A DNA stretch of 63,977 nucleotides, filler included, from an uncultured Myxococcia bacterium (lineage in GTDB: Bacteria > CAZTWC01): assembly GCA_964617105.1 (NCBI GenBank). It is 16 parts of 16 records of this genome, joined end to end, with 100 filler letters (N's around TTAATTAATTAA, not from the genome) between each part and the next. Parts side by side here need not be neighbours in the genome. Positions count along the whole stretch, not along the records: positions 24,607 to 28,567 come from CAZTWC010000336.1; 15 more parts are not named here. The stretch is one strand, 5' to 3'. Under the pieces are notes generated by a model. The model was not told the DNA's origin. It made no database searches and worked only from the letters and a program-made list of their open reading frames with translations. The translations under genes were made by a program, and so were the position numbers. This document shows positions 1 through 63,977 of this stretch, one piece after another; position 1 is the first letter of the stretch; every line of letters starts with the position of its first letter.

Positions 1-696
1 AAAACAAGGTACACGTATCGGTTAGTTATAGTGCCAGAGACCATTGGGGCTATTGCATACTGTGCCAATAATGAAGAGGTTATTAGAAATATCCAGCAGG
101 GATTGGTGGTTACCTCGGTGGGCGGTCCAGGGCTAATGGGATATAAACAGAGTTTTGACCAACAAGATCAACTGAACCAGATTATTCAGCAGGTTTTTGA
201 AGAAAATAATACAGAATATATTACTTATCCATTTGATCCTCTGGGCAGTGATGAACGGCAATACTCTTCACAGGGATTCAGAATCAATATTGCCAGCATT
301 ACCAAGGACAAATATTATGAATATGATTACTATCATACCTCTTTGGACAATCTGGACTTTGTAAAACCTGAATATATCAATCAGAGTTTGGATTTTCATT
401 GGCAAGTCATAGACCGGCTTGACAAAAATCTGACTTTTAAAAACTGCCATCCCAATTGTGAAGTTATGCTCAGCAAATATGATTTATATCCAAAAACCGG
501 CGGAATCCATATCCCTGGGCAGACTCATAATAATTCTAACCACTACAATGAAACCGATATAATTCTCTGGTGCCTTTTTCTTTTTGACGGGGAGCACAAT
601 TTACTCCAAATTTCTGATAAAATCGGAATTCCCTTTGATATTATCTATCAATTAGCCTTAAAACTGGAAGAGAACCAGATTGTTAGGAGAGTTTGA
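1..696 (+). CDS. DUF4910-family aminopeptidase-like protein with C-terminal winged helix (5' partial); often in polysaccharide loci
   Basis: Frame open from base 1 (KTRYTYRLVIVPETIG). Motifs GSDERQYSS and YYHTSLDNLDF; C-terminal DGEHNLLQISDKIG HTH-like segment. Confidence 0.75.
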   Translation, partial: KTRYTYRLVIVPETIGAIAYCANNEEVIRNIQQGLVVTSVGGPGLMGYKQSFDQQDQLNQIIQQVFEENNTEYITYPFDPLGSDERQYSSQGFRINIASITKDKYYEYDYYHTSLDNLDFVKPEYINQSLDFHWQVIDRLDKNLTFKNCHPNCEVMLSKYDLYPKTGGIHIPGQTHNNSNHYNETDIILWCLFLFDGEHNLLQISDKIGIPFDIIYQLALKLEENQIVRRV

Positions 697-1687
697 TAAG
701 GTGATTAGTAAGTATACCCTCAGCACTGTTACAGATTTTTCTCAATGGGACCAGTTAGTGGAAAACTCTCCTCAGGGAACCATCTTTTCCCTCTCTAGTT
801 TTCTGACTCTCACCAAAAAAAAATACCAGTGTTACCTGGTTCATAAAAAATCTCAACTTAAAGCCGGTGTCTGCTTACTTTTAAATGAACAGGAAACCTG
901 TTGTCAATTAGATGATTTTGTTATCTATAACGGAATTCTATTTATTCAGGATGAACAGCAAAAAATAGTTAGAGCCCGGAGTCAACAATTCGATATTACC
1001 GAATTTGTTATCAGCCAGTTGGACCAGCGCTTTGATGGTATAGAGTTGGCCCTCTCTCCCCAATTTGAGGATATGCGTCCTTTTTTGTGGCATAATTATC
1101 ATTCCCCAAATCCAGAAGATAAATTTATAGTTGATTTGCGCTATACCAGTTATCTGGATATTTCAGAACTGATAAACCGGGAGATTCATGAAGAGAATAC
1201 CAATATATTCAGCCAATTGGATACTCTACGCAAAAGAAATATAAGAGAGGCCAGAAATAAAAATATTAAAGTTTTAGAGGGAAATAAAACTTCCCATCTA
1301 ATAAAATATTACCAACAGTTAATGGCGTCGCAAGAGGAAGATGTTGCTAAAAACCGGTTGGACAGGTTGTATAATTTAATTGATTGTCTTATTAATAATG
1401 GTCAGGGTATAATGACTTATTGTAAAAATCAACAGGATCAAGTGGTCTATATTCTGTTTTTTGGGATTGATAATAAAAGAGCCTACTATCTTTATGGCGC
1501 CGGTGATCCATCTTCCAAAGACAGATTCAGGGGCTCCATAACTTTTTGGGACACCTTTAGACTCCTGGCTCATAAATATGGGGTAAACCAGGTGGATCTG
1601 GAGGGGATTAACAGCCCTAAGAGAGGTTGGTTCAAAATGAGTTTTGGCGGAACTATTAATCCATATTATCAAGTATATAAACGGTAA
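680..1687 (+). CDS. FemAB-like/GNAT acetyltransferase-fold protein
   Basis: WDQLVENSPQGTIF start, RKRNIREA, AYYLYGAG, VDLEGINSPKRGWFKMSFGG; typical of FemAB-related GNAT proteins. Confidence 0.7.
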   Translation: MLGEFDKVISKYTLSTVTDFSQWDQLVENSPQGTIFSLSSFLTLTKKKYQCYLVHKKSQLKAGVCLLLNEQETCCQLDDFVIYNGILFIQDEQQKIVRARSQQFDITEFVISQLDQRFDGIELALSPQFEDMRPFLWHNYHSPNPEDKFIVDLRYTSYLDISELINREIHEENTNIFSQLDTLRKRNIREARNKNIKVLEGNKTSHLIKYYQQLMASQEEDVAKNRLDRLYNLIDCLINNGQGIMTYCKNQQDQVVYILFFGIDNKRAYYLYGAGDPSSKDRFRGSITFWDTFRLLAHKYGVNQVDLEGINSPKRGWFKMSFGGTINPYYQVYKR

Positions 1688-1692
1688 ATCAT

Positions 1693-4034
1693 ATGTCAAA
1701 CGGACAAGAACTATTTAAAACCGCACATTTTAATCAGGCTCTTTTGTTCTGGTTTACTTCATTAAAAGAAGATGCCCTGGATTGGGAGATACAGGATGAA
1801 TTGGATTGGGCATTTGAACAGTTGTTCACCATGGATATTGACCGGGATATCAGAGAGAATTTGTCCAAAAAAATAGCCTCCATGCAAAAACTTTTTGGTC
1901 TGGAAGCAGTAGATAAAATCGATATTAAGGATAATAATTTTCATTTAACCAATCCTTTTTGCGCAACTATTCTTGATCATTTTATTTATCTAAGCGATGA
2001 ATACAGCCATAAAATTGTTAAAGTTAATATGCAGGGTGATCTTATTTGGGAGATAGGAGCCCAGTCTCCCCAAAAAGTAGATCTTTTCTATCCTCAGGGT
2101 TTGGCCATTGGTGAATTTAAAAAAGGAGAAGACCACCTGTACTGTTGTGATCTTTGGAACCACTGTATAAAAATATTTTCCCTGGACGGTCAAATGGTTT
2201 ATCAATTTGGCCAATACGGCAGTCAACCGGGAGAATTTAACGAACCCTATGATCTTTCCATCCGGCAAGATAAATTGCTTGTAGCAGATCGATGCAATCA
2301 CCGGATTCAACAATTTGATCTGCAAGGCAATTTTAAGGATTCTTCCGGCCAACGGTGGATAGAGGAAACCGAAGCCCAAAAAAAAGAGCGGTTCTGGCAG
2401 AGGTTTTCTTCATTAACACCTGGTAATTTATCCTTTCAATCCTTTGCGGCAAAACTTCCTATCCATAATAACAGTCTTATCTTTCCTGCAGGAATAACTT
2501 TTGTTGGCAATAATTTAATGGTTACTGACCGTCATAGACGACTATGGCTGGAACCTAACAACCATTACAATTTCTTAAAAGATGAGACCAATAATAACTC
2601 TCAGTCTCCCCGTAATCTTTTTGAAATTTCCAATAGAGTGGCAGTTTATGACGAAATATATAGTCATTTTTTACTTTATGGAGATGGCGGAGATTTTCAA
2701 TTTAAAGTTAAAAAGAATTCTGACAGCAGTCTTATTTTCCCATTAACCGGTAAAAGTGCGGAACAAAACTGTCTGGTTTCTTATAATGTTCAACAAAAAT
2801 CTTTTACCTTAATTAAATTTAAACACAAAACTCCCTCAATTACTGAACTGGAGCAGGCTTTGTCGGTGGTATCTTTTTCTAAAGATATCAGCATGGCCAA
2901 TAATTATTTAACCGATATCATAGAACCGATAAACTTTTATAATCCCAATTTTTGCCAAAATATTCTCTCTCTGTCTCTATCTGGTGCTGAGAACAATGAC
3001 TGCAACGGCCCAGCATTCCTGACCTGGCTGAAAACCTGGGAACAGTTAGAAACAAAGCCGGAAAATCCATCTCCCTTTTTCAGCAGAACTGTAGAAACAG
3101 GCTCTTTCCTGCACTATGATATTGAAGACAAATTGACTGACCTTTTTTCAAAGTTTGATTCATCTATTGATCCTTTGGCTTCCCATGAGGCGGCCAAGTT
3201 CTCTAAAGTTATCAATCAGGATAGTATAACCGATCTGGATAGAACCGAAATAATTGCCTGTACACCTCTTCATTTCGAATTGGAAAAAATCAAAATTGAA
3301 CTTTTCCGGTTTTTGAATTCATTTATAAATAAATTCAAAACCTGGACAAGAGCCTATAATATTGCCAAGTTTTACCAATTGAACTCATGCGGGAAACTTA
3401 TTTTAACTGCCATGCTGAAAAACTGCAGCGCAGTTATCCATCACTATCAATCTCTGTTTATCAATAAAGTTATANNNNNNNNNNGGTTTTTTTACTACCG
3501 CCGCTTTTCATAAACCTGTAATCGATTTTAATAATTGCCACCGTCCTGAAGAATTAATCAAAGTCTATTACTGGCACTGTCTCTTCAGAGATCTATATAG
3601 ACCTGCCATAATCAACAATCTTTTTTTAGAGATCTTTGCCGGTACAGAGATGCTTACCTCTCCAATTGATAATATTAAACCGGGGCGTGAACTTTTTGAA
3701 CCAGATAATTTTTATCATAAGTTCTATCTATGGTCCAAAATTCACCATATGCCTCTATTGGGCCCTCTTTTTTCAGACTTTGAGAACGGCAATCTGGATT
3801 GGGATAACAGCCTGGTTGTCAATAATTTGCTTTTTGAACTTATCTCATTGCCGAATATGGAACCTTTGGATTTTCTAAAGGGTTATTCCCAATTTATCAG
3901 TAACATCCAGACTTTTGACCTCGCTGATTTTACCCAACAGTTAAAAGACTTTAGAGCCCAAATGGAAATATCTTTCCAGCCTAGGTTATCTTTTGTCAAT
4001 CTATCTACTCTTTTAACCGATTTTTTTTCCAAAA
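1693..4034 (+). CDS. Large NHL-repeat (beta-propeller) protein, 3' partial, spanning a 10-N gap
   Basis: NHL repeats LFYPQGLAI..CCDLWNHCIKIF and FNEPYDL..VADRCNHRIQQF. After the gap at 3475-3484 a frame is open from 3485 through ORF 3650 to the contig end, so both ORFs are probably one gene. Confidence 0.65.
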
Positions 4035-4134
4035 NNNNNNNNNNNNNNNNNNNNNNNNNNNNNNNNNNNNNNNNNNNNTTAATTAATTAANNNNNNNNNN
4101 NNNNNNNNNNNNNNNNNNNNNNNNNNNNNNNNNN
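4035..4134. other. Artificial contig linker (N-run TTAATTAATTAA N-run). Others at 8158, 12262, 16352, 20430, 24507, 28568, 32615, 36651, 40666, 44671, 48580, 52482, 56363, 60230
   Basis: Identical 100-nt spacer with six-frame stops; flanking contigs decrease in length. Confidence 0.99.
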
Positions 4135-7100
4135 CAAAATCAAGCATTTGGCCGATTCTCTCAAAAGGCAGGTCAACACTATTCTGGACTTAGCCAAGTC
4201 CAGAAAAGGGGAGTTGCAACTAAAAATAAACCAGATAAATCTCTCTGAGATCGAAAAACAGGCGCAACTTTTAGCTGAAGGTTTAATGCTTAAATATCAG
4301 GATACAGGTTTTAAAATAGAGAGTGACTGGCATAATGACCATCACTCTATCAAGTTTTTCAGCGACCAGGAGAAAATTCTCACAATTTTGCGTAATTTGC
4401 TGGGCAATGCCTTTAAATTCAAGCGACCGGGGGCGAAAAACCAGATTAAGTTGGCGATGAAGTTGGTCCGGGAAACAACCCAGACCGGTTCCACGGATGC
4501 CTGGTTGCAAATTAAGGTTTCCGACAAAGGCATTGGCATTCCCAAAGAGCAATTGGACACTATATTTGAAGAGTTCAAACAGGTGGAGGGTGATGCCCGG
4601 CGCTCTTATGAGGGGACTGGACTGGGGCTCTCTCTGGTAAAAAGCCTGGTGGATTTGATGAAGGGCAAAATCGAGATCGAGTCAGAGAAAAATAAAGGTG
4701 CAACTTTTTTAGTCAGTCTGCCGGAAATGGAGGAGATGGTTAGTGAGGCCGGAAAAATTGAAGAGATTGAGGCAGAACAAGAGGAGGAGAAACAGGTGTT
4801 GTCCAAGGTGGCTACCTGGGCCGGTCAAGATAAAGAGAAGGAAATAGGTGAAAAAACAGTCTCTCCTCAACCCTCTGATATTCTGTCCGGAGTGGGTCTG
4901 AAACTGGAACCGGAGCGGTTCAATATCCTGGTGGTGGATGACAACCAGATAAATGTGGAGGTGTTGTCAGAACTTTTACGCGCCACTGGGTACCAGGTAA
5001 CTGAGTCTTTTGGCGGCCGTGACGCCCTGGAAAAAATCAAAGCCAATCGGCCTGATTTGGTGCTTTTAGACTTGATGATGCCCGATGTGTCGGGTGAAGA
5101 TGTATTGAGAGAGGTGAGAGGGGATGAGTCTTTGCAGGATCTGCCAGTGATAATTGTCACTGCCCGGGCCTCTATGGAGGACCGGATATTGGGTTTGCAA
5201 ATGGGTGCTGATGATTACATTGCCAAGCCCATTATCAGCGATGATCTTTTATTGAGGGTAAACAGTATCCTTACCAGGCTGCATCTGGCTCACAAGGCCG
5301 CTATCACCGACCAGGCTGTGGCGGCCAAAAAAGAGGCGGAGCAGGCCAGGAACCTGGCTTTGCAGGCCAAACAGGAGTTAGAAAAAGCCCATGACAAACT
5401 CCAGGAAATGGATCAAATAAAGACCCAATTTTTCCAGAATGTAACCCATGAACTTCGCACCCCTTTGACTTTGATTATGGGACCTTTGCAAGGGATAATG
5501 AACCAGGAGATCGATTCCGCCCAGTTTATAGAGCAGGGACGGATTATGCACAGAAACACCGGCCGGCTGCTGCGGCTGGTCAATCAACTTCTGGATTTGG
5601 CCAAAATTAGCGCCCACCAGATGCAATTGGAAGCCCGGCCAGTGGATCTAAAGAAAATGCTCCATATAACCAAAGATTCTTTTTCCTCTTTGGCAGAGGG
5701 TAAAGAGATCGATCTAAAACTGGAAACTGATCTGCCCACCCTATCTACCTACCTGGATCCTGAGAAGATAGAAAAAGTGTTGTTTAATTTGCTCTCCAAT
5801 GCCTTTAAGTTTACTCCCCCAGGTGGTGCTGTCAATATATTGCTGGCCCTTTCAGAGGCCCAAGAGAATGAGGAAAAAAATAGTTTTAGGCAGCAGCGAT
5901 CTTTTTTAGTTTTATCGGGCAATAATTTGTTTAGAGGATCGCTAATAAAAATGGCGGAGCGAATAGGCTTGAGCGAGGATGCAGAGAGTTCTCTGGAGGC
6001 AGAACAATTGCTAAGTCAATATAAGTTTGATGCCATTGTAGTGGATGCCAATATATACGCCAATCAGTTGGAGTGTGAACAGTGGTTGTCAAAAGCCAAA
6101 GGACTTAGTCCTGAGAGTTTGCTGGTGGTTTTGGTGGATGATGATGATTTAGAGAAATTGGAGACTTTTAAGGCATTACAAGATAGAGGAGTTATCCACC
6201 AGGTGTTGTCCAAATCTTTAACCGGCACTGATTTTGAGGATCTGGCCGTCCAAATTGTGGCCAAAGATGAATCAGCGGCATCTCCGGACTCTGGGGCTGG
6301 AGATCAAAGCCAGATGATCCAAATAGAGGTTAAAGACAGTGGCTGCGGTATTCCCAAAGATCAATTGGAACAGATTTTTGAAAGATTCCGGCAGGTGGAT
6401 GGTTCCTCCACCCGGGAATACCAGGGGACGGGGATCGGACTGTCGCTGGTCAAGGAGTATGTAGAGATGCACTGCGGCCGGGTAGAGGTGGAGAGCGAGC
6501 CTGGCCAGGGCAGTATATTCAAGTTGTTTTTGCCCTATGGCAAGAGTTATTTAAAGTCTGATCAGATATTAGAAGTTCCCTTTGACAGTGCAGAGGATGC
6601 AACTCTTGAAGAGAGGCGGGACGTCGGTTCACCAGTCAGCACCTTTGCTAATACTATAAAGACCCAAGATGACCAATGGAAAACTCCCCGCCAGCTGGCT
6701 GATCGCCGGGCTCTCTACTCAGCTGATTTGGAACAGACCATATTTGAAGATGATGTGGAGGGTTTAGTGGTTAATACAGAGGAAGATTTGGTTGCAGAAA
6801 AAGAGACACTAATAGGCGATGCCTCTGGAGACCATAGTATTCCCAAAGTGCTGGTGGTGGAGGACAGTTATGACATGCGCCATTATATTAAAACTGTGCT
6901 GGATGGTAATTACCAACTTGTAGAGGCTATAAATGGTGAAAAAGGTCTGGAAAAAGCTATAAAGGTCAGGCCCGATTTGATTCTAAGTGATGTGATGATG
7001 CCCAAAATGGATGGTAATCAACTGCTGCAGGAGATAAGGGCCAACCAGATCACTCAGCATATACCCTTTATACTGCTGACCGCCAAAGCCGCTGAGTCTA

Positions 7101-7882
7101 TGCGGCTGGAAGGTCTGGATGCCGGGGCTGATGATTATTTATCTAAACCCTTTAACCCCCGGGAGTTGCGGGCCCGGGTAAACAATCTGCTGCAATTGAA
7201 AAAAGCGGAAAAAAATCTAAGTGAAAATGTGCTCAAACGCTATCTGCCGCCTCAACTAGTTGACCATATTCTGGCCGGGCAAATCGATTTTGATGCTACT
7301 CCAGAGAGTAAGCTAGTTACTATTTTATTCTCCGATATCAGCGGCTTCACCAAGATGACCGAGAAACTGAGAGCCCGGCAGATGGCCCAGATAATGAACC
7401 AATATCTGGAGAGGATGGTGGAGGTTATTTTTCTTCATGGCGGCACCATAGACAAGTTCATTGGCGATGCCATTATGGTTCTCTTTGGGGTTCCCGAGCA
7501 GATTAATCCCCAGCAGCAAGTCACTAAAGCCACCGGCTGTGCGCTGGAGATGCAAAGAGTTATGAAGGAGTTAAACCAAATTTGGACCCGGGAAGGGGTG
7601 TTTAAACAGGAGGGGGTAGTATTAAAGATGCGGATCGGCATCCACCAGGGCCCGGCAGTGGTGGGCAATTTTGGCGGCGGCCAGCGGTTCGACTACACAG
7701 CCATCGGTCCCAGTATCAATTATGCTTCCCGGGTAGAGGGCGCCTGCCGGCCGGGTGAAATTTTTGTATCTGAAAATGTGTGTGACTCTTTGCCAGAGGA
7801 GTGTTTTCAGGAAGCGGGGAGATTTAACCTCAAAGGTATTGGCAATGAGGTGGAGCTGTATCAACTGATAATAGATGGGTAA
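4135..7882 (+). CDS. Hybrid histidine kinase/receiver/class III adenylate-guanylate cyclase (HATPase-REC-HisKA-HATPase-REC-cyclase), 5' partial
   Basis: N/G boxes NLLGNAFKF, DKGIGIP, GTGLGL; REC ILVVDD..LLDLMMP..KP; H-box THELRTPL; second N/G boxes; REC VLVVED..SDVMMP; cyclase ILFSDISGFT, DKFIGDAIM, YTAIGPSINYASR. Confidence 0.92.
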
Positions 7883-7970
7883 TCTTTTTTCTTTAATCAA
7901 AGATGAGTAAACCAAGCAAGTGATCCTATTTTTTGCTGGCGCAAAAAAGTGTATCAACCAGGAAATTACA

Positions 7971-8157
7971 ATGGAAAAAAACTATCACATTTTATTTTTT
8001 TTAGTGTTTTTGCTTTTAGTTTCTTGTGGCCAAGATTTTTCCGGCCGCCAGCCACCAACAGCCAAAGATGGAGTGTTAGACTTATCAAACTGGGATTTTG
8101 CCCAAGATGGGCCGGTGAAACTAAACGGCCAATGGGGATTTTTTTGGAAAAAATTAA
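7971..8157 (+). CDS. 7TM-DISM-type sensor lipoprotein, N-terminus only
   Basis: Lipobox LVSC, then AKDGVLDLSNWDF..PVKLNGQWGFFWK, characteristic of 7TMR-DISM extracellular domains. Confidence 0.7.
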
Positions 8158-8259
8158 NNNNNNNNNNNNNNNNNNNNNNNNNNNNNNNNNNNNNNNNNNN
8201 NTTAATTAATTAANNNNNNNNNNNNNNNNNNNNNNNNNNNNNNNNNNNNNNNNNNNNCC

Positions 8260-9003
8260 AAGCATGTTAAAGTGATTGAGCATATACAGATCAAACTCAC
8301 TAAGATAAACCAGTATTTGACCGAGGTAAAAACCCTGGACAATAAATTGAGGGCTATTACCAGGTTAAACGATCCTGACCGGCATCTGGCCCTGGGTCCG
8401 ATTATGCATGAAAAAGAAGATTTAATGTCTGGTAAAAGACTAAATAGTGAAAAGATAATTATTAAGCAGGTACCCAAATTTTTTACCAATATAAATAAAA
8501 AAATGGCCCTGTTGCAAGACCGGCAGGCCTGGCTTCTGGGCCAAGCCGAGCAGCGGCAGGAAAGTATGAAACAGTTGGACAATTACTTTAAACAACGCAC
8601 CACCCTGTTATCATATACCCCTTCAATTTGGCCTGTTAGGGGATGGACAACCTCAGAATTCGGCATCAGGAGAGACCCTTATACATCCAGAGCCAGAATG
8701 CACCGAGGATTGGATATAGCTGCAGCAATTGGAACCACGGTCAACAGCCCTGCTGATGGACTGATAATTTTTACTGGAAAAGACGGCGCTTTTGGCAAAG
8801 TTGTGGTGGTTGACCATAAAAACAATATTATGACCCGATATGCTCATTTAAGTAGAATTGATGTTACTACGGGAGACCAGGTAAAACGGGGAGAACAGTT
8901 GGGTGCGGTAGGAAATACCGGTCGCAGTACGGGCCCCCATTTACACTATGAAGTATGGATTAACGGAATCCCAGAAAACCCAAGAAAATATATCCTTAAC
9001 TAG
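8260..9003 (+). CDS. M23 family metallopeptidase (5' partial)
   Basis: TPSIWPVRG, HRGLD, YAHL, GNTGRSTGPHLHYEV. Confidence 0.93.
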   Translation, partial: KHVKVIEHIQIKLTKINQYLTEVKTLDNKLRAITRLNDPDRHLALGPIMHEKEDLMSGKRLNSEKIIIKQVPKFFTNINKKMALLQDRQAWLLGQAEQRQESMKQLDNYFKQRTTLLSYTPSIWPVRGWTTSEFGIRRDPYTSRARMHRGLDIAAAIGTTVNSPADGLIIFTGKDGAFGKVVVVDHKNNIMTRYAHLSRIDVTTGDQVKRGEQLGAVGNTGRSTGPHLHYEVWINGIPENPRKYILN

Positions 9004-9135
9004 ATGCCGTCCGGGAATTAACTTCGAACAAAACAACGCGAACCACCGCAGGCGAGTTCGACCGCAGGTCCGAAGCAACTTTTTTCGTTCTTAAAAAACA
9101 GTAGTGCTTATCCTTGATAATTAATGTATGATATG

Positions 9136-9170
9136 CCCCGGAGAAATCTTCTTCTCCGGGGATTTTTTTT
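9136..9170 (+). terminator. Rho-independent terminator-like hairpin between the M23 gene and secA
   Basis: CCCCGGAGAA-atcttc-TTCTCCGGGG followed by A and T8. Confidence 0.7.
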
Positions 9171-9193
9171 ATTCAAAACAGGCAAATGAAATA

Positions 9194-11848
9194 ATGATTG
9201 ACTATATTTTAAAAAAGATATTTGGAACTAGAAATACACGGGAGTTGAAAAAAATCCAACCTTTGTTTGAGCAGATCAACCTGTTGGAGGCAGAAATTGA
9301 AAAGTTGACGGATCAGCAATTAGCGGCAAAGACCCCTGAATTCAAAGAGCGGCTGGATAATGGAGAAAATTTCGACTCCCTTTTGCCAGAAACCTTTGCT
9401 GTGGTCAGGGAGGTGTCAAAACGGGTTTTAAATATGCGCCATTTTGACGAGCAATTAATTGGCGGCATCGTTCTCCATCAAGGAAAAATTGCCGAGATGA
9501 AAACCGGTGAAGGAAAGACCCTGGTGGCTACTCTGCCCGTGTATCTCAATGCCCTTACTGGTGAAGGCGTTCATCTGATCACTGTCAACGATTATTTGGC
9601 CCAACGCGACTCGGCGTGGATGGGAAAAATCTACAGTTTTCTGGGTATGGAAACCGGCGTAATTGTCCACGGCCTCAATGACCAACAACGTCAAAAAGCC
9701 TACCGCGCGGACATCACCTACGGAACCAATAACGAATTTGGATTCGATTATTTACGCGATAACATGAAAGTTGACATTGCCGATTTTGTCCAGCGCCCTT
9801 TGCATTATGCCATTGTGGATGAAGTTGATTCCATCCTGATTGATGAAGCCCGAACTCCGTTGATTATCTCCGGGCCGGCGGAAGAATCCACCAACAAGTA
9901 CTACCAGGTCAACGGCCTGATGTCCAAGATAAAACGGGATATCCATTTTACCGTGGATGAAAAAAGCAAAAGCGCCAGCCTAACCGAGGAGGGTGTGGAA
10001 AAAATTGAAAAACTTATGAACCTGAAAAATCTCTATGATGCAGGTAATATCGAAATTATACACCATGTCAATCAGGCTCTTAGAGCCAACTATGTTTTCA
10101 AGCGGGATGTGGATTATGTTGTGGAACAGGGTAAGGTGGTAATTGTTGATGAATTCACCGGCAGGCTAATGCCTGGTCGGAGATGGAGTGACGGACTCCA
10201 CCAATCTATCGAAGTCAAAGAGGGAGTAAAAATCGAAAATGAGAACCAAACCCTGGCCACCATAACCTTTCAGAACTATTTTCGTATGTACAAGAAATTG
10301 TCTGGCATGACTGGAACCGCTGAAACCGAAGCGGAAGAGTTTGGAAAAATCTATAAACTGGATGTGATGATTATCCCCACCCACATGAGCATGATCCGCA
10401 CCGATGCAGCAGACCAGATATATAAATCTGAGGCGGAAAAATTCAATGCGGTGGCAAATGATATCATCGAAAGACATAAAAACGGGCAACCGATTTTGGT
10501 GGGCACCATCTCTATTGAAAAATCGGAGATGCTGCACAAAATGCTAAAAAGAAGGGGGGTTCCCCACAATATCCTCAATGCCAAGCACCATAAAAACGAA
10601 GCATTTATCATTGCCCAGGCGGGTAGAAAAAAAGCGCTCACCATCTCCACCAACATGGCTGGACGCGGAACCGATATTATGCTGGGCGGCAACCCGGAGT
10701 ATCTGGCCAAAGCCAAGTCCAACCAGGAAGAAGACCCGGAAGGTTTTCAGGAACTTTTGGGAAAATTTAACACAATTTGCCAGAAAGAGAAAAAGGAGGT
10801 CATTGAGGCTGGTGGACTGTATGTACTTGGTACAGAAAGACACGAGTCCAGACGCATCGATAATCAACTCCGGGGGCGTTCAGGACGGCAGGGAGATCCA
10901 GGTTTATCCCGGTTCTATATGAGCATGGAAGACGATTTACTGCGCATTTTCGGCTCTGAAAAGATCCAGGGGTTAATGGAGAGACTTGGTATGGAAGAGG
11001 GACAACCTATTGAACACAAATGGGTTACTAACGCCATAGAAAACGCTCAGCGCCGGGTAGAGGGACACAACTTTGATATCAGGAAGTATCTGCTGGAATA
11101 CGATGATGTGATGAACAATCAACGTAAAACTATCTACAGCCTAAGAAATCAAGTTCTTAGCGGAGAAAATATCCACGATATGGTGCTTGATGGGGTAGAA
11201 GAAGTGATTATTGATATGGTCGACAATTACTGTTCTGACAACGGCCGTATAGATGAATGGGATATCAAGAGTTTGGAGGACAAATTTCATAAGATATTCA
11301 GCCTTAAACTAAACCTAAAAGAATCTGAATATACAAACGAGAGCAACCAGCAACAGTCAAGGCAAAAAATCGAAGAGTTTTTATTTGACCAGACAGAGAA
11401 ATTCCTGATTAAACGGCAAGATGATTTGGGCAACGAACTGTTCCCCAAGGTGGAACAGTTGCTCTTCCTGAACCAAATCGATTCCCAGTGGAAAGATCAT
11501 TTGCAAACTTTGGATCACCTAAAAGAGGGTATAAATCTGAGAGGATACGGACAGAGAAATCCCAAACTCGAATATCAACGGGAAGGTTTTAACCTCTTTT
11601 CCAATATGATGTTTCAAATAAAGCACAACTTACTGGAAATATTGTCCCGGGTGGAGATCAGCCAGGAGGAAGCCCTAGATGAAGTGGGACCTAAAAAAAA
11701 GAGTCATACCATTGAAGGTCGGGGCAATGGAGCAGCTCCCATTGCAAACCAGGGCACTATCAGAAGAGGTCCTAAAGTGGGACGCAATGAACCATGTCCC
11801 TGCGGCAGCGGTAAAAAATATAAAAAATGTTGTGGAAAGGGCAAATGA
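9194..11848 (+). CDS. secA: Preprotein translocase subunit SecA
   Basis: [55 protein letters not shown] motif [13 protein letters not shown]. Start taken at ATG 9194 ([11 protein letters not shown]). Confidence 0.99.
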
Positions 11849-11849
11849 A

Positions 11850-12261
11850 ATGTATAGAAATAAACTGTTTAAACCAATTATGATGATATTTTTCCTGATA
11901 GTTCTCTTTTCCAGCCTATGGCAAATCTCCTGCGGCAGTTCAGATAGTTGCAAACCAAAGTGCCAGGGAGTAGAAAAATGTATCAGCGGTGAATGCGTAG
12001 CACCCCGGTGGATTTCCTTTAATCCCATGGGAGATAATCCAAAAGCGCGAAAATGGCATTCCATGGTTTATGATAATATCCACCAGAGAATGATTTTGTT
12101 TGGTGGTCAATTTCAAGATGAAAAAGATCAAAGCCTGGATCTCTGGGCTGTCAACCTGGAAGCCAAACCAAAATCCTGGTTAAAGGTTGACCCAGAAGAA
12201 GATACGGCTAACGCTGACCAGAAAAATCCCAAAAACCGTTTTCTACATTCTGCCCTGTTTG
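11850..12261 (+). CDS. Cys-rich lipoprotein with Kelch-like repeats (3' partial)
   Basis: Signal peptide with QISC lipobox; CKPKCQGVEKCISGEC; PKARKWHSMVYD..MILFGG Kelch motif. Confidence 0.65.
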
Positions 12262-12361
12262 NNNNNNNNNNNNNNNNNNNNNNNNNNNNNNNNNNNNNNN
12301 NNNNNTTAATTAATTAANNNNNNNNNNNNNNNNNNNNNNNNNNNNNNNNNNNNNNNNNNNN

Positions 12362-12881
12362 CTACTATGGTTAAAAACAGACAAAAAAAGGCATTTATCA
12401 TGGCAGCCAAAAAATCTACCTGCCGGTCAAATTTTTTGGGCACCAGTTTACGCAGGCTGTCTATTTGAACATGCCGGTTCTCTTTGGTGGTCAAACTCAT
12501 ACCTACAAAAGCCACCCAGAGCATCAGGCACAGGGCTATCTCCTGGGACCAGGGAAAGCCGTTGACAAAAATTTTCTGATAAAAATAGTGAATAATCCCC
12601 ATTACAGCAGTAAAACCAACTCCAGCAGCAAGTATGCGGACCGGACTGCTGGTTTTGCCAATGGTTTTCAACCTGGTTTTATAGGCCAGGCAGGCGAAGA
12701 GACAGACTAAAAAGTAATAAATGGTCAGGCCCATGACCGAGTGTTCGGTATTAGCTACCCGCCAGGAAACATCCATAGTCACCAGAATCGACATAACAAT
12801 TAAGCAAATAGTAATGACGCCCTTTTCCAGAAGGTAGATTCCCTGATCGATTTTTTTTAAGATAGCAGCTATTTTGTACAA
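12362..12881 (-). CDS. TRAP transporter small permease DctQ-like (second copy, 3' partial)
   Basis: WSQEIALCLMLWVAFVG..HVQID; multiple TM segments. Confidence 0.8.
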
Positions 12882-12933
12882 AATATTTTCTGTTATCAGT
12901 TGGTTTTGGATAACAGACCTTCAGTTGAGTTGA

Positions 12934-13962
12934 TTATTTCATCCTTTTAATCGCTGCCAGAGCCTTATCCAACAGAGCAGAGGTCTTTTTCCCCCAGTCT
13001 TTGCGGAACATGCTATAAACCGGTTGGGAGGCTTTTCTAAAGGCAGCGATCTCTTTTTTAGAGGGTTGGTAGATTTTTATACCCGCTTTGGCGATGTTTT
13101 TTCTCAGCAAAGGGCGAAGTTTGCGAAGAGAACTGCGGCTGTAAAGGGTATCTTTATATTGACCTATAAGAATAGTATCTATTACTTTTTTGGGTACCTT
13201 GTCAGCCCATTTTTTACTAATTAAGCAGACAACGTTCTGGTAGATGTGTCTGGTGAGAGAAAAGTATTTTATCCCCTCGTACCACGAAGTTGTAAAAGAG
13301 TACATCAGGGTTTGATCAAATCCATCCACCACGCCGGTTTGTAAAGAACTAAGGACTTCAGGCACTGAGATGGGGATAGGGGAAGCTCCCAGAACCTGAT
13401 AAAGGTTGATGTAGATACGATTCTCCTGAGCGCGCATCTTTAATCCTTTGAGATCACTTGGTTTTTTGATCAATCTGCTTTTGGTGGCAAAGTTGCGCCA
13501 GCCGTTTTCCGCCCAAAACCAATAGATAAATCCTCTCTGTCTAAGCAATTCCTTGAATTTTTTTAACATCACTTTATCCAGCATGTGATCAACCTGTTTA
13601 TCGTTGGAAAACAGAAAGGGCAATTCCATTAGGCTTAACTCGGGCACTGTAGGCGCCAGAGAGGCCAGGGTTGCGCAGGTCAATTCCAGGTTGCCCTGAC
13701 GGCAGCGGCGCACCATAGTTTTTTCTCCGCCCAGAATGCCTCCCCAGAAGGTTTTGATCTTGACTTTCATTTTTCTTTTAGTAAAATTTTTTCTTAAATC
13801 CTTTTGCTTTTTGTTCAAGTGCCATTCCCAGGGAGTGCCGCCCGGGGCTATTGTACCTAAGCGCAGTATTAATTTTTTAGCCTCCGCTGCAGGGGGATCC
13901 AGAATAAAAAGTGAGAGGAGCACCAGGACAAGAAAAAAGGGGGTTGATGTTTTTAGTTTCAT
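12934..13962 (-). CDS. dctP: TRAP transporter substrate-binding protein DctP
   Basis: LGTIAPGGTPW, GGILGGEK, ELPFLF, DLKGLKMRAQ, SLQTGVVDG. Confidence 0.92.
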   Translation of the reverse strand: MKLKTSTPFFLVLVLLSLFILDPPAAEAKKLILRLGTIAPGGTPWEWHLNKKQKDLRKNFTKRKMKVKIKTFWGGILGGEKTMVRRCRQGNLELTCATLASLAPTVPELSLMELPFLFSNDKQVDHMLDKVMLKKFKELLRQRGFIYWFWAENGWRNFATKSRLIKKPSDLKGLKMRAQENRIYINLYQVLGASPIPISVPEVLSSLQTGVVDGFDQTLMYSFTTSWYEGIKYFSLTRHIYQNVVCLISKKWADKVPKKVIDTILIGQYKDTLYSRSSLRKLRPLLRKNIAKAGIKIYQPSKKEIAAFRKASQPVYSMFRKDWGKKTSALLDKALAAIKRMK

Positions 13963-14043
13963 GGAGTTAACCTCAATGTTTTTAGCAAATAAGTTGATCC
14001 GTTAAGTAACTATCATAAAATAGTCAAGCGAGCAAACTGAAAA

Positions 14044-15563
14044 TTATTCTACTTCTACTGCAGGAGTTTTCTTTTCTTGTTTTTCTTTTTCGTCTTCCAT
14101 ATTTTTAAAGGACGGCTCCATTATTTTTGATTTTTCATCTTTGGTTTTATCAGATGGGGTGGTTTTGTTTTGTGCTTCTTCTGCTTCTCTAAAAAATTCC
14201 TGCATGATAGAAGTTTTACTGACATTCGATTTTGATTCGCTATATAACGGCTGGTAAAAATCTTTCCCTTTGAGAAGGTTTATCGGACCGATGCTCAATG
14301 TGGGAAAATAGGTAATCACCAGCAAAGAAAAGGTCATGATCAGCAGAAATGGCAATACCGATTTTATTACCTGTTCGATAGGTTTTTTAAACAGGGAGGA
14401 GGAGACAAATAGATTGAGGCCCATGGGGGGCGTCAAATAGCCTATTTCTAAGTTAACTATAAAAATGATGCCCAAATGGATTGGATGGATCCCCATATTA
14501 ACCGCTACCGAAATAACAATCGGCACTAGAATCAAAATGGCGGAGATGATGTCCATAAAACAACCGACTACCAACAGAAAAATATTTAATGAAAACAAGA
14601 AGGTTAAAGGGGAGAGTTTAATTTCTATCAGGTAGTCCACCATCATCTGGGGGATTTGCTTTTCCACCAGGAATTCGTTGAAACTGAAGGCAAAGACCAT
14701 AATCAACAGCAGGCTGCCCATGATAATTACCGATTCGACAATAATACCTGGCAGGTTCTTTAGTTTTAACTCCTGGTGGATCAGTAGTTCCACTACCAGG
14801 GCGTAACCAACCGATACGGCTGAAGCCTCAGTAGGAGTAAAAAAACCAGAATAGATACCGCCCAAAATGATAACTGGCAGGGCCATAGCCCACATACCAT
14901 CTTTGAAATTATCCTTTAGTTTTTGAAAGTTGAATGGGATAGTGGAGTGATTAAAGCGTTTTCCTTCCCAAAAAGCATAGAGACATAGAAGCAGGCTGAT
15001 AAAAAGTCCGGGCATCACCCCGGCTAAAAACAGATCGCTCACCGTCACGTTAGCTTGAAAAGAGGCCACAATAGCAAAGATAATCATGGGAATACTGGGA
15101 GGGATCAGGATGCCCAGTGACCCGGAGGAAGTTATCAGTCCGATGGAAAAATTTTCACGGTAATTCTCTTTTAACAGGGTGGGCATCATCATGGTGCCGA
15201 TGGCTATTACGGTTACTGGAGAGGAACCGGAGATGGCGGCGAAAAAAGCACAGGAAAAGACGGTGGATATAGCCAGCCCGCCCGGCATCCAGCCCACTGC
15301 TGCCTTGGCGATGTTAATAAGTTTTTCAGAGATTTTTCCGGCGGTCATGATTGAGCCGGAAATAATAAAAAAGGGGATAGCCAGGAGAATGTTCTTATCG
15401 GTCAACTGGAAGATGTTTTCAATTATCAGAGAAAAATTATCCAAACTTGAATGAAGCGGGGAGAAAAAATAGTAACTCAGTATAGCCAAAGATCCAATCA
15501 AAATNNNNNNNNNNGCCCGAGGACAATGAGTAAAATAATAATCAAGGCGAAGAGTAAAGTCAT
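14044..15563 (-). CDS. dctM: TRAP transporter large permease DctM (small N-gap near 5' end)
   Basis: LLAIPFFI, FAAISGSS, SLGILIPPSIPMI, FTPTEAS, IGYLTPPMGLNLFV; start MTLLFALII at 15563. Confidence 0.95.
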
Positions 15564-15582
15564 AAATAAAAACGCTTCAATG

Positions 15583-16338
15583 TTAGTTCAGCAAACGGGG
15601 AAACAGCCGCAAAACAAATCTAAAAGCCATAGTGGCAAAAGATATTGGTATCACCGCATTTACCAGCCAGTAAGGCAAGATGGGAAGAGTGTTAAAAACA
15701 TCATCAGTATAACCGGAGGTGACCCAGTTTATCCAATTGATACTTATACAATTTAACCCCAGCGTCATTATCACCAGGCAAAAAGTGGTAGCTATAAACA
15801 CAAACATAATATGGAGCAAAGGTTGAATTTTAGCTGGCATCTTGTTGCGGATAGATTCAATTTTTACATGTCTGGCCTGAAAGGTGGCAATGCTGGCGCC
15901 TAAAAAGCCGACCCAGAGGAGTAGGCAGAGAGATAGCCTTTGAGCCCAGGGAAGGCCGGCAGGGAAGAGCCAGAGAAAAAGGTGGATACCAAATGATGCC
16001 ACGGCAATAATGGCAAAGGAGATAAGCCAGGCCCATAAGGGGCGTTTGTATTTAGCGGAACTGGCACTGGTGGTTACTGCTAAATAACCGATAGTCCAAA
16101 AAATAACAAAGGTTATTAACGGCGCAATATAAGAATAGACTAAGTGCTGCAAGTTTTCTGTGGTTTCCAGCCCGAAGTTATTAAAAATAGAAATTAGTAA
16201 ATTTCCAATTTTGCTTTGAGGGGTAATGAATAGACGCCAGATTACATCCAACAATATTAGCACCGTCATGACCAGTATAAAAATCACCACTATAGTGCGT
16301 TCTATACTATAAATGATATTGTTAAATCTTTTTATCAA
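15583..16338 (-). CDS. TRAP transporter small permease DctQ-like, with extra TM helices
   Basis: WAQRLSLCLLLWVGFLGASIA..HVKIE; PYWLVNAVIPISFATMAFRF. Confidence 0.82.
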   Translation of the reverse strand: MIKRFNNIIYSIERTIVVIFILVMTVLILLDVIWRLFITPQSKIGNLLISIFNNFGLETTENLQHLVYSYIAPLITFVIFWTIGYLAVTTSASSAKYKRPLWAWLISFAIIAVASFGIHLFLWLFPAGLPWAQRLSLCLLLWVGFLGASIATFQARHVKIESIRNKMPAKIQPLLHIMFVFIATTFCLVIMTLGLNCISINWINWVTSGYTDDVFNTLPILPYWLVNAVIPISFATMAFRFVLRLFPRLLN

Positions 16339-16808
16339 TTTATTTGTTCTTNNNNNNNNNNNNNNNNNNNNNNNNNNNNNNNNNNNNNNNNNNNNTTAAT
16401 TAATTAANNNNNNNNNNNNNNNNNNNNNNNNNNNNNNNNNNNNNNNNNNNNTATTCTTGGGTTCCCATATCTCCTTTTGCTGGCCGACCAGATCGGCAGT
16501 AGAGCCAAATAAAATGGAAATGACTATTAGGGCCTGAAAAAAGTGTACCAACATAATGTTACTCCTTAGTTGCCGTCCGCGCCTCCACTTTTTGCTCCTG
16601 GTTCTCGCAACGAAGTGAATTATTGAACGATAACTTCTTAGGTTTAGCGGTACCCCTCTCACACCACCTTAGTATTTAATTTTTTTCGATTTTAACACGA
16701 ATCAATGTTAAAGGCAAAAATCAATATTGGTTTATTGGTTTAATTTATAGTATCCATCCGAGGAGTCAACCCGGGATTAAAATTCAGGAATTTTTTTCGT
16801 TCTTAAAT

Positions 16809-18092
16809 CTATTCCTTCACCAGCAAGTGGTAGTTTTTTTTCCCGGCTCTTAGCAGGATACCGATGTCAGCTAGCAAATGCTCACTTCCCACTCTGGCTT
16901 CAAGATCTTTGCAGCGTTGGTTGTTGATGTATGCCCCGCCCTGGGTAACCAATCTTTTGGCGGCGCCCTTTGATTTACAGAGACCGGTGGATACTAACAG
17001 ATCCAGCAGCAATTTTCCCTCAGCCAGAACAGCGTCCGCATTTTCGCTTACCGGGACCTCCTGTATCAGGCAATTGATCACATTTTTGTCAATATTTTCT
17101 ATAGTTCCGCCAAACAGAATAGTTGATACTTTTTGTACTGCATCGGCAGTCTCTTTTCCGTGCACCAGCAGGGTAAATTCGTGTGCCAAATGGCGCTGAG
17201 CCTCCCGGGCTTCCGGCTTTTCCTTGAGCGATTGTTCCAGGGCGGCCAATTGTTCAGACTCTAAAAAGGTAAACAATTTTAACCAGCGGATAACATCGTG
17301 ATCATCCACGTTAATCCAATACTGGTAGAGTTTATAGGGAGAGGTCATTTGCGGATCCAGCCAGATAGCACCTTTTTCGGTTTTACCAAATTTGGTGCCC
17401 GAAGAGGTGGTGAGCAGGGGAAAGGTCAGGCCGTGGGCCTGGGTACCTTTTTTACGCCGGATCAAATCTACTCCAGCGGTAATATTGCCCCACTGATCGT
17501 TGCCGCCGATTTGCAGCAGGCAATCATGCTCCTTGAAAAGATGGTAAAAGTCGTAAGCCTGCAGGATCATGTAACTGAATTCTGTGTAGGATATTCCCTG
17601 CTCCCGATCCTCCAGCCTGGCCCTGACCGATTCTTTGGCCATCATGGCGTTGACCGAAAAATGTTTTCCCACCTCACGTAAGAAATCGACCATGCTATAA
17701 GAGCCCAGCCAATCCCAGTTGTTTACCATGATAGCATTATTGCCATTTTCCGAGTTAAAATCGAGAAAACGGGAAAATTGTTCCTTTAACGCTTTGGCAT
17801 TTTTGGCAATGGTTTCCAAATCCAGCAGTTTTCTCTCATCGCTTTTACCGCTAGGATCACCGATCATACCGGTACCGCCACCGATAACCACCACTGGTTT
17901 GTGGCCGGCCCGCTGAAAATGACTGAGAGCCATGATTGGGATTACATGTCCAAGGTGCAAACTGGGCGCAGTAGGGTCAAAACCGGCATAGATGGTCACC
18001 TTCCCTTTATCCAACTCTTCATCCAGCCCTGTATCGGTGATTTGCTCTATAAATCCTCTTGACTTTAAAATATCTAAAACCGATTTTGCCAT
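16809..18092 (-). CDS. tyrS: Tyrosine--tRNA ligase
   Basis: GFDPTAPSLHLGH (HIGH), LQAYDF, QIGGNDQWGNI, KFGKT (KMSKS), C-terminal S4 domain. Confidence 0.99.
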   Translation of the reverse strand: MAKSVLDILKSRGFIEQITDTGLDEELDKGKVTIYAGFDPTAPSLHLGHVIPIMALSHFQRAGHKPVVVIGGGTGMIGDPSGKSDERKLLDLETIAKNAKALKEQFSRFLDFNSENGNNAIMVNNWDWLGSYSMVDFLREVGKHFSVNAMMAKESVRARLEDREQGISYTEFSYMILQAYDFYHLFKEHDCLLQIGGNDQWGNITAGVDLIRRKKGTQAHGLTFPLLTTSSGTKFGKTEKGAIWLDPQMTSPYKLYQYWINVDDHDVIRWLKLFTFLESEQLAALEQSLKEKPEAREAQRHLAHEFTLLVHGKETADAVQKVSTILFGGTIENIDKNVINCLIQEVPVSENADAVLAEGKLLLDLLVSTGLCKSKGAAKRLVTQGGAYINNQRCKDLEARVGSEHLLADIGILLRAGKKNYHLLVKE

Positions 18093-18349
18093 TTTGTTGA
18101 TCCTTTAAGATGATGAAGAAATCCCGGTATTTTAATGCCGGGTTGACATTATGGGATTCTGCCTGAACCAAATTGTCAACTCTCAATTACCTGGTGAGAT
18201 TCGAATTTTATTCAATCTGGCAAAAATAGTCAATCTTGTCAATCAGAGTTGCGGTTAAAAACCCAAAATCGGCAATCGCATGTGAGTTGTCAAGCACCAG
18301 TGTGACATCACAAAAGCGGACAAATCTCTCCACCGAGGTCGGACGAACA

Positions 18350-19440
18350 CTACTTAATAATCCTGAACTCCACCCTCCTGTTTTTGGCCCGGCCATCTTC
18401 CGTTTTGTTACCGGTAATCGAACGCTCCAATGAACAGCCGCCAGTCACCATAATATCATCGTCATAGGGGTCTTGATTACCTATATCTTTAATATCGGGT
18501 ATGGTGTCACCATCAGTATCTTTTAACAAATCCGTCGTTTTCTGATTCGAGGAAATATTATTTATCTCCTCCCTGTCGTTAATCCCATCACCATCAGAGT
18601 CAGCGTTATGGGGGTCGCTGCCTAGCTCTTCTTCAACTTGATCGGGGAGACCATCCTGGTCACTGTCTTCACAGGCATCACCAGTGCCATTGCCATCTAT
18701 ATCAATTTGATCTTGATTAGGAAATTTGGGGCAATTGTCATCTCTATCTTTAATTTTGTCGTTATCATCGTCATCATCGCAGGCATCACCAATTTTATCC
18801 TGGTCATTGTCCTGCTGGTCGGTGTTGGCTTTCAGGGGACAATTATCCTGTTCGTTTTCCACGCTATCATCATCCCAATCCTTTTCACACAGATCTCCGA
18901 CTCCATCCTTATTCCGATCTTTCTGATCCTGGTTAGCAATTATTCGACAATTATCTTTGCCATCTTTAACATTGTCGTTATCGCTGTCATCATCGAGATA
19001 GTCGAAGATTTTGTCTTTGTCCGTATCTACCGGTCCATCTTTCAGAGAATTTTCACCTGATTCATCCAAATCTTTGACCCCATCCTACTGGAAAAAGCAC
19101 CCAGGGTAGAAGTCGCACCTTCATTTGTGCAAGTATCGGATATGGTGGGATAGGGATTAAGGCTCCAGCACACCCCATGTTGAATGGCGCCATTTGTGTC
19201 ATTAAAGTTGGTGATATTACCGTGACCGGTGGCAGTGGTGGCGGTGATGTCGCTCGACGCCTGAGTGGTTAAAGTAGGTCCAACTGTAATCGCCTGACGG
19301 ATATTTGTACCAACTGTTCCTGGAGACCCTATGTGAGGTTTTTGGGGTTCAATATCCCTTTGGCAAGAGACAAAGATCAATAAATTGATCATAAAAATAA
19401 AAATATTTGTAAAACGGAGATGTTTTATCTGGTTTCTCAT
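18350..19440 (-). pseudogene. Internally deleted and frameshifted surface lipoprotein relic: lipobox, Fn3-like segment, thrombospondin type-3 repeats, OmpA C-terminal tail
   Basis: ORF 19042-19440 (FVSC lipobox; HGVCWS..PT) shifts frame near 19085 into D-rich repeats (DGVKDLDE, DNCP..NxDQxDxDxDxxGDAC). GGCS is followed directly by the OmpA terminus GRAKNRRVEFRII. Confidence 0.65.
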
Positions 19441-19621
19441 TTAACAATCCTTTCGTAGAGTTGTTTTTAAGCCTTAGAAATATTACTATAATGTTTAAAT
19501 AGTTGCAATAGTTAATATGCAAGTCAAAATGCTCTCTCCTATTGACAATTGATAGCTGGCGTAATAGTACTAGGGTTGGAATTATGCTTATTTTTATTAT
19601 CAAGAATTGAAAGGAGAAAAG

Positions 19622-19918
19622 ATGCACAAAGCAGTTGTCTTTATTTTACTTTGTATGTTCATGATTGGATGCTCAACTGTAACCATTCGACCGCATGGAG
19701 GCGGAAAATTGGTGTCCCCCCCAAGTTATGAAGAGAGAAAGAATTTTTACTTTTGGGGTTTGTCTGGAGAACACCGGGTTAAAGTCGGGCAAGTTTGCAA
19801 AGAGGGTCAAAATGCCCAACAATTGCAATCCCAACAGACTTTTGTTGATGGTCTTTTAGGCTTTGTCACCATAGGAATTTACGCTCCCCATACTGTTAAA
19901 GTATGGTGCTCTAAATAA
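19622..19918 (+). CDS. Bor/Iss family lipoprotein
   Basis: MIGC lipobox; FYFWGL, C..QTFVDGLLGFVTIGIYAP..VWC; AGGAG RBS. Confidence 0.85.
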   Translation: MHKAVVFILLCMFMIGCSTVTIRPHGGGKLVSPPSYEERKNFYFWGLSGEHRVKVGQVCKEGQNAQQLQSQQTFVDGLLGFVTIGIYAPHTVKVWCSK

Positions 19919-19944
19919 ACAGACTAAAAGATTGGAGGCAAATA

Positions 19945-20247
19945 ATGCATATTAAAATTTTATCGGTTTTATTTTTTGTTATACTCATGTCGGCTTGTAC
20001 AACCATCCATTTTGATAAAAGAGATGAGGCGCCTACCGGGCAAGCCGTGGAGAAATGGCATCACAACGTAGCGCTTGCTCTGGTAGAAGTAAGTGACCCT
20101 GTGGATCTCAAAGGGCAGTGTCAGGATAAAGAATGGGCATCGGTTAAAACCGAATTTTCCTTTATTAATGGCTTGGCTCAATTTGCAGTAAGTGCAATAC
20201 TTCCAGGTGTCTGGTATCCAAAGACAGTAACGATTTCATGCAAATAG
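19945..20247 (+). CDS. Bor-like lipoprotein (second, tandem)
   Basis: MSAC lipobox; WHHN..VEVSDPVDL..C..W..VKTE.SFINGL..WYPKTVTISC. Confidence 0.75.
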   Translation: MHIKILSVLFFVILMSACTTIHFDKRDEAPTGQAVEKWHHNVALALVEVSDPVDLKGQCQDKEWASVKTEFSFINGLAQFAVSAILPGVWYPKTVTISCK

Positions 20248-20354
20248 TTTAGTATAGTTCCTGTCCGAAAACCCCCTTCTGCTACGAATTTGGCTGCATC
20301 TCGGCTAACAGCGTTACAGGTACCAGTAACTCAAAAGGATTGGGAGAATAAATT

Positions 20355-20429
20355 ATGAACTATGAGGGTAGCCTTTATCGTCCCCCTTCAGAGGCATCAA
20401 GTTTGTTGATCCAGGTGACTGTGGGGTGC
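20355..20429 (+). CDS. Radical SAM protein N-terminus (cut by contig end)
   Basis: MNYEGSLYRPPSEASSLLIQVTVGC, the RPPSEA motif that precedes CxxxCxxC in a widespread radical SAM family. Confidence 0.7.
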
Positions 20430-20619
20430 NNNNNNNNNNNNNNNNNNNNNNNNNNNNNNNNNNNNNNNNNNNNTTAATTAATTAANNNNNNNNNNNNNNN
20501 NNNNNNNNNNNNNNNNNNNNNNNNNNNNNTATGAATAGATAGTATCATATATGTATAGATTATGTCAAGCAGTTATTTGCCCCAGATGAGAAAAATCTAC
20601 TGCTGGAAGATCAACTTTA

Positions 20620-21255
20620 TCAGGGGTATGGGCCGCCATTCCATGTAATCGATCCACCATTAAGGCGCACTATATGCTTATCAGCCATACGAAGGGCATC
20701 TCCCTCATTGAGTAGATAAATCCCGTATGTGTCATAAGTGGAACCATCGGGGTAAGCTTTATCAGTTGAAACAGACCATAGACTGTTGGGAGTCCATTTC
20801 TCACGTTTGGCACTTACAAAATCTCTATACCACATCCCTCCATAAGTTAAATTCATCCGTTTGTTCAGGAAATAAGTCACCGCCTGTCCATCCACTCCGA
20901 CAGTATTGTCGGTTACCTTATCACGTATTGTGCTTAGAGGAGTTTTGTAATCGTTTTGTACCTTGTGATTATTCTTTCCTTCAAAAAAATGCTGATAAGA
21001 GATTGTTAAATCTCCGCGGCTTTCTATTTCAGGTAATATTAACTTCTTTTTTTTGCTATTGCCATTCTCAACCTTAGTCTGCTCTTTTTTTTCCTTATCT
21101 TCCGCAACATCCGCTGCTACAGCAGCAGGTATTCTGAGATAGAGAAACAAAAAAATCCATAATAAGAAAATAACAATACTTATGAATGAATAGTCAAGTC
21201 TCTGACAAAATAATGAAGATAATTTATACCTTACTGAAATTAAATGGTAGCGCAT
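20620..21255 (-). pseudogene. TonB-dependent receptor-like relic: signal peptide joined to a mid-barrel fragment
   Basis: Signal peptide and charged linker, then strands LTYGGMWYRDFVSA..YPDGSTYDTYGIYL; far too short for an intact receptor. Confidence 0.5.
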
Positions 21256-22511
21256 TATTTTGATCTACAAGGGCGAAACCCGAGCCAGTCGGTGCGGGTG
21301 CCGGGCGATTTGTTGCCGCGATTCGCCGAACGGCTGCTCAGAGCGTCGTGGGCCCAACTGCCACCGCGAGTCAGGCGGTAAAAGCCACTAGAAGGTCCCA
21401 CAGGGTCTGTTACATCTCCTCCATAACTTTTATCATACCAATCCCACGCCCACTCATAAACATTGCCACTCATGTCATATAATCCCCAGTCATTGGCATC
21501 CTTGCCTTTTACCACATGGGTGTAATCGCTTGAATTGTATTTATACCAACCTATCTTATCCATATTTGGATCACTACTGGTGCTGGTAATACCTCCATTA
21601 TAAAACGCCGTTGTCGTGCCCGCACGTACCGCATACTCCCACTCCGCCTCTGTGGGTAATCGATAACCACTGCAATCCTGTGGCTTGCTGAACTTGGACT
21701 TTAAACTGCATGTCAAACAAGTTAAATCACAATATCCTTCACCGCACGAGGCATGACTGCAATTACCTGCACATTCAAAACATTCTTCAACTCCTTTACT
21801 AATGGACAATTTGTTGCAATATAATAACGCCTCATGCCAATTCACCTTCTCCACCGGGCAATCATCTCCACAAGATAAATAATCGCTCGGATTATAGCCC
21901 ATCAATTTTTTGAACTGACCCTGCGTCACCTCGGTTGATTGTATCTCGAAGTTGTACGTCAACGTCACCTGGTGCTGAGTCTCATCCGATTCATTGGCCG
22001 CCTCGCCAGAGGGGCTGCCCATGGTGAAAGTACCAGCGGCGATCTTGACAAATACAGAGGTTGTATCACCTGAACCTCCTTCACAGTTCGCGTTATCATA
22101 CCCAGTACAGTCATTCTTGCACTTAGCATCTCCGCTTGTATATGTTGAATCTATGTCCTTACAACCCTTTGTGTCACCGTCGCATATTTCACTTTTGCCT
22201 TTATGACCATCTCCACACACTGTCTGGCATTTTGAATCCTTACATTGCAAGGGCTCAAAACAATCAGCAGTTTGGGAACAGGTATCACCCTCAACACTTT
22301 TTGTGTTTTTCGAGTTACCTTCTTCACATACACATATATCCCATCCACTTCCATCTGATTTACAGACCTGAACACCCTTTTTATAAGCAGTACAGTTACA
22401 GACCAGGGTTGAGCCTGGCGTACAAGCCTTGTCATCCTCAGTTCCGCAGTTTGCTAAAAACAGACTCAGAGCAATCAATAAAAACATTGTGAATGATTTT
22501 TGCATAATCAA
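21255..22511 (-). CDS. Cys-rich lipoprotein with FGE-sulfatase (CLec-fold) domain
   Basis: FLANC lipobox; AGTFTMGSP, TEVTQGQF, YRLPTEAEWEYA, NDWGLYDMSGNVYEW, RGGSW, GFR. Confidence 0.93.
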   Translation of the reverse strand: MIMQKSFTMFLLIALSLFLANCGTEDDKACTPGSTLVCNCTAYKKGVQVCKSDGSGWDICVCEEGNSKNTKSVEGDTCSQTADCFEPLQCKDSKCQTVCGDGHKGKSEICDGDTKGCKDIDSTYTSGDAKCKNDCTGYDNANCEGGSGDTTSVFVKIAAGTFTMGSPSGEAANESDETQHQVTLTYNFEIQSTEVTQGQFKKLMGYNPSDYLSCGDDCPVEKVNWHEALLYCNKLSISKGVEECFECAGNCSHASCGEGYCDLTCLTCSLKSKFSKPQDCSGYRLPTEAEWEYAVRAGTTTAFYNGGITSTSSDPNMDKIGWYKYNSSDYTHVVKGKDANDWGLYDMSGNVYEWAWDWYDKSYGGDVTDPVGPSSGFYRLTRGGSWAHDALSSRSANRGNKSPGTRTDWLGFRPCRSK

Positions 22512-22645
22512 GGCTCCTAATAATATTCCACATTAGTTGATATCAAGCATCAAGAATATCTCTAGTAATTACCATAATTACCGAAAAGTTTCAAACTCAT
22601 GAGTCTGTTACTCTAAATTGGCCCCACCTTTGATCAAATTCCGTT

Positions 22646-22830
22646 ATGATAAGCGGGATAGCCAGAAATAGGCATATTCACCGGCGGGATGTTCGGCAGG
22701 CACTAAAAAATTCAAAACCGCCACCAAGAAAGAGAAGTGTCAGAGAAGCGCCAGTATTAAGAGCATTTAAGGGTATTATTGATCAATGGCTTCTTGAAGA
22801 TAAAAAGAAGCCTCGCAAGCAGTGTCATTA
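22646..22830 (+). mobile_element. IS21-family IstA transposase N-terminal remnant
   Basis: GIARNRHIHRRDVRQAL..PPPRKR..APVL..FKGIIDQWLLEDKKKPRKQ resembles IstA N-termini. Confidence 0.7.
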
Positions 22831-23049
22831 CCAAGTGAACCAGCATTTTAAGTAGTTTTTTTCTAATCATGATTAACCAGCATTTCTTTATGAGCGTTTT
22901 CAAGAATGTTTTATTTAAGCACACTTTTTCAAATTCGAGAAGCTCTGCAAAAAAACAGGCTAAATATCTCCCCACGTTATGAGAAACAAAAAGATTGTAA
23001 ATGCACATTCTAAATAAGGACATAAACTAATAAAATTCTGAGAAATTGT

Positions 23050-23078
23050 TTGGTAATATACTGACATACTGGTATAAT
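23050..23078 (+). promoter_or_regulatory. Putative sigma70 promoter of the MCP gene
   Basis: TTGGTA-17 bp-TATAAT with extended TG. Confidence 0.5.
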
Positions 23079-23183
23079 AATAAGCAATTGATGTAAAGTG
23101 CTGGTCAGGGTGCTTATTTGTTTCTCTCTATACGTAGTCAGTTGAGAAAAGTTGCTTAATTAGACTGAAGAGGTAAATAGCTT

Positions 23184-24506
23184 ATGAAGATAGCGACTCA
23201 GCTAAAGATTATCGTGACCGTTTTAGTTGCCTTTAGTATTTTGAATGCCTACATGGTCTATGACCAATTGGATAAAATGAAAGGTGACGGTCGAGTTGTT
23301 AACTTCTCCGGCATTGTCAGGGGTGCTACCCAACGAATGGTCAAATTTGCTTTGGCAGGTCAAAAAAATCAAGAACTGCAAGAAAAGATAACTAAAATTA
23401 TAAATGGCCTGATGGAAGGAAATGTTAAATTAAATTTACCCCCACCTTCTGATGATGATTTTATCACTAAAATTGGAGAGGTAAATCAAAAATGGCAGTC
23501 TCTTAATGAAACGGTAGATTTTTATTTAGAAGATCCGGAGATTATGCCCCGACTTCTTACGGAGAGTGAAAATTACTTCAAATTAACCAACGAGGCAGTT
23601 TTTGCTGCCGAGAAAGCCGCTGCCAATAATGTTACAAAACTGAAAATTATGCAAGTGGTTCTATTGATTTTAAACCTGGTAATTCTTGGTTTTATCCTGG
23701 TTATCAGCCAGATAAAGATTGCCCGCCCTTTGAGGCTTTTGGTGGATGATGTAAAGAAAATTGCCAATGGTGATTTGCAAATAGATTTTGCCAGCGGCAA
23801 GAAAGACGAAGTGGGGCAACTTCTCAATGAGTTGGCAGGGATGGCAGAGACTATAAAAGGAATTGTAAAAAATATTAACATGCTCACCGATGCAACTCAT
23901 GACGGTAATTTAAATGTGAGAGCAGACTCAGATAAATTTTCTGGAGAGTATAAAAAAATAATAGATGGTGTCAACTCTACCATGGAGATGATTGTTAAGG
24001 TCTTTCTGCTGATCCAGGAGTATTTGGGTAAAGTGGCCAGGGGTGAGGAGTGTGATAATATTCCCGAAAGTTATCAGGGTGAGTATAAAAAGATGCTAAA
24101 CAGCATTAACACTGTTTTAGACTCGAACAGGGAGATGATTAAAGTTGCCAGTAATTTGGCCAGAGGGGATCTCTCTTTAAATGTAAGGCCCCGATCAGAA
24201 AATGATTTACTGGGAAATGCTTTTGTCTCTATGGTCAATTCCATGGAGGAGATGTCACTTACTGCGGAGAAAATCGCTGTTGGTGATTTGAACGCCAGTG
24301 TAGAGCCCCGTTCAGAAAGTGATCGCCTTGGCAAAGCTTTTGTGGCCATGGTTGCCTCCATGACCGAAATGGCCAGGACAGCGGAGCAGATCGCAGTTGG
24401 TGACTTGAACGCCAGTGTAGAGCCCCGTTCTGAAAACGATCGCCTTGGCCATGCTTTTACAGTTATGGTCGATTCCATGGCCGAGATGGCTGAGACAGCA
24501 GAGCAG
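23184..24506 (+). CDS. Methyl-accepting chemotaxis-type receptor with PilJ/NarX-like sensor and poly-HAMP array (3' partial)
   Basis: TM1, VNFSGIVRGATQR, TM2, HAMP (IANGDL..DEVGQL), repeated IAVGDLNASVEPRSE. The signalling domain is beyond the contig end. Confidence 0.8.
24264..24506 (+). repeat. 117-bp (39-aa) tandem HAMP repeat
   Basis: AACGCCAGTGTAGAGCCCCGTTC at 24291 and 24408; a third unit begins at the contig break. Confidence 0.85.
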
Positions 24507-24796
24507 NNNNNNNNNNNNNNNNNNNNNNNNNNNNNNNNNNNNNNNNNNNNTTAATTAATTAANNNNNNNNNNNNNNNNNNNNNNNNNNNNNNNNNNNNNN
24601 NNNNNNATCGAACTTATCCGCTTTGGCAAGAAAATTGGCTATCATGCAATTCAAACTATAAATTGTTCAAAAGTGCCTGTATTCATTCATCTTTGCCTCC
24701 ATGAATTTTAAGCCATTCCTTTTGGTCCCGACTTAGTCCCGACCTGGGCATTATAGGTAAAAGCAGGAAAAGGGGGGGAATTAGTTTTTCGGACAC

Positions 24797-25519
24797 TTAT
24801 TTTTTTTTATTTATCACCAGGTCCAGTTCGTCCATAAAATTATGAAAGGCTTTTATCTTTCCTTGATCTTTGGTTGTTAAACATAGGGTGTCATAGTCGA
24901 TTTTATTAGTGATCTTATGAATATCATCTTTCCTCTTCTTGTATTTAAAGCTCACCAGGTTATAGATATCTTTTACAATATTGGCAGGGCGGTCATAGCG
25001 ATTCTCTGGATCGTCATTAACCAGGTCAACAGGCTTATTATGGTGGTTTAGATTCTTTTTTATATAGCCAGGTGTCAATCTGCTATCTATTTGTGAAAAA
25101 AGGTTGTGGTCAGCTAAAAACCATGCTTCGATCTCCATGGTGGCCAGAACAATTTTTACTTTATCGGTAGGGATTTGGTTGCGAATACTTATATAGAGTT
25201 TATTCTTATCCTCTCTCTGCACTTCTGGATAAACGTCTCTAATTCCAAATATTGCCTGAAATTTGGATTGGCCAGTCATTGCTTTCAGGTTTTCCTTAAT
25301 AACACTCACCACTTTTTCATCTGAACCTACATTAACCAGGAGAAAATAATAGTTATCACTTTTTCTGGTTTTAAACCTGTTTTTTGTTCCTAAAAAGGAC
25401 GGCCTCCCTCTTAAATTTATCTTGACTATTTGTCCCTGATATCCAATATGTTGTTGTAATAACTTCTCGATAAAAATCTGTTCTGTTTGTCCCTCCAAAA
25501 AAAAGGCGACTTTGATCAT
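24797..25519 (-). CDS. DUF4276-like TOPRIM-fold protein
   Basis: FFLEGQTEQ, GIRDVYP, MEIEAWFLAD; overlaps the upstream ATPase stop by 4 nt. Confidence 0.75.
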   Translation of the reverse strand: MIKVAFFLEGQTEQIFIEKLLQQHIGYQGQIVKINLRGRPSFLGTKNRFKTRKSDNYYFLLVNVGSDEKVVSVIKENLKAMTGQSKFQAIFGIRDVYPEVQREDKNKLYISIRNQIPTDKVKIVLATMEIEAWFLADHNLFSQIDSRLTPGYIKKNLNHHNKPVDLVNDDPENRYDRPANIVKDIYNLVSFKYKKRKDDIHKITNKIDYDTLCLTTKDQGKIKAFHNFMDELDLVINKKK

Positions 25520-26637
25520 TCACCTGCCTCCTCTTTGGTATGGAGAAAATTAGAGGAAAAAAAGGAAAAATTGTTTAGACCGGTGAATATAAATTCATCA
25601 AATGCTTTTTTGCTGTTTTTGTAATTATATGCCTTAACTATATGCCCCTCTCGTTCAAGAATATTCCAGTTTTCAATCGGAACTTTATTCATCAAAAAAC
25701 GGTCGTTGGTAGTAACAATCAGATTTAAACAGGAGTTGCCAATCTTGTTAAAAATAACTTCCGCCAATCGTGACGAACGCTCAAAGTCCAAACCCTCACC
25801 AAGATCGTCAATAATAATGGTTCCAGGTTTATTCTCGATTAGAAGATAGTTGATCACCGCCAAAATAGAGAATGCCCTGAACATACCAGCGGACATGGAT
25901 ACTTGATCGGTATGACACTGCAGATCTTTCTCTTTGACAGAGGCCATCAGTATATTTGGCGGTAGATTTGCCACCAGTTTTTGCCCTATTTTTATTTTTT
26001 CGACATTATAGCCAACTTTTTCCAGGTCATTAATAATCCCATCAATATAATCACCGCCATACTTGTTGGTACCACTTAGAAGCAGGGTAGGCACTGTAGA
26101 TAAACTTCGCAACATAGACTCTGATGCATTAGGGATGACTATATGATTTGGCCTGGCCGAGCTAAAAGTGTATGAGTAAACATTGACCGCCCAGTCATTT
26201 AATTCCTCTAAAAAGGGTAATACCTTCTTGTCTCTCTGAACATTGATAGCGAGTTTATCTTCCGGGGGAAAAAACGGATCCAGTTTACTGTTGCCGTTTT
26301 TAAAAAATCTGATTCTGGATTTACCATCTGCCCGGTCAATAAATTTTGTGTTTCTCAGTTTCAATGTTTCCAACTTAACTTTCTGATCCTGAATTACAAG
26401 TCTATACTTGTAATTGTCTTTACCTTTGGTAAATGTACATTGCCAGTCACCATTGGAATGGGGCCCTACTTTTCCGGATAGCAATGTAGCCAGGGCATTG
26501 ATCACATTCAGGCACCTGGTTTTTCCAGTGGCATTTTTTCCTGCCAAGAGGGTCTCTTTTTTTAGCTCAACACCTTCTAGTACCCATTCATTGGGTTGTC
26601 CCCGATGTTCAGAAAAATCTATTTGGGTTAAAAACAT
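25516..26637 (-). CDS. ABC/AAA_21-type ATPase
   Basis: Walker A GKNATGKT, signature SMSAGMFR, Walker B IIIDDLGEGLD, VTTN. Confidence 0.85.
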   Translation of the reverse strand: MFLTQIDFSEHRGQPNEWVLEGVELKKETLLAGKNATGKTRCLNVINALATLLSGKVGPHSNGDWQCTFTKGKDNYKYRLVIQDQKVKLETLKLRNTKFIDRADGKSRIRFFKNGNSKLDPFFPPEDKLAINVQRDKKVLPFLEELNDWAVNVYSYTFSSARPNHIVIPNASESMLRSLSTVPTLLLSGTNKYGGDYIDGIINDLEKVGYNVEKIKIGQKLVANLPPNILMASVKEKDLQCHTDQVSMSAGMFRAFSILAVINYLLIENKPGTIIIDDLGEGLDFERSSRLAEVIFNKIGNSCLNLIVTTNDRFLMNKVPIENWNILEREGHIVKAYNYKNSKKAFDEFIFTGLNNFSFFSSNFLHTKEEAGE

Positions 26638-26765
26638 CCAATTGTCCTTTGTTGTAGTCTCAATTTAATAGTTTCTTTTTCTATATAAATCCTATCTTAA
26701 CATTTAATCTAATTCTGGTAAATCAGTCATCTTCTCCGCTCTGGCGAGCAATTTTTGCAAATTAT

Positions 26766-26859
26766 AACCGCTGCTTTGATGTACTTGGCGCACTCTAGTC
26801 TTTAAATCAGATAAACAGTCTTTATATTCTTTCGATTGTAACGTTATTTCACTCCCCAT
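26766..26859 (-). pseudogene. DUF1016/YhcG-like N-terminal remnant
   Basis: MGSEITLQSKEYKDCLSDLKTRVRQV, then IKAAV in a shifted frame. Confidence 0.4.
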
Positions 26860-27129
26860 AACTCAAAACCTGAAAGTTTTTTATGAAACCATATTATACT
26901 CCATTTAGTAATTCATCTTACCAAACAATCACCAATTAAGCCAACAGTGTCCGCACTTTATAAATATTTGTCAGGCACCCTTTTTACCGCCTACCTACCG
27001 GTTGATTCTTTTCCTATTGCCCCATGTTGTTAACTGCTCTACTGTCAGCACCTCCAAAAACCTCCTATAAAACGGGTTAATATTTGGACCATCTTATAGG
27101 ATAAATTTGCTCGGGGGTGGTCAATTTCC

Positions 27130-27770
27130 TATGTGAATAGTCAACGAAATTGCTTAATATTTTATTTCGGAACAAATCATTTGTTTTTTTGACAAATAAC
27201 AGTCTCCTATCCGGGGTAGACACCTTAGTGTCTCCTCATTTTGCATGCTCCGCTTTTATCAAAAAAATGTTCTCTTCTTTTTTAGGCCGCCTTTTTATTC
27301 AATTCATACATTTGATTATTTTTTACCATTGCATAAATACGGCACAGCAACTTCCTGGCAACGGCTACTATTGCCCTTTTGCCACCTTTTTTGGCTTTAA
27401 GTTTTTTGTAAAAAGCATTCAAACCAGGATCACGTTTTATTGTTGTCCAGGATGCCTCTACCAATAATGCTCTTAGCCAGGGATTTCCTTGCCCCGTTAT
27501 CCTGCCTTTGTAATCATGTTCACCGCTTTGAATATTCTGATGGTGTTAAACCTGCAAAGGCTGAGATCTCTTTTTCATTATTAAATCTACTCCAGTCACC
27601 GATTTCATAGGTTAAGGCCGTTGCTGTCAGTGGACCTATGCCTGGTGCAGAACTAATTATTTTAAATTTCTTCTTTAACTCTTCTTCCTCTGGCCCTTTT
27701 TTGTAAATTCCATCAAATTGCTTAATTTATTTTTCAAAAAATTTGAGTTCTGAAATATTCATCATAGCAA
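27130..27770 (-). mobile_element. IS110-family remnant: C-terminal transposase half plus 3' non-coding end
   Basis: SAPGIGPLTATAL.YEIGDWSRF..FAGLTPSE..SG..GRITGQGNPWLRALLVEASW..AIVAVARKL; stops/frameshifts, no N-terminal DEDD domain. Confidence 0.85.
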
Positions 27771-28156
27771 CTCAGTTCAGCAAAATTCTGCGGTTTTTCC
27801 CAAGCCATAAAAGCCATCTGCTGGTTCATGCAAATGATATACAGGGGCACAGGATCCTGTTTGGCTTGCTTTTCCCGCCATTTTTTCAGGGCATCGTAGA
27901 CAGTCTTTTCCTGGTCGTCAAAAATAGTTCGCCAGTCTTTGATCTTTTTCTTGTCCACCGGATATCTTTTGCGTCCAAAATCATTTTCAACTTCCCGAAA
28001 AGTGATAATCAACATCAGATAGGGTTGTTTTTCATGAAAAAAGAAGTTGTCACTGACCGACAGCACTTCTTTATCCTTGATAAATTCCTGAACTTCATCG
28101 TCATTAAAATCAATGTTGTCAGGATTGAATTTGATCGTAAATACTTTAATTTTCAT
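27734..28156 (-). CDS. Stand-alone HRDC-domain protein of DGR-accessory type, C-terminally truncated
   Basis: VYDALKKWREKQAKQDPVPLYIICMNQQM..KPQNFAEL is an HRDC pattern lacking its final helices; lies directly after a CLec target gene. Confidence 0.8.
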   Translation of the reverse strand: MKIKVFTIKFNPDNIDFNDDEVQEFIKDKEVLSVSDNFFFHEKQPYLMLIITFREVENDFGRKRYPVDKKKIKDWRTIFDDQEKTVYDALKKWREKQAKQDPVPLYIICMNQQMAFMAWEKPQNFAELSCYDEYFRTQIF

Positions 28157-28370
28157 AGCACAACCCATAGTGGGAATAATGTAGTTTTAAAATTTTCGCG
28201 CGCGGCCTCCGGCCGAACACCACAATTATCTCCCTCGCCAATAAACCACCTTCGCTTACTCCAACCCCGCCCTCCATCCCCAGGAGGGATCTGAACTAAA
28301 GCTTGATCGAGACCCATCCTGGGGCTTCCGGGCTAATCGCTATTCACAAGGGTAAAAAACCAAAGTGTAA

Positions 28371-28391
28371 AGGTCGGCTTACGCACGACCT
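28371..28391 (-). promoter_or_regulatory. Hairpin at the target-gene stop; candidate DGR target-recognition stem-loop
   Basis: Minus strand AGGTCG-t-GC-GTAA-GC-CGACCT: 8-bp stem with one bulge and a GNRA loop. Confidence 0.55.
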
Positions 28392-28566
28392 AAGGCATTG
28401 ACCTCAAGAGCCTGAAACCGATGTAGTTGAAGCGGTAGCCGGGCGAGAAATTGTTGCGATCCGCCGAGCGGCAGTACCGGGCGTAGTTGCTCCAGATGCC
28501 CCCGCGTAGAACCCGGTACGAGCCACTTGAAAGCCCCACAGGATCGGTGGCATCGCCATTATAATT
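28390..28566 (-). CDS. 3' end of FGE-sulfatase/CLec-fold protein; putative DGR target with variable region (not in ORF track)
   Basis: Manual translation: NYNGDATDPVGLSSGSYRVLRGGIWSNYARYCRSADRNNFSPGYRFNYIGFRLLRSMP*. Confidence 0.88.
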   Translation of the reverse strand, partial: NYNGDATDPVGLSSGSYRVLRGGIWSNYARYCRSADRNNFSPGYRFNYIGFRLLRSMP

Positions 28567-28667
28567 TNNNNNNNNNNNNNNNNNNNNNNNNNNNNNNNNN
28601 NNNNNNNNNNNTTAATTAATTAANNNNNNNNNNNNNNNNNNNNNNNNNNNNNNNNNNNNNNNNNNNN

Positions 28668-30426
<1,759 letters not shown>

Positions 30427-30503
30427 TTAACTCGAACGATTAGCAGTATTCATGCGAGAATTTGGAACCGGCGCCTTGTTAGCCGAGATGCAGCCGAATA
30501 CGA

Positions 30504-32614
30504 CTAGATTAACGAAACATCCAGAGCCAGGCTTTGCAGTTCTTTTATCAAAACATTAAAAGATTCCGGTAAACCCGCTTCCAGGGTATTTTTACCTTTC
30601 ACAATGGATTCGTAGGTTTTTGTCCTCCCTGATACATCATCGCTCTTTACCGTTAAAAATTCTTGCAGGCTGTAAGCCGCACCATAGGCTTCCATGGCCC
30701 AAACTTCCATTTCACCCAGTCTTTGCCCGCCAAACTGGGCTTTTCCACCCAGGGGTTGCTGGGTTACCAAAGAGTATGGCCCAATAGATCTGGCATGGAT
30801 TTTATCATCTACCAGGTGATGAAGTTTGAACACGTACATGGTGCCAAGCGTAATATCGGAATCAAAGGCTTCGCCACTAATACCGTCGTACAGGGTGGTT
30901 TGACCTTTTTCAGACAGTCCAGCCAATCCTAGAAAATGACGGATATCCTCTTCAGTTGCCCCATCGAAAACCGGGGTTTCAAAATGGATTCCTTTTTTTA
31001 ATTTCCGACACATTTTGATTACTTCATCGTTGTTTAACTGCTCTATAAATTCATGTATAGATTCGGATACAAAAATTTGTTTTAATTTATCCCTCATCTT
31101 ATCCACGAAAATCATTCCCCGTTCCGCCAGTTCCGCCAATTGTTTTCCGAGAGAATGGGCTGCCCAACCAAGGTGGGTTTCCAGAATTTGGCCAACGTTC
31201 ATACGAGATGGAACCCCCAGAGGATTCAGGACTATATCAACCGGGATGCCATCGGCAGTGTAGGGCATATCCTGTTCTGGTAAAATACGAGAAATAACCC
31301 CTTTGTTTCCATGCCGGCCGGCCATTTTGTCTCCCACCGCCAGTTTACGTTTGATAGCAACATAAACCTTAACCATCTTTATAACTCCTGGCGGTAGTTC
31401 ATCCCCTTTTTTCAAGCGGGTGATTTTTTCATTAAACACCAATTCAACTAATTCCAATTGCTCAGTCATGGATTCTAAAATCTTGGGTATTTTTTCTTTA
31501 ACACTGGCTTTGGTAATCTCCAGGTTTTTCAGAAGGTGCAAGGGAATATCTGCCAGCATCTCTTCGTGTAAGGTGGTATCTTTAGCGATTAGGACTTCTT
31601 TTTTAGAATCGATAAGACTGGCATTGGCTACTTGATTTTTAAGCAAAGCGCAGATTTTAGTTTTGGCACTATCCTTAATTATTTTATTTTCGTCTTGACG
31701 GTCTTTATTAAGACGTACTTCTTCCTGGTCTTCAATGTCTTTAGCCCGGTCATCCTTTTCAATACCCTTGCGGGAAAATATTTTGGCTGAGATTACCGTG
31801 CCTACCACGCCTGGTGGAACTTTTAGTGAGGAATCCCTTACATCACCCGCCTTTTCACCAAAGATTGCCCTTAACAGTTTTTCTTCTGGGCTAAGTTGGG
31901 TTTCTCCTTTGGGGGTAATTTTTCCCACCAGGATATCTCCAGGTTTTACTTCCGCACCAATTCGGATTATTCCGCTTTCATCCAGTTCGCCGAGAGCCTC
32001 TTCTGACACATTGGGGATATCCCTGGTAACATCCTCGGGCCCCAATTTGGTATCTCGGGCTATACACTCAAATTCTTCAATGTGGATAGAAGTATAATAA
32101 TCCTCATGTAATAATTTCTCGGAAACCAGGATAGAGTCCTCAAAGTTGTAACCGCCCCAGGGCATAAAAGCCACAGTAACATTTTTGCCCAATGCCAATT
32201 CACCCATATCAGTAGCCGGACCATCGGCTATGATCTCTCCTGCCCGGATAAGATCACCTTTTTCAACTATAGATTTTTGATTTATGCAGGTGTTTTGGTT
32301 GGAACGCTGGTACTTGGTTAAAGTATAGATATCTATTTCACTGGTGAGGTCCTGTTCCTCTATAGTATTTTCAAGGTCATTAACCACTCTGATGACGATT
32401 CTGACCCCATCAACCGATTCTACTACTCCGCTTCTTTTTGCCACTATGGTAACGCCGGAGTCCCGGGCTACGGTTTTTTCTATACCGGTTCCAATAATGG
32501 GTGCATCAGTTTTTAACAGAGGGACAGCCTGGCGCTGCATGTTTGATCCCATTAGAGCACGGTTGGCGTCATCATTTTGCAAAAAGGGGATCAGCGAGGC
32601 AGCCACACTAACCA
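30504..32614 (-). CDS. rpoB: RNA polymerase beta subunit (5' partial)
   Basis: [40 protein letters not shown]. Confidence 0.99.
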
Positions 32615-32714
32615 NNNNNNNNNNNNNNNNNNNNNNNNNNNNNNNNNNNNNNNNNNNNTTAATTAATTAANNNNNNNNNNNNNNNNNNNNNNNNNNNNNN
32701 NNNNNNNNNNNNNN

Positions 32715-33262
32715 AAACTGAGTTGCAGGGAATTTATTATTTGATGGACTCGCTTGATGGCGCGGCGGAAGGTGTGTCTGGTTTTAGCCAGGATCACACA
32801 ATCATCCATGTATCTCAGGTAAAATATCTCTTCTTTGCGTCTCATGGTTACCATGGCATCATCTAAAGGTGATAGCATTACCGCAGCGAGAAGTGGGGAG
32901 AGGCTGCCCCCGGCAGTCATGCCGATGCCGGTATCATGAATATCCGGCTGGCTGAGATAGTCGATTACTACGGCGAGGTTTTGAGGAGACACTCCCATTT
33001 TCTTTAGGCGCTCCAACAGCACCTGGTGCTGTATGTTTTCATAATAGCGGGCTATATCGAAACGGGCTACGAATTTGTAGTCGCCGATATTTCTGGTTAA
33101 ACCTCCACCGTGGCCTTTTAGGTGGGTGCAGCAGCGGCATAACTTTCCGCTGATCTCTTTTTGCAGTGCCAGTCTTGTGGTTTGGAGAATGGAGCGGCTC
33201 CTATGGCTCCAGATTGTTAAAAGCCTGCCGTTATGTTGCCATTGGTTTTGAATTAACAGCAT
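32715..33262 (-). CDS. Reverse transcriptase (3' partial, probably degenerate; not DGR-type)
   Basis: RFDIARYYENI (RT3), GMTAGGSLSPLLA (RT4), YLRYMDD (RT5); CTHLKGHGG upstream; short N-terminus. Confidence 0.85.
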
Positions 33263-33562
33263 TTTTTTACAGTTACCGCGGTTGTATTCATAATTGTTTT
33301 TATCAATAACTTAGCCGCTCTCAGCCATTTTAACCATCCGTTATCCTTTAATAATAATTAAGCGAAAACTGAAATAATCTTGTTCTATTGAGATGAAAAG
33401 CGACTCCCGACCACAATCACGACTCAAACTGGAGGAAAAAAAAGAGGTTCTGCCACATGCGATCCTATCAAGAAAGCCAAAAAAGTCAAACCTGCCTCGC
33501 CGCATAAATCCCGCTGCCCTTCGAAGATTGCCGAGCACCTCCGCCAGGCCAGAGAATTCAAG

Positions 33563-33826
33563 ATGCTCCTGGATACCGGCCAGGTGGCCAGCCAGGCTGA
33601 AATTGCTCGACGTCGCGGCATAAGCCGAACCCGGGTGACTCAGATTATGAAACTCCTTTTGCTGCCGGAGGAGGTTGTTAACGCTATTGAGGGCGGTGAT
33701 AAAAATGGTAATCATTGCAATATCAATGAAAGATACTTGCGTTCTCTTTTAAAAACCACCGATAAATCTTTGCAAATTAAACGATTTCAGGCGATGATCA
33801 ATTGTGGGTTCCCTCCAGATTATTAA
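33563..33826 (+). CDS. Small HTH protein of the type found in integrative-element recombinase modules; start uncertain
   Basis: LLDTGQVASQAEIARRRGISRTRVTQIMKLLLLP; the frame extends upstream (KIAEHLRQAREFK). Confidence 0.55.
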   Translation: MLLDTGQVASQAEIARRRGISRTRVTQIMKLLLLPEEVVNAIEGGDKNGNHCNINERYLRSLLKTTDKSLQIKRFQAMINCGFPPDY

Positions 33827-33866
33827 ACACCTCCCCCACGTCTTTGTTGAGGTGAAAACAAATTAC

Positions 33867-33932
33867 TTGACAAAAACACCACCATGTTACAAACTAATAC
33901 CAGATATGCATAACTACAATGCTTTTGTAACA
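33867..33932 (+). promoter_or_regulatory. abiE promoter with putative AbiEi operator inverted repeat
   Basis: TTGACA at 33867; TGTTACAAA (33885-33893) and TTTGTAACA (33924-33932) bracket 48 bp just upstream of ATG 33939. Confidence 0.65.
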
Positions 33933-33938
33933 CCCCGA

Positions 33939-34538
33939 ATGATAAGCCAAGAAGACAAAGTCAAACAATTTGCCAAGGAACACGGAATTTTTCGGTCCCA
34001 AATGATTGAGTCCATTGGGATCAACAGGATGACTCTGAAAAGGTTGGTAGACCAGGAGAAACTCCTTCGAATTTGCCGTGGACTTTATATGATGCCTGAT
34101 GCCAATATTTCAGAGTATTATGACATGATTAAGGTTGCCCGCCTTGTTCCTCGTGGAGTTATCTGTCTATTATCGGCCCTTCGTTTTTATGAGATGACCA
34201 CCGAGAACCCCTTTGAAATTTGGCTGGCCCATGAGTATGGCACCACACCTCCTCGTATAAAAACACCACCCATCAGATCGGTTAGATTTTCCCGGTCATC
34301 CTTCTCTTTTGGGATTCAGAATCACACTATCGACAAAGTGAAAGTGCTGATTACATCGCCAGCAAAAACAGTGGCAGATTGTTTTAAATTCCGCAACAAA
34401 ATTGGAATTGATGTGGCAATTGCCGCTTTGAAAGATTACCGGCAAAACCGGCTCGGGACCCTGGATGAATTATGGGAAGCAGCCAAAGTATGCAGAGTTA
34501 AAAAGGTGATCTTTCCTTATATGGAGGCCATAATTTGA
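33939..34538 (+). CDS. abiEi: Type IV toxin-antitoxin AbiEi antitoxin/transcriptional regulator
   Basis: LLRICRGLY, PRGVICLLSAL, TTENPFEIWLA, SPAKTVADCFKFRNKIGIDVA, CRV..PYMEA. Confidence 0.9.
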   Translation: MISQEDKVKQFAKEHGIFRSQMIESIGINRMTLKRLVDQEKLLRICRGLYMMPDANISEYYDMIKVARLVPRGVICLLSALRFYEMTTENPFEIWLAHEYGTTPPRIKTPPIRSVRFSRSSFSFGIQNHTIDKVKVLITSPAKTVADCFKFRNKIGIDVAIAALKDYRQNRLGTLDELWEAAKVCRVKKVIFPYMEAII

Positions 34539-35470
34539 CAGTAAAGAAAATTAAAAATATGGCAATGTCGGTTAAACAGCGTCTGTTAAATATCGCGAAG
34601 CAGCAAAATGAGGAATTTCAATACATTCTAGAAAGATATGTTCTGGAAAGATTTCTTTTCCGGCTGAGCCAATCACAATTTTGCAACCAATTTATCCTTA
34701 AAGGTGCTGCTCTTTTTATTTTGTGGCTAGAAAATCCTCACAGAACAACCAGAGATATTGATCTGTTGGGTTATGGAGCGCCAGATCTTTTACATATCCA
34801 AGATATTGTCTCAAAAATAGGCCAAATAAAGGTAGATGATGATGGTTTGAATGTTGATATATCCAGCATCAAGGTTTCGGCAATTCGAGAAGAACAGATA
34901 TATGACGGCGTAAGATGCACACTAAATGTTTATCTTGACCGGGCAAAAATCAATCTCCAGATCGATATCGGTTTTGGAGATTCGATTACTCCCGAACCAG
35001 AATTGATAAAATACCCAACCCTTTTGAATAGTAATTCTGCTCCTGAACTATTGGCATATAGAAAAGAAACTGTCGTTGCTGAAAAATTTCAAGCCATGAT
35101 AGATTTGGGTATGGCCAACAGCCGCATGAAGGATTTCTTCGATATCTATTTTTTAGCAGGTCATTTCTATTTTCATGGCCCCTCTCTTGCAGTTGCAATA
35201 AATGACACATTTAATCGAAGACAAACAGTTCTTCCAGCTGCACTGCCAAAATCGATTACATCTGATTTTCCTACCAGTAGTCAGAAAAAACTTCAATGGA
35301 AGAGTTTTTTAACGAAGACTAATGTCAGCAAAGAGGTCTCCTTAAAAGAGGTAATTGAAGAGATAGATAGATTTTTAGCCCCATTATTAACGACACTTGC
35401 CCAGAAAGAACCCATTGTTTTGAACTGGGAACCAGAAAGAAAAAAGTGGATAAACGGTTATTGGTGCTGA
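34535..35470 (+). CDS. abiEii: AbiEii nucleotidyltransferase toxin
   Basis: FILKGAAL, RTTRDIDL, QIDIGFGD, ETVVAEKFQAM, NSRMKDFFD. Confidence 0.92.
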   Translation: MTVKKIKNMAMSVKQRLLNIAKQQNEEFQYILERYVLERFLFRLSQSQFCNQFILKGAALFILWLENPHRTTRDIDLLGYGAPDLLHIQDIVSKIGQIKVDDDGLNVDISSIKVSAIREEQIYDGVRCTLNVYLDRAKINLQIDIGFGDSITPEPELIKYPTLLNSNSAPELLAYRKETVVAEKFQAMIDLGMANSRMKDFFDIYFLAGHFYFHGPSLAVAINDTFNRRQTVLPAALPKSITSDFPTSSQKKLQWKSFLTKTNVSKEVSLKEVIEEIDRFLAPLLTTLAQKEPIVLNWEPERKKWINGYWC

Positions 35471-36233
35471 TGGCTTTTTGGGAAAGCCCTTTAATGAGCA
35501 AGAACTCTTCTCCATGATTAGAAACTTGCTATTACTCAAGCGAAGAGAGAAGGAGATAGAAGAGTTAAACCATCATCTCACCGATTCAGTATTGAAATGC
35601 TATATACCCCCATCTTTAATTGAAGAGATTTTAGCTGGTAAAGTGGACATCAATTACCTGGTCCGAGAAACGGAAGTAATAGTTCTCTTTTCCGATCTGT
35701 GCGGGTTTACAAAATTATCTGCCAAGATGGGGGCGGCTGGAATCTCTAATATATTGAACGATTATCTAAACGAAATGATCGAGATAATCTTTTGGTACAG
35801 TGGCATTATTGACAAATTTATTGGTGATGCCATTATGGTGATTTTTGGTGCGCCAATGGATTCATCTGGGCAGGAACAGACCCAGAAAGCAGTTGAGTGC
35901 AGTCTGGATATGCAAAAAGCAATGAAAGTATTGAATCAGAAATGGCAAAAAGAGAATATACCAGAATTCAATATGCGCATTGGATTGCATCACGGCCAAG
36001 CAGTAGTTGGTAACTTTGGCAATGTTAAACGATCCGATTACACCGCCATTGGTCCCACGGTAAATATGGCCTCCAGGATAGAGTCTGCTTGTGAGCCCGG
36101 ACGAGTTTATATCTCCGGGGAAGTGGCTGATTATCTGGAAGAAGATATGTTTGAAAAAGCGGGGGATTTTGAGTTGAAGGGGATCAAGGGGGAGGTGGCT
36201 TTGTATAAAATTGCTCAGGATGGGGTGGGGTAA
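35460..36233 (+). pseudogene. 5'-truncated receiver-adenylate/guanylate cyclase
   Basis: Begins mid-REC (IGADGFLGKPF) after an in-frame TAA at 35451. Cyclase motifs LFSDLCGFT, DKFIGDAIM, YTAIGPTVNMASR intact; paralogous to the C-terminus of 4135-7882. Confidence 0.8.
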
Positions 36234-37226
36234 TGGAGAGACGGGTTGGGTATATAATTGGCTAATAATAAATAAAATAGTTTATCAAGTAAAACAACGG
36301 ATAAAAGCGTTTTCTATGACAAATAAATCTATCATCACCAAAATACAAGAGGCATTAACTACTGACCAGGTATGTCGATTACTGGAAGCTCTGTGGGATC
36401 AGAAAAAAGTCAATGAAATCTTGCCCCAATTGGACAAAGATATTGCCACCACTATTTCCCGGATTATAAATCAAAGCCAAACCGCCACCGATGGGCATCT
36501 TTCAATAAGAGATAGCGACAGTGGCGATGACGATGATAGTGTTTCCGGTGGTGCTGGAACCGAAATTACTGCTGGCAATGCCCAAATGGTGATTTCTAAC
36601 CAAAAACGGGTGGAACAGTGGCTGACTCTGTGGCATCAATGGCAAATTATNNNNNNNNNNNNNNNNNNNNNNNNNNNNNNNNNNNNNNNNNNNNTTAATT
36701 AATTAANNNNNNNNNNNNNNNNNNNNNNNNNNNNNNNNNNNNNNNNNNNNGCCGCCACAGATCAGAGCTCCGCCGGATGATACGATGTTCACATATTACT
36801 GATTCGCAAAAAATTTCTCCACGCAAACGGGACGACAGGTGAACTGCGCCCGAAATCTGGCAATTTTACCAACATTTCCAATCAAATCGCGATTTCTACT
36901 TTTTTCCATCATTCAGATGTGATTTTTCAATTGAAATTTTTTCGCTGTAATGGCAAAATACTTTCATTATGTCGTTTGAATTTCCTATCCCCAGGAAGTC
37001 GATTTTAGCGACAAAAGTAAAACAGAAGAGATCTATCCCGACGATGACAACGACAAAGTGCCAAATTTTTGGGAGGAGTGCCAGGGATTCAAGAGTAAAG
37101 ACGCGGCGAGATATGCGATAGGCACGATAATACCGGCGACGGACAAACTGATCTGATCAATGGAAATAGCGTTTGCCAGCCATGATGATTATGGCGAATG
37201 GGGTCTAATCTTGTAATATAACGGTT

Positions 37227-38969
37227 TTACCCCACCTCATCACAGTAGAGCATCTCCCAGCCGTTAAACACAACCACTACCGTTTTTAAGGTGGCATCGC
37301 CAATCTGGGTCTGGATTTTTGGGTCGTCGCGATACTTTTCCAGTTGAGTTTGGGCATCTTTTATCGCTTGTTCCTGTTTTTGCTTTGTGTATTCACCACG
37401 ACTGAAGTACTTGAATTCGATGATATAGCCATAGGGCATATCCGGCCATTTGGCAAAAAAGGGCATCAGCAGGATATCTGTGTATCCCTTGTTTGCCTCG
37501 TGTTCCGAAGAGGTCAAAAAATGATAGGTGATGTTAAAATAGGCCAGGAAAAAAGTTTGAATCACTTTTTCACCTTCGATATAGTCTCTTACACTGGTCT
37601 GTTCTTCAATTTTGGCCGACAAATCTGCAAAAACCGGCTTAAATTCACCCTGATAAGCCATATCGGCTAGCAAATTACCAAATTCCATGGTATCAATCTT
37701 GAAAATACCGGTATCGCGATAAGCATCGCGCATATAACTGAACATCAACTTTTCGATGGTTATATTTGGAATGGTAAAATACTGCTTGCCGTATTTTTCT
37801 TTGTCATAACTTATCAAGCCAAAATAGTAGAGCAGGCTCAAAAAATTATCGGAATCGAGCAGACGACTGACCGGAAATCCGGTTTGCACATTAAAAGTAA
37901 CCTTACCGGTTTCGATAATATCTTTTAATTTACTAAAGTTACCGTTTAGTTGGTTGTCCAATTGAACCAGATGACGTAGTTTGCCATAATCGATCCGGAC
38001 ATTGTGGTCGATCATCTCTTTTGGGTATTTGCCATAAAGTATCAGGTAATTAATAAAATACAACACCATGTCGGAGTAGAACATGGTGGTATCAGAGTCT
38101 TCGGCAAACCGATAGTTATCGTACCACTTGCTCATTAGTTCAAAAGTTTCCTCGATAGACTGGTCAAACCGATTATATCTCTTCTGGTAGTACTGTAACA
38201 TTTCCAGAACCTCTGTTTGACTAAATCCAACCATTCCATTTATGCCGGGATGCAAACTTATCATAGTGCCGATATTAAACCCGCTGGTAACATCATCCAT
38301 GGTAACCGGCGATACCCCGGTTACATAGATACGCGACAAACCATAGGCGGAAGAACCTACTGCACTTTTAAAAACATTGAAAAAATGGCGGTAAAATCCC
38401 TCTCCATGAGTGATCTTGTGATATTTATCTTCACCTACTGTGGTCAAAATAGTGTTGGTGAAATTGTCGTATTCATCGATTATCAGGTAGATAGAGAGAT
38501 TTTCTTTTTGGGTTAACTCTGAAAGTAGGTCTAATTTTTTGACAACATTGTTGGTTTTATCGATAACTTCCAATTCAACCTTATCTTTAAAAAGATGCCG
38601 ATATCGGCCAATAAACGAATGTATCCTTACTTCTATGTGATCGTTAAACGACTCCTCTACATAACGAATATCGGGATTGACTGCGGCAAAATCAAACCGC
38701 AATACCAAAAAACTGTTTTTGAGTTCGGTGGGGTTATCTTTGATCCAGAGCCCATCAAAAGTGGTATCAAATTCATCTTTTTGGTTGATATCATAGTACT
38801 GTTCCAGGACGGAAGCCCAAAGCGATTTGCCAAACCGGCGCGGACGGATCAAAAACAGAAATCTACCGATATCCTCGAGCACCGGTATATGCTCAGTCTT
38901 ATCGACATAATAATAGTTATCATTGAGCAGGGTAGAAAAATCTGCAATACCATAAGGGATTTTTTTCAT
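37227..38969 (-). CDS. AAA-ATPase-like protein with C-terminal PD-(D/E)xK nuclease domain
   Basis: MKKIPYGIADF, YYVDKT, RPRRFGKS, IIDEYDNF, TGVSP, GYTDI..IIEFKY. Confidence 0.92.
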   Translation of the reverse strand: MKKIPYGIADFSTLLNDNYYYVDKTEHIPVLEDIGRFLFLIRPRRFGKSLWASVLEQYYDINQKDEFDTTFDGLWIKDNPTELKNSFLVLRFDFAAVNPDIRYVEESFNDHIEVRIHSFIGRYRHLFKDKVELEVIDKTNNVVKKLDLLSELTQKENLSIYLIIDEYDNFTNTILTTVGEDKYHKITHGEGFYRHFFNVFKSAVGSSAYGLSRIYVTGVSPVTMDDVTSGFNIGTMISLHPGINGMVGFSQTEVLEMLQYYQKRYNRFDQSIEETFELMSKWYDNYRFAEDSDTTMFYSDMVLYFINYLILYGKYPKEMIDHNVRIDYGKLRHLVQLDNQLNGNFSKLKDIIETGKVTFNVQTGFPVSRLLDSDNFLSLLYYFGLISYDKEKYGKQYFTIPNITIEKLMFSYMRDAYRDTGIFKIDTMEFGNLLADMAYQGEFKPVFADLSAKIEEQTSVRDYIEGEKVIQTFFLAYFNITYHFLTSSEHEANKGYTDILLMPFFAKWPDMPYGYIIEFKYFSRGEYTKQKQEQAIKDAQTQLEKYRDDPKIQTQIGDATLKTVVVVFNGWEMLYCDEVG

Positions 38970-39049
38970 ATCTTTGGGAAATAGTCTCATAGGTAACCTC
39001 CACATTTAATGTACGATAAAGTGAGGTTGTTTTCAAGGAGATTTCAAAA

Positions 39050-39709
39050 CTATTCCCAAACAGTGAACTCTACCCGACGGTTTTTTGCCCGACCCCCGGC
39101 AGTGCTGTTATCGGCTATCGGTTTGTCAAAGGCAAATCCTTTCATCCTGATTCGTGAGCGCCTAATCCCCTTCTTGAGTAGATAGTGCCTCACTGCTTTG
39201 GTCCGTCTCAGAGATATACGAATGTTGACCAACTTCGAGCCTATATTGTCGGAATGGCCTTCCAGCATAACCTTTAGTTTCTTATTTGTCTTAAGTAATT
39301 TTATCAGTTTTTCGATATTATTAATCGACAATGGTGATATTTTTGTCTTGTTGAAATCAAAATAGATGATCTTTTTGATCTCTTTTTTCTCAGGCTTAAT
39401 CACCACCTTTGCCTTATCGGGACAACCATCTTCGTCCTCAAATCCATTTTTTGTTTCCGGCTTCAATGGGCACTTATCTTTGGCATCTTCAATTCCATCC
39501 TGGTCATTATCTGTCTCAGGACAACCATCCTCATCTTCGAATTCATCTTTGTCTTCCGGTTTTTCGGGACACTTATCCTTATCATCGAATACTCCGTCTT
39601 TATCCTTATCGATAACATCTGGGCAACCATCTTGATCCTCAAAACCATTTTGGACCTCTGCATCTTTAGGACACCTGTCTTGCCTATCGAAAATACCATC
39701 ATTATCTAT
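39050..39709 (-). pseudogene. 5'-truncated OmpA-family protein with thrombospondin type-3-like repeats
   Basis: DxDGxxDxxDKCP..EDEDGCP repeats; IYFDFNK, EGHSD, LSxRR-like ISLRRT, GRAKNRRVEF. No signal peptide or barrel. Confidence 0.8.
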
Positions 39710-39711
39710 AT

Positions 39712-40491
39712 AACAGGCAGGAACGAATGAATGCTTTTGCCATGGTGCGCGAAGGGCTGGCATTTTTAGAGCGGACAATGCCTTTGGGGGCGCGTTTTCC
39801 AGAAGGGAGAATATTCAGAGAAGATCATTTTCCTGTGCCAGTTGATGCTTTGAGGGAAACACTTTTAAATGCCGTTATGCACCGTGATTACTCAAGTTAC
39901 TCCGGTTATATCGCTATTGTTATTTTTGATGACCGAATTGAGATTCAGAGTTATGGCCTGCTCCCACATGGAATAACTTTACAGCAACTTTCTGAACCAC
40001 ATTTATCGAAACTTAGAAATCCATTGATAGCCGAAGCCTTTCACCGTACAGGGGCTGTGGAGATTTGGGGAAGGGGAACCAATCGAGTGATCGATACTTG
40101 TAAACGCTATGGAATGGCCCCACCAAAATTCGAGGAACGCCAGGGATTTTTGGTTGTTACTTTTAAAGCAAAGATGGCAGATTTTGAGGAAAAACCACCG
40201 GTATTAGCAGTCCAGCCAGAGTCACAGCCAGAGTCGCGGCCAGAGTCACAGCCAGAGTCACTGGAGTTTCGATTGATGACTATTCTTGTAGATGGTCCTA
40301 TGGGCAAGTCTGAGATATCTTCCCGGTTGGGTCAGAAAGAGGTGTCAGGACAACTTAATAAAGTCATTCGTGAACTTATTAATCGAAAATATCTGGAATA
40401 CACTATTCCTGATAAACCGAACAGCAGGTTACAAAAATACCGTTTAACCTCGGATGGCAGGGAAGCCATAAATGCTGGTGATTTACCTTAA
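39712..40491 (+). pseudogene. C-terminal half of an AlbA/Schlafen-HATPase_c_4-wHTH type protein
   Basis: ALRETLLNAVMHRDY, DDRIEIQSYG, RNPLIAEAF, EIWGRG, YTIPDKPNSRLQKYRLT; N-terminal domain absent. Confidence 0.8.
40213..40260 (+). repeat. 12-bp x4 coding tandem repeat (QPES)
   Basis: CAGCCAGAGTCA units encoding QPESQPESRPESQPES. Confidence 0.9.
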
Positions 40492-40583
40492 GGCGATGTT
40501 TTTGTTCAGATTTTCTCCCCCGTTGGTCACCGGTTGGTCAGCGATTTTTAACTCTTTGAAATCACGGGCAAAAACCCCCTAGA

Positions 40584-40638
40584 GTGCCGGTTCAAGTCCG
40601 GCCTTTCCCTAAAGGGATGACCTGCGGCCTCGGCACCA
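40584..40638 (+). other. tRNA 3' fragment (Leu-like; att-site type) interrupted by a ~25-nt insertion
   Basis: T-arm GCCGG-TTCAAGT-CCGGC and acceptor end CTCGGCACCA separated by TTTCCCTAAAGGGATGACCTGCGGC; no 5' tRNA half upstream. Confidence 0.7.
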
Positions 40639-40765
40639 ATTCTTTCTAGTAATATCAAATACTTANNNNNNNNNNNNNNNNNNNNNNNNNNNNNNNNNNN
40701 NNNNNNNNNTTAATTAATTAANNNNNNNNNNNNNNNNNNNNNNNNNNNNNNNNNNNNNNNNNNNN

Positions 40766-41762
40766 AGCGGTGGAATCATCAGTGGGCACCATGATTTCAG
40801 CGGAAACCAAAGTTCAAAACTATCAGGTGCTTTCTGATAAAATTTATACTCAGGCCAAGGGATATATAAAAAAATACAGTGTACTCACTGAAAAGGTGGA
40901 GGAGGGTATTATTACCGTAAAAATTCAGGCTTTGGTCAAAAAAACCTTTCTGGAAAAGGATGTTATGGCCATCCAGGGTTTGATTGCCAGGAAAGGTAAA
41001 CCACGGCTGCTGGTAATGCTGGCTGAGCAAAATGTAGGGCAGGGAGGGTACAGTTATTGGTGGGGCAGCGGTGGTTCTGGAGATATTAGAATTGCCGAAA
41101 ATACTCTTATCGGCTTTTTTCGCGATAAGGGATTCACCTTTGTGGATTATCAGGTTTTGGGAGCCCAGAAAAAAATTGGCAAGCAGACCAATGTTTCCAA
41201 TAAGGATGTTATGGACCTGGCATCAAAAACCGAGGCCGAAGTAGTATTAATCGGAAAAGCCTCTGCCAGGGATGCCGGCAGTGTTATGGGAACTTCCATG
41301 CACAGCGGCCAGGCTAACATCTCGGTCAGGGCATTAAATACTGACAATGGGGAAATAATTGCCACGGCCAGTTCTCATGGTTCCAGTGTTCATGTAGATC
41401 CCACCACCGCCGGTACTAATGCGCTAAAGGTCACCACCGAAAAATTGTCAGCCAAATTGATGAAAAAGATTCTGGCTCAATGGCAAAAAGATACCAGTGG
41501 ATTTGCCAATATCAGATTTAAAGTGTCTGGTCTAAAAAATTATAAACAACTGGCCGATTTAAAGATGATTCTGCAGCACCAGGTCAGGGGCGTAAGGGGT
41601 GTCCACGAACGGAGAATGTCCGGCAAAACTGCTGTTTTGGATTTAGAGTTAAGTTCCACTACCCAGGCCTTTGCGGCTGAGTTATCAGGTAAAAAAATTC
41701 CTAAATTTTCAATCGAAATAAGCAAAGTGCTGCCTAACCAGGTGGATATAGAACTAAAATAG
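40766..41762 (+). CDS. FlgT-N/CsgG-like periplasmic protein (5' partial)
   Basis: AVESSVGTMISAETKVQNY..DKIYTQAKGYIKKY; KPRLLVM; AEVVLIGKA; RALNTDNGEIIA. Confidence 0.6.
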
Positions 41763-41819
41763 AAGGAGACGAACTTTTCTATTAAACGTCTTTATTTTTA
41801 ACTGATAGGGAGTATTCCA

Positions 41820-42569
41820 GTGAGTAGAAATAAACTAATTTTAGCGGTTACGGTTATAATGACAGTCTTAATTTTTTCTGTAAGTTATATCCAGGCCAAG
41901 AAAAATACCTCTGTACCCAGTGCCAGCGTAACTTTTGTTTCCGGAAAGGTTTATCGTTCTAAGATAAAGAAGGGACCCTGGAAAAAGTTGTATGCAAAAA
42001 GCGTAGTTCGGCGAAACGAATATATCAAAACCGGAAAAGAATCCCGTTTGGAGATAACCTTAAAAGATAAGAGTCTGTTACGGATTAGTTCCGACTCAAT
42101 GATCAAATTGACCCAAATGTATATTCCCAACAATGAGATTAAAAGTGCCAAAAAAGTAGGAGTTAAAATATTTATCGGCAAACTTTGGTCAAAGGTCAAA
42201 AGCATGAGCAATAAAAAGTCGAAATTTCAAATTACCACAGAAAATGCGGTGGCTGGGGTGAGAGGAACCACGTTCCGAGTGGATGTAAATAAAGACAACT
42301 CTGGTTTGGTAAAGGTGTATACGGGTGCTGTGGCGGTTTCCAACTCTCCGGTTTATGCCCGTAAGCATAAAAAAGGAAAACGGGTGCAAGTCTCTGGTCC
42401 ACAAATGGTTACCAAGAAAAAGTGGGAAGAATTTGTGGCCAAAGAGATGCAGATGATCCAGTTTTCCGCTACCGGTGAATTATCCAAACCCACCGCTTTT
42501 GCCAAGGCTGATGATTTGGATGATTGGGTAAAATGGAACCTTGAGAGAGACAAAAATGGGAAACACTAA
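41820..42569 (+). CDS. FecR-domain secreted protein
   Basis: Signal peptide; IKTGKESRLEI, GKLWSKV, TENAVAGVRGTTFRV, VYTGAVAV. Confidence 0.85.
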   Translation: MSRNKLILAVTVIMTVLIFSVSYIQAKKNTSVPSASVTFVSGKVYRSKIKKGPWKKLYAKSVVRRNEYIKTGKESRLEITLKDKSLLRISSDSMIKLTQMYIPNNEIKSAKKVGVKIFIGKLWSKVKSMSNKKSKFQITTENAVAGVRGTTFRVDVNKDNSGLVKVYTGAVAVSNSPVYARKHKKGKRVQVSGPQMVTKKKWEEFVAKEMQMIQFSATGELSKPTAFAKADDLDDWVKWNLERDKNGKH

Positions 42570-43377
42570 ATTCCATTATAAACTTGAGGATGATGCAATC
42601 TTGTTTATAGGCGCTATAGATCAGTTTGCCGATTTTACTCATATTAGTTCTCTGCTGAAAACCTTTAAGGGAATATGCTTTTTAGACTTAAAAGATGTTT
42701 CCATGGTAAATTCTTTTGGCATCCGGTCCTGGGTTAATTTTGTTCACTCGTTAGAAAAGTCGGTGGTTATAAAAAATTGTGCAGTAATATTGGTTGAACA
42801 ATTTGCTATGGTACCGGAAACAATCAGCGATAATATTTTTATAGCATCCCTTTTTGCCGAGTACTCGTGTGCTGTTTGCATGAAAGAATTTGGGATAAAA
42901 TTTAATATTGACAAAAAGTTTGAAGAGCAACTCAAAATGGGACTTCCAGAGGTAATTTGTAAGGACTGTAATGAGATTGCTGAATTTTTAGGTGATGATG
43001 ACTATTTCCATTTTTTAACTACCCTTAAGATAAGAGGTGAGGATTCCTTGTCTATTGCGTCCCGTCAAGAACGCAAGCCTTTTCAATGCGCTATAAAAAT
43101 AATGGATTTAAACTCTCAGAAATTATTGGATGAGGGAAAAAGCCGCGACTTGAGCATTGGCGGGATGTGTATCAAGGTGTCCAAACCAATCTCTACCAGT
43201 ACTCAAATTATTATTCAGTTTACCTTTCCCAATTCAGAGACGACATTTCGAACTTTTGCCATAATTAAATGGCTAAAATCAGATCAAAAGAGACACCTGG
43301 TGGGGGTCAAGTTCACTAATCCGGACCGGAGTTTGACCCATGCTATTAGAAAATATATCAATGACTTCTATTCGTGA
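42556..43377 (+). CDS. STAS-like/zinc-ribbon protein with C-terminal PilZ domain
   Basis: GAIDQFADF..VNSFGIRSW; CAVC and CKDC; PilZ RQERK and DLSIGGM. Confidence 0.75.
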   Translation: MGNTKFHYKLEDDAILFIGAIDQFADFTHISSLLKTFKGICFLDLKDVSMVNSFGIRSWVNFVHSLEKSVVIKNCAVILVEQFAMVPETISDNIFIASLFAEYSCAVCMKEFGIKFNIDKKFEEQLKMGLPEVICKDCNEIAEFLGDDDYFHFLTTLKIRGEDSLSIASRQERKPFQCAIKIMDLNSQKLLDEGKSRDLSIGGMCIKVSKPISTSTQIIIQFTFPNSETTFRTFAIIKWLKSDQKRHLVGVKFTNPDRSLTHAIRKYINDFYS

Positions 43378-44670
43378 CGGGCAGGGCTTTTCTGGCCTCT
43401 TTTCTTTAATTTTTTAATCTGTAAATTTTTCTCGGCGATTTGTTCATGTAGCATGGTTACCTCTTTGCGCCGTTCCTTCATTTCCATGGCTAAATTTTCC
43501 CGGGCTACCCGGGTGAACTTTATAGCGATTCCATGGCGCCGGGTTATGGTAATAAGAAGTACAAAAGCCATTAGGGTAAAGCCGATTTGGGCGCTATTGG
43601 AAAAGTAAAACAGTTGTTGGGAAGCCATTGATTCTGCTACAATACCTGCGAATAAAAAAGTAAAACCCAAAAGTAAAACTTTGCTGTCCGGAAAACGGAA
43701 TCTAATTGCTTTGAAGCAGATCATCATTGTCCTGATATAAAAGAAGCAGATCAATAACAGCAAAATAAAGAGGTATTCACTGATAATACAAACATCCCAC
43801 AGCAACCATTGAAAAGCCAACCATACCAGGCCCAGGACATAAAGTAATTGATCAACCATTTTGACCGGGATATTGAGGAATTTTTCCGCCATGGAAATTT
43901 GGCACATGGGGATAATTATTAGAGTGGTATACAAGAGTTCATAGTTTAGGGTATAGGGGATGCCGCCCGAATAAAATTCATCTACTAAATACCCCCGGGT
44001 AATAGTAAAGATGGCAGTCATAAGGCACATCACTCCCAGAGGAAAAAATTCTTCTTGACGGGGGCTGAAGTAGAGGAGCAAAAAACTGTAGCAACAAAAA
44101 AACAAAGAGAGAATGGTGGTGCCAATTAATATTCCTCGCTCAATTAAATGTTTTTTATACAAGTGTGATATTTTTCCTATTTCGATAGGATAGTGAATAC
44201 CCCCTGAAGAATAGTTGAAATTTGAAGCCACTATCTCCAGAATGTGCTCTCCTGGAGTGAGGTTGCCGATTTCCCATAATTTATGGGAAACTTTGGCCAA
44301 TTCTTGATTTCTCCAGGCACTGGGATACCCCTGTTGACCAAGCAGTTTTCCATCTAGAGATATTTGGTAGGCAGAAGATATGTAACGGATACGCAAGGCC
44401 AATTGTTCTTCAATAGTTCCGGTTTGAATTATTAGCCGGTAGATGGCGAGTCCTTTACGATCAAAACCGGCACTACGCCATTTTTTGGGGACTTGAATAA
44501 AATTCCACTCAGGGGGCTTAATCTTTTTTTTCAGGTGGTGCCGCCAAAGAGGAGGACGAAATTTCCAAGTGCCGGACAACTCTATAGAACCATGACGGGC
44601 TGGACTCCATTGCTGCAAGTTTATGATGCCTTTGGTGAGGCTGCTGAGGCTGTGTATGAAGAGACAAGAC
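43368..44670 (-). CDS. 7TM-DISM receptor (5' partial) without a cytoplasmic output domain
   Basis: ELSGTWKF, VPKKW, SSAY, SNFNYSSGGI, about seven TM segments, then a short coiled tail and stop. Confidence 0.75.
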
Positions 44671-44798
44671 NNNNNNNNNNNNNNNNNNNNNNNNNNNNNN
44701 NNNNNNNNNNNNNNTTAATTAATTAANNNNNNNNNNNNNNNNNNNNNNNNNNNNNNNNNNNNNNNNNNNNAATATGTGAATGTGAATGTGTTCCGATT

Positions 44799-45104
44799 TT
44801 ATGACCCATATCTAATAATTTTTTCGCCACAAATACCCTTTATCCCTAACACAGAAATTCCACAATGGGAGGCAGGATATCGATTTTCTCCCCCAAATAT
44901 TGCTGAAAGTTTGGTATATGATTCCCGGCCAAATTGCCCCATTGCGCCAATGTGGGCAAAACCGCCGGCATTTTGTCTCGAATTCCGGTTGATAGCAAAT
45001 TTATCATCAACTTGTTTTGATAACTCTATCGCCGTTTCCATCTCTTTTACAGATATTTTTTTATCTTCCTGTAGTGGTAATAGTTTCACTTTGACTCTTG
45101 TCAT
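44799..45104 (-). CDS. Putative RiPP precursor B (101 aa)
   Basis: Leader resembles precursor A (MxR[IV]K[IV]..EMxxA[LI]); NRYPASHCGISVLG matches A's NGYPQGNCGISIFG; AGGAG upstream. Confidence 0.7.
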   Translation of the reverse strand: MTRVKVKLLPLQEDKKISVKEMETAIELSKQVDDKFAINRNSRQNAGGFAHIGAMGQFGRESYTKLSAIFGGENRYPASHCGISVLGIKGICGEKIIRYGS

Positions 45105-45153
45105 TATAATACATTGCTCCTTTTCTCCACTGCCCTTATGGTCTTATTGATCT

Positions 45154-45221
45154 ATGGGTCTGTTGGACTCATGGGTCTGTTGGACTCATGGGTCTGTTGG
45201 ATTCATGGGTCTGTTGGATAG
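45154..45221. repeat. 17-bp tandem repeat x4, plus one degenerate copy at ~45138
   Basis: ATGGGTCTGTTGGAYTC-like units at 45154, 45171, 45188, 45205. Confidence 0.95.
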
Positions 45222-45248
45222 CGACCATCCCGGGTAAGGCAAATGATT

Positions 45249-46676
45249 TTATCCTTTATCACTTTTCCAATACTCCTCTACAAGGGCCTTGTTAACAAAG
45301 GAGACATCACACAATTTTTGGGTCTGTTTATAAAGATTGCCCTGGTTTTCATTAAAATTACGGGCAAAACACATAGAACAAAACTGGAAAGCTTTACATT
45401 TAAGACAATCGGGAAAATCGGACCATCGAATAGCGCGAAGATGTTGTAACTTGTCAGATTTATGCCAAAGATCTTGTAAAGATACCTCCTGGGCATTGCC
45501 TAAATTATAACCGATAAAACCAGAACAGGGATAGTAATTTCCGTAGGCCGACAAACAAATACAATCAATTCCTATGCCACATACCGGTTTATCAGCAAAA
45601 ATATGAGAGGGAATATCCTTTTTATTTGATTCAACCGATTTTAAATAGTGATCACCATAAGAGAGCATCTCCCCAATTACCGCCTCAATATCATCAATAT
45701 CTAAAGAGTGCTGCAGGTTATCGGTTTCAAAATTTATTCTCCCCAACATGATAAAATCGGTTACCGCCTTAATATTTCGTTTAGCGGCCCACTGGAGAAC
45801 ACTTTGATAAGAGTGCCGATTTTGTTTCATTATTGGGCAACTTATATACAATTGGATGTGGGCCTGTTGCAATTTTTCAATAGTTAGCAACATCTTTTGT
45901 AACGAACCATCAACGGCAGTTATGCTATCATGAACTTTATCTTCTAAACTAAAAATAGACATTTGGACCGTATTGACATTGATCTCCTTTAGAAGTTCAA
46001 TATGCTCATCGGTGATTACTGTTCCATTGGTTTGGATGGTTATGGTAAGATCCTGTTCTCTGGCTTTATAGAGAATTTTATCGATATCTTTGTGTAGAAA
46101 GGGTTCTCCGCCGGAAATGGTGAGAGAGAGAGTCCCCATTTCTGGAAGTTGGTCAAGAACCTCAAAGGCGAGTTTTGTATCCAGTTCAACCAGTTCTCTG
46201 TTTGGAGGATAGTAGCAGTGGAGACAGTGATGGTTACACAGGGTGGTAAGATCCATTTGCATTGCAAATACTGTTGGATTTTGGGCAAAATAGGCGGCAA
46301 AATATCTCGCTGAATCTATTGGCACCCCAGAGGGTTTCTCCGATAGGGGTTTAATAGGGGTAGAATATATATTGGCCTGGCGTGCCTCTAACTCCTGCTT
46401 CGATTTTCCAGTAACAATAAACTTTTCTGTTTTTAGAATAGTTACCAGTTTTAGAAAGTTTTTCTCCACTTGGTGTTCTGGGCAATTTTTTAGCCTCAAT
46501 TTTAGTTGTGAAAGGATAGAGTCGATAGTTTGCGGTTGTCTGGTAATGGGCTTAAGGTAGACTAACTCTTTTTGATCAAATAGGTGATCAAGCCTGGTTG
46601 TTTGATTCACCAAATAGCCAAATTTTTGGTAAAATCGTATAAAGGAGTCATTCCCTAATTGGATTAGTTTCATCAA
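45249..46676 (-). CDS. Radical SAM/SPASM peptide maturase 2 with probable N-terminal RRE (PqqD-like)
   Basis: CNHHCLHC, SGGEP, QTNG; SPASM CGIG..YYPC..CLKC....CSMC..C; ~100-aa N-terminal extension. Confidence 0.88.
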   Translation of the reverse strand: MMKLIQLGNDSFIRFYQKFGYLVNQTTRLDHLFDQKELVYLKPITRQPQTIDSILSQLKLRLKNCPEHQVEKNFLKLVTILKTEKFIVTGKSKQELEARQANIYSTPIKPLSEKPSGVPIDSARYFAAYFAQNPTVFAMQMDLTTLCNHHCLHCYYPPNRELVELDTKLAFEVLDQLPEMGTLSLTISGGEPFLHKDIDKILYKAREQDLTITIQTNGTVITDEHIELLKEINVNTVQMSIFSLEDKVHDSITAVDGSLQKMLLTIEKLQQAHIQLYISCPIMKQNRHSYQSVLQWAAKRNIKAVTDFIMLGRINFETDNLQHSLDIDDIEAVIGEMLSYGDHYLKSVESNKKDIPSHIFADKPVCGIGIDCICLSAYGNYYPCSGFIGYNLGNAQEVSLQDLWHKSDKLQHLRAIRWSDFPDCLKCKAFQFCSMCFARNFNENQGNLYKQTQKLCDVSFVNKALVEEYWKSDKG

Positions 46677-46695
46677 TTATTATTTAGCACCATTA

Positions 46696-48216
46696 TTATA
46701 ATGATATAGGACCTTTTGAAGATTTCATTAATTTAGTAAATGCATCGGGGCCCATGCCGCCGATTTTAGCATTTAGATAGAGGTATGCTTTCACCTCTTC
46801 TTTGGTTCGCTCACATTGTATGGCGATGGGTTCATCTTCTTTTCCATAGGCAGCCAAGCTACGGGCAATACAGCAACCGCCACATGAAAAGCGAACCCAA
46901 CAATCTTGGCATTTGGGTTGATTGAAAACATTTGATGTAACCAGGCTTTGAATCGGTTCCCAATTGGATATTTGGCCATCCTTCACATCACCAATGCAGT
47001 ATTGATCTTCATTAAAGTAGACGCAAGGAAAGATGCGGCCATCCGATTGAAATGCCAGTTGGGTAAGTCCCAGGACACAGCGGCATAATTTTCTTTTCCC
47101 AACTTTACGAAAGTTCATTTCGGTCAAAAACAGGCTGTCCATTTGGGGAATTACACCACTATTTGCCTGGTCAATAATGTTGTCTACCTCTTCAGAAAGT
47201 TCTTTTTTATATTGCGAAATGGTATCAAGGGAGAGAACTTCGTTGTGCTTTCCGCCAATATAACCAGAGAAAAAGTTATAAAATACAATGATCTCTTTAA
47301 AACCAAATTCTCTAAAAAATTCAAAGGTATCCTTCATGCTAGCGCCAGGATCAGCCAATACTGCTCTGGCTCCGATCCGGCCCGGCAGAGCCTTAAGCAT
47401 TCTTTTGATATTTTTAACAATAATAGCATGAGAAGGTTTGCCATTTTGAAAATGCCGATAGGCATCATGGCTCTCAGCTTTGCCGTCGATACTAACCATT
47501 ATTTCGAAATTATATTCTTTAGATAGTTTTTCTATCTCATGGTTCCACAAGGTCCCATTAGTATCAATTAGATATTCAAACTCCAGACCTTTCTGCTCTC
47601 CACGCTGGGCAGCATATTGGGCAAAAGTTTTGAGCCCTTTTAAGTTTAAAAAGGGCTCTCCACCGTAAACAATAATTTTATGTTTTTTTTGTGTGCCGCT
47701 GTTGTTGACAATAAAATCAACCACCCCTTTAAGATGCTCTGGAGTAGGCTCAAGAGGATTTTCTTCGCCTAACAATCCCCCCTCGTTCCAGCAATAACTA
47801 CAGCTCAAATTGCACCTTCGGGCAAAGTAGACAAAATACTCTTTGTGACTGTTTTTCTGGGCTTCGATGAGTTTCGGAAGGTCCTTGACATCTTCTGCCA
47901 TCGCCTTGAAAAGTTGTTGATCTTGTATCATATTCTGAATACTCGCCTGAATGGCATCATCCAAGGCGAGTAGACGGGTATAGGCCTGATTGATTTCTTC
48001 GAGTCGGTAACGGCTGTAGCACTCAGGGTTAATGTTAATAGTATTGCCAGTTTGATTGAGAAACTGGTCAACTAAAAAGGCGGTTACTGGATATAACTCT
48101 ACCCCCTTTCCATTGGAAATAATATAAAGAAAGGAGGTATCCTTATATTCAAGTAGGCGCACATTTTCCCTGGTCAGATAAGCAGGCCTGTTCAAAACAA
48201 CTGGATTAGATGTCAT
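46696..48216 (-). CDS. Radical SAM/SPASM peptide maturase 1 (CteB/QhpD/anSME-like) with probable N-terminal RRE
   Basis: CNLSCSYC, YGGEP, TNG, SIDG; SPASM CRCVLG..FPC..CQDCWVRFSCGGCC..C. Confidence 0.9.
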   Translation of the reverse strand: MTSNPVVLNRPAYLTRENVRLLEYKDTSFLYIISNGKGVELYPVTAFLVDQFLNQTGNTININPECYSRYRLEEINQAYTRLLALDDAIQASIQNMIQDQQLFKAMAEDVKDLPKLIEAQKNSHKEYFVYFARRCNLSCSYCWNEGGLLGEENPLEPTPEHLKGVVDFIVNNSGTQKKHKIIVYGGEPFLNLKGLKTFAQYAAQRGEQKGLEFEYLIDTNGTLWNHEIEKLSKEYNFEIMVSIDGKAESHDAYRHFQNGKPSHAIIVKNIKRMLKALPGRIGARAVLADPGASMKDTFEFFREFGFKEIIVFYNFFSGYIGGKHNEVLSLDTISQYKKELSEEVDNIIDQANSGVIPQMDSLFLTEMNFRKVGKRKLCRCVLGLTQLAFQSDGRIFPCVYFNEDQYCIGDVKDGQISNWEPIQSLVTSNVFNQPKCQDCWVRFSCGGCCIARSLAAYGKEDEPIAIQCERTKEEVKAYLYLNAKIGGMGPDAFTKLMKSSKGPISL

Positions 48217-48260
48217 ATAGAGTTATACCTTAATCATAAGTTCCTTCAATTACAAGCACT

Positions 48261-48572
48261 TTAATCACAAGCACCTTCTGGCGCACTGTGACTACAAGAG
48301 GGGGCCATTCGTCCGCCACCACCATGTCGACCTACAGCGTTTTGAATATTGCCCCAGGAACCAACCTGTCTACCGCCATCACCGCCACCACCAAAGATAC
48401 TAATACCGCAATTTCCCTGGGGATAGCCGTTAAATCTGCTGTTAGGATCCCTTCTAGACCCCCGTCCACGACCTCGTCCACGGTTGAACCGGAATCCTCC
48501 CAGAGCATTACGCATCTCTTCTTCGGTAACTTCATGATTCTCGGTTAAGTCGGTAATTTTAATTCTAGCCAT
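48261..48572 (-). CDS. Putative RiPP precursor A (103 aa) with double-glycine leader
   Basis: MARIKITDLTENHEVTEEEMRNALGG leader, then a Gly/Arg-rich core with 3 Cys; 44 nt upstream of maturase 1. Confidence 0.85.
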   Translation of the reverse strand: MARIKITDLTENHEVTEEEMRNALGGFRFNRGRGRGRGSRRDPNSRFNGYPQGNCGISIFGGGGDGGRQVGSWGNIQNAVGRHGGGGRMAPSCSHSAPEGACD

Positions 48573-48679
48573 TTTGATCNNNNNNNNNNNNNNNNNNNNN
48601 NNNNNNNNNNNNNNNNNNNNNNNTTAATTAATTAANNNNNNNNNNNNNNNNNNNNNNNNNNNNNNNNNNNNNNNNNNNN

Positions 48680-49648
48680 GGGCATCTGGAAATTAGTGTG
48701 ATCATGGTCAACTTTGGGCTTTGCCGAAGGTGGATCCGCAGGTGACTTCAAATGCGGGGCTGATGATGACTCTTGTGGTGGATGGCCGGTTTGCCTTGGT
48801 GATGGTGTGACTTGCAATTTAGAGAGCGCCATTGACAACTGAATTCCATCTTTGAACCGGATACCAGGGTCAGTAAACAGCATCCTGTCCACTATCTGGG
48901 CCAGGTTAGGGTCAAGACCAGGATTGAGGTCTCGTACTTTGGGCAAACCCTGTTGATGACTTTTATAAATAGCCAACGATAGGGCCATAATCGATGAGGA
49001 CTCATCGGGAACTTCAAAGGGCATTTGACCGGTCAACAGGTTAAAGCCGATTACTCCCAGAGCGTAAATATCTGCCGCTGGCGTCGCTTTTTTGCCGTCT
49101 AACACCTCAGGGGCGATATACTGCGGAGGACCAACTGCCATGCCGGTTGCGGTGCGGGTGCGGTCATCTGCCGATTTGGCCAGTCCCAGGTCGAGTAGTT
49201 TGACGCTGGTTTGACCATCTTGTGTGTGCAAAAACAGATTGCCCGGTTTGATATCCCGGTGCAAAACATTCATACCATGAGCAAAGGCCAATCCCTGGGC
49301 TGCTTCTAACAGAATTTTGTATGCAAATTTCTCGGGCGATGGGCCGCTGCGCTGTTTTTGCCACTCAGACAGAGATTGACCTTTTAGCAGTTCGGTCACC
49401 ATAAACATTTGGCCAGATTGTTCACCCAACTCGTAAAACCGGACAATATTTTGGTGCAAAAGTTTGTTCAATACTTTGGCTTCCGACAAAAATCGCTGCC
49501 GAAACTCCTGATCGCGGGAGAGTTCCGGATGCACCACCTTTAAAGCCCGCTCCTCCTCCATCAAACTGTGCACTGCCCGATAAACCACCCCCATACCGCC
49601 ACGGCCGATTTCACCTTTGATTATGTAGCTGCCGATTTTTTGGGTCAT
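48680..49648 (-). CDS. Hanks-type Ser/Thr protein kinase (3' partial)
   Basis: IGRGGMGVVY, ALK, HRDIKPGN, DLG, YIAPE, DIYALG; Pro/Ser-rich linker. Confidence 0.95.
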
Positions 49649-49705
49649 TTTTTTTTAATCCTTGTGTAAAATTAACTCTCGGATCAGAGCTTGTGAATTT
49701 TGGTC

Positions 49706-50914
49706 TTATCCTGCCAACTCATTCAATCGCGCTTCTATCCCGGAGATGATCTTCTGGTCCAAATCTTCCAGCACATATTTCAGCCTGGTATTTGGCACTT
49801 CTTGCCGTGGGGCCGGGGTGAGTGCGGCACTGGTGTTTCGTTGGGCTTTGGCCATTTTGGTGTTGGCCTTGTGCTTCCAGCCGCTCCAGGCTCTCTCCTG
49901 GTCGGCGCTGAAACGCTCGATTGAGCCCTTTATCCGCTTGTACGCATCATTTACCGCTTTTTCTATCTTGCAGTTTACATCCGCTTTTGTGGATGATGTC
50001 AGTTTATCTTCCAGGGTTTCATTGTGTTTGACTACCTCGTTTTTGGCCATCATACCGGCAATAATACCGACAATCGGGATGATGAACAAAAATATCATCG
50101 ACTTGGCCTCACCTTTGGACATGCCTATGGCAGGGCCGGCTAAACCAACCACCATTCCGCCGCCCATCATGATCATCCCCAGGGTGGAACGCAGGATTTT
50201 GGAGAAGGCGGCTCCAAAGGTGATCTTTTTCTCTTCTATGCTGCCAGGCAGGGTGAGGAGATTTTTAAATTTAGAGACCCGGGTTTCTGCCAGATGAAAC
50301 TGCTCCACCTTCAGGGCCTTTAGGGCATTGTCAAAATCGGGCTGATACATATCCCACTCTTTGTGTATGCGGGAGGTCAATCCACTTATAGAGGCGTTGG
50401 CCCAACTGTTCAGAGCCTGATCAACATAAGTGGTAAATTGCTTTTTCCAACTCGAGGCTAAACTAACTGAAATTGAATTTGCTGATTCATCAACCTCGAC
50501 ACTGTTTTGCGACACCGCCTCTTTTAGTTGGCTCAGCATACTCTCCTTTTGACGGTCGAGGCGGCTTGTTTTTACATAATTCACCGAACTTCGCATCGCC
50601 TTTTCCATCATTGGGATGGTGTTTTTCACATTGGCAACCTGTTCTGTCAGATCGGTTTTCTGGTTGGCCGCTAAATGAGACTCTTCTTCTCCAGTGCCAG
50701 TATTGTCGAGGGAAGTTGAACAGTAATTGCGCAGGTCATAACACAACTCCAACGCCTCTGAATAAAACTGATGCCACTTGTCTGCCTCTGCCAGTTTAAT
50801 GCTCTTTTGCTTAGTTTTCAGGTCAACGAGTTTTTGCTTAAACTGCTCAGAAAGGCTCTTTTCGTTTGCCAGGCCCGTTAGCCGGAATATCACTGAAATA
50901 GGGTCCTTAATCAT
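49706..50914 (-). CDS. Hypothetical helical/coiled-coil protein with hydrophobic hairpin
   Basis: 402-aa ORF co-oriented with neighbours; two adjacent hydrophobic segments (MIMMGGGMVVGLAG; MIFLFIIPIVGIIAG). Confidence 0.7.
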   Translation of the reverse strand: MIKDPISVIFRLTGLANEKSLSEQFKQKLVDLKTKQKSIKLAEADKWHQFYSEALELCYDLRNYCSTSLDNTGTGEEESHLAANQKTDLTEQVANVKNTIPMMEKAMRSSVNYVKTSRLDRQKESMLSQLKEAVSQNSVEVDESANSISVSLASSWKKQFTTYVDQALNSWANASISGLTSRIHKEWDMYQPDFDNALKALKVEQFHLAETRVSKFKNLLTLPGSIEEKKITFGAAFSKILRSTLGMIMMGGGMVVGLAGPAIGMSKGEAKSMIFLFIIPIVGIIAGMMAKNEVVKHNETLEDKLTSSTKADVNCKIEKAVNDAYKRIKGSIERFSADQERAWSGWKHKANTKMAKAQRNTSAALTPAPRQEVPNTRLKYVLEDLDQKIISGIEARLNELAG

Positions 50915-50951
50915 TTTGAATCTCTAAAAAAGTAGTTAATGATATTTAACC

Positions 50952-50976
50952 AGGGTGCAATGAATTGCGCCCCTAA
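50952..50976. repeat. REP-like palindrome
   Basis: Minus strand TAGGGGCGCAA-TTCA-TTGCACCCT, a GTAG-family REP-like hairpin in an intergenic region. Confidence 0.5.
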
Positions 50977-51082
50977 ATGCCTGTCAGGTAGTTTTCATCC
51001 GAGAATCCAATTGGTTGCGGAAATTGCTGCGGGCTCCTGTCCCTGTCCATCCAGGCTGGATACTAGTGCACTGTTCAGTACA

Positions 51083-51826
51083 CTAGGTAAAGTCAACATC
51101 ATCTCCGCTGCTGTCACCGCTTTCGTCAATGATCACAGAGCCTTTGATGTTGCTCAGCGTTGCGTCAGCCACGGCCTGAATCTGTTCCTGGGCATTGCTG
51201 CCTGTCTGATGGAGATCCTGTTTGTAATCAGTGCAGGCCTGCTCCAGGTCGCAGACAGCCTCGTTAGCCTTCTCTTTTACCTTTGCCACCTGATCCATCA
51301 CCTCGTATTTGGCCTCGCTGGTAAAACCTGACAACTCATCTTTTACTTCGGCCAACTCATTTTGGGCTCTATCCACCTGCTCGCGAATAGCATATTCCAC
51401 CTGCTGGGAGATCTGGTTCAACTCTCCCCGCGCCTCGTTTAGGGCCATGGCGATCTCATGTTTTCCCTGGTCCGTGATCTGATTCACATCGGCCCGGATT
51501 TGAGTCTCAATCTCATTTTTCAACTCCTCAGCCGATGCCCGCAAAACCTCCTCTTTCTCCTGCAGCATTGTCTGCATTGAACTGGCCAATTGCTGCGATA
51601 GTTCTGCTGCTGTGCCAGACAGATTGCCCTGCAGAGTTTCAGCGGTCGAAGTGATAGATTGGCTTGCCTCATCCCCGACCAGGTTGATCCGGTCGATGAT
51701 TTCACTACCAGCCGCCACAGTTGCTCCCGCCGCCCCGGCCCCGCCCATGGCTGCCCCGGCCAGTCCAGTTTTCATGGCTGAGCTGGTATTTATACCTCCT
51801 GAACCGTATTTTTTTTCATCACTCAT
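51083..51826 (-). CDS. Acidic amphipathic helical-repeat (apolipoprotein-like) protein
   Basis: Gly/Ala-rich N-terminus, then E/Q/A-rich proline-free helical repeats; AGGAG RBS. Confidence 0.6.
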   Translation of the reverse strand: MSDEKKYGSGGINTSSAMKTGLAGAAMGGAGAAGATVAAGSEIIDRINLVGDEASQSITSTAETLQGNLSGTAAELSQQLASSMQTMLQEKEEVLRASAEELKNEIETQIRADVNQITDQGKHEIAMALNEARGELNQISQQVEYAIREQVDRAQNELAEVKDELSGFTSEAKYEVMDQVAKVKEKANEAVCDLEQACTDYKQDLHQTGSNAQEQIQAVADATLSNIKGSVIIDESGDSSGDDVDFT

Positions 51827-51837
51827 GGTTCTTCTCC

Positions 51838-52481
51838 TTAATCGCTGTTTTCTCTGATTTTATCCATCAACAATTTTCCGCAAAAACCAACGAATCCCTT
51901 TTGATTCAGTTTACGCCCCTTAGAATGATCGGTCAAGATAATCTGGAATATTTGCGTGCCTGTCCGCAAGTCAAATCCCTTTACCATTATCTGTTGCCAG
52001 TTAACTTTTTTGGGTGAAATCTGAGTGGCAAGTTGCCGATTTTCAACCGGAATCCCCTCCAGGTTCACATCGATCATATATTTGCCCACCATCAGGATGT
52101 TGGCCGGTAATTTGATGTTCAAACCGTGGATAGAGTTGCGTTTGAGCAGTTTGTGAGCGTTAACCTCTTTTTCAGTAAAGATTTTATCTACCCGCGCCCG
52201 GTTGACAAAACCGATACCATGCCTGGTCAGGGCGCCTTCAAAGGCTGAAGTTAGCCCGGCATTGTCAGAATGGGGCCGCTCGGCGATTTTGTTTTTGCCA
52301 TTTTCAACAAAATGGACTTTCTCCGTGATCACCAGAGAGGCCAAAGCCGGTTTTCCCAGGTAAGATAGAGTGAGAGCCGGAGATACATTGATATCCTTTT
52401 CAGTCTGCCGTTTTTCTCTCTGGATCTGGGTCATCGCCTTTTTCAAAACCGCCTGTTGGGCCGTATTCTTCGACTTTCCAG
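51838..52481 (-). CDS. Hypothetical protein, possibly CsgG/TolB-N-like (5' partial)
   Basis: FVNRARVDKIFTEKE..ANILMVGKY..VKGFDLRTGTQIF. Confidence 0.45.
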
Positions 52482-52937
52482 NNNNNNNNNNNNNNNNNNN
52501 NNNNNNNNNNNNNNNNNNNNNNNNNTTAATTAATTAANNNNNNNNNNNNNNNNNNNNNNNNNNNNNNNNNNNNNNNNNNNNACCGTCCGCTGGGCACTGG
52601 CGGAAAATCGGAAGATCGGGTGGAGTTGCACAGTTTCAGAGTGGCGGATGTTATTACTGAAAAGGATGAGCAGGGTAAAACCTTTGAGACCTTTAAGATC
52701 AAATACCACTTTTGCCTTGCCGACAAAGAGACCAGCAAGTGTAAGGAAGAGCCGTTTTTCAGCACCTGGCACTTTACTCCCTCAAAAGGCTTCAGCAAAG
52801 TGGAGAGGTTCACGGGAGAAGTATTGACCCGGGAAGATCAGGCAGTTACTTGTAACTAGCTGGTGAATCGCCTCCGAATTTTCGCGACGAAGTTGATTCC
52901 CGAACGGACACTAACTGGGTCGCTACAAATAATATCC

Positions 52938-52966
52938 TTGATAAAAAACTAATTGTGTGGTATCAT
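52938..52966 (+). promoter_or_regulatory. Putative sigma70 promoter of cheY
   Basis: TTGATA-17 bp-TATCAT with extended TG; AAGGAG RBS downstream. Confidence 0.6.
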
Positions 52967-52988
52967 GAATAGTTAAGGAGAAAATTAG

Positions 52989-53387
52989 ATGCTCGACTTC
53001 AACCACCGCATATTAATAGTAGATGACGGTGCCTCCATGCGCAATATAATGAAAAAAATCCTCAAGCAGATAGGATACCGCAACTTCATGGAGGCAGAAG
53101 ACGGCTCAGAGGCCTTGAATGTTTTGCGCAAAGAGCATGTAGATCTGGTTGTATTAGACTGGAATATGCCTCAAATGACCGGTATTGAACTGCTGAAGAT
53201 AATGCGTGGTGACCAAGAATTAAAAGGCATTCCGGTATTAATGGTCACTGCTGAGGCCAAAAAGAGCAATGTTTTAGAAGCGATCCACTCCGGGGTAAAC
53301 AACTATATTGTAAAGCCCTTCACTCCGGGAACCATGAAAGAAAAAATTGAGCATATTTTCAAAGTAAAGTCAATTACCTCAAAATAA
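52989..53387 (+). CDS. cheY: Chemotaxis response regulator CheY
   Basis: ILIVDD, LDWNMPQMTG, PVLMVTAEA, GVNNYIVKPFT; single receiver domain. Confidence 0.9.
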   Translation: MLDFNHRILIVDDGASMRNIMKKILKQIGYRNFMEAEDGSEALNVLRKEHVDLVVLDWNMPQMTGIELLKIMRGDQELKGIPVLMVTAEAKKSNVLEAIHSGVNNYIVKPFTPGTMKEKIEHIFKVKSITSK

Positions 53388-53562
53388 TAACCCAACCTGC
53401 CAAAATTACCCAAAATTAAGTCAAAAACTTGCCCTACACCAATAAAATCCGTTACAATGAATTTTAATCTCTTTATCTAATTTGCGTCCGAGAATTTATC
53501 TCGTCACAGCAGAAAGGTGTTTTCGGATAAGAACTGCTATTTAACGGAGAAACAATATCGTT

Positions 53563-53811
53563 ATGTTTACCAAAATTTTTGAACAGGGTCTAAGTGCAAT
53601 TATTGCCGATATGGTAATTAAGTCGCAGCAAGTTGAAACTATCCTAAAAAAAATGACTGACCAGGGCTATTTGAGCAAGGCGGAAGCCAATAAATTGGGG
53701 GGTGAATTGGGAAAATTAGTAAAGGAGAGGTGTAAATCCAATCAGGCTAGTCTGGAGGTTTTGGGGCAAATAAAAAAAGGAATGAACAATATAATACAGG
53801 AATGGAAATAG
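53563..53811 (+). CDS. Small phasin-like protein
   Basis: VETILKKMTDQGYLSKAEANKL; directly upstream of the ubiB-like gene, a common pairing. Confidence 0.55.
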   Translation: MFTKIFEQGLSAIIADMVIKSQQVETILKKMTDQGYLSKAEANKLGGELGKLVKERCKSNQASLEVLGQIKKGMNNIIQEWK

Positions 53812-55533
53812 ATGGAACTGGATACACTGGTAAAATTGCCTGAAACCATCCAAAACCTGGGTAGGTTCAGGGAGATCTTAACCGTACTGATCAAGCATGG
53901 TTTCGGAGATATTGTCACCCGTCTGGGAATAGATTCCTATCTGGAAGTTGGAAAAAGGATGCTGGCCAAGGTCCAGAAAAAAGAGGCGGTGCCGTTGGAG
54001 GTGTTGCCCAGCACCGAAGAACGGATCAGGATAATTTTTGAAGAATTAGGCTCTACCTTTATCAAACTGGGACAGATTATGGCCACCCGGGCCGATATTC
54101 TCCCCATGAGTATGATAACCGAGTTGCGTAAACTGCAGGACCAGGTACCCCCTTTTGATTTTGAGCAAGTGAAGGATAAAATTCAACAGGCTATTGGCAA
54201 ACCGCTGGAGGAGATTTTTTCCGACTTTGAATCTACGCCCCTGGCTGCCGCCTCCATCGCTCAGGTCCACCGTGCATATCTTAAAGATAAAAACATACAG
54301 GTGGTGGTTAAGGTTCAGAGGCCGGGATTGCCAAAAATGGTGCGCACCGACCTGCAGATTCTCCACTTTATGGCTAAGTTGATAGAGGAAAAAATTCCCT
54401 CCTGCCGCCAATACCGACTGGTTACCCTGGTAGAGGTGTTCTCCCGCTCCATCAAAATGGAGATGGATTTTATCAACGAAGCCCACAATATAGAAAAATT
54501 CAGCCGCAATTTTTCCGACACTCCCCAGGTGCGATTGGCCAAAGTGTTTTTAGACTATTCCAGTCAACAGGTATTGACCATGGAATACCTGGAAGGCGCC
54601 AAGGTGACGGAAACTGAAAAATTGGACCAGATGGGAATCGACCGCAAACAGGTGGCCCTCTTAGGGTCTCAAATAGTTTTGCGCTCCATTTTCGAACACG
54701 GTTTTTTCCACGCTGACCCCCATCCAGGCAACTTCTTTATCCAACCGGGCAATGTATTCTGCCTAATTGATTTTGGTATGATGGGCCGGTTAGAACAGAA
54801 CCGCATAGACGAACTGCTTTCTTTTTTGGTTTCTATTGTAACCAATGATACCGAGATGATGGTCAATCTGTTTTTAGAGTTGGAACTAATAGATGATCAG
54901 GTAGATATAAGGGCATTGAAATCAGATGTAACCACCCTGATTGACCGTTACATCAATTTGCCTCTGCACGAGATCAACATGGGCGAATTTATGACTCTGG
55001 TATTTGAAGTGGTGGTGCGGCACCAGGTCAAATTGCCGGCCGATCTATTTCTGGTGGCAAAATCTATCACCACCATGGAGGGGGTCGCCCAGGAGTTGTT
55101 TCCCGACTATGATCCTATCCAGGTGATGCGCCCCTTTCTGATCAGCACCTATTTGAAACGAGTGGTGGATCCGGCCAAGCATGCCAAACGCCTGGCTAAT
55201 GTAGCCAACCAATATCGGCTTTTATTGCGTCAATTACCGGTGGATCTTCGAGGGATCTTAAAAAAAATGCGCACCGGTGAATTCCTGGTCAACTACAATC
55301 TACCTCAACTGGATCAATATCTTGCTGAGCAAAATAAACAGAGCAACCGGAAAATTCTTGCTTTCTTAATCAGCACTTTTATGGTTATCTCTTCCATCTT
55401 GGCTTTGGTGGATATCGGACCCTCTTTGCTGGGGGTACAGTTCAATTATCTCCTGGCTTTTATGGGATTTGGGGTCTCCTTCTGCTTGCTGTTTATCCTG
55501 CTAATCGCCATAATTCGTTCCAAGGGATTTTAA
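53812..55533 (+). CDS. ubiB: UbiB/AarF (ABC1) kinase-like protein
   Basis: ELGSTFIKLGQ, LAAASIAQVH, VVVKVQRP, FFHADPHPGN, IDFGM; C-terminal TMs. Confidence 0.92.
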   Translation: MELDTLVKLPETIQNLGRFREILTVLIKHGFGDIVTRLGIDSYLEVGKRMLAKVQKKEAVPLEVLPSTEERIRIIFEELGSTFIKLGQIMATRADILPMSMITELRKLQDQVPPFDFEQVKDKIQQAIGKPLEEIFSDFESTPLAAASIAQVHRAYLKDKNIQVVVKVQRPGLPKMVRTDLQILHFMAKLIEEKIPSCRQYRLVTLVEVFSRSIKMEMDFINEAHNIEKFSRNFSDTPQVRLAKVFLDYSSQQVLTMEYLEGAKVTETEKLDQMGIDRKQVALLGSQIVLRSIFEHGFFHADPHPGNFFIQPGNVFCLIDFGMMGRLEQNRIDELLSFLVSIVTNDTEMMVNLFLELELIDDQVDIRALKSDVTTLIDRYINLPLHEINMGEFMTLVFEVVVRHQVKLPADLFLVAKSITTMEGVAQELFPDYDPIQVMRPFLISTYLKRVVDPAKHAKRLANVANQYRLLLRQLPVDLRGILKKMRTGEFLVNYNLPQLDQYLAEQNKQSNRKILAFLISTFMVISSILALVDIGPSLLGVQFNYLLAFMGFGVSFCLLFILLIAIIRSKGF

Positions 55534-55550
55534 AATAGGAGCAACTGTTT

Positions 55551-56300
55551 ATGTTTATTCTGCTTACCAATGATGACGGATATTTTACTCCCGGCCTGAA
55601 AGCCCTGACCAGGGCGGTTGAAAAAGTGGCGGATATTGCTGTAATTGCACCGGAATCGGAAAAAAGTGCCATCAGCCACTCTATCTCTCTTCACGACCCC
55701 ATCCGAATCAAGGAGATCGCTGCTAATCGATATCTGGTCAAAGGCACTCCTACCGATTGTGTCTATTTGGGAATCAATTACATCTTAAATAAAAAACCAG
55801 ACCTGGTAATCGCTGGGATCAACCCGGGTGCCAATATGGGTGACGACATCACCTATTCTGGCACAGTATGTGCCGCCATGGAAGGCTGCCTACTGGGGGT
55901 GCCCTCTTTTGCCATCTCTTTGGCCAAATCGAGCAAAATGGATTTTGACAGTACCGCCCAGTTCGCCCTTAAGGTGATCAACTATATCTTAAAAAGCGGG
56001 TTGCCTAAAAATACCTTTTTAAATATTAATGTGCCAGCCGAAGTGGACCCTTTGGAAACAAAAGTAGTTTATACCAGCATGGGCCGGCGAAAATATGGCG
56101 GTGAAATTATCCGCCGGGTGGACCCCAGGGGTAACCAATACTATTGGATTGGCGGTGATGAAAACGGGTATATCCCCATCAAGGAGAGCGATTGTTTGAT
56201 GCTGCACAACAAATTCGTTTCTATCACTCCCCTTAAAATTGATCTCACAGATTATAAATTTTTAGAGGAGATGGACAAGAGTTTCGATTGGAAAAAATAA
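55551..56300 (+). CDS. surE: 5'/3'-nucleotidase SurE
   Basis: ILLTNDDG, GTPTDCV, GINPGANMG, YSGTV, SITPL. Confidence 0.97.
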   Translation: MFILLTNDDGYFTPGLKALTRAVEKVADIAVIAPESEKSAISHSISLHDPIRIKEIAANRYLVKGTPTDCVYLGINYILNKKPDLVIAGINPGANMGDDITYSGTVCAAMEGCLLGVPSFAISLAKSSKMDFDSTAQFALKVINYILKSGLPKNTFLNINVPAEVDPLETKVVYTSMGRRKYGGEIIRRVDPRGNQYYWIGGDENGYIPIKESDCLMLHNKFVSITPLKIDLTDYKFLEEMDKSFDWKK

Positions 56301-56462
56301 TATGGATAAAGCGATCAATCTAACCGATAGAAAGAGAAAAGGATTTTTTGTTTGGATCCGGGNNNNNNNNNNNNNNNNNNNNNNNNNNNNNNNNNNNNNN
56401 NNNNNNTTAATTAATTAANNNNNNNNNNNNNNNNNNNNNNNNNNNNNNNNNNNNNNNNNNNN

Positions 56463-56954
56463 TAAAACCTTTAGAAAATCATCTTGTATATACTCACTCA
56501 TTACCACCTTGCCCACATCGTGCAATAAACCGGCAATAAACAGTTCTTCTCCATCCTTTTTCAACTGTTGCCTGGCTATTACCCGGGCGGCTACCGCCGT
56601 GCCGATGGAATGTTTCCATAACTTGGCCCGATCAAAAACTACTTTTTGATCCCCCTTAGAGTGGAAAAACATTTTAAAAATTGTAGCGGTGAGGGCAATA
56701 TTTTTCACTGCTGCAAAGCCTAAAATCACCACCGCCTGAGTTACGGTTTTTACCCTTTTGGTCAAACCGTAATAGGCTGAATTAGCCAATTTTAAGGTGG
56801 TGGCTGTCAAAGACTGATCCTGGGAGATAACCCGTTGCACATCGTAGGCAGATACTCGAGGGTCCTGGACCATATCCGCTATTTTACTTACCACATGTGG
56901 CAAAGTTGGCAAACTTTCTATCGATTCCAAAAGGTCTATTAACTCTTGTTTCAT
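56463..56954 (-). CDS. HDOD-domain protein (3' partial)
   Basis: LPTLP, DQSL..LKLANSAYYG, LWKHSIG, AGLLHDVGK. Confidence 0.92.
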
Positions 56955-57066
56955 TTGCTATTTCCTAAATCGAAATAATACGTCAAGGATTAAATCATTT
57001 CGGGCAACGTCCCTAAAGGGATCACCTCCTGCGTCGGCGTCCGCAGATGCGCTGCTATCGTCGCCC

Positions 57067-57408
57067 TTATTCGGCTATTGATTCCTTAAACTGCTTAACC
57101 GAAACCCTAAACAACTCGGACATAAAAGCATCTTTTTTATGCTGACTAAAAATTTGGTCCAAACTGGCAATATACTCACTAATCTCCTTTTTTACCTCTT
57201 GTTCCGATTTCTGTGGCAACGTTTCCTTGCCCCGGACATTAATCTTTCCTACCCGCCAACTCTTTAATATCTTTAAACTTCTGGCTGTCAACTCGGTTTC
57301 CTGGCGCAGCAACAGTTGTCCGCGCTCGTTTAACACGTCATCTGCCAACACCATCCCCTCTTTAACTTCTGATATCTTTATAACCGGCATAATATCTCCA
57401 ACTTTCAA
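57067..57408 (-). CDS. Hypothetical protein resembling the N-terminal domain of HD-GYP proteins
   Basis: ISEVKEGMVLADDV....GQLLL....LT. Confidence 0.6.
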   Translation of the reverse strand: MKVGDIMPVIKISEVKEGMVLADDVLNERGQLLLRQETELTARSLKILKSWRVGKINVRGKETLPQKSEQEVKKEISEYIASLDQIFSQHKKDAFMSELFRVSVKQFKESIAE

Positions 57409-58379
57409 GGTTTTGACAATTTCACAGCATTTAAAATTGCCTGTTCCACCACCCGGCAGGCCAAAGCTGAAACAAAAAGGGGAGCAACACTTTTTTCACC
57501 CAGGCTGGCGGCTATAATTAAATCACCGTCAGCCGGAGTTCCGGCTGGCTTTATAGTGGCGTACAGGGCATTGGTAATAAAATGGGCCATTTTAAATAAC
57601 TGAACCCGCTCCAACTCTATGTTGGTAAGTAATAGCAACAAAGTGGTATTCTCCGCCCCTTCCCCGGTGGGTTCCTCTTTTTGTCCCCAAATTTGCGATC
57701 CTTGCTGAAGCATGGTTTCCAGAGTTCCGGGAAAGTCAGATCTCTCTATTTCCGGACTAAGACCAGCCACTATTTTTCCAGTATTCGGATCAACCACATC
57801 GCCAAAGGCATTGACAACTGCCAGAGCGGCTATTACTGCACCATTGGATAACAAAAAACTAGCACTGCCGATTCCACCTTTCATGGCTCGCTCATACCCC
57901 ATCAATTTGCCCACGGTGGCGCCGGTTCCAGCGCCTATTGATCCCTGATCCACCTTCTTATTCGAAGCATCCAGGCAGGCCTGGTATCCCATTTGAGCAT
58001 CGGGCCAGATATCGGACCGGCCTATACCTAGATCATAAATTGCAGCAGTGGGCACAGTTGGTATTAACGCCGCCCGGGTGGCAAATCCCCGCTTATTCTC
58101 CCGCAAATATTTCATCACACCGGCAGCAGCGTCTAGTCCAAAAGCGCTACCTCCGGTAAAAAATATAGAATCGATTTGACCTACCGAGTGAAAGGGATCC
58201 AAAATAGAACACTGCCGGTGAGAAGAGGCCATACCAACGGTTATTCCCGCAGCCCGTGCTGGCTGCTTATCAAATAGGACAACACTGCAGCCCGTGGCGG
58301 CCTCGGATTGGGTGGAATGCCCTACCTTGACTCCAGGAACATCGGTCAGACCCTTTGAACCTTGATGGTATTTTTCCAT
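57405..58379 (-). CDS. P1/S58 (DmpA-like) peptidase
   Basis: LTDVPGVKVGH, TGGSAFGL, GSIGAGTGAT, KGGIGSA, VNAFGDV, NTT, DGD. Confidence 0.92.
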   Translation of the reverse strand: MEKYHQGSKGLTDVPGVKVGHSTQSEAATGCSVVLFDKQPARAAGITVGMASSHRQCSILDPFHSVGQIDSIFFTGGSAFGLDAAAGVMKYLRENKRGFATRAALIPTVPTAAIYDLGIGRSDIWPDAQMGYQACLDASNKKVDQGSIGAGTGATVGKLMGYERAMKGGIGSASFLLSNGAVIAALAVVNAFGDVVDPNTGKIVAGLSPEIERSDFPGTLETMLQQGSQIWGQKEEPTGEGAENTTLLLLLTNIELERVQLFKMAHFITNALYATIKPAGTPADGDLIIAASLGEKSVAPLFVSALACRVVEQAILNAVKLSKP

Positions 58380-58438
58380 TGGAGAGCCTCCTCCCGCTTT
58401 TTGCTTATTTTTACTGAATGATAATTAATGAAATGTTA

Positions 58439-59824
58439 TCAATTTCTCATGCTGGTCAAAGGGGCAGGAATGCGGCCTTTGATATTGATGAACGGAGAGC
58501 AATCCTTTTGGCTCACCGCCATAACCGGTGCTTCACCCAGCAAACCTCCATAGTCCACTGACTGGCCCACGCTTTTACCAATAATAGGAATTATTCTTAC
58601 AGCGGTAGTCTTGTTATTTACCACCCCAATCGATATCTCATCTGCTAAAATTGCTGAAACTGTAGTGGCCGGCGTATCTCCCGGGATAGCCACCATGTCC
58701 AGTCCCACCGAACATACAGCAGTCATAGCCTCCAATTTCTCCAGACTCAGGCTTTTATTCTTTACCGCCTCGATCATCCCCCCGTCTTCACTTACCGGTA
58801 TAAAAGCACCGCTTAGACCACCGATATGAGATGAAGCCATAGCCCCACCCTTTTTAACCGCGTCGGTTAAAAGAGAGAGAGCAGCGGTGGTGCCAGGAAT
58901 TCCCACCGATTCCAATCCCATTGCTTCCAGGATATTGGCAACACTGTCACCCACCGCAGGAGTTGGCGCCAGGGACAGGTCAACTATACCGAAACGCACC
59001 GGCGCTCCCAATCTTCTGGCCACCTCTCGACCAATAAGTTCACCGGCCCTGGTTATTTTGAAAGCCATCCGTTTTATCACCCCCACCAAATCACTGAAAG
59101 TAAAGTCGGGATTATATTTTTTCATACGGTTTATCGCGGAGAGCACTACCCCCGGTCCACTGACTCCAACATTGATTACACATTCCGATTCCCCCACGCC
59201 GTGGTTGGCTCCGGCAATAAATGGATTATCTTCGGGCATGTTGGCAAAACACACCAGTCGGGCACAACCTATCGAACCCCGGTCAGCGGTTTTATTGGCC
59301 ACCCTCTTAATAACCTCTCCCATAATTCGGACAGCGTCCATGTTGATGCCGGCAAGGGTGGAGGCCAGGTTTACCGAAGCACAAACCCGTTCGGTTATAG
59401 GTAAAACCTCTGCAATAGAGTGGATCAGTTTCAAATCACCCGGAGTAAATCCTTTATGCACCAGGGCTGAAAAGCCTCCGATATAATCAACTTTGATATC
59501 TTTCGCCGCCTTATCCAAAGCCAATCCAATAGGAGTATAATCATCGGTAAGACAACTTTCGGCCACAATCGCCACCGGAGTAACGGCCACCCTTTTATTA
59601 ACTATAGGGATAGCAAACTCCTCCTCCACTTCAGTAGCGCAGGAGAGTAACCGGCTGCCGTAATTAGTTATCTTATTATATATAAGTTCCGCAGTTTGAT
59701 TTACATCCCTGGAGGCGGTATCCCGCAAAGAGATTCCCATGGTCACGGTGCGGATATCGAGATTCTCTGACTCGATCATACGTAAAGTTTGAGTTACTTC
59801 ATCTTCGGCCCAATACATCCTCAC
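58439..59824 (-). CDS. DUF711/UPF0210 (PFL-like) protein
   Basis: [52 protein letters not shown]. Confidence 0.93.
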
Positions 59825-59891
59825 ATCCTAACTTATTGGTATTTAAAATTTCTCAATCATTTGACCCTTGCCAATGATAATTCGCCTTTTG

Positions 59892-60229
59892 CTATACCCG
59901 GTGCATAGTTCGGAGGATATCTTCGTGCATCACTACTGTTTCTACCCCTATTTGCCCTGAAACTTGCTTAATATTCTCTTTGAACCGTTTGAAATTTAAA
60001 CTGTTCTCAGACAGGGTTGTGAGATTGGCCACCACGATCATGGTGAAAAACTCACCGATAATAGTCTGGCTGATATCCATAATATCTACATTCATGGAAG
60101 CCATAGCAGCGGTAATACCAGCCACAATACCAGTTTTATTGATGCCGGTGGTAATTATTAATGCCTTGGGAACCGCTGAGGACTTTGCACCTACCACCAC
60201 CTTTCTGGGGGTATCGTCAGAGGAGATTT
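59892..60229 (-). CDS. ACT-domain protein (UPF0237), start possibly beyond the contig end
   Basis: IITTGINKTGIVA..DISQTI..FFTMI..HEDILRTMHRV; standard partner of DUF711. Confidence 0.88.
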
Positions 60230-60329
60230 NNNNNNNNNNNNNNNNNNNNNNNNNNNNNNNNNNNNNNNNNNNNTTAATTAATTAANNNNNNNNNNNNNNN
60301 NNNNNNNNNNNNNNNNNNNNNNNNNNNNN

Positions 60330-60453
60330 CTCCAAAATCGATTTGAACGTTTCCTTCCGCACCGGAAAACAGGCTGGAAAAATCAGCATGCTCGTCAATA
60401 GTTCCCCCGATTTGCAAGGTAGAGCCAATTTTAGTAATGGTTATGCGAGACAC
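60330..60453 (-). CDS. N-terminus of a STAS-like protein paralogous to 42556-43377
   Basis: GGAGG RBS, GTG start: MSRITITKIGSTLQIGGTIDEHADFSSLF. Confidence 0.5.
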
Positions 60454-60679
60454 TTAGCCAGCCTCCATAGGGTTTTTTAAAAATAGGGTCACAAAAATTA
60501 CATTTTAATTTATTCCATTATACGAGAATGATTTATATTGTCAATAGTAGAAATGTTCTGTGAGTTCTGTCTTGAATTATAGTTGAAATTCTATTAGTAT
60601 CTCCAGGAAAAGATGAATATTCAGACAGAGATATTTAATAAGTATCCATTTCAGTAACCTAATTATAAGTATTATTGAT

Positions 60680-61211
60680 TATGATTTATCGAATACTATT
60701 GGCAATTTGGCTTCTTTTTTTAACTGCGGCTCCCGTAACAGCTGTTTACGCTCAAAAGAGCAAGTATAAATACAGCGGCGTTCCTCTGGATATCAAATTA
60801 GGCGGCCTTTTCAGCGCGGATGATTCATCCTTTGCCCTGTTTGAAGTGGGAGGAGATTATAATATTCCGCTAAAAGGTAAGATGTTAATGGAGATGAGCG
60901 GTTTTCTGGCCATGACCTCTCATAGTATCGGCCTTGATTTGGGTAGTGGGGTCCGATATCGTTTTGCCAATCTTTCTTTGCCAATCATCCCTTACTTACG
61001 CGGCAACGTTTCAACTATTTTTTTGAAAGGAAGGGGCATTTTCAATTTTTTGCTCTGCCCCAAGGGCGGCGGCGGAATTACCTTCCCGGTAGAGGACAAC
61101 GTTGGTTTTGGTATGGAATTGACCCTGGATCTACTGTTTCATATAAGCCCCAAAGCTTATTTTGCCCCGGGTATGAGTTTCATGGTTTTTTGGGAGTTCA
61201 TGAATTTTTAG
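60680..61211 (+). CDS. Putative small outer-membrane beta-barrel protein
   Basis: Signal peptide; alternating Gly/aromatic strands; terminal Phe. Confidence 0.55.
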
Positions 61212-61995
61212 CCCCAATATCTATTAATCCCGATAAAGTTGAACTGTCGGCCCAATAATTTGCCATCACCACGGTATGAGAAAAAGTAATCCTGAAGACA
61301 TCGGGTGCATAGAGGCAACAAGTCAATATGGCTGGCTGGCACACCGGCCTTTAATAATTGCCAGTAATTAATAGAGGCTAAATTGAGATAATATTTTTGG
61401 TTCTCTGCGCCCTCTTCTTGGTCTTGAAGAAGGTTGAATTTCTTATTGAAAAGATGGTAAACCTCCGGGCCTACCCGGTAACAGTTATCGCATATTGAAG
61501 GACCGATAGCAGCATAGATATTTCCAGGTTCAAGTTGGTATTTTTTCAAAAAGGTTTTCAGCGTTTTAGAGGTGATGCCCTCTAGTGTTCCTCTCCAACC
61601 GGCATGGATTGCCGCTACACCACTTTTCTTGTTGCTTGCCAATAGGACCGGTACGCAATCGGCGGTGGTTACTGCCGCCAACAGTCCCGGTATGTCGCTC
61701 ATAACTGCATCGGCGTTACATTGCTGATACTTGCTTAAATCTTCACTCAAATCATTATCCAAGTTTTTGGCGTTGGTCTCAATCTGGATACAGTTGACGC
61801 CATGAACCTGTTTTAGGACGACATACGCTGGGGAAACAGTAAATTTACTGTTTGTTCATCTGGCTCTTGATGTGGTAATGCGGGAAGATCTTTTATTTTA
61901 CCAACCGTAAATCCGTGTTGAATGTAGGGAAAAGGGGAAAAAACCGAGGAGGTTATTACCAATTGGCCGCCAAAGTTGTTAAAAAATAGAGTCAT
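61208..61995 (-). pseudogene. pgeF: PgeF/YfiH family protein with one frameshift near 61830-61850
   Basis: HGFT in ORF 61813-61995; LKQVHG, ADA, TADCVP, HAGWRG, IGPSIC, FFSYR in the shifted frame. Confidence 0.85.
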
Positions 61996-62016
61996 TATTT
62001 TGGAGATAAAGTGAAT

Positions 62017-62793
62017 TTAAATAATCTCTACCAAATTGTTTGGTAGCCATCCTTCTAACCCGCTGGGGGTCTTGATTTTAAACCATTTATTCTCTTGGGA
62101 GAGTACCCTTACTTTCAATCCCTTTATCCCTTTGAAAGTGGGAGTAAATTTTTTATCTGGACCTTCTTTCACCTGGCAGTCCTCAGTAATAATGATCCCG
62201 TAATCCATTTTTTCCACCGCGTAAATTTTAGCCGCAAAGGGTATTGCGACTAAGAAAGCCATGATTGCCAAGGGGATGGCCACCCGTTTAGCCAGGTAGA
62301 TGATTTTGATGTGGCCGATTTTTAAAATTAGCATAGAAATCCAAAGCAACCCGTTCAACAATAAAAAAATAGCGGCCAGTAGGTTCATATCAATTGATTC
62401 TATCATCTGCATCAGGGCGGAAAAGCCGCCGTTATGTCTGGTCAGTAATTGCCAATTTTTTTTTCGAGATAGTTTGGACAGGATAAAGTCAATATTCTCT
62501 TTGGCCATTTTGTGGCCCGGTGAAATTTTTAAGGCTTTTTCCAAATGCAGCCGCGCCTTTCCCAGTTGGTCCATTTGGTAATAGGAGTTGGCCAGATTGT
62601 AATGCAGATCTGGGTTTATAAAACCCAGTTTTAGCAGGGAGAGGTATTCTTGGGCAGCTTTCTGATAGTCATTGTCTAAAAAAGCCTGGTTGGCTCTGGA
62701 AAACATTTCGGTGGTCTTTTCTGCTGCCAACCCGTTGTTACCATTGATTACCGCCATCAGGAGGAGAGGAATTAAAATAAGATGGTATTTCAT
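62017..62793 (-). CDS. BatE-like TPR + SH3 membrane protein
   Basis: ANQAF..Y..A, YNLANSYY..LGKA..EKAL, two TMs, GLKVRVL..WFKI..GLEGW. Confidence 0.8.
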   Translation of the reverse strand: MKYHLILIPLLLMAVINGNNGLAAEKTTEMFSRANQAFLDNDYQKAAQEYLSLLKLGFINPDLHYNLANSYYQMDQLGKARLHLEKALKISPGHKMAKENIDFILSKLSRKKNWQLLTRHNGGFSALMQMIESIDMNLLAAIFLLLNGLLWISMLILKIGHIKIIYLAKRVAIPLAIMAFLVAIPFAAKIYAVEKMDYGIIITEDCQVKEGPDKKFTPTFKGIKGLKVRVLSQENKWFKIKTPSGLEGWLPNNLVEII

Positions 62794-63051
62794 GTGAAGA
62801 ACCTGTAGATAAGATTTTAATTTTTATATTGCAAAAAATTATACATTTTATTAAAATAACCCAATACGCATTTGATATCATCTTTTATGCACCGAATTGC
62901 TTGAATGATAAAGTATCTGTTGCTGGTTACCTGAAATCGATATCAGGTTAATTTTAACCATTTTTTTAACCGTGATCAAGCTCTGACTAAAAAAATTTAA
63001 CAGCAGGTCACATCCGCTTAAGAACCGGACCTTTGTGAGGGAGATAAAAAG

Positions 63052-63977
63052 ATGGAATTTCCAGAATACCGGCCTCGGCGGTTGCGCCGCAATCAGAATT
63101 TCCGGCGATTGATCCGCGAAACCAACTTGAGCGTCAGTGACTTTATTTATCCTCTTTTTATTATAGAGGGGAAAAAAAAACAGGTAGAGATAAAGGCTAT
63201 GCCCGGACAATACCGCCTCTCTATTGACCAGGCTGTTAAGGTCTGCCAACAGGTAGCCAAAGTCGGTATCCCGGGAGTAATTCTGTTTGGAATCCCCGAC
63301 ACAAAAGATTCTGTAGGAAGTGGTGCTTATCATCACAAGGGTGTTATCCAGCGCGCGGTTAGAGCGATAAAAAAAGAAGTGCCCAATTTGCTGGTAATAA
63401 CCGATGTCTGTCTTTGTGAATATACTGATCATGGTCACTGTGGTTTTATCCGAGGTCAGGAAGTTGACAATGACGCCACCCTGGAACTTTTAGCCAAAAC
63501 TGCGCTTTCTCATGCTCAATGTGGCGCCGATGCGGTGGCCCCTTCTGACATGATGGATGGGCGCATTGGTTATATAAGAGATAATCTGGATGAAAACGAT
63601 TTTGGTCAGGTTCCTATCATATCTTATGCAGCAAAATACTGTTCCGCCTACTACGGACCTTTTAGAGAAGCGGCGGATAGCGCCCCACAATTTTCTGATC
63701 GCCAGGGCTACCAGATGGATCCTGCCAATGTGCTCGAGGCTGTCAGGGAAGTTGACCTGGATATAGGAGAGGGGGCAGATGTAGTTATGGTAAAGCCTGC
63801 TCTAGCCTATTTAGATGTAATAAGCAGAATAAGAGATGAGTTTGATTATCCGCTGGCCGCCTATAATGTCAGCGGAGAATACTCGATGATTAAAGCGGCG
63901 GCCAAACTGGGTTGGATAGATGAAAAAAAAGTGGTGTTAGAAACCTTGACCGCCATAAAACGGGCGGGGGCTGATTT
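63052..63977 (+). CDS. hemB: Porphobilinogen synthase (3' partial; missing from ORF track)
   Basis: [70 protein letters not shown]. Confidence 0.97.

What the first reader, a model, noticed from the sequence alone, without database searches (positions are those of the whole stretch)
27734..28566. Broken diversity-generating retroelement: VR-bearing CLec target, hairpin and HRDC accessory gene
Seen: an unannotated FGE/CLec C-terminus whose variable positions are nearly all NNC codons (TAC, ATC, AGC AAC TAC, TAC, TTC, TAC, TTC AAC TAC; 28411-28518), including GGIW in place of GGSW. This fits adenine mutagenesis of AAC template codons. A GTAA-loop hairpin sits at the stop, a second CCCCAGGA/TCCTGGGG stem is at 28278-28324, and an HRDC gene follows. 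Established: CLec targets, downstream hairpins and hrdc accessory genes (as in Treponema denticola) are DGR hallmarks. An IS110 remnant lies where TR and RT would be expected. Inference: the cassette is dead or is served in trans.
Basis: partly seen in the sequence, partly recalled or inferred. Interest (0 to 1): 0.75.

Follow-up and report, generated by a model that had tools for sequence, protein, structure and literature searches.

The report
Decayed DGR cassette at contig end
This is the tail of a protein-diversifying retroelement (DGR): a once-mutagenised target gene end, its hairpin and a helper gene, cut off from its enzyme and template by a deletion next to a dead transposase, an ordinary decay state.

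Summary
The window is not one locus: it is 16 short contigs of one metagenome-assembled genome joined by N/TTAATTAATTAA linkers. The finding fills the last 0.8 kb of contig C336.

On the minus strand lie, in order:
- the last 59 codons of an FGE-sulfatase/C-type-lectin gene, cut by the contig end
- an 8-bp hairpin with a GTAA loop at the stop codon
- a small gene with an unnamed N-terminal domain plus HRDC, truncated at about codon 135
- the frameshifted 3' half of an IS110-family transposase

Four adenine-rich, non-coding template-repeat (TR) copies lie elsewhere in the genome. Where three of them agree, the variable region (VR) differs at 14 of 31 adenine columns and at 1 of 64 other columns (Fisher p 1.6e-7). 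That is the DGR signature.

Intact relatives read target–HRDC–Avd–RT–TR, so Avd, RT and TR are missing exactly where the IS110 remnant begins. No assembled TR matches the VR at all non-adenine sites (6–11 mismatches of 112). The cognate RT survives only as a 156-residue fragment.

Verdict: a genuine but degraded HRDC-type DGR locus, probably frozen. It is a new member of a known kind, of modest interest.

The parts
28390..28567 (-). 3' fragment (59 codons plus TAG stop at 28390-28392) of a DGR target gene of the FGE-sulfatase / C-type-lectin-fold type. It is cut at 28567 by the end of contig C336.
   Evidence: Translation. Pfam FGE-sulfatase E 7.5e-6, profile 210-255 of 255. Contig map. Full-length paralogues on C69 (505 aa) and C335 (425 aa) are lipoprotein-like, Cys-rich proteins with a C-terminal FGE domain.
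28415..28526 (-). Variable region (VR) core, 112 nt.
   Evidence: Aligns without gaps to TR copies on C121 and C484, and to C476 apart from that copy's 19-nt insertion. The VR differs at 14 of 31 TR-invariant A columns against 1 of 64 non-A columns. Codon view.
28393..28414 (-). 3' end of the VR homology, possibly IMH-like. The VR reads ...TGAGGTCAATGCC, where the TRs on C121 and C476 read TGAATTCA(T/A)TGCAAC.
   Evidence: Alignments. The same TGAGGTCAATGCCTTAG end occurs in the C69 target. The IMH function is inferred, not tested.
28371..28391 (-). Hairpin/cruciform-type inverted repeat: 8 bp, one bulged T, loop GTAA. It overlaps the last two bases of the stop codon.
   Evidence: strand folding: -7 kcal/mol, z -2.46, 5 of 200 shuffles as good. 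Position and 4-nt loop size fit Guo et al. 2011 (PMC3240598, passages read). The loop GTAA departs from their GRNA consensus at position 2.
28278..28324 (-). Second inverted repeat, CCCCAGGA...TCCTGGGG, in the 220-bp spacer before the HRDC gene.
   Evidence: Present, but z -1.3 and 23 of 200 shuffles fold as well. No role is assigned.
27734..28168 (-). Accessory gene with an unnamed N-terminal beta-alpha-beta-beta domain plus HRDC. It is truncated: the native part runs from 28156 (MKIKV...) to about 27773 (...FAEL). The last 12 codons and the stop are junction-derived.
   Evidence: Pfam HRDC E 2.8e-8, profile 2-49 of 68. A 191-aa relative, P0003 (70% identity), has the full domain, profile 2-68 of 68. 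AF2 model of P0003 has pLDDT 87, and its HRDC part matches RecQ HRDC 1wud at Z 14.1.
27727..27772 (-). Junction between the truncated HRDC gene and the IS110 remnant; origin of these 46 nt is unknown.
   Evidence: Frame readings. Contigs in 4 of 4 public runs bridge the junction. The same ...AELSCYDEYFRTQIF end is in protein cluster P0002.
27285..27726 (-). 3' half of an IS110-family transposase gene, with one frameshift near 27540. The N-terminal catalytic domain is absent.
   Evidence: Pfam Transposase_20 profile 2-46 of 87 (E 9.9e-13) and 44-87 of 87 (E 8.3e-9) in two frames.

Best explanation
The region is the target-proximal end of a diversity-generating retroelement (DGR) of the HRDC-containing type, with ancestral order target(VR)-HRDC-Avd-RT-TR.

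While intact, it would have worked as follows. RNA from the A-rich template repeat was copied by the RT, with Avd and the HRDC protein, into cDNA in which template adenines are read at random. That cDNA replaced the VR at the 3' end of a secreted or lipoprotein-like C-type-lectin-fold protein. The VR's 3' end and the hairpin at the stop codon guided the replacement. This recoded about 14 Asn (AAC/AAT) template codons into Tyr, Phe, Ile, Ser and Asp.

A later deletion fused codon ~135 of the HRDC gene to the middle of an IS110-family transposase gene. That removed the end of HRDC and all of Avd, RT and TR. The locus is now an inactive remnant with a frozen VR.

Shown: the VR signature, the gene identities, the truncation, the reality of the junction in DNA, and the architecture of intact relatives. 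Inferred: the retrohoming mechanism (from the Bordetella phage paradigm), the role of the hairpin, the order of events, and that the VR is no longer diversified.
For: - VR signature: 14 of 31 A columns changed against 1 of 64 non-A columns where three TR copies agree, p 1.6e-7. The codon view shows AAC changed to TAC/ATC/AGC/TTC.
- Gene identities: FGE-sulfatase, HRDC and IS110 Transposase_20 by Pfam. The HRDC fold is confirmed on the full-length relative.
- Truncation: the 191-aa relative P0003 carries the full HRDC domain, while the window's protein stops matching at profile position 49 of 68.
- Expected order: L020 (Magnetococcales MAG) and L009 read target(VR)-HRDC-Avd-RT-TR. Their TR/VR mismatches are 22 A against 3 non-A over 137 nt, and 12 A against 1 non-A over 99 nt.
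- Junction is real DNA: contigs of 4 of 4 public runs (2 studies) bridge 27727-27772 with 0-1 differences. An independent protein cluster carries the same junction peptide.
- No cis or matching trans parts: nothing DGR-like lies in the 3.1 kb of C336 beyond the junction. The VR differs from the TRs at 8 (C121), 11 (C484) and 6 (C476, plus a 19-nt insertion) non-A sites of 112. C167 is more distant, with 21 non-A mismatches of 103.
- Cognate RT: it exists only as residues 1-156 on C121. The closest full-length RT in the 5.8-billion-protein collection is 66% identical.
- Precedent: incomplete DGR loci degraded by transposons are described in Thiohalocapsa PB-PSB1 (PMC10907252, passages read).
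Against: - The assembly is fragmented (489 contigs, 96.5% complete). Repeats such as TR/VR and paralogous RTs are the parts most likely to be missing, so 'no intact cognate RT or TR' means not found, not absent.
- The VR is almost undrifted at non-A sites (1 of 64), the visible target frame is open and the hairpin is intact. Any loss of function is therefore recent, or function continues in trans.
- Only assembled contigs of public runs could be laid on the region, not reads. Low-frequency VR variants could not be seen.
- The different cassette remnants may belong to co-binned strains. Depths differ: about 3-4.6 for this junction against 6-10 for a paralogous HRDC.
Confidence: 0.75

Rival explanations
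1. The locus is incomplete in cis but still diversified in trans. The RT, Avd and full-length HRDC would come from another cassette, either unassembled or present in a structural variant within the population. A TR copy elsewhere would supply the template.
For: - The VR matches the TR-family consensus at 63 of 64 invariant non-A columns.
- The hairpin and the open frame are kept.
- Four TR copies persist. At least C121, C476 and C484 keep a conserved hairpin just 3' of the TR, with a loop GTTYACGRAYT and stems that differ in sequence.
- Two full DGR RTs exist in the genome, on C219 and C435.
- Trans-diversification of incomplete loci is documented in Thiohalocapsa PB-PSB1 (PMC10907252).
Against: - By that paper's criterion (the VR matches a TR at all non-A sites), none of the four TRs qualifies: 6-11 non-A mismatches of 112, and the best TR has a frame-breaking 19-nt insertion.
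- The two intact RTs are a different clade (about 32-36% identity to the C121/L009/L020 clade). At least C219 has its own, unrelated Asn-rich TR-like stretch directly upstream.
- No full-length RT closer than 66% to the C121 fragment was found in the protein collection.
- VR contigs from two runs are identical to the window. This is weak evidence, because contigs hide minor variants.
Confidence: 0.19
2. There is no DGR relationship. This would be an ordinary FGE-sulfatase paralogue whose Tyr/Asn-rich C-terminus resembles a VR by chance, lying next to an unrelated HRDC gene.
For: - FGE-sulfatase domains are common, and the genome has several paralogues.
- The hairpin is only modestly better than shuffles.
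Against: - The A-specific difference pattern against non-coding TR copies has p 1.6e-7.
- The TR copies have stops in the matching frame upstream and lie next to Avd, RT and HRDC fragments.
- The same VR-HRDC adjacency occurs in intact DGRs L009 and L020.
Confidence: 0.03
3. The HRDC/IS110 junction is an assembly chimera, and the real locus is intact.
For: - The source is a short-read metagenome bin with many 55-mer forks at contig ends.
- HRDC paralogues exist that could mislead an assembler.
Against: - Independent per-run contigs in 4 of 4 runs cross the junction with at least 31 nt on both sides and 0-1 differences.
- A separately predicted protein cluster (5 member sequences) carries the same junction peptide.
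- The runs may include the source sample, so independence is limited.
Confidence: 0.03

Closest known systems
HRDC-containing DGRs ('Architecture C', represented by the Treponema DGR) in the survey of Wu et al., Nucleic Acids Res 2017/2018 (PMC5758913; passages read)
   Same: - A C-terminal VR in a C-type-lectin/FGE-fold target, with an HRDC accessory gene beside it.
- In relatives (L009, L020) and in the paralogous remnant on C121, HRDC occurs together with avd. The survey reports this for about half of its 14 HRDC DGRs.
- The avd-RT-TR order is also one of the survey's listed core arrangements (B2).
   Different: - Here the cassette lacks Avd, RT and TR, and the HRDC gene is truncated.
- The accessory protein has an extra N-terminal domain of about 85 aa with no Pfam family (60 of 60 relatives hit only HRDC).
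- I could not compare it with the Treponema protein itself.
Incomplete or degraded DGR loci of Thiohalocapsa sp. PB-PSB1 (Doré et al., PNAS 2024, PMC10907252; passages read)
   Same: - One genome holds several paralogous DGR loci.
- Redundant components are degraded by transposons or repeats.
- Some loci are left as target-only or partial cassettes.
   Different: - There, several incomplete loci have VRs that match a TR elsewhere at all non-A sites, and population data show them diversified.
- Here no such TR was found and diversification could not be tested.
- The accessory gene set (HRDC) and the host lineage differ.
Bordetella phage BPP-1 DGR target recognition elements (Guo et al., PLoS Genet 2011, PMC3240598; passages read)
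   Same: A GC-containing stem of 7-10 bp with a 4-nt loop, placed a few bases after the end of VR homology and at the stop codon.
   Different: - The loop is GTAA, not the GRNA consensus.
- The stem has a bulge and only moderate stability.
- Function was not tested.
- The paralogous targets on C69 and C335 show no comparable hairpin.

Membership tests
Diversity-generating retroelement (DGR) | A TR/VR repeat pair whose differences fall almost only at TR adenines | tested here: met
   Against the consensus of three TR paralogues, 14 of 31 A columns and 1 of 64 non-A columns differ. Against any single assembled TR, 6-11 non-A mismatches of 112 remain. The family signature is therefore met, but the exact donor TR was not found.
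Diversity-generating retroelement (DGR) | A DGR-clade reverse transcriptase (motif 4 I/LGxxxSQ) in the cassette | tested here: not met
   There is no RT on contig C336. In the genome, RVT_1 hits fall at 4 places:
- C219 and C435 carry IGNLTSQ but belong to a different clade.
- C121 holds a 156-residue fragment of the cognate clade.
- C338 is a UG4-type RT.
The locus is a remnant, not a complete DGR.
Diversity-generating retroelement (DGR) | An accessory gene (avd and/or HRDC) adjacent to the target or TR | tested here: met
   An HRDC gene lies 220 bp downstream of the VR (Pfam E 2.8e-8). It is truncated. There is no avd on this contig.
Diversity-generating retroelement (DGR) | The VR lies at the C-terminus of a C-type-lectin/FGE-fold (or Ig-like) target protein | tested here: met
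   FGE-sulfatase profile positions 210-255 of 255 are matched, and the VR ends 22 nt before the stop.
Diversity-generating retroelement (DGR) | Target recognition elements: IMH at the VR 3' end and a downstream hairpin with a 4-nt GRNA loop | tested here: inconclusive
   The hairpin has a 4-nt loop and z -2.46, but the loop is GTAA. The VR and TR 3' ends differ (GAGGTCAATGC against GAATTCAATGC), as IMH and IMH* do. Function is untested.
Diversity-generating retroelement (DGR) | VR hypervariability within a population | not testable with these tools
   Only assembled contigs of public runs were available. Two runs carry the identical VR. Contigs drop minor variants.
HRDC domain proteins (PF00570) | The five-helix HRDC fold with a profile match over the curated cut-off | tested here: met
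   The window protein scores 34 bits (cut-off 23.8) but covers only profile positions 2-49 of 68. The relative P0003 scores 63.7 bits over 2-68 of 68. Its AF2 model matches RecQ HRDC 1wud_A at Z 14.1, rmsd 1.2 over 77 residues.
IS110-family insertion sequence | A complete transposase: N-terminal DEDD catalytic domain plus C-terminal Transposase_20 | tested here: not met
   Only Transposase_20 is present, split by a frameshift. No N-terminal domain lies between it and the HRDC gene. It is a remnant.

The most novel reading that the evidence does not exclude
The genome runs a 'hub-and-spoke' DGR network. After cassette duplication, the shareable parts (RT, Avd, HRDC) were lost by deletions and IS insertions. 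Each TR, with about 25-60 nt of leader and its conserved 3' RNA hairpin, was spared, because a TR is the one part that cannot be shared between different VRs.

The upstream truncations end at very different points:
- Avd codon ~37 on C167 (weak match only)
- Avd codon ~62 on C476
- RT residue ~156 on C121
- an IS200-like gene on C484

Yet in all four remnants the TR follows within tens of bases. This would reflect either selection for orphan TR modules used in trans by one surviving RT, or a mechanistic deletion hot spot at the RT/TR border. On this reading the window's VR is still diversified from a TR module not yet assembled.
Probability: 0.15. Interest if true: 0.55.

Novelty: new member of a known kind. 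Interest (0 to 1): 0.3.

Why it matters
It matters modestly.

- It adds a clear case of DGR decay in an uncultured marine bacterium. One genome holds at least four target-type genes, four TR copies, three HRDC genes and three Avd genes or fragments. It also holds a broken cognate RT and two RT-MutS_I genes of another clade.
- This is material for asking which DGR parts are kept when cassettes multiply. TR modules and VRs persist; enzymes go.
- It shows that the HRDC accessory protein belongs to a large two-domain family whose N-terminal domain has no name (689 cluster representatives at E 1e-10 or better).
- It is a caution for the scan. Windows built by concatenating contigs make genes look 'unannotated' or 'broken' at linkers.

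Tried and rejected
- Genome-wide screen for TR/VR pairs: all-vs-all blastn of the 4.07-Mb assembly, keeping hits with at least 7 mismatches of which at least 75% fall at A or T. It gave 5 rows. One was the C476/C336 pair. The C128 rows turned out to be a dispersed palindromic intergenic repeat with dozens of copies, not a DGR. The other two were 52-54-nt hits that I did not pursue.
- Relatives of the HRDC protein in 40 other genomes: only one weak hit to the HRDC part. All 'relatives' were merely 'same domain', so there is no close kin to compare.
- Single-protein scan of genome contigs: 47 pattern hits, none confirmed. The alignment-based rescans gave the useful loci.
High-depth loose ends at 28461-28516 come from other organisms' conserved FGE cores.
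- Promoter/terminator scans around the VR, the HRDC gene and the C121 TR: counts were no better than shuffles, so they are not informative.
- Rfam search of the C121, C484 and C336 loci: no family at E 0.1 or better.
- Hairpins after the VR-like ends of L009, L020, C69 and C335: none stood out from shuffles over the stretches folded. Hairpin conservation could not be used as support.
- Fold of the N-terminal domain of the HRDC protein: only Z 4-4.6 matches to assorted small alpha/beta domains, so no assignment. That domain was not folded and searched on its own.
- Search of earlier findings of this scan: nothing on this genome.
- Bridging by contig-end 55-mers: C336's VR end overlaps no other contig, so the rest of the target gene was not recovered.
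Full report
**What the window is.** The 63,977-base window is not a continuous locus. It consists of 16 whole contigs (3.6-4.0 kb each) of one metagenome-assembled genome (489 contigs, 4.07 Mb, 96.5% complete, 3.35% contamination). The contigs are joined by N44-TTAATTAATTAA-N44 linkers. The finding occupies the last 0.8 kb of contig C336 (window 24607-28567). The linker at 28568-28667 and the rpoC fragment after it belong to another contig. So the target gene looks 'unannotated' because only its last 59 codons were assembled.

**Anatomy on the minus strand.**
- 28566..28390 encodes ...NYNGDATDPVGLSSGSYRVLRGGIWSNYARYCRSADRNNFSPGYRFNYIGFRLLRSMP*. This is the C-terminal end of an FGE-sulfatase / C-type-lectin-fold domain (Pfam E 7.5e-6, profile 210-255 of 255).
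- An 8-bp hairpin with one bulge and a GTAA loop lies at 28371-28391 and overlaps the TAG stop. It gives -7 kcal/mol, z -2.46, and 5 of 200 shuffles fold as well.
- The CCCCAGGA/TCCTGGGG repeat at 28278-28324 is present but no better than shuffles (z -1.3; 23 of 200).
- A 141/144-codon gene at 28156/28168..27734 has an HRDC domain (E 2.8e-8), but only profile positions 2-49 of 68.
- Its closest full-length relative, P0003 (191 aa, 70% identity), has the whole domain. The window protein loses homology after ...EKPQNFAEL (about 27773) and ends in 12 unrelated codons.
- From 27726 to 27285 lie two pieces of an IS110-family Transposase_20 domain in different frames (E 9.9e-13 and 8.3e-9). The N-terminal catalytic half of the transposase is absent.
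- Further on are an AbiLi-like AAA_21 ATPase and a DUF4276 gene. Nothing else DGR-like is on the contig.

**Is the C-terminus a real variable region?** Yes. A blastn of the region against the genome found A-rich copies on C121 (8789-8976), C484 (151-338) and C476 (1172-1378). A more distant copy lies on C167 (~115-235).
- These copies are non-coding, with stops just upstream in the matching frame. They would read GSNRVKRGGSWNNNA(K/Q)NCRSANRNNNSPGNRNNNLGFR, which is the classic look of a template repeat.
- In the 112-nt core (window 28415-28526), I took the columns where the three close TRs agree. The VR differs at 14 of 31 adenine columns and at 1 of 64 other columns (Fisher p 1.6e-7).
- The TRs differ among themselves at 17 columns. 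Only 5 of these involve A, so that is ordinary divergence.
- The VR's 3' end (TGAGGTCAATGCC) differs from the TRs (TGAATTCA(A/T)TGCAAC) and is shared with a paralogous target on C69. IMH and IMH* differ in this way in known DGRs. That function is inferred.

**What should follow the HRDC gene.** An alignment-based scan found four loci with a match covering both domains of the protein.
- L020 (a Magnetococcales MAG) reads target(VR)-[N-domain+HRDC]-Avd-RT-TR. Its Avd scores bAvd E 1.2e-20 and its RT carries IGNLTSQ. TR/VR mismatches are 22 at A and 3 elsewhere over 137 nt.
- L009 reads VR-HRDC-Avd-RT-TR, with 12 A and 1 non-A mismatches over 99 nt.
- L013 has HRDC next to a DGR RT.
- L015 has a frameshifted HRDC next to a TR/VR-like repeat.

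So in C336 the missing parts are the last ~55 codons of HRDC plus Avd, RT and TR.

The HRDC/IS110 junction is not an artefact of this bin. Per-run contigs in 4 of 4 public marine/seawater runs (2 studies) cross it with 0-1 differences. An independently predicted protein cluster, P0002, ends in the same junction peptide. One of those runs may be the source sample, so independence is limited.

**Could it be served in trans?** The genome holds other pieces of the same element family, and all are damaged.
- C121: HRDC C-terminus (at the contig end), a full Avd (bAvd E 8.4e-15), RT residues 1-156 only, then the TR.
- C476: Avd residues 1-62 (bAvd E 3.9e-5, below the cut-off), then a TR with a 19-nt insertion.
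- C484: a truncated HRDC, an IS200-like Y1 transposase, then the TR.
- C167: a ~37-residue Avd-like start (bAvd E 0.22, weak), then the TR.

None of these TRs matches the VR at all non-adenine sites. In the 112-nt core the non-A mismatches are 8 (C121), 11 (C484) and 6 plus the insertion (C476). C167 has 21 of 103. No TR has any partner in the assembly with one or fewer non-A mismatches.

The only full DGR-type RTs are on C219 (504 aa) and C435 (partial, 415 aa). They share about 32-36% identity with the cognate clade. At least C219 has its own, unrelated Asn-codon-rich stretch just upstream.

A search of the 5.8-billion-protein collection for long relatives of the C121 RT fragment found nothing closer than 66% identity.

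By the criterion used for trans-acting DGRs in Thiohalocapsa PB-PSB1 (the VR equals a TR at all non-A sites; PMC10907252, passages read), trans service is not supported here. It is not excluded either. The assembly is fragmented. The VR is almost undrifted at non-A sites. Only contigs, not reads, of public runs could be laid on the VR; two runs carry the identical VR.

**Mechanism.** The best-supported account is standard mutagenic retrohoming, now switched off. TR RNA is reverse-transcribed with random incorporation opposite adenines. The cDNA then replaces the VR, guided by its 3' end and a nearby hairpin. Guo et al. 2011 describe 7-10-bp stems, a 4-nt GRNA loop and a position 4-34 bp from the VR (PMC3240598). 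The hairpin here fits in size and place, but its loop is GTAA.

The HRDC protein is a nucleic-acid-binding accessory factor of unknown role. Its family is large: 5,060 cluster representatives at E 1e-3 or better and 689 at 1e-10 or better. It has a conserved N-terminal beta-alpha-beta-beta domain with no Pfam family; 60 of 60 relatives hit only HRDC. The AF2 model has pLDDT 87, and the HRDC part matches RecQ HRDC at Z 14.1. The N-terminal part had no match above Z 4.6, and it was not searched alone.

**Comparison with what is known.**
- HRDC-containing DGRs are the rare 'Architecture C': 14 of 372 DGRs, about half of them also with avd (PMC5758913, passages read).
- The avd-RT-TR order and RTs with a MutS_I tail (three cases) are also described there.
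- Decay of redundant DGR parts by transposons is described for PB-PSB1.

The locus is therefore a new member of a known kind, in a known state of decay.

**What remains curious.** In all four TR-bearing remnants the upstream damage ends within tens of bases of the TR. The segment just 3' of the TR also keeps a hairpin with a conserved loop (GTTYACGRAYT). Its stems differ in sequence between C121/C476, C484 and L009. That alignment has only four sequences, so covariation support is thin. The pattern could mean that TR modules are retained for use in trans. I give this 15%.

**Verdict.** Observation confirmed. Interpretation supported, with 'dead' more likely than 'served in trans'. Interest is modest (0.3).

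Noticed in passing
whole window; linkers at 4035-4134, 8158-8257, 12262-12361, 16352-16451, 20430-20529, 24507-24606, 28568-28667, 32615-32714 and onward: The window is 16 whole contigs of one MAG, sorted by length and joined by N44-TTAATTAATTAA-N44 linkers. Any feature that abuts a linker is cut by assembly, and neighbours across a linker are not neighbours in the genome.
   Followed up: yes
window 21258-22532 (-), VR-like part about 21274-21387 (contig C335 729-2003): A complete 425-aa lipoprotein-like, Cys-rich FGE-sulfatase protein (Pfam E 2.9e-45). Its C-terminal 38 codons are VR-like: against the TR family it differs at 16 of 31 A columns and 9 of 64 non-A columns. No accessory gene or hairpin follows it. 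It is a paralogous, possibly former or remote DGR target. A close paralogue is on C69.
   Followed up: partly
genome contigs C219 155-1666 (+) and C435 1138-2382 (-), outside the window (loci L001, L002): Two DGR-type RTs (IGNLTSQFYANLY) of a second clade. C219 has a C-terminal MutS_I domain (Pfam E 1.6e-10). C435 aligns with it to its C-terminus (71% identity to residue 499 of 504) but was not scanned with Pfam. C219 has an Asn-codon-rich TR-like stretch (...NAWNVNFNNGNVNWNNKTNNNY) directly upstream at C219 ~60-170. No VR partner was found in the assembly. RT-MutS_I fusions are reported for three RTs in PMC5758913.
   Followed up: partly
genome contigs C121 ~8606-8790, C476 ~1007-1190, C484 1-170; loci L009 2198-2373, L020 10031-10208: Directly 3' of the TR there is a conserved ~180-200-nt segment. 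It holds a hairpin whose loop (GTTYACGRAYT) is conserved while the stem sequences differ (6 pairs with a both-sides change in one sequence each). It ends in a long GC stem, followed by a T-run in most copies. It may be the counterpart of the spacer region that primes cDNA synthesis in the Bordetella phage DGR; that comparison is recalled, not tested. No Rfam family matched.
   Followed up: partly
public runs, laid on window 27813-28021: A paralogous HRDC gene (about 87% identical) is present at higher depth (6-10 against 3-4.6). It breaks at 27813 into unrelated sequence, giving a protein end ...NQQMALIGPTTT* identical to cluster P0004. It is another differently truncated HRDC copy in the same population, and it matches the C121 HRDC up to the break.
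   Followed up: partly
window 24797-26637 (-): An AAA_21 ATPase (PADLOC AbiLi E 1.1e-18; AriA 1.8e-10) overlaps a DUF4276 protein (PADLOC HEC-01B E 1.8e-8). This is a candidate two-gene anti-phage defence pair next to the DGR remnant.
   Followed up: partly
window 32715-33262 (-), 33798-34535 (+), 34502-35467 (+) (contig C338): An RT fragment cut by the contig start is of the UG4 (DRT) class (PADLOC E 8.2e-40), not DGR-type. Downstream on the other strand is an AbiEi/AbiEii type IV toxin-antitoxin pair (Pfam E 9.9e-12 and 5.4e-40).
   Followed up: partly
genome contig C128 1169-1290 and dozens of other contigs: A dispersed, roughly 120-bp palindromic intergenic repeat (REP/MITE-like) with more than 25 copies. 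It showed up as a false TR/VR candidate in the A-bias screen.
   Followed up: partly
genome contig C476 between TR codons ...TGT CGC and TCG GCG: This TR copy carries a 19-nt insertion that would shift the frame of any VR copied from it. It is otherwise the TR closest to the window's VR.
   Followed up: yes

What the first reader, a model, noticed from the sequence alone, without database searches (positions are those of the whole stretch)
44799..48572. Candidate new RiPP class: two radical SAM/SPASM maturases flanked by two precursor peptides
Seen: four co-oriented genes, precursor A, rSAM1, rSAM2 and precursor B. Both enzymes have CxxxCxxC, GGEP, complete SPASM cysteine sets and ~100-aa N-terminal extensions. 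Precursor A has a clear double-glycine leader (EEEMRNALGG). Established: rSAM/SPASM enzymes with RRE domains install thioether (sacti/ranthipeptide), cyclophane and other crosslinks. Inference: two different maturases act on these peptides. The precursors match no family I recognise (not SCIFF, PqqA, MftA, Nif11 or NHLP). The contig breaks 7 nt upstream of A, so transporter and peptidase genes may be missing.
Basis: partly seen in the sequence, partly recalled or inferred. Interest (0 to 1): 0.88.

Follow-up and report, generated by a model that had tools for sequence, protein, structure and literature searches.

The report
Rare radical-SAM peptide cluster, two precursors
This small marine contig carries a fragment of a modified-peptide gene cluster in which two radical SAM enzymes sit between two related precursor peptides from a rare, unnamed family; the kind of system is known, but this peptide family and what is done to it are not.

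Summary
One 3,809-bp contig (44771-48579) carries four minus-strand genes: preA, rSAM1, rSAM2 and preB. Neighbouring sequence in the window belongs to other contigs.

- **Enzymes:** both are three-domain enzymes with a peptide-recognition domain (RRE), a radical SAM core and a SPASM domain. rSAM1 is most like CteB, PapB and the nif11-type maturases. rSAM2 is structurally closest to SuiB. Neither reaches any NCBIfam cut-off.
- **Peptides:** preA and preB are paralogues sharing an N-terminal leader and a [Y]P-x3-CGIS-x2-G motif.
- **Rarity:** a profile of this peptide family found only 10 credible matches among 1.84 billion representative proteins. Two carry true Nif11 leaders. One is fused to the C-terminus of an rSAM2 homologue.
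- **Conserved context:** all three related loci with DNA (L081, L082, L099) pair an rSAM2 homologue with a preB-type peptide. L099 also has a preA-type peptide, a peptidase-exporter gene and a TolC-like gene. The second radical SAM enzyme differs in every locus.

The rSAM2-peptide link is therefore well supported, while rSAM1's role rests mainly on adjacency. The chemistry is unknown; a thioether from the invariant Cys is my best guess. I rate it a new variant of a known kind. "New RiPP class" cannot be decided without chemistry.

The parts
44771..48579 (.). The single contig that holds the whole finding. It is bounded on both sides by N44-TTAATTAATTAA-N44 spacers.
   Evidence: N-run table; sequence at both ends.
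48261..48572 (-). preA, an A-type precursor of 103 aa. It has the leader MARIKITDLTENHEVTEEEMRNALGG, then an Arg/Gly-rich stretch, the YPQGNCGISIFGGGG motif, and a Gly-rich tail with Cys93 and Cys102.
   Evidence: ORF. BLASTP to preB gives E=9e-8. Score against the family profile is E=4.3e-16. The leader is 48% identical over 27 residues to a peptide in L094 (E=4e-8). It opens with the same nine residues, MARIKITDL, as the A-type peptide in L099.
48495..48572 (-). preA leader, residues 1-26, ending in a double glycine. This is the presumed cleavage site for a C39 peptidase-exporter.
   Evidence: Sequence. In alignments A3 and A5 this GG aligns with the VAGG of the Nif11-led relatives. Cleavage itself is inferred.
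48399..48410 (-). CGIS motif of preA, residues 55-58.
   Evidence: These columns are invariant in the 11-sequence alignment A5.
46696..48216 (-). rSAM1, 506 aa: an RRE-like N-terminal domain, a radical SAM core and a 7-Cys SPASM domain, of the CteB/PapB/nif11-maturase type.
   Evidence: NCBIfam best hits are TIGR04064 (198.1 bits, cut-off 518.7) and PapB (192.4, cut-off 340). Pfam. AF2 mean pLDDT 88.5. Foldseek top hit is CteB 5wgg, E=4e-26, TMt 0.81 over 489 columns. phmmer against CteB gives 2.1e-30. The nearest database relative, P0003, is 36% identical.
45249..46676 (-). rSAM2, 475 aa: an RRE, a radical SAM core and a SPASM domain. It belongs to an unnamed family that pairs with CGIS peptides elsewhere.
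   Evidence: All NCBIfam hits fall far below cut-off; the best is AhbD at 116.5 bits against 500. There are about 90 full-length relatives at 27-55% identity. PqqD (PF05402) is detected in 11 of 21 aligned family members but not in this protein. AF2 mean pLDDT 91.1. Foldseek top hit is SuiB 5v1t, E=2.4e-18.
45154..45218 (.). 17-nt tandem repeat, 3.8 copies, inside the 144-nt spacer between rSAM2 and preB. Function unknown.
   Evidence: Tandem Repeats Finder score 123, 97% matches; sequence.
44799..45104 (-). preB, a B-type precursor of 101 aa. It has a leader, a conserved module (GGFAHIGAMGQFGRESYTKLSAIFGGENRYPASHCGISVLG) and a short tail with Cys92.
   Evidence: ORF. An AAGGAG sequence lies upstream of the ATG. 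Homologues: L081 peptide by tblastn, E=1e-16; L099 peptide by BLASTP, E=6e-17. Profile score E=9.4e-42. The last residues are uncertain, because variant P0129 diverges after ...IIRYG.
44844..44966 (-). Conserved module of preB, residues 47-87, including CGIS at residues 81-84 (44853-44864). It is proposed to hold the enzyme recognition segment and the modification site.
   Evidence: Invariant columns in A5: F49, G59, R60, S62, F70, P77, C81, G82, I83, S84 and G87. The same module is fused to the C-terminus of the rSAM2 homologue P0033.

Best explanation
The contig is a fragment of a RiPP gene cluster belonging to a rare, unnamed family that I call CGIS peptides.

**Shown**
- preA and preB are paralogues. 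They share a leader (M-[AT]-R-[IV]-K-[IV] ... E-M) and an aromatic-P-x3-C-G-I-S-x2-G motif.
- preB also carries a roughly 25-residue conserved segment upstream of the motif: F-x-H-x-G ... G-R-x-S-Y-x-K-[LF]-S-A-x-F.
- rSAM2 belongs to the one enzyme family that accompanies these peptides wherever DNA context is available.

**Inferred**
1. The N-terminal RRE of rSAM2 binds the conserved segment.
2. Its radical SAM and SPASM clusters modify the CGIS motif. Most probably this is a thioether from the invariant Cys to a nearby carbon, as in sacti- or ranthipeptides.
3. rSAM1, a CteB/PapB/nif11-type enzyme, adds further thioether links using the extra tail cysteines (preA Cys93 and Cys102, preB Cys92).
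4. A C39-peptidase ABC exporter encoded beyond the contig ends removes the leader after the double glycine and exports the product.
For: **Enzymes**
- Radical SAM and SPASM domains and motifs are present in both.
- Confident AF2 models match RRE-containing RiPP maturases over nearly their full length. rSAM1 matches CteB (E=4e-26). rSAM2 matches SuiB (E=2.4e-18), followed by CteB and SkfB.

**Peptides are real and related**
- preA against preB gives E=9e-8.
- Alignment A5 of 11 sequences has invariant F, GR, S, F, P, CGIS and G columns.
- The profile search of 1.84 billion representatives returned 11 hits at E <= 1e-3, of which 10 are credible.

**Link between rSAM2 and the peptides**
- In L081 the homologue (47% identity) is followed 48 nt later by a preB-type peptide.
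- In L082 the homologue (38%) is followed 122 nt later by a Nif11-led CGIS peptide.
- In L099 the homologue (52%) lies between a preA-type and a preB-type peptide.
- In P0033 the conserved module is fused in frame to the enzyme's C-terminus.

**Motif as the modification site**
- The A-type peptide of L099 repeats SYGGSNCGISIFGGGG twice.
- Four B-type members (P0132-P0135) end at, or a few residues after...NCGISILG.
- Distant rSAM2 relatives (31-40% identity) sit beside 35-56-aa peptides bearing a similar GSYAAGC motif in at least 14 of 23 loci.

**rSAM1**
- Its best family and structure matches are all Cys-thioether-forming enzymes: the nif11-type maturase, PapB, the SCIFF maturase, QhpD and CteB.
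- L082 also pairs a nif11-type SPASM enzyme (TIGR04064 at 454 bits) with a CGIS peptide whose tail has an extra Cys (GSCSGVA). L081 and L099 have neither that enzyme type nor a tail Cys.

**Export**
- L099 has a cNMP-C39-ABC exporter gene (TIGR03796-like, 189.7 bits, cut off by the locus end) and a TolC-like gene within about 4 kb.
Against: - No chemistry is known for any member, so the thioether is a guess from invariant residues and enzyme resemblance.
- rSAM2's closest solved structure, SuiB, makes a C-C rather than a C-S bond. Its best HMM hits (AhbD, NirJ2) are not peptide enzymes.
- rSAM1 is not a conserved partner. The second radical SAM enzyme is of a different family in each of the four loci. 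rSAM1's only close relative, P0003, could not be seen in its genomic context.
- The correlation between tail Cys and enzyme type rests on only four loci.
- The core is unusually conserved for an exported antimicrobial peptide.
- Pfam PqqD is not detected in the window's own rSAM2.
- The P0033 fusion was seen only as a predicted protein, so a sequencing or gene-calling error cannot be excluded.
- No exporter or peptidase gene lies on this contig.
Confidence: 0.6

Rival explanations
1. The architecture is the same, but rSAM2 installs something other than a thioether at the motif. Candidates are a carbon-carbon or cyclophane-type link involving the conserved aromatic residue, or an oxidation or epimerisation. 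In that case the invariant Cys would serve only to ligate the auxiliary cluster during catalysis.
For: - The best structural match of rSAM2 is SuiB, a Lys-Trp C-C crosslinking enzyme.
- By sequence it is also near PqqE and MftC-type models (77.7 and 78.8 bits).
- An aromatic residue 4-5 positions before the Cys is conserved in both the close and the distant peptide families.
Against: - Tyr is replaced by Phe in P0133 and P0136, so phenol chemistry is unlikely.
- The only invariant side chains near the motif that could react are Cys and Ser.
- SkfB and CteB, both thioether formers, score almost as well as SuiB.
Confidence: 0.22
2. The B-type peptide is the precursor of a conserved small molecule or peptide with a housekeeping-like role, such as a redox cofactor or a signal comparable to PQQ or mycofactocin. 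It would not be a variable antimicrobial.
For: - The core is nearly identical across distant sources, with YPGSNCGISILG in L081, L099 and P0132-P0135. Such conservation is typical of cofactor precursors.
- rSAM2 resembles PqqE- and MftC-type enzymes as much as it resembles bacteriocin maturases.
- The module is fused to the enzyme in P0033 without a leader.
Against: - Members carry export-type leaders: Nif11 with VAGG in L082 and P0136, and the GG leader in preA.
- L099 has a peptidase-exporter gene and a TolC-like gene nearby.
- The family is extremely rare and patchy, which does not fit a cofactor.
- No dependent oxidoreductase genes were seen next to it.
Confidence: 0.12
3. rSAM1 does not act on preA or preB. 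It belongs to a neighbouring or composite system whose own substrate lies beyond the contig end, and only rSAM2 matures the CGIS peptides.
For: - The partner radical SAM enzyme is not conserved among the four loci.
- L081 looks like two systems side by side: a PpiC-related fragment, a GG peptide and a TIGR04463-like enzyme.
- rSAM1 has almost no relatives and none could be seen in context.
Against: - rSAM1 sits between preA and rSAM2 with gaps of 44 and about 20 nt, which looks like one operon.
- The window's peptides have extra tail cysteines that the relatives lacking a CteB/PapB-type enzyme do not have.
- L082 repeats the combination.
Confidence: 0.18
4. preB is a small accessory subunit of rSAM2, comparable to free-standing PqqD, and not a substrate. 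The fusion in P0033 would then reflect an enzyme-subunit relationship.
For: - Gene fusion is more usual between an enzyme and its subunit than between an enzyme and its substrate (general knowledge).
- The module is about 40 residues long and highly conserved.
Against: - rSAM2 already has its own RRE.
- The same module is carried behind genuine Nif11 leaders with GG sites.
- preA, which lacks most of the module, keeps only the CGIS motif, and L099-A repeats that motif. This pattern fits a substrate.
Confidence: 0.05

Closest known systems
CteB (SCIFF/thermocellin maturase, PDB 5WGG) and PapB-family ranthipeptide maturases
   Same: rSAM1 has the same three-domain build (RRE, radical SAM core, 7-Cys SPASM). 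CteB is its best structural and sequence match: Foldseek E=4e-26 with TMt 0.81-0.86, and phmmer 2.1e-30. PapB is its second-best HMM at 192.4 bits. By my recollection of the literature, and per the entry title of 5WGG, these enzymes make Cys thioether links.
   Different: Scores are far below the family cut-offs: PapB 340, SCIFF maturase 425. Identity to CteB is about 20%. The peptides are not SCIFF or freyrasin-like and match no model.
TIGR04064 nif11-like peptide radical SAM maturase with Nif11-leader precursors (Haft 2011, PMC3023750; passages read)
   Same: This is rSAM1's top HMM hit (198.1 bits). A related locus, L082, combines a near-member of TIGR04064 (454 bits), an rSAM2 homologue and a CGIS peptide behind a true Nif11 leader. 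Haft describes the same mixing of leader families with different maturases.
   Different: rSAM1 scores well below the cut-off of 518.7. The window's peptides do not match the Nif11 leader model at E <= 0.1. TIGR04064 was defined from genomic context only, and the passages I read report no chemistry.
SuiB (streptide maturase, PDB 5V1T) and the sactipeptide synthases SkfB and AlbA
   Same: rSAM2 shares the RRE-radical SAM-SPASM fold. Foldseek gives SuiB E=2.4e-18 over 482 columns and SkfB 1.3e-16. phmmer gives SkfB 6.3e-14. The AlbA model scores 76.7 bits.
   Different: Identity is only 17-19%. All HMM scores are far below cut-off (AlbA 850). The substrate family is unrelated. The last SPASM cysteine spacing is CX2CX5CX2C.
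Unnamed rSAM2-family clusters with short GSYAAGC peptides, from Bacteroidales-type and other metagenome-assembled genomes
   Same: The enzyme family is the same at 31-40% identity over the full length. A small Cys-bearing peptide with an aromatic residue 4 positions before a Cys lies beside the enzyme in at least 14 of 23 loci.
   Different: The peptides are 35-56 aa, mostly lie upstream of the enzyme, and have no CGIS module and no GG leader. An amidohydrolase-like gene with an HxH motif follows the enzyme in seven loci I read (L002, L003, L013, L014, L023, L085, L086). No second SPASM enzyme was seen except in L001. None of these peptides matches NCBIfam.
Borosin-type enzyme-precursor fusions such as OphMA (recalled; not tested here)
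   Same: In P0033 the conserved peptide module is fused in frame to the C-terminus of its presumed maturase. This resembles the self-modifying methyltransferase-core fusions.
   Different: The enzyme class is different (radical SAM rather than methyltransferase). Only one case is known, it was seen only as a predicted protein, and the window itself encodes separate genes.

Membership tests
Radical SAM / SPASM superfamily | CX3CX2C cluster motif, Radical_SAM (PF04055) domain, and a SPASM domain (PF13186) with the 7-Cys pattern. | tested here: met
   Both proteins meet all three. PF04055 scores 50 and 93.8 bits against a cut-off of 29.5. PF13186 scores 22.0 and 30.9 against 21.5. Motif positions are, and the cysteines are invariant in A1 and A4.
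RRE-dependent RiPP maturases | An N-terminal winged-helix peptide-recognition (PqqD-like) domain. | tested here: met
   The evidence is a predicted fold only. The AF2 models show several beta strands followed by helices in residues 1 to about 100. They superpose over about 480 columns on the RRE-bearing enzymes CteB and SuiB. The PqqD HMM hits 11 of 21 rSAM2-family members but not the window's own protein. Peptide binding was not shown.
TIGR04064 nif11-like peptide radical SAM maturase | HMM score at or above the curated cut-off of 518.7 bits. | tested here: not met
   rSAM1 scores 198.1 bits.
PapB family ranthipeptide maturase (NF047865) | HMM score at or above 340 bits. | tested here: not met
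   rSAM1 scores 192.4 bits and rSAM2 70.0 bits.
SCIFF system (TIGR03974 maturase plus six-Cys-in-45 peptide) | Maturase HMM score at or above 425 bits, and a SCIFF precursor. | tested here: not met
   rSAM1 scores 161.5 bits. The peptides have 3 and 2 Cys and match no model.
Nif11-leader RiPP precursors (TIGR03798) | Leader HMM score at or above 32.3 bits. | tested here: not met
   preA and preB give no hit at E <= 0.1. The relatives L082 peptide (45.4 bits) and P0136 (37.1 bits) do meet it.
PQQ and mycofactocin systems (PqqE TIGR02109, MftC TIGR03962) | HMM score above cut-off (381.35 and 265 bits), and a PqqA or MftA precursor. | tested here: not met
   rSAM2 scores 77.7 and 78.8 bits. The peptides match no model.
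ACGX-repeat system (TIGR04340) | HMM score at or above 400 bits. | tested here: not met
   rSAM2 scores 70.7 bits. The resemblance of A-C-G-I in some members to ACGX is only a recalled lead.
Sactipeptides / ranthipeptides (as chemical classes) | A Cys sulfur to alpha-carbon or non-alpha-carbon thioether in the mature peptide. | not testable with these tools
   This needs mass spectrometry and NMR of the modified peptide.
CGIS-peptide family (defined here) | Invariant F ... GR-x-S ... F ... P-x3-4-C-G-I-S-x2-G, and a neighbouring rSAM2-family enzyme. | tested here: met
   preB scores E=9.4e-42 and preA E=4.3e-16 against the profile. Both were among the four sequences used to build that profile, so their scores are partly circular. 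Independent members score between 7.4e-16 and 1.2e-7. The invariant columns are listed. The neighbouring enzyme is present in the window, L081, L082 and L099.

The most novel reading that the evidence does not exclude
CGIS peptides are substrates for chemistry not yet described. An rSAM2-type enzyme would act on the nearly invariant aromatic-P-G-S-N-C-G-I-S-I-L-G end to make a conserved peptide-derived cofactor or signal rather than a variable antibiotic. In some lineages the enzyme would carry its own substrate as a C-terminal tail and modify itself.
Probability: 0.15. Interest if true: 0.8.

Novelty: new variant of a known kind. Interest (0 to 1): 0.55.

Why it matters
Radical SAM/SPASM enzymes that modify ribosomal peptides keep yielding new bond types. 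Most such finds start from an enzyme with an unrecognised substrate family, and this work defines one.

- **A defined substrate family.** A conserved module of about 40 residues ends in CGIS. It has a fixed partner enzyme family and interchangeable second enzymes.
- **A recurring layout.** The two-peptide arrangement occurs in two unrelated organisms.
- **A possible self-modifying form.** One member appears to be an enzyme-substrate fusion.

Together these give a compact, testable set for co-expression: two peptides and two enzymes, all under 510 residues. The unusually conserved core raises the question of whether the product is an antibiotic at all. If the chemistry proves to be an ordinary thioether, the result is one more ranthipeptide- or sactipeptide-like family.

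Tried and rejected
**Searches that found nothing or were unavailable**
- No whole genome is held for the window, so other copies, exporters and taxonomy could not be looked up directly.
- The search for related loci with rSAM1 in genomes matched 14 stretches, none confirmed.
- The metagenome scan with the preB variant P0129 matched 162 stretches, none confirmed.
- preA alone in the word-indexed search found only itself.
- The listing of cluster members gave no names.

**Profile searches in sampled genomes**
- The A3 profile in 401 genomes of the phylum of G002 gave only two weak hits, each with a stop codon inside. One of them (L094) proved to be leader similarity only.
- Of three hits in 401 genomes of the phylum of G001, two were weak (E about 4-5e-4, stop codon inside) and I did not follow them up.

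**Uninformative results**
- Complex prediction of rSAM1 with preA gave no answer (score 0.02 against a mark of 0.32). It counts neither for nor against binding.
- No RNA holder was listed for the contig.
- The protein-atlas search on preB returned TPR clusters at 0.91 with low recognition, which I read as chance.
- Promoter and terminator scans were no better than shuffled sequence: 10 found against 10.6 expected, and 4 against 3.1.
- P0137, a 901-aa repeat protein, was rejected as a chance profile hit.

**Literature**
- The words YAAGC, CGISILG, NCGIS and CGISV gave 174 papers. None of the 15 listed was relevant, and CGISILG showed no occurrence in any of them.
- TIGR04064 appears only in Haft 2011.
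- A Bacteroidales RiPP mining paper (PMC10352776, passages only) describes a different, CteB-like cluster.

**Taxonomy**
- The window's rpoB fragment is 65% identical to that of G002 and 57-62% to four further genomes matched over its full length. Five others matched only in pieces. I did not place the organism.

**Rejected readings**
- That the small ORFs are chance frames: rejected because homologues exist elsewhere.
- That the genes flanking the contig in the window are neighbours: rejected because of the spacers.

Full report
**1. What is there**

The window is not one piece of genome. It is a chain of about 4-kb contigs joined by N44-TTAATTAATTAA-N44 spacers. The finding occupies exactly one contig, 44771-48579 (3,809 bp), so the genes on either side in the window say nothing about it.

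Four ORFs lie on the minus strand:

| Gene | Coordinates | Length |
|---|---|---|
| preA | 48572..48261 | 103 aa |
| rSAM1 | 48216..46696 | 506 aa |
| rSAM2 | 46676..45249 | 475 aa |
| preB | 45104..44799 | 101 aa |

The gaps between them are 44 nt, about 20 nt and 144 nt. The last gap holds a 17-nt tandem repeat of 3.8 copies. The ATG of preA is 7 nt from the contig end.

Short low-depth contigs from four marine or seawater metagenome runs of two studies match the contig at 100% identity. None spans it, and one of the runs may be the source sample. No whole genome is held for the window. An rpoB fragment elsewhere in the window is at most 65% identical to the ten genomes I compared it with. 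I leave the organism unplaced.

**2. The enzymes**

Both proteins carry Radical_SAM and SPASM domains above Pfam's cut-offs. Both have CX3CX2C (residues 135 and 147), GGEP (185 and 189) and a full set of SPASM cysteines. These cysteines are invariant among relatives. Neither protein reaches the cut-off of any NCBIfam model.

*rSAM1*
- Its best family scores are the nif11-like peptide maturase (198 bits, cut-off 519), PapB (192, cut-off 340), the SCIFF maturase (162) and QhpD (144).
- The AF2 model has mean pLDDT 88.5. It superposes on CteB over 489 columns, with E=4e-26 and TMt 0.81-0.86.
- It is nearly an orphan. The nearest protein in the 5.8-billion set, P0003, is 36% identical, and the next is at most 29%.

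*rSAM2*
- Its best family scores are AhbD (116.5 bits, cut-off 500) and NirJ2 (109.6), followed by many peptide maturases.
- The AF2 model has mean pLDDT 91.1. It is closest to SuiB (E=2.4e-18), then CteB and SkfB.
- It has about 90 full-length relatives at 27-55% identity. PqqD is detectable in 11 of 21 aligned members, though not in the window's own copy.

Both models begin with a strand-rich sheet followed by helices, as in the RRE of their structural matches. The two enzymes are not paralogues of each other beyond the shared superfamily.

**3. The peptides are real and form a family**

preA and preB match no Pfam or NCBIfam model, but they match each other with E=9e-8. They share the start M-[AT]-R-[IV]-K-[IV], an E-M pair in the leader, a GG, and the motif Y-P-x3-C-G-I-S-x2-G.

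*How the family came to light.* The first clue was an alignment of close rSAM2 relatives. P0033, 46% identical to rSAM2, carries a C-terminal tail that is plainly homologous to preB residues 46-88.

*Loci from the metagenome scan.*
- **L081:** an rSAM2 homologue (47% identity) is followed 48 nt later by a 98-aa preB homologue (tblastn E=1e-16), then by another SPASM enzyme.
- **L082:** the locus holds a nif11-type SPASM enzyme, a B12-radical SAM enzyme, a carbamoyltransferase-like gene and an rSAM2 homologue (38% identity). A 146-aa peptide follows, with a true Nif11 leader (TIGR03798 at 45.4 bits, cut-off 32.3) and a core ending ...GGYGGACGISVSGSCSGVA.

*How rare it is.* A profile of four peptides was searched against 1.84 billion representative proteins. 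It returned 11 hits at E <= 1e-3, and one of them is a repeat protein that I reject. The credible hits are:
- preA and preB;
- P0130 and P0131, close to the L081 and L082 peptides;
- the tail of P0033;
- P0132-P0135 (78-91 aa), which end at or just after ...NCGISILG;
- P0136, which has a Nif11 leader at 37.1 bits.

The 11-sequence alignment has invariant F, GR, S, F, P, C-G-I-S and G columns. The family is therefore genuine and very rare.

**4. A second organism has the same two-peptide layout**

I searched the profile in 401 genomes of one phylum. This gave one strong hit, G633 at E=7.9e-26. The surrounding 20 kb (L099) encodes the following, in order on one strand:
1. a PpiC-related protein (TIGR04500-like, 53.6 bits, below cut-off);
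2. a 72-aa peptide that opens MARIKITDL exactly as preA does, has a similar leader ending in GGG, and then repeats SYGGSNCGISIFGGGG twice;
3. an rSAM2 homologue 52% identical to the window's, which reads the same as P0025, a protein one source labels Kiritimatiellaeota;
4. a B12-radical SAM C-methyltransferase (TIGR03975 at 567.5 bits, cut-off 281.85);
5. a 94-aa preB homologue (E=6e-17).

A TolC-like gene and a divergent exporter gene lie within about 4 kb. The exporter has cNMP-binding domains, a C39 peptidase domain and an ABC part, and it is cut off by the locus end. L081 also has a PpiC-related fragment and a small GG peptide upstream of its rSAM2 homologue.

The recurring unit is thus an A-type peptide, an rSAM2-family enzyme and a B-type peptide. 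The additional radical SAM enzyme is interchangeable:

| Locus | Additional enzyme(s) |
|---|---|
| Window | CteB/PapB-like SPASM enzyme (rSAM1) |
| L081 | TIGR04463-like SPASM enzyme |
| L082 | nif11-type SPASM enzyme plus B12-radical SAM enzyme |
| L099 | B12-radical SAM C-methyltransferase |

**5. More distant relatives**

rSAM2 relatives at 31-40% identity are common in genome and metagenome collections. In at least 14 of the 23 such loci I examined, they sit beside 35-56-aa peptides of the form M-x-x-Y-K-K-P-x-L-x-A-K-N-x-P-x-G-S-Y-A-A-G-C.... Seven of the loci I read also have an amidohydrolase-like gene. None of the six such peptides I scanned matches NCBIfam.

These peptides share with CGIS peptides an aromatic residue 4-5 positions before a Cys. 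I take this as a hint that the enzyme family acts there.

**6. How it most likely works**

*Shown*
- The domain builds of both enzymes.
- The homology among the peptides.
- The conserved pairing of rSAM2-type enzymes with the peptides, in 3 of 3 other loci plus one fusion.

*Inferred*
- rSAM2's RRE binds the conserved F-x-H-x-G...G-R-x-S-Y-x-K-[LF]-S-A-x-F segment of preB. How preA, which keeps little of that segment, is recognised remains open.
- rSAM2's clusters modify the CGIS motif. I favour a thioether from the invariant Cys for three reasons. Cys is the only invariant strongly reactive side chain. Tyr can be Phe (P0133, P0136). Thioether-forming enzymes are among the closest matches.
- rSAM1's nearest families all make Cys thioethers, so it probably uses the extra tail cysteines found in the window's peptides. 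L082, which has a nif11-type SPASM enzyme, also has a tail Cys. L081 and L099, which lack that enzyme type, do not. This is four loci only and is merely suggestive.
- Leader removal after GG and export by a C39-ABC transporter are inferred from the leaders and from L099.

*Rivals*
- Non-thioether chemistry by rSAM2.
- A cofactor or signal rather than an antibiotic, suggested by the unusually conserved core.
- rSAM1 serving another substrate.
- preB as an accessory subunit (unlikely).

**7. Comparison with what is known, and novelty**

The system works like known radical SAM RiPP pathways: sacti- and ranthipeptides, streptide, and the Nif11/NHLP mix-and-match systems of Haft (passages of PMC3023750 read). 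It is not a member of any named family I tested; each HMM cut-off was missed by a wide margin. The motif words gave no relevant paper among those listed in the full-text library, and supplements could not be read.

I rate it a new variant of a known kind. It is an unnamed precursor family with a dedicated, unnamed enzyme family, a recurring two-peptide layout and a possible enzyme-substrate fusion. Whether it is a new RiPP class depends on chemistry that cannot be determined here.

**8. Limits**

- The contig is short and its ends are unreliable. A variant of preB, P0129, diverges after ...IIRYG.
- The contexts of most family members could not be fetched.
- The P0033 fusion was seen only as a predicted protein.
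- The complex prediction for rSAM1 with preA gave no answer.
- No RNA data were available.

Noticed in passing
window 1-63977: The window is a concatenation of about 16 contigs, each near 4 kb, joined by N44-TTAATTAATTAA-N44 spacers, plus two 10-N gaps. Adjacency across spacers means nothing. Other contigs carry SecA (9128-11848), TyrRS (16809-18092) and an rpoB fragment (30504-32606).
   Followed up: partly
window 45154-45218: A 17-nt tandem repeat (consensus ATGGGTCTGTTGGACTC, 3.8 copies, 97% matches) fills much of the 144-nt spacer between rSAM2 and preB. Its function is unknown. It could be regulatory or an assembly-prone repeat.
   Followed up: no
P0033 (protein only; residues 408-476): An rSAM2 homologue (46% identity, N-terminally cut) has the conserved preB module fused in frame to its C-terminus, without the leader. 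This may be a self-modifying enzyme-substrate fusion or a sequencing or gene-calling artefact. Its contig could not be fetched.
   Followed up: partly
L001-L015, L023, L083-L089: Distant rSAM2 relatives (31-40% identity) in Bacteroidales-type, Treponema-type and other metagenome-assembled genomes sit beside 35-56-aa peptides of the form M..YKKP.L.AKN.P.GSYAAGC...C..CE. Several loci also have an HxH amidohydrolase-like gene. Neither peptide nor hydrolase matches NCBIfam, so this looks like a separate unnamed RiPP-like family.
   Followed up: partly
L083:3795-4070, L084:3304-3579, L089:1489-1764, L091:480-755: A 91-aa ORF with three repeats of C-[KI]-YCGATTS-x-GGSCSKSPSKGHV lies just downstream of an rSAM2 relative in these metagenome contigs. 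It may be a further Cys-rich substrate.
   Followed up: no
L094:121-273 and L094:1501-1707: Two small peptides have leaders very like that of preA (MKRIKIKDLPKDARITKEEMRRVMGG and MARIKIKDIPEERKASKEEMKKVFGG) but unrelated cores. They lie next to a peptide-arginase-like gene (FlmR/OhkR family, 183.5 bits, below cut-off). The leader type is therefore shared among different RiPP-like systems.
   Followed up: partly
L099:14034-14252 (minus strand): The A-type peptide of this genome repeats the unit SYGGSNCGISIFGGGG twice after a first ...CGGGISIFGGGG. It was not among the hits of the profile search of representative proteins.
   Followed up: partly
window 44771-44805 and P0129: A 107-aa variant of preB from another assembly is identical up to ...IIRYG and then reads differently. 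The window contig ends here in an ATGTGA repeat (44774-44790). The last residues of preB and what follows it are therefore uncertain.
   Followed up: partly
window 48494-48579: One short public contig (run X4, record 32, 195 nt) overlaps the last 86 nt of the contig and runs 109 nt beyond the preA start. The upstream sequence therefore exists in public data, but its letters were not shown.
   Followed up: no
window 1693-3513 and 21255-22511: Other contigs encode a protein with weak similarity to the ScyF NHL/PEP-CTERM family (68.6 bits, below cut-off) and a protein with a formylglycine-generating-enzyme-like C-terminal domain (PvdO/GldK-like hits, below cut-off).
   Followed up: no

What the first reader, a model, noticed from the sequence alone, without database searches (positions are those of the whole stretch)
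44844..44885. Shared core motif N-x-Y-P-x-x-x-C-G-I-S-[IV]-[FL]-G in both small peptides
Seen: B has NRYPASHCGISVLG (44844-44885) and A has NGYPQGNCGISIFG (48390-48431), while the rest of the cores are dissimilar. Both also carry a late G-x-C (KGICG, EGACD) and similar N-termini (MTRVKV..ISVKEMETAI vs MARIKI..VTEEEMRNAL). In B the motif starts one residue after IFGG, a possible second cleavage site giving a 29-aa core. Inference: YPxxxC marks the modified site, for example a Cys thioether or a Tyr-involving macrocycle. This also shows that an ORF that looks like a hypothetical protein is probably a real precursor.
Basis: partly seen in the sequence, partly recalled or inferred. Interest (0 to 1): 0.85.

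Follow-up and report, generated by a model that had tools for sequence, protein, structure and literature searches.

The report
Conserved CGIS peptide motif, radical-SAM cluster
Two small genes flanking a pair of radical-SAM enzyme genes share a short cysteine-containing motif that recurs in a handful of related gene clusters elsewhere, so they most likely encode precursors of a rare, undescribed family of enzyme-modified, secreted peptides.

Summary
The motif is real and sits at the stated coordinates. It scores above 5000 of 5000 shuffles. The window is a chain of unlinked ~4-kb contigs. The finding lies on contig 44771-48579, which holds only four genes, all on the minus strand: A, rSAM1, rSAM2, B.

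An exhaustive profile search of 1.84 billion proteins found five B-like peptides, one rSAM2-like enzyme with a B-like core fused to its end, and one peptide matching only A's tail. In the B type the conserved part is a ~40-residue block, G-[GA]-F...[YF]-P-x3-C-G-I-S-[IV]-L-G, often ending the protein.

One Kiritimatiellota MAG carries the same module: an A-like peptide with repeated ...NCGISIFGGGG units, an rSAM2 orthologue (52% identity), a RiPP C-methyltransferase and a B-like peptide. A C39-peptidase ABC exporter, HlyD and TolC lie within 5 kb.

No Pfam or NCBIfam model and no searchable paper covers the peptides.

Best reading: a new, rare two-precursor radical-SAM RiPP family. rSAM2 acts at the motif, most likely cross-linking the invariant Cys; this chemistry is inferred, not shown.

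The parts
48261..48572 (-). Precursor A, 103 aa. Residues 1-26 are a double-glycine-type leader ending ...NALGG. A divergent copy of the core block, a Gly-rich spacer and a C-terminal module follow.
   Evidence: ORF. The leader is shared with P0017 (BLASTP E = 3e-15) and with the A-like peptide of L001. The start codon lies 7 nt from the contig end.
48390..48500 (-). A residues 25-61: GGF...GR.S...F..YPQGNCGISIFG, a divergent copy of the B-type block.
   Evidence: Alignments. Coordinates.
48264..48356 (-). A residues 73-103: a second core module, ...GGGGRMAPSCSHSAPEGACD. It is shared with P0017 and absent from the B type and from L001's A-like peptide. Candidate substrate of rSAM1.
   Evidence: The pairing with rSAM1 is inference from co-presence here and co-absence in L001/G001.
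46696..48216 (-). rSAM1, 506 aa radical SAM/SPASM enzyme. It is closest to the thioether-forming maturase families (nif11-peptide maturase, PapB, SCIFF maturase, QhpD) but scores below every curated cut-off.
   Evidence: NCBIfam 198.1, 192.4, 161.5 and 144.1 bits against cut-offs of 518.7, 340, 425 and 453. Pfam Radical_SAM and SPASM pass. CX3CX2C at residue 135 plus SPASM cysteines. Closest solved structure is 5wgg, E = 2.1e-30. Nearest relative is P0003 at 36% identity.
45249..46676 (-). rSAM2, 475 aa radical SAM/SPASM enzyme with a ~135-aa N-terminal domain (possible RiPP recognition element). It is the one enzyme kept wherever a CGIS peptide can be seen in context.
   Evidence: Pfam Radical_SAM 93.8 bits and SPASM 30.9 bits. 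CX3CX2C at 147 and CX2CX5CX2C at 424. Every NCBIfam hit is far below its cut-off; the best is 116.5 against 500. 52% identity to the L001 orthologue and 46% to P0013. For the N-terminal part, the nearest Atlas clusters are PqqD, score 0.90, a lead only.
45154..45218 (.). 17-nt tandem repeat, 3.8 copies, in the 144-nt spacer between rSAM2 and B.
   Evidence: TRF score 123. Function unknown.
44799..45104 (-). Precursor B, 101 aa. Residues ~1-26 are a leader of the same type as A's. A variable linker, the core block and a 14-residue non-conserved tail follow.
   Evidence: ORF. Relatives. The C-terminal tail after ...RYG differs in another assembly (P0010).
44844..44966 (-). B residues 47-87: the conserved core block GGFAHIGAMGQFGRESYTKLSAIFGGENRYPASHCGISVLG.
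   Evidence: Invariant in 7 of 7 B-type sequences: F49 H51 G53 G59 R60 S62 K65 A68 F70 P77 C81 G82 I83 S84 L86 G87.

Best explanation
The shared motif is the most conserved part of the core of a rare, unnamed family of ribosomally made, radical-SAM-modified peptides (RiPPs). The family comes as two co-encoded precursor types with one leader type (M-x-[RK]-[IV]-K-[IV]...[IV]-[ST]-x-x-E-[LM]-x-x-A).
- B type: a variable linker, then a ~40-residue block from G-[GA]-F to [YF]-P-x3-C-G-I-S-[IV]-L-G, at or near the C-terminus.
- A type: a GG leader, then one or more Gly-rich units Y-x3-N-C-G-I-S-I-F-G-G-G-G.

Proposed mechanism:
1. The SPASM enzyme rSAM2 binds the leader through its N-terminal domain.
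2. It modifies the motif. Most likely it joins the invariant Cys sulfur to a carbon of a nearby residue (a thioether), as sactipeptide and ranthipeptide maturases do.
3. A second, exchangeable radical SAM enzyme adds lineage-specific modifications. Here that is the PapB/SCIFF-like rSAM1, probably acting on A's extra tail ...RMAPSCSHSAPEGACD. In the Kiritimatiellota locus it is a TIGR03975 C-methyltransferase.
4. The leader is removed at G-[GA] by a C39-peptidase ABC exporter, and the product is secreted.

Shown: motif conservation, gene linkage, enzyme families, and the exporter in one relative. Inferred: which enzyme acts where, the thioether chemistry, the cleavage site, and export in the window's own organism.

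The confidence of 0.6 is for the family and the rSAM2-acts-at-the-motif reading as a whole. For the thioether step alone I would say about 0.45.
For: - Chance excluded: 0 of 5000 shuffles reach the motif score.
- Family: a profile search of 1,835,955,588 proteins gave 9 hits at E <= 0.001. They are the two queries, five B-like peptides (P0011, P0012, P0014-P0016), P0013 and P0017. C-G-I-S is invariant in all 10 motif copies tabulated.
- Linkage to rSAM2, first case: L001 has, in order, an A-like peptide, an rSAM2 orthologue (52% identity), TIGR03975 (567.5 bits against a 281.85 cut-off) and a B-like peptide.
- Linkage to rSAM2, second case: P0013 is an rSAM2 homologue (46% identity) with the core block attached about 12 residues after its end and no leader.
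- Specificity: in G001, 3 of 4 matches to the back-translated motif lie in this locus and the fourth is off-frame inside a large ORF. The reversed-pattern control gave 0 matches.
- Repeats: the L001 A-like peptide repeats the unit through a 57-nt tandem duplication, as iteratively modified cores do.
- Enzymes: both have CX3CX2C plus full SPASM cysteine sets.
- Wider clade: full-length homologues of rSAM2 occur in 22 of 401 genomes searched in G001's phylum. In 19 of 20 fetched loci they sit beside short Cys-rich peptides (3-5 Cys) with an aromatic residue 4 positions before an invariant Cys.
- Export: the only C39 peptidase domain in the 6.2-Mb genome G001 lies within 5 kb of the A-like gene. 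It is part of a peptide cleavage/export ABC transporter (TIGR01193, 530.5 against 523.85) with HlyD and TolC beside it.
- Mechanistic precedent: a review describes Cys activation on an auxiliary Fe-S cluster for thioether-forming radical SAM enzymes (PMC9389541, passages read).
Against: - No modification has been observed, and no RNA or peptide data exist for this locus.
- rSAM2 scores about equally against thioether formers (SkfB, AlbA, StsB) and C-C formers or other enzymes (SuiB, WgkB, PqqE, MftC, AhbD/NirJ). All scores are far below the cut-offs, so the chemistry cannot be read from homology.
- The motif fits neither known acceptor pattern: NxxcB's Asn three residues before Cys, nor PapB's Cys-Asp/Glu pairing (abstract listing).
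- Genomic context is known for only two loci, plus one fused protein whose DNA I could not see. A sequencing error could have created that fusion.
- The N-terminal domain of rSAM2 has no Pfam PqqD hit even at E <= 10, and the AlphaFold model was poor (pLDDT 48.8).
- The three CGIS-linked enzymes group together with only moderate support (73/46; 72% of bootstrap trees).
- The window contig holds no exporter, and tblastn of the L001/L011 exporter proteins found none on the window's other contigs.
Confidence: 0.6

Rival explanations
1. The family and the rSAM2 pairing are the same, but the chemistry does not use the Cys sulfur as the cross-linking atom. Options are a C-C or C-O cross-link from the aromatic residue five positions before the Cys (cyclophane- or streptide-like), epimerisation of the Ile/Val residues, or another radical reaction. 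The Cys would then serve only to anchor the substrate on an auxiliary cluster.
For: - rSAM2 scores as well against C-C-forming enzymes (SuiB 49.7 bits, PqqE 37.2 bits; WgkB and MftC) as against thioether formers.
- An aromatic residue (Y, or F in P0016) is kept five residues before the Cys in all 10 copies. One is kept four residues before the invariant Cys in the 19 sibling precursors.
Against: - The Cys is the only invariant reactive side chain shared by the A and B types.
- The sibling precursors are Cys-rich (3-5 Cys), as thioether peptides usually are.
- Cyclophane-type enzymes act on aromatic-x-x triplets. The residues after the aromatic vary here (P-G-S, P-A-S, P-Q-G, G-G-S).
Confidence: 0.2
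2. The motif is a docking or recognition element (or a structural turn) for an enzyme or the exporter. The modified residues would lie elsewhere: in the first half of the B block, or in A's C-terminal module.
For: - In A the block is degenerate except for the motif, and A carries a second, separately conserved module.
- High conservation is more typical of recognition sequences than of RiPP cores.
Against: - A separate conserved leader already exists in every member.
- P0013 keeps the block but has no leader.
- L001's A-like peptide consists of little other than repeated units.
- P0014-P0016 end 0-1 residue after the motif's final glycine.
Confidence: 0.1
3. The peptides are not secreted natural products. 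They would be precursors of an intracellular peptide-derived cofactor or small modified protein subunits, in the manner of PqqA, MftA or QhpC.
For: - The core is unusually conserved between a ~40% GC marine contig and a 62% GC Kiritimatiellota MAG.
- The motif lies at the C-terminus.
- An enzyme-core fusion exists (P0013).
- rSAM2 has weak similarity to MftC and PqqE.
Against: - The distribution is patchy: 1 of 401 genomes of the phylum searched and 1 clear locus from a motif scan of 185,579 species genomes.
- Leaders are of the GG type.
- The exporter set lies beside the L001 locus.
- No oxidoreductase or other cofactor-using gene was seen in the L001 flanks that I scanned.
- All cofactor-maturase models score far below their cut-offs.
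Confidence: 0.07
4. The similarity is chance and ORF B is a non-coding open frame.
For: - B has no Pfam or NCBIfam match.
- An overlapping 124-aa ORF exists on the plus strand.
- Word-based searches found only the peptides themselves.
Against: - The shuffle test excludes chance.
- Six related sequences were found at E <= 4.9e-07 in 1.84 billion proteins.
- B is 38% identical to P0018, E = 6e-17, with the same synteny.
Confidence: 0.01

Closest known systems
Thuricin CD (TrnA/TrnB precursors with TrnC/TrnD radical SAM enzymes), a two-component sactibiotic
   Same: Two precursor genes and two radical SAM/SPASM genes sit in one small cluster. The thuricin enzymes act together on both precursors and install Cys thioethers (abstract of PMC12093266).
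   Different: - There is no detectable sequence relationship to named sactipeptide maturases at family level: AlbA 76.7 against 850, SkfB 66.6 against 300, StsB 72.8 against 625.
- Each unit here has a single Cys rather than a Cys ladder.
- In the one relative with context the second enzyme is a C-methyltransferase, not a second SPASM enzyme. The two enzymes are therefore probably not an obligate pair.
Ranthipeptides (PapB/freyrasin, SCIFF maturases, NxxcB)
   Same: - rSAM1's best family matches are PapB, the SCIFF maturase and the nif11-peptide maturase.
- Repeated short Cys-containing units, as in L001's A-like peptide, are the substrate style of NxxcB and PapB.
- The Cys is thought to be activated on an auxiliary cluster (PMC9389541).
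   Different: - All scores are below the cut-offs, for example 192.4 against 340 for PapB.
- The motif has no Asn at -3 and no Asp/Glu partner.
- The enzyme actually linked to the motif is rSAM2, which belongs to a different, unnamed SPASM clade.
Double-glycine-leader peptides exported by C39-peptidase ABC transporters (NHLP/Nif11-type and bacteriocin systems)
   Same: A's leader ends in GG. B-type sequences have G-[GA] before the block. The L001 locus has a TIGR01193-class exporter with two cNMP-binding domains, plus HlyD and TolC.
   Different: The precursors have no NHLP or Nif11 domain (0 Pfam hits). The exporter scores below the NHLP-specific cut-off (TIGR03796 559.1 against 853.3). No exporter is visible on the window's short contig.
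Sibling clade of rSAM2: peptides M-x-Y-K-K-P-x-V-V-A-K...[YF]-[VA]-A-G-C-P... with single or tandem SPASM enzymes
   Same: The enzymes are full-length homologues of rSAM2 (31-42% identity, N-terminal domain included). The precursors are short, with an aromatic residue a few positions before an invariant Cys.
   Different: The leader and the core differ, with 3-5 Cys and no C-G-I-S. This clade too has no NCBIfam model and no hit in the searchable papers, so it gives no known chemistry to transfer.

Membership tests
Radical SAM / SPASM superfamily (both enzymes) | CX3CX2C cluster motif, and Pfam Radical_SAM (PF04055) and SPASM (PF13186) scores above the gathering thresholds | tested here: met
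   rSAM2: 93.8 against 29.5 and 30.9 against 21.5. rSAM1: 50.0 against 29.5 and 22.0 against 21.5. Cysteine motifs.
PapB-family ranthipeptide maturase (NF047865) | Score at or above the curated cut-off of 340 bits | tested here: not met
   rSAM1 192.4 bits and rSAM2 70 bits.
nif11-like peptide radical SAM maturase (TIGR04064) with a Nif11-type precursor | Enzyme score at or above 518.7 bits, and a precursor carrying a Nif11 leader domain | tested here: not met
   rSAM1 198.1 bits. A, B and 5 relatives have 0 Pfam families.
Sactipeptide maturases (AlbA NF012164, SkfB TIGR04403, StsB NF045574) | Score at or above the curated cut-offs of 850, 300 and 625 bits | tested here: not met
   rSAM2 76.7, 66.6 and 72.8 bits.
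Sactipeptide/ranthipeptide class (defined by chemistry) | A Cys sulfur-to-carbon thioether installed by the radical SAM enzyme | not testable with these tools
   This needs MS/MS or NMR of the modified peptide.
Mycofactocin / PQQ type peptide-derived cofactors | MftC (cut-off 265) or PqqE (cut-off 381.35) equivalog score, and the companion genes | tested here: not met
   rSAM2 78.8 and 77.7 bits. None of the L001 flank ORFs that I scanned gave such a hit.
RiPP with RRE-dependent leader recognition | A PqqD-like recognition element in a biosynthetic protein | tested here: inconclusive
   No Pfam hit for the N-terminal domains of rSAM2, rSAM1 or the L001 orthologue at E <= 10. The Atlas's nearest clusters for rSAM2 residues 1-135 are PqqD, score 0.90 with 146 shared features, a lead only. 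The AlphaFold model is poor.
Double-glycine leader / C39-peptidase ABC exporter substrates | A GG-type site at the end of the leader | tested here: met
   A has ...NALGG and L001's A-like peptide has ...AICGG. G-[GA]-F occurs in 8 of 9 sequences.
Double-glycine leader / C39-peptidase ABC exporter substrates | A linked C39-peptidase ABC transporter | tested here: inconclusive
   Present beside the L001 locus (TIGR01193 530.5 against 523.85). Not on the 3.8-kb window contig and not found on the window's other contigs.

The most novel reading that the evidence does not exclude
This may be a previously unrecognised class of two-component secreted RiPPs. Both components would carry the same radical-SAM-installed cross-link at an aromatic-x4-Cys-Gly-Ile-Ser unit. 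The link type would be absent from the current sacti/ranthi/cyclophane catalogue, for example a Cys-to-aromatic or a Cys-to-adjacent-backbone link. It would be made by an unnamed SPASM clade that also occurs naturally fused to its own substrate.
Probability: 0.2. Interest if true: 0.75.

Novelty: new variant of a known kind. Interest (0 to 1): 0.55.

Why it matters
Radical SAM RiPPs are a main source of new peptide cross-link chemistry and of narrow-spectrum antimicrobials and signals.

This work defines a small, clean family that can be tested directly:
- one invariant unit, C-G-I-S preceded by an aromatic residue;
- one dedicated enzyme clade with no curated model;
- two precursor types;
- a repeat-bearing variant and a natural enzyme-core fusion. 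If genuine, the fusion shows that the block needs no leader to reach the enzyme.

The family also brings to light a larger, unannotated sibling clade with Cys-rich precursors in the Kiritimatiellota MAG's phylum. Co-expression plus mass spectrometry would settle the chemistry.

The public annotations seen are 'hypothetical protein' for the Kiritimatiellota B-like peptide and 'radical SAM protein' for its enzyme. Annotation pipelines therefore miss these precursors.

Tried and rejected
- Own genome: none is held for this window.
- Word-based protein searches with A, and with the A+B alignment, found only the two peptides themselves: 1 of 68 and 2 of 107 candidates.
- rSAM1 in genome contigs: 14 pattern matches, none confirmed.
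- A+B alignment in metagenome contigs: 592 pattern matches, none confirmed. The tool chose leader patterns.
- B-family alignment in metagenome contigs: 45 matches, none confirmed. In viral contigs: 136 matches, none confirmed.
- L002 (Paenibacillus) is a chance match in another frame of a 576-aa ORF that reads like an FAD-dependent dehydrogenase (my reading of the sequence, no family search run). Rejected.
- L007 is an off-frame chance match to the DNA pattern. Rejected.
- Complex prediction of rSAM2 with B: no verdict, scores 0.03 and 0.02 against a mark of 0.32. It counts neither for nor against binding.
- AlphaFold of rSAM2 with a 3-row alignment: pLDDT 48.8. AlphaFold of B with 7 rows: pLDDT 46.4. 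Both are too poor for fold searches, so none were run.
- Protein Atlas for B: only TPR-like chance neighbours, about 110 shared features.
- PDB profile search with the B family: best E = 0.16, ESAT-6, taken as chance.
- Sequencing runs: 8 DNA holders from 2 studies labelled marine or seawater metagenomes, and no RNA holder listed.
- Laying the contigs of 4 runs showed no variants, and no listed piece covered 44771-44805.
- Papers: the motif strings occur in 3 unrelated papers only. An earlier, noisier search was also uninformative.
The radical SAM RiPP compendium PMC10288494 (seen as a search listing only) may list this clade in its supplements.

Full report
**1. What is at the coordinates**

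The window is not one piece of genome. N runs of 44 bases flanking TTAATTAATTAA recur every ~4 kb, so it is a chain of short contigs. The finding lies on contig 44771-48579 (3809 bp).

On the minus strand that contig holds only the following, in order:
- ORF A, 48572-48261, 103 aa
- rSAM1, 48216-46696, 506 aa
- rSAM2, 46676-45249, 475 aa
- a 144-nt spacer containing a 17-nt repeat in 3.8 copies
- ORF B, 45104-44799, 101 aa

Genes outside these limits are unlinked and were not used as context.

They share 8 of 14 identities and a BLOSUM62 sum of 50. Of 5000 shuffles of both peptides, 9 reach the identity count and none reaches the score. BLASTP gives E = 0.001 for the single comparison. In all six frames of the window, C-G-I-S occurs only in these two ORFs.

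**2. The enzymes**

Both pass Pfam Radical_SAM and SPASM. Both carry CX3CX2C plus a full set of SPASM cysteines.
- rSAM1 is nearest to thioether-forming peptide maturases: nif11-peptide maturase 198.1 bits, PapB 192.4, SCIFF maturase 161.5, QhpD 144.1. All are below their curated cut-offs. Its nearest solved structure is 5wgg at E = 2.1e-30. Its closest relative among 5.8 billion proteins is 36% identical (P0003).
- rSAM2 matches AhbD, NirJ2, GeoRSP, ScmE, MftC, PqqE, AlbA and StsB at 70-117 bits each, against cut-offs of 265-850. Among solved structures it matches SkfB, 5v1q, PqqE and 5wgg.
- Neither enzyme belongs to a named family.

**3. Relatives of the peptides**

Word-based searches found nothing but the peptides themselves. 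An exhaustive HMMER search of 1.84 billion representatives, using a profile of A plus B, found 9 proteins at E <= 0.001:
- the two queries
- five peptides of 78-98 aa (P0011, P0012, P0014, P0015, P0016; E = 8.8e-15 to 4.9e-07)
- P0013, a 481-aa protein
- P0017, 75 aa

The five peptides and B align over a leader (M-x-K-[IV]-K-[IV]...[IV]-[ST]-x-x-E-[LM]-x-x-A), a variable linker and a ~40-residue block. In 7 of 7 B-type sequences the invariant positions are F49, H51, G53, G59, R60, S62, K65, A68, F70, P77, C81, G82, I83, S84, L86 and G87, in B numbering. Three members end 0-1 residue after the motif's final glycine.

A aligns to the same block from G-G-F to the final G, but it keeps only about a dozen positions.

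P0017 matches A's leader and A's last ~30 residues (...GGGRMAPSC[ST]HSAPEGA...) and lacks the middle part (E = 3e-15). A therefore looks like a P0017-type precursor carrying an inserted, degenerate B-type block.

None of the peptides matches Pfam (0 of 7 tested) or NCBIfam (0 of the 9 peptides tested). A profile search of the PDB also found nothing.

**4. Genomic linkage**

P0013 is an rSAM2 homologue (46% identity). About 12 residues after the point where rSAM2 ends, it continues into a complete core block without a leader.

A motif scan of 185,579 species genomes gave 32 pattern matches. Two passed tblastn. One of them, L002, is a chance hit inside a large unrelated ORF.

The other, L001, is a 208-kb contig of a Kiritimatiellota MAG. 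It encodes, in this order and on one strand:
- a 72-aa A-like peptide, MARIKITDLAEDTTVSADEMKAICGG followed by GISIFGGGG and two ASYGGSNCGISIFGGGG units made by a 57-nt tandem duplication
- an rSAM2 orthologue, 52% identity
- a TIGR03975 RiPP radical SAM C-methyltransferase, 567.5 bits against a cut-off of 281.85
- a B-like peptide, P0018, 38% identical to B, E = 6e-17

That genome has no rSAM1 orthologue; the best match is 25% identity. Its A-like peptide also lacks A's C-terminal module. This co-absence is the only evidence, from one locus against one, that pairs rSAM1 with that module.

In the same genome the back-translated motif occurs 4 times. Three are in this locus and one is off-frame in a large ORF. 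The reversed-pattern control gave 0.

The genome's only C39 peptidase domain lies within 5 kb of the A-like gene. It is part of a 1045-aa protein with two cNMP-binding domains and ABC transporter domains, which passes TIGR01193 (530.5 against 523.85). An HlyD adaptor follows it, and a TolC-family gene faces it.

**5. Distribution**

The B-type profile matched 1 of 401 genomes sampled from that phylum. The family is rare and patchy.

rSAM2 itself has full-length homologues (31-42% identity, N-terminal domain included) in 22 of those 401 genomes, often as tandem pairs. I fetched 20 such loci. Nineteen carry an adjacent 33-53-aa peptide of the form M-x-Y-K-K-P-x-V-V-A-K...[YF]-[VA]-A-G-C-P... with 3-5 Cys: 18 were found by regex and L017 by eye. 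The twentieth locus is cut by its contig end.

These sibling peptides also lack NCBIfam models (0 of 5 tested), and their strings are absent from the searchable papers.

I built a maximum-likelihood tree of 34 rows: 3 CGIS-linked enzymes, 30 sibling segments and rSAM1 as outgroup. Only tblastn segments spanning at least 380 query residues were kept. The three CGIS-linked enzymes group together with moderate support (73/46; 72% of bootstrap trees), next to L017's enzyme and outside the main sibling clade.

**6. Reading**

Shown:
- a conserved peptide family with an invariant C-G-I-S unit
- two precursor types with one leader type, co-encoded in both loci whose context is visible
- one enzyme clade (rSAM2) always linked to the unit, once by fusion
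- a variable second radical SAM enzyme
- a peptide cleavage/export system beside the locus in the one long contig

Inferred:
- rSAM2 modifies the unit.
- The Cys is the cross-linking atom. I put about even odds on a thioether, by analogy with SPASM maturases that activate Cys on an auxiliary cluster (PMC9389541, passages read).
- rSAM1 acts on A's C-terminal module.
- Cleavage occurs after G-[GA], directly before the F that opens the block (8 of 9 sequences).
- The window's organism also exports the products.

Three points argue that the block is substrate rather than docking site: the repeated units in L001's A-like peptide, the leaderless fusion in P0013, and the members that end at the motif.

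Phe replaces Tyr in P0016, and Gly replaces Pro in the A-like units.

**7. Comparison with known systems**

By architecture the closest system is thuricin CD: two precursors, two radical SAM enzymes, thioethers (abstract of PMC12093266). By substrate style it resembles ranthipeptide systems with repeated short Cys units, such as NxxcB and PapB.

Every family-level membership test failed on score. The motif fits neither known acceptor pattern. I therefore file this as a new variant within radical-SAM RiPPs, not as a member of any named class.

**8. Limits**
- No expression or product data exist. The sequencing-run search listed no RNA holder.
- The complex prediction gave no verdict, and both AlphaFold models were poor.
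- The recognition-element status of rSAM2's N-terminal domain rests on a weak Atlas lead against a blank in Pfam.
- B's last residues are uncertain. Another assembly gives a different tail after ...RYG (P0010), and the run contigs listed (8 more were not shown) stop at 44806.

Noticed in passing
whole window; e.g. 44671-44770 and 48580-48679: The window is a concatenation of about 16 contigs of ~3.8-4 kb, joined by N44-TTAATTAATTAA-N44 linkers. Two further N10 gaps lie at 3475 and 15505. Gene neighbourhood across these joints is meaningless.
   Followed up: yes
window 45154-45218: A 17-nt unit (ATGGGTCTGTTGGACTC on the plus strand) is repeated 3.8 times in the spacer between rSAM2 and ORF B. 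Summed contig depth is about double there in the laid runs. It could be a regulatory element or an assembly-prone repeat.
   Followed up: partly
window 44771-44806: B's C-terminus differs between assemblies: ...RYGS here and ...RYGVNHSTQF in P0010. The listed run contigs stop at 44806, and the contig ends in an (ATGTGA)2.8 repeat. The last ~35 nt may be an assembly breakpoint.
   Followed up: partly
P0013 (481 aa, from a 3902-bp metagenome contig): This rSAM2-type enzyme continues in frame into a complete, leaderless CGIS core block. It is either a natural enzyme-substrate fusion or a sequencing error. Its DNA could not be fetched.
   Followed up: partly
L001:6055-6191: A near-exact 57-nt tandem duplication (2.2-2.5 copies) creates the repeated ASYGGSNCGISIFGGGG units of the A-like peptide, which suggests recent unit expansion.
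   Followed up: yes
L011:3574-6711: The peptide cleavage/export ABC transporter beside the Kiritimatiellota locus carries two N-terminal cyclic-nucleotide-binding domains. This hints that export may be gated by a cyclic nucleotide.
   Followed up: no
L017-L036 (20 loci from 19 genomes of G001's phylum): A sizeable unannotated sibling RiPP family: rSAM2-like SPASM enzymes, often in tandem pairs, sit next to peptides M-x-Y-K-K-P-x-V-V-A-K...[YF]-[VA]-A-G-C-P... with 3-5 Cys. Some loci hold two such peptides (L024, L027).
   Followed up: partly
L017:2962-3216 and L025:2996-3253: An ~85-aa protein with three C-x-x-C-G-S-x3-G-x-G-C-P-Y repeats lies near the rSAM2-like genes in two sibling loci. The L017 copy has no NCBIfam match; the L025 copy was not tested. 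It could be a further substrate or a small metal-binding protein.
   Followed up: no
window 59734-59754 (+): The only other [YF]-P-x3-C-G match in the six-frame scan. It lies on an unlinked contig, has no C-G-I-S and is taken as chance.
   Followed up: no
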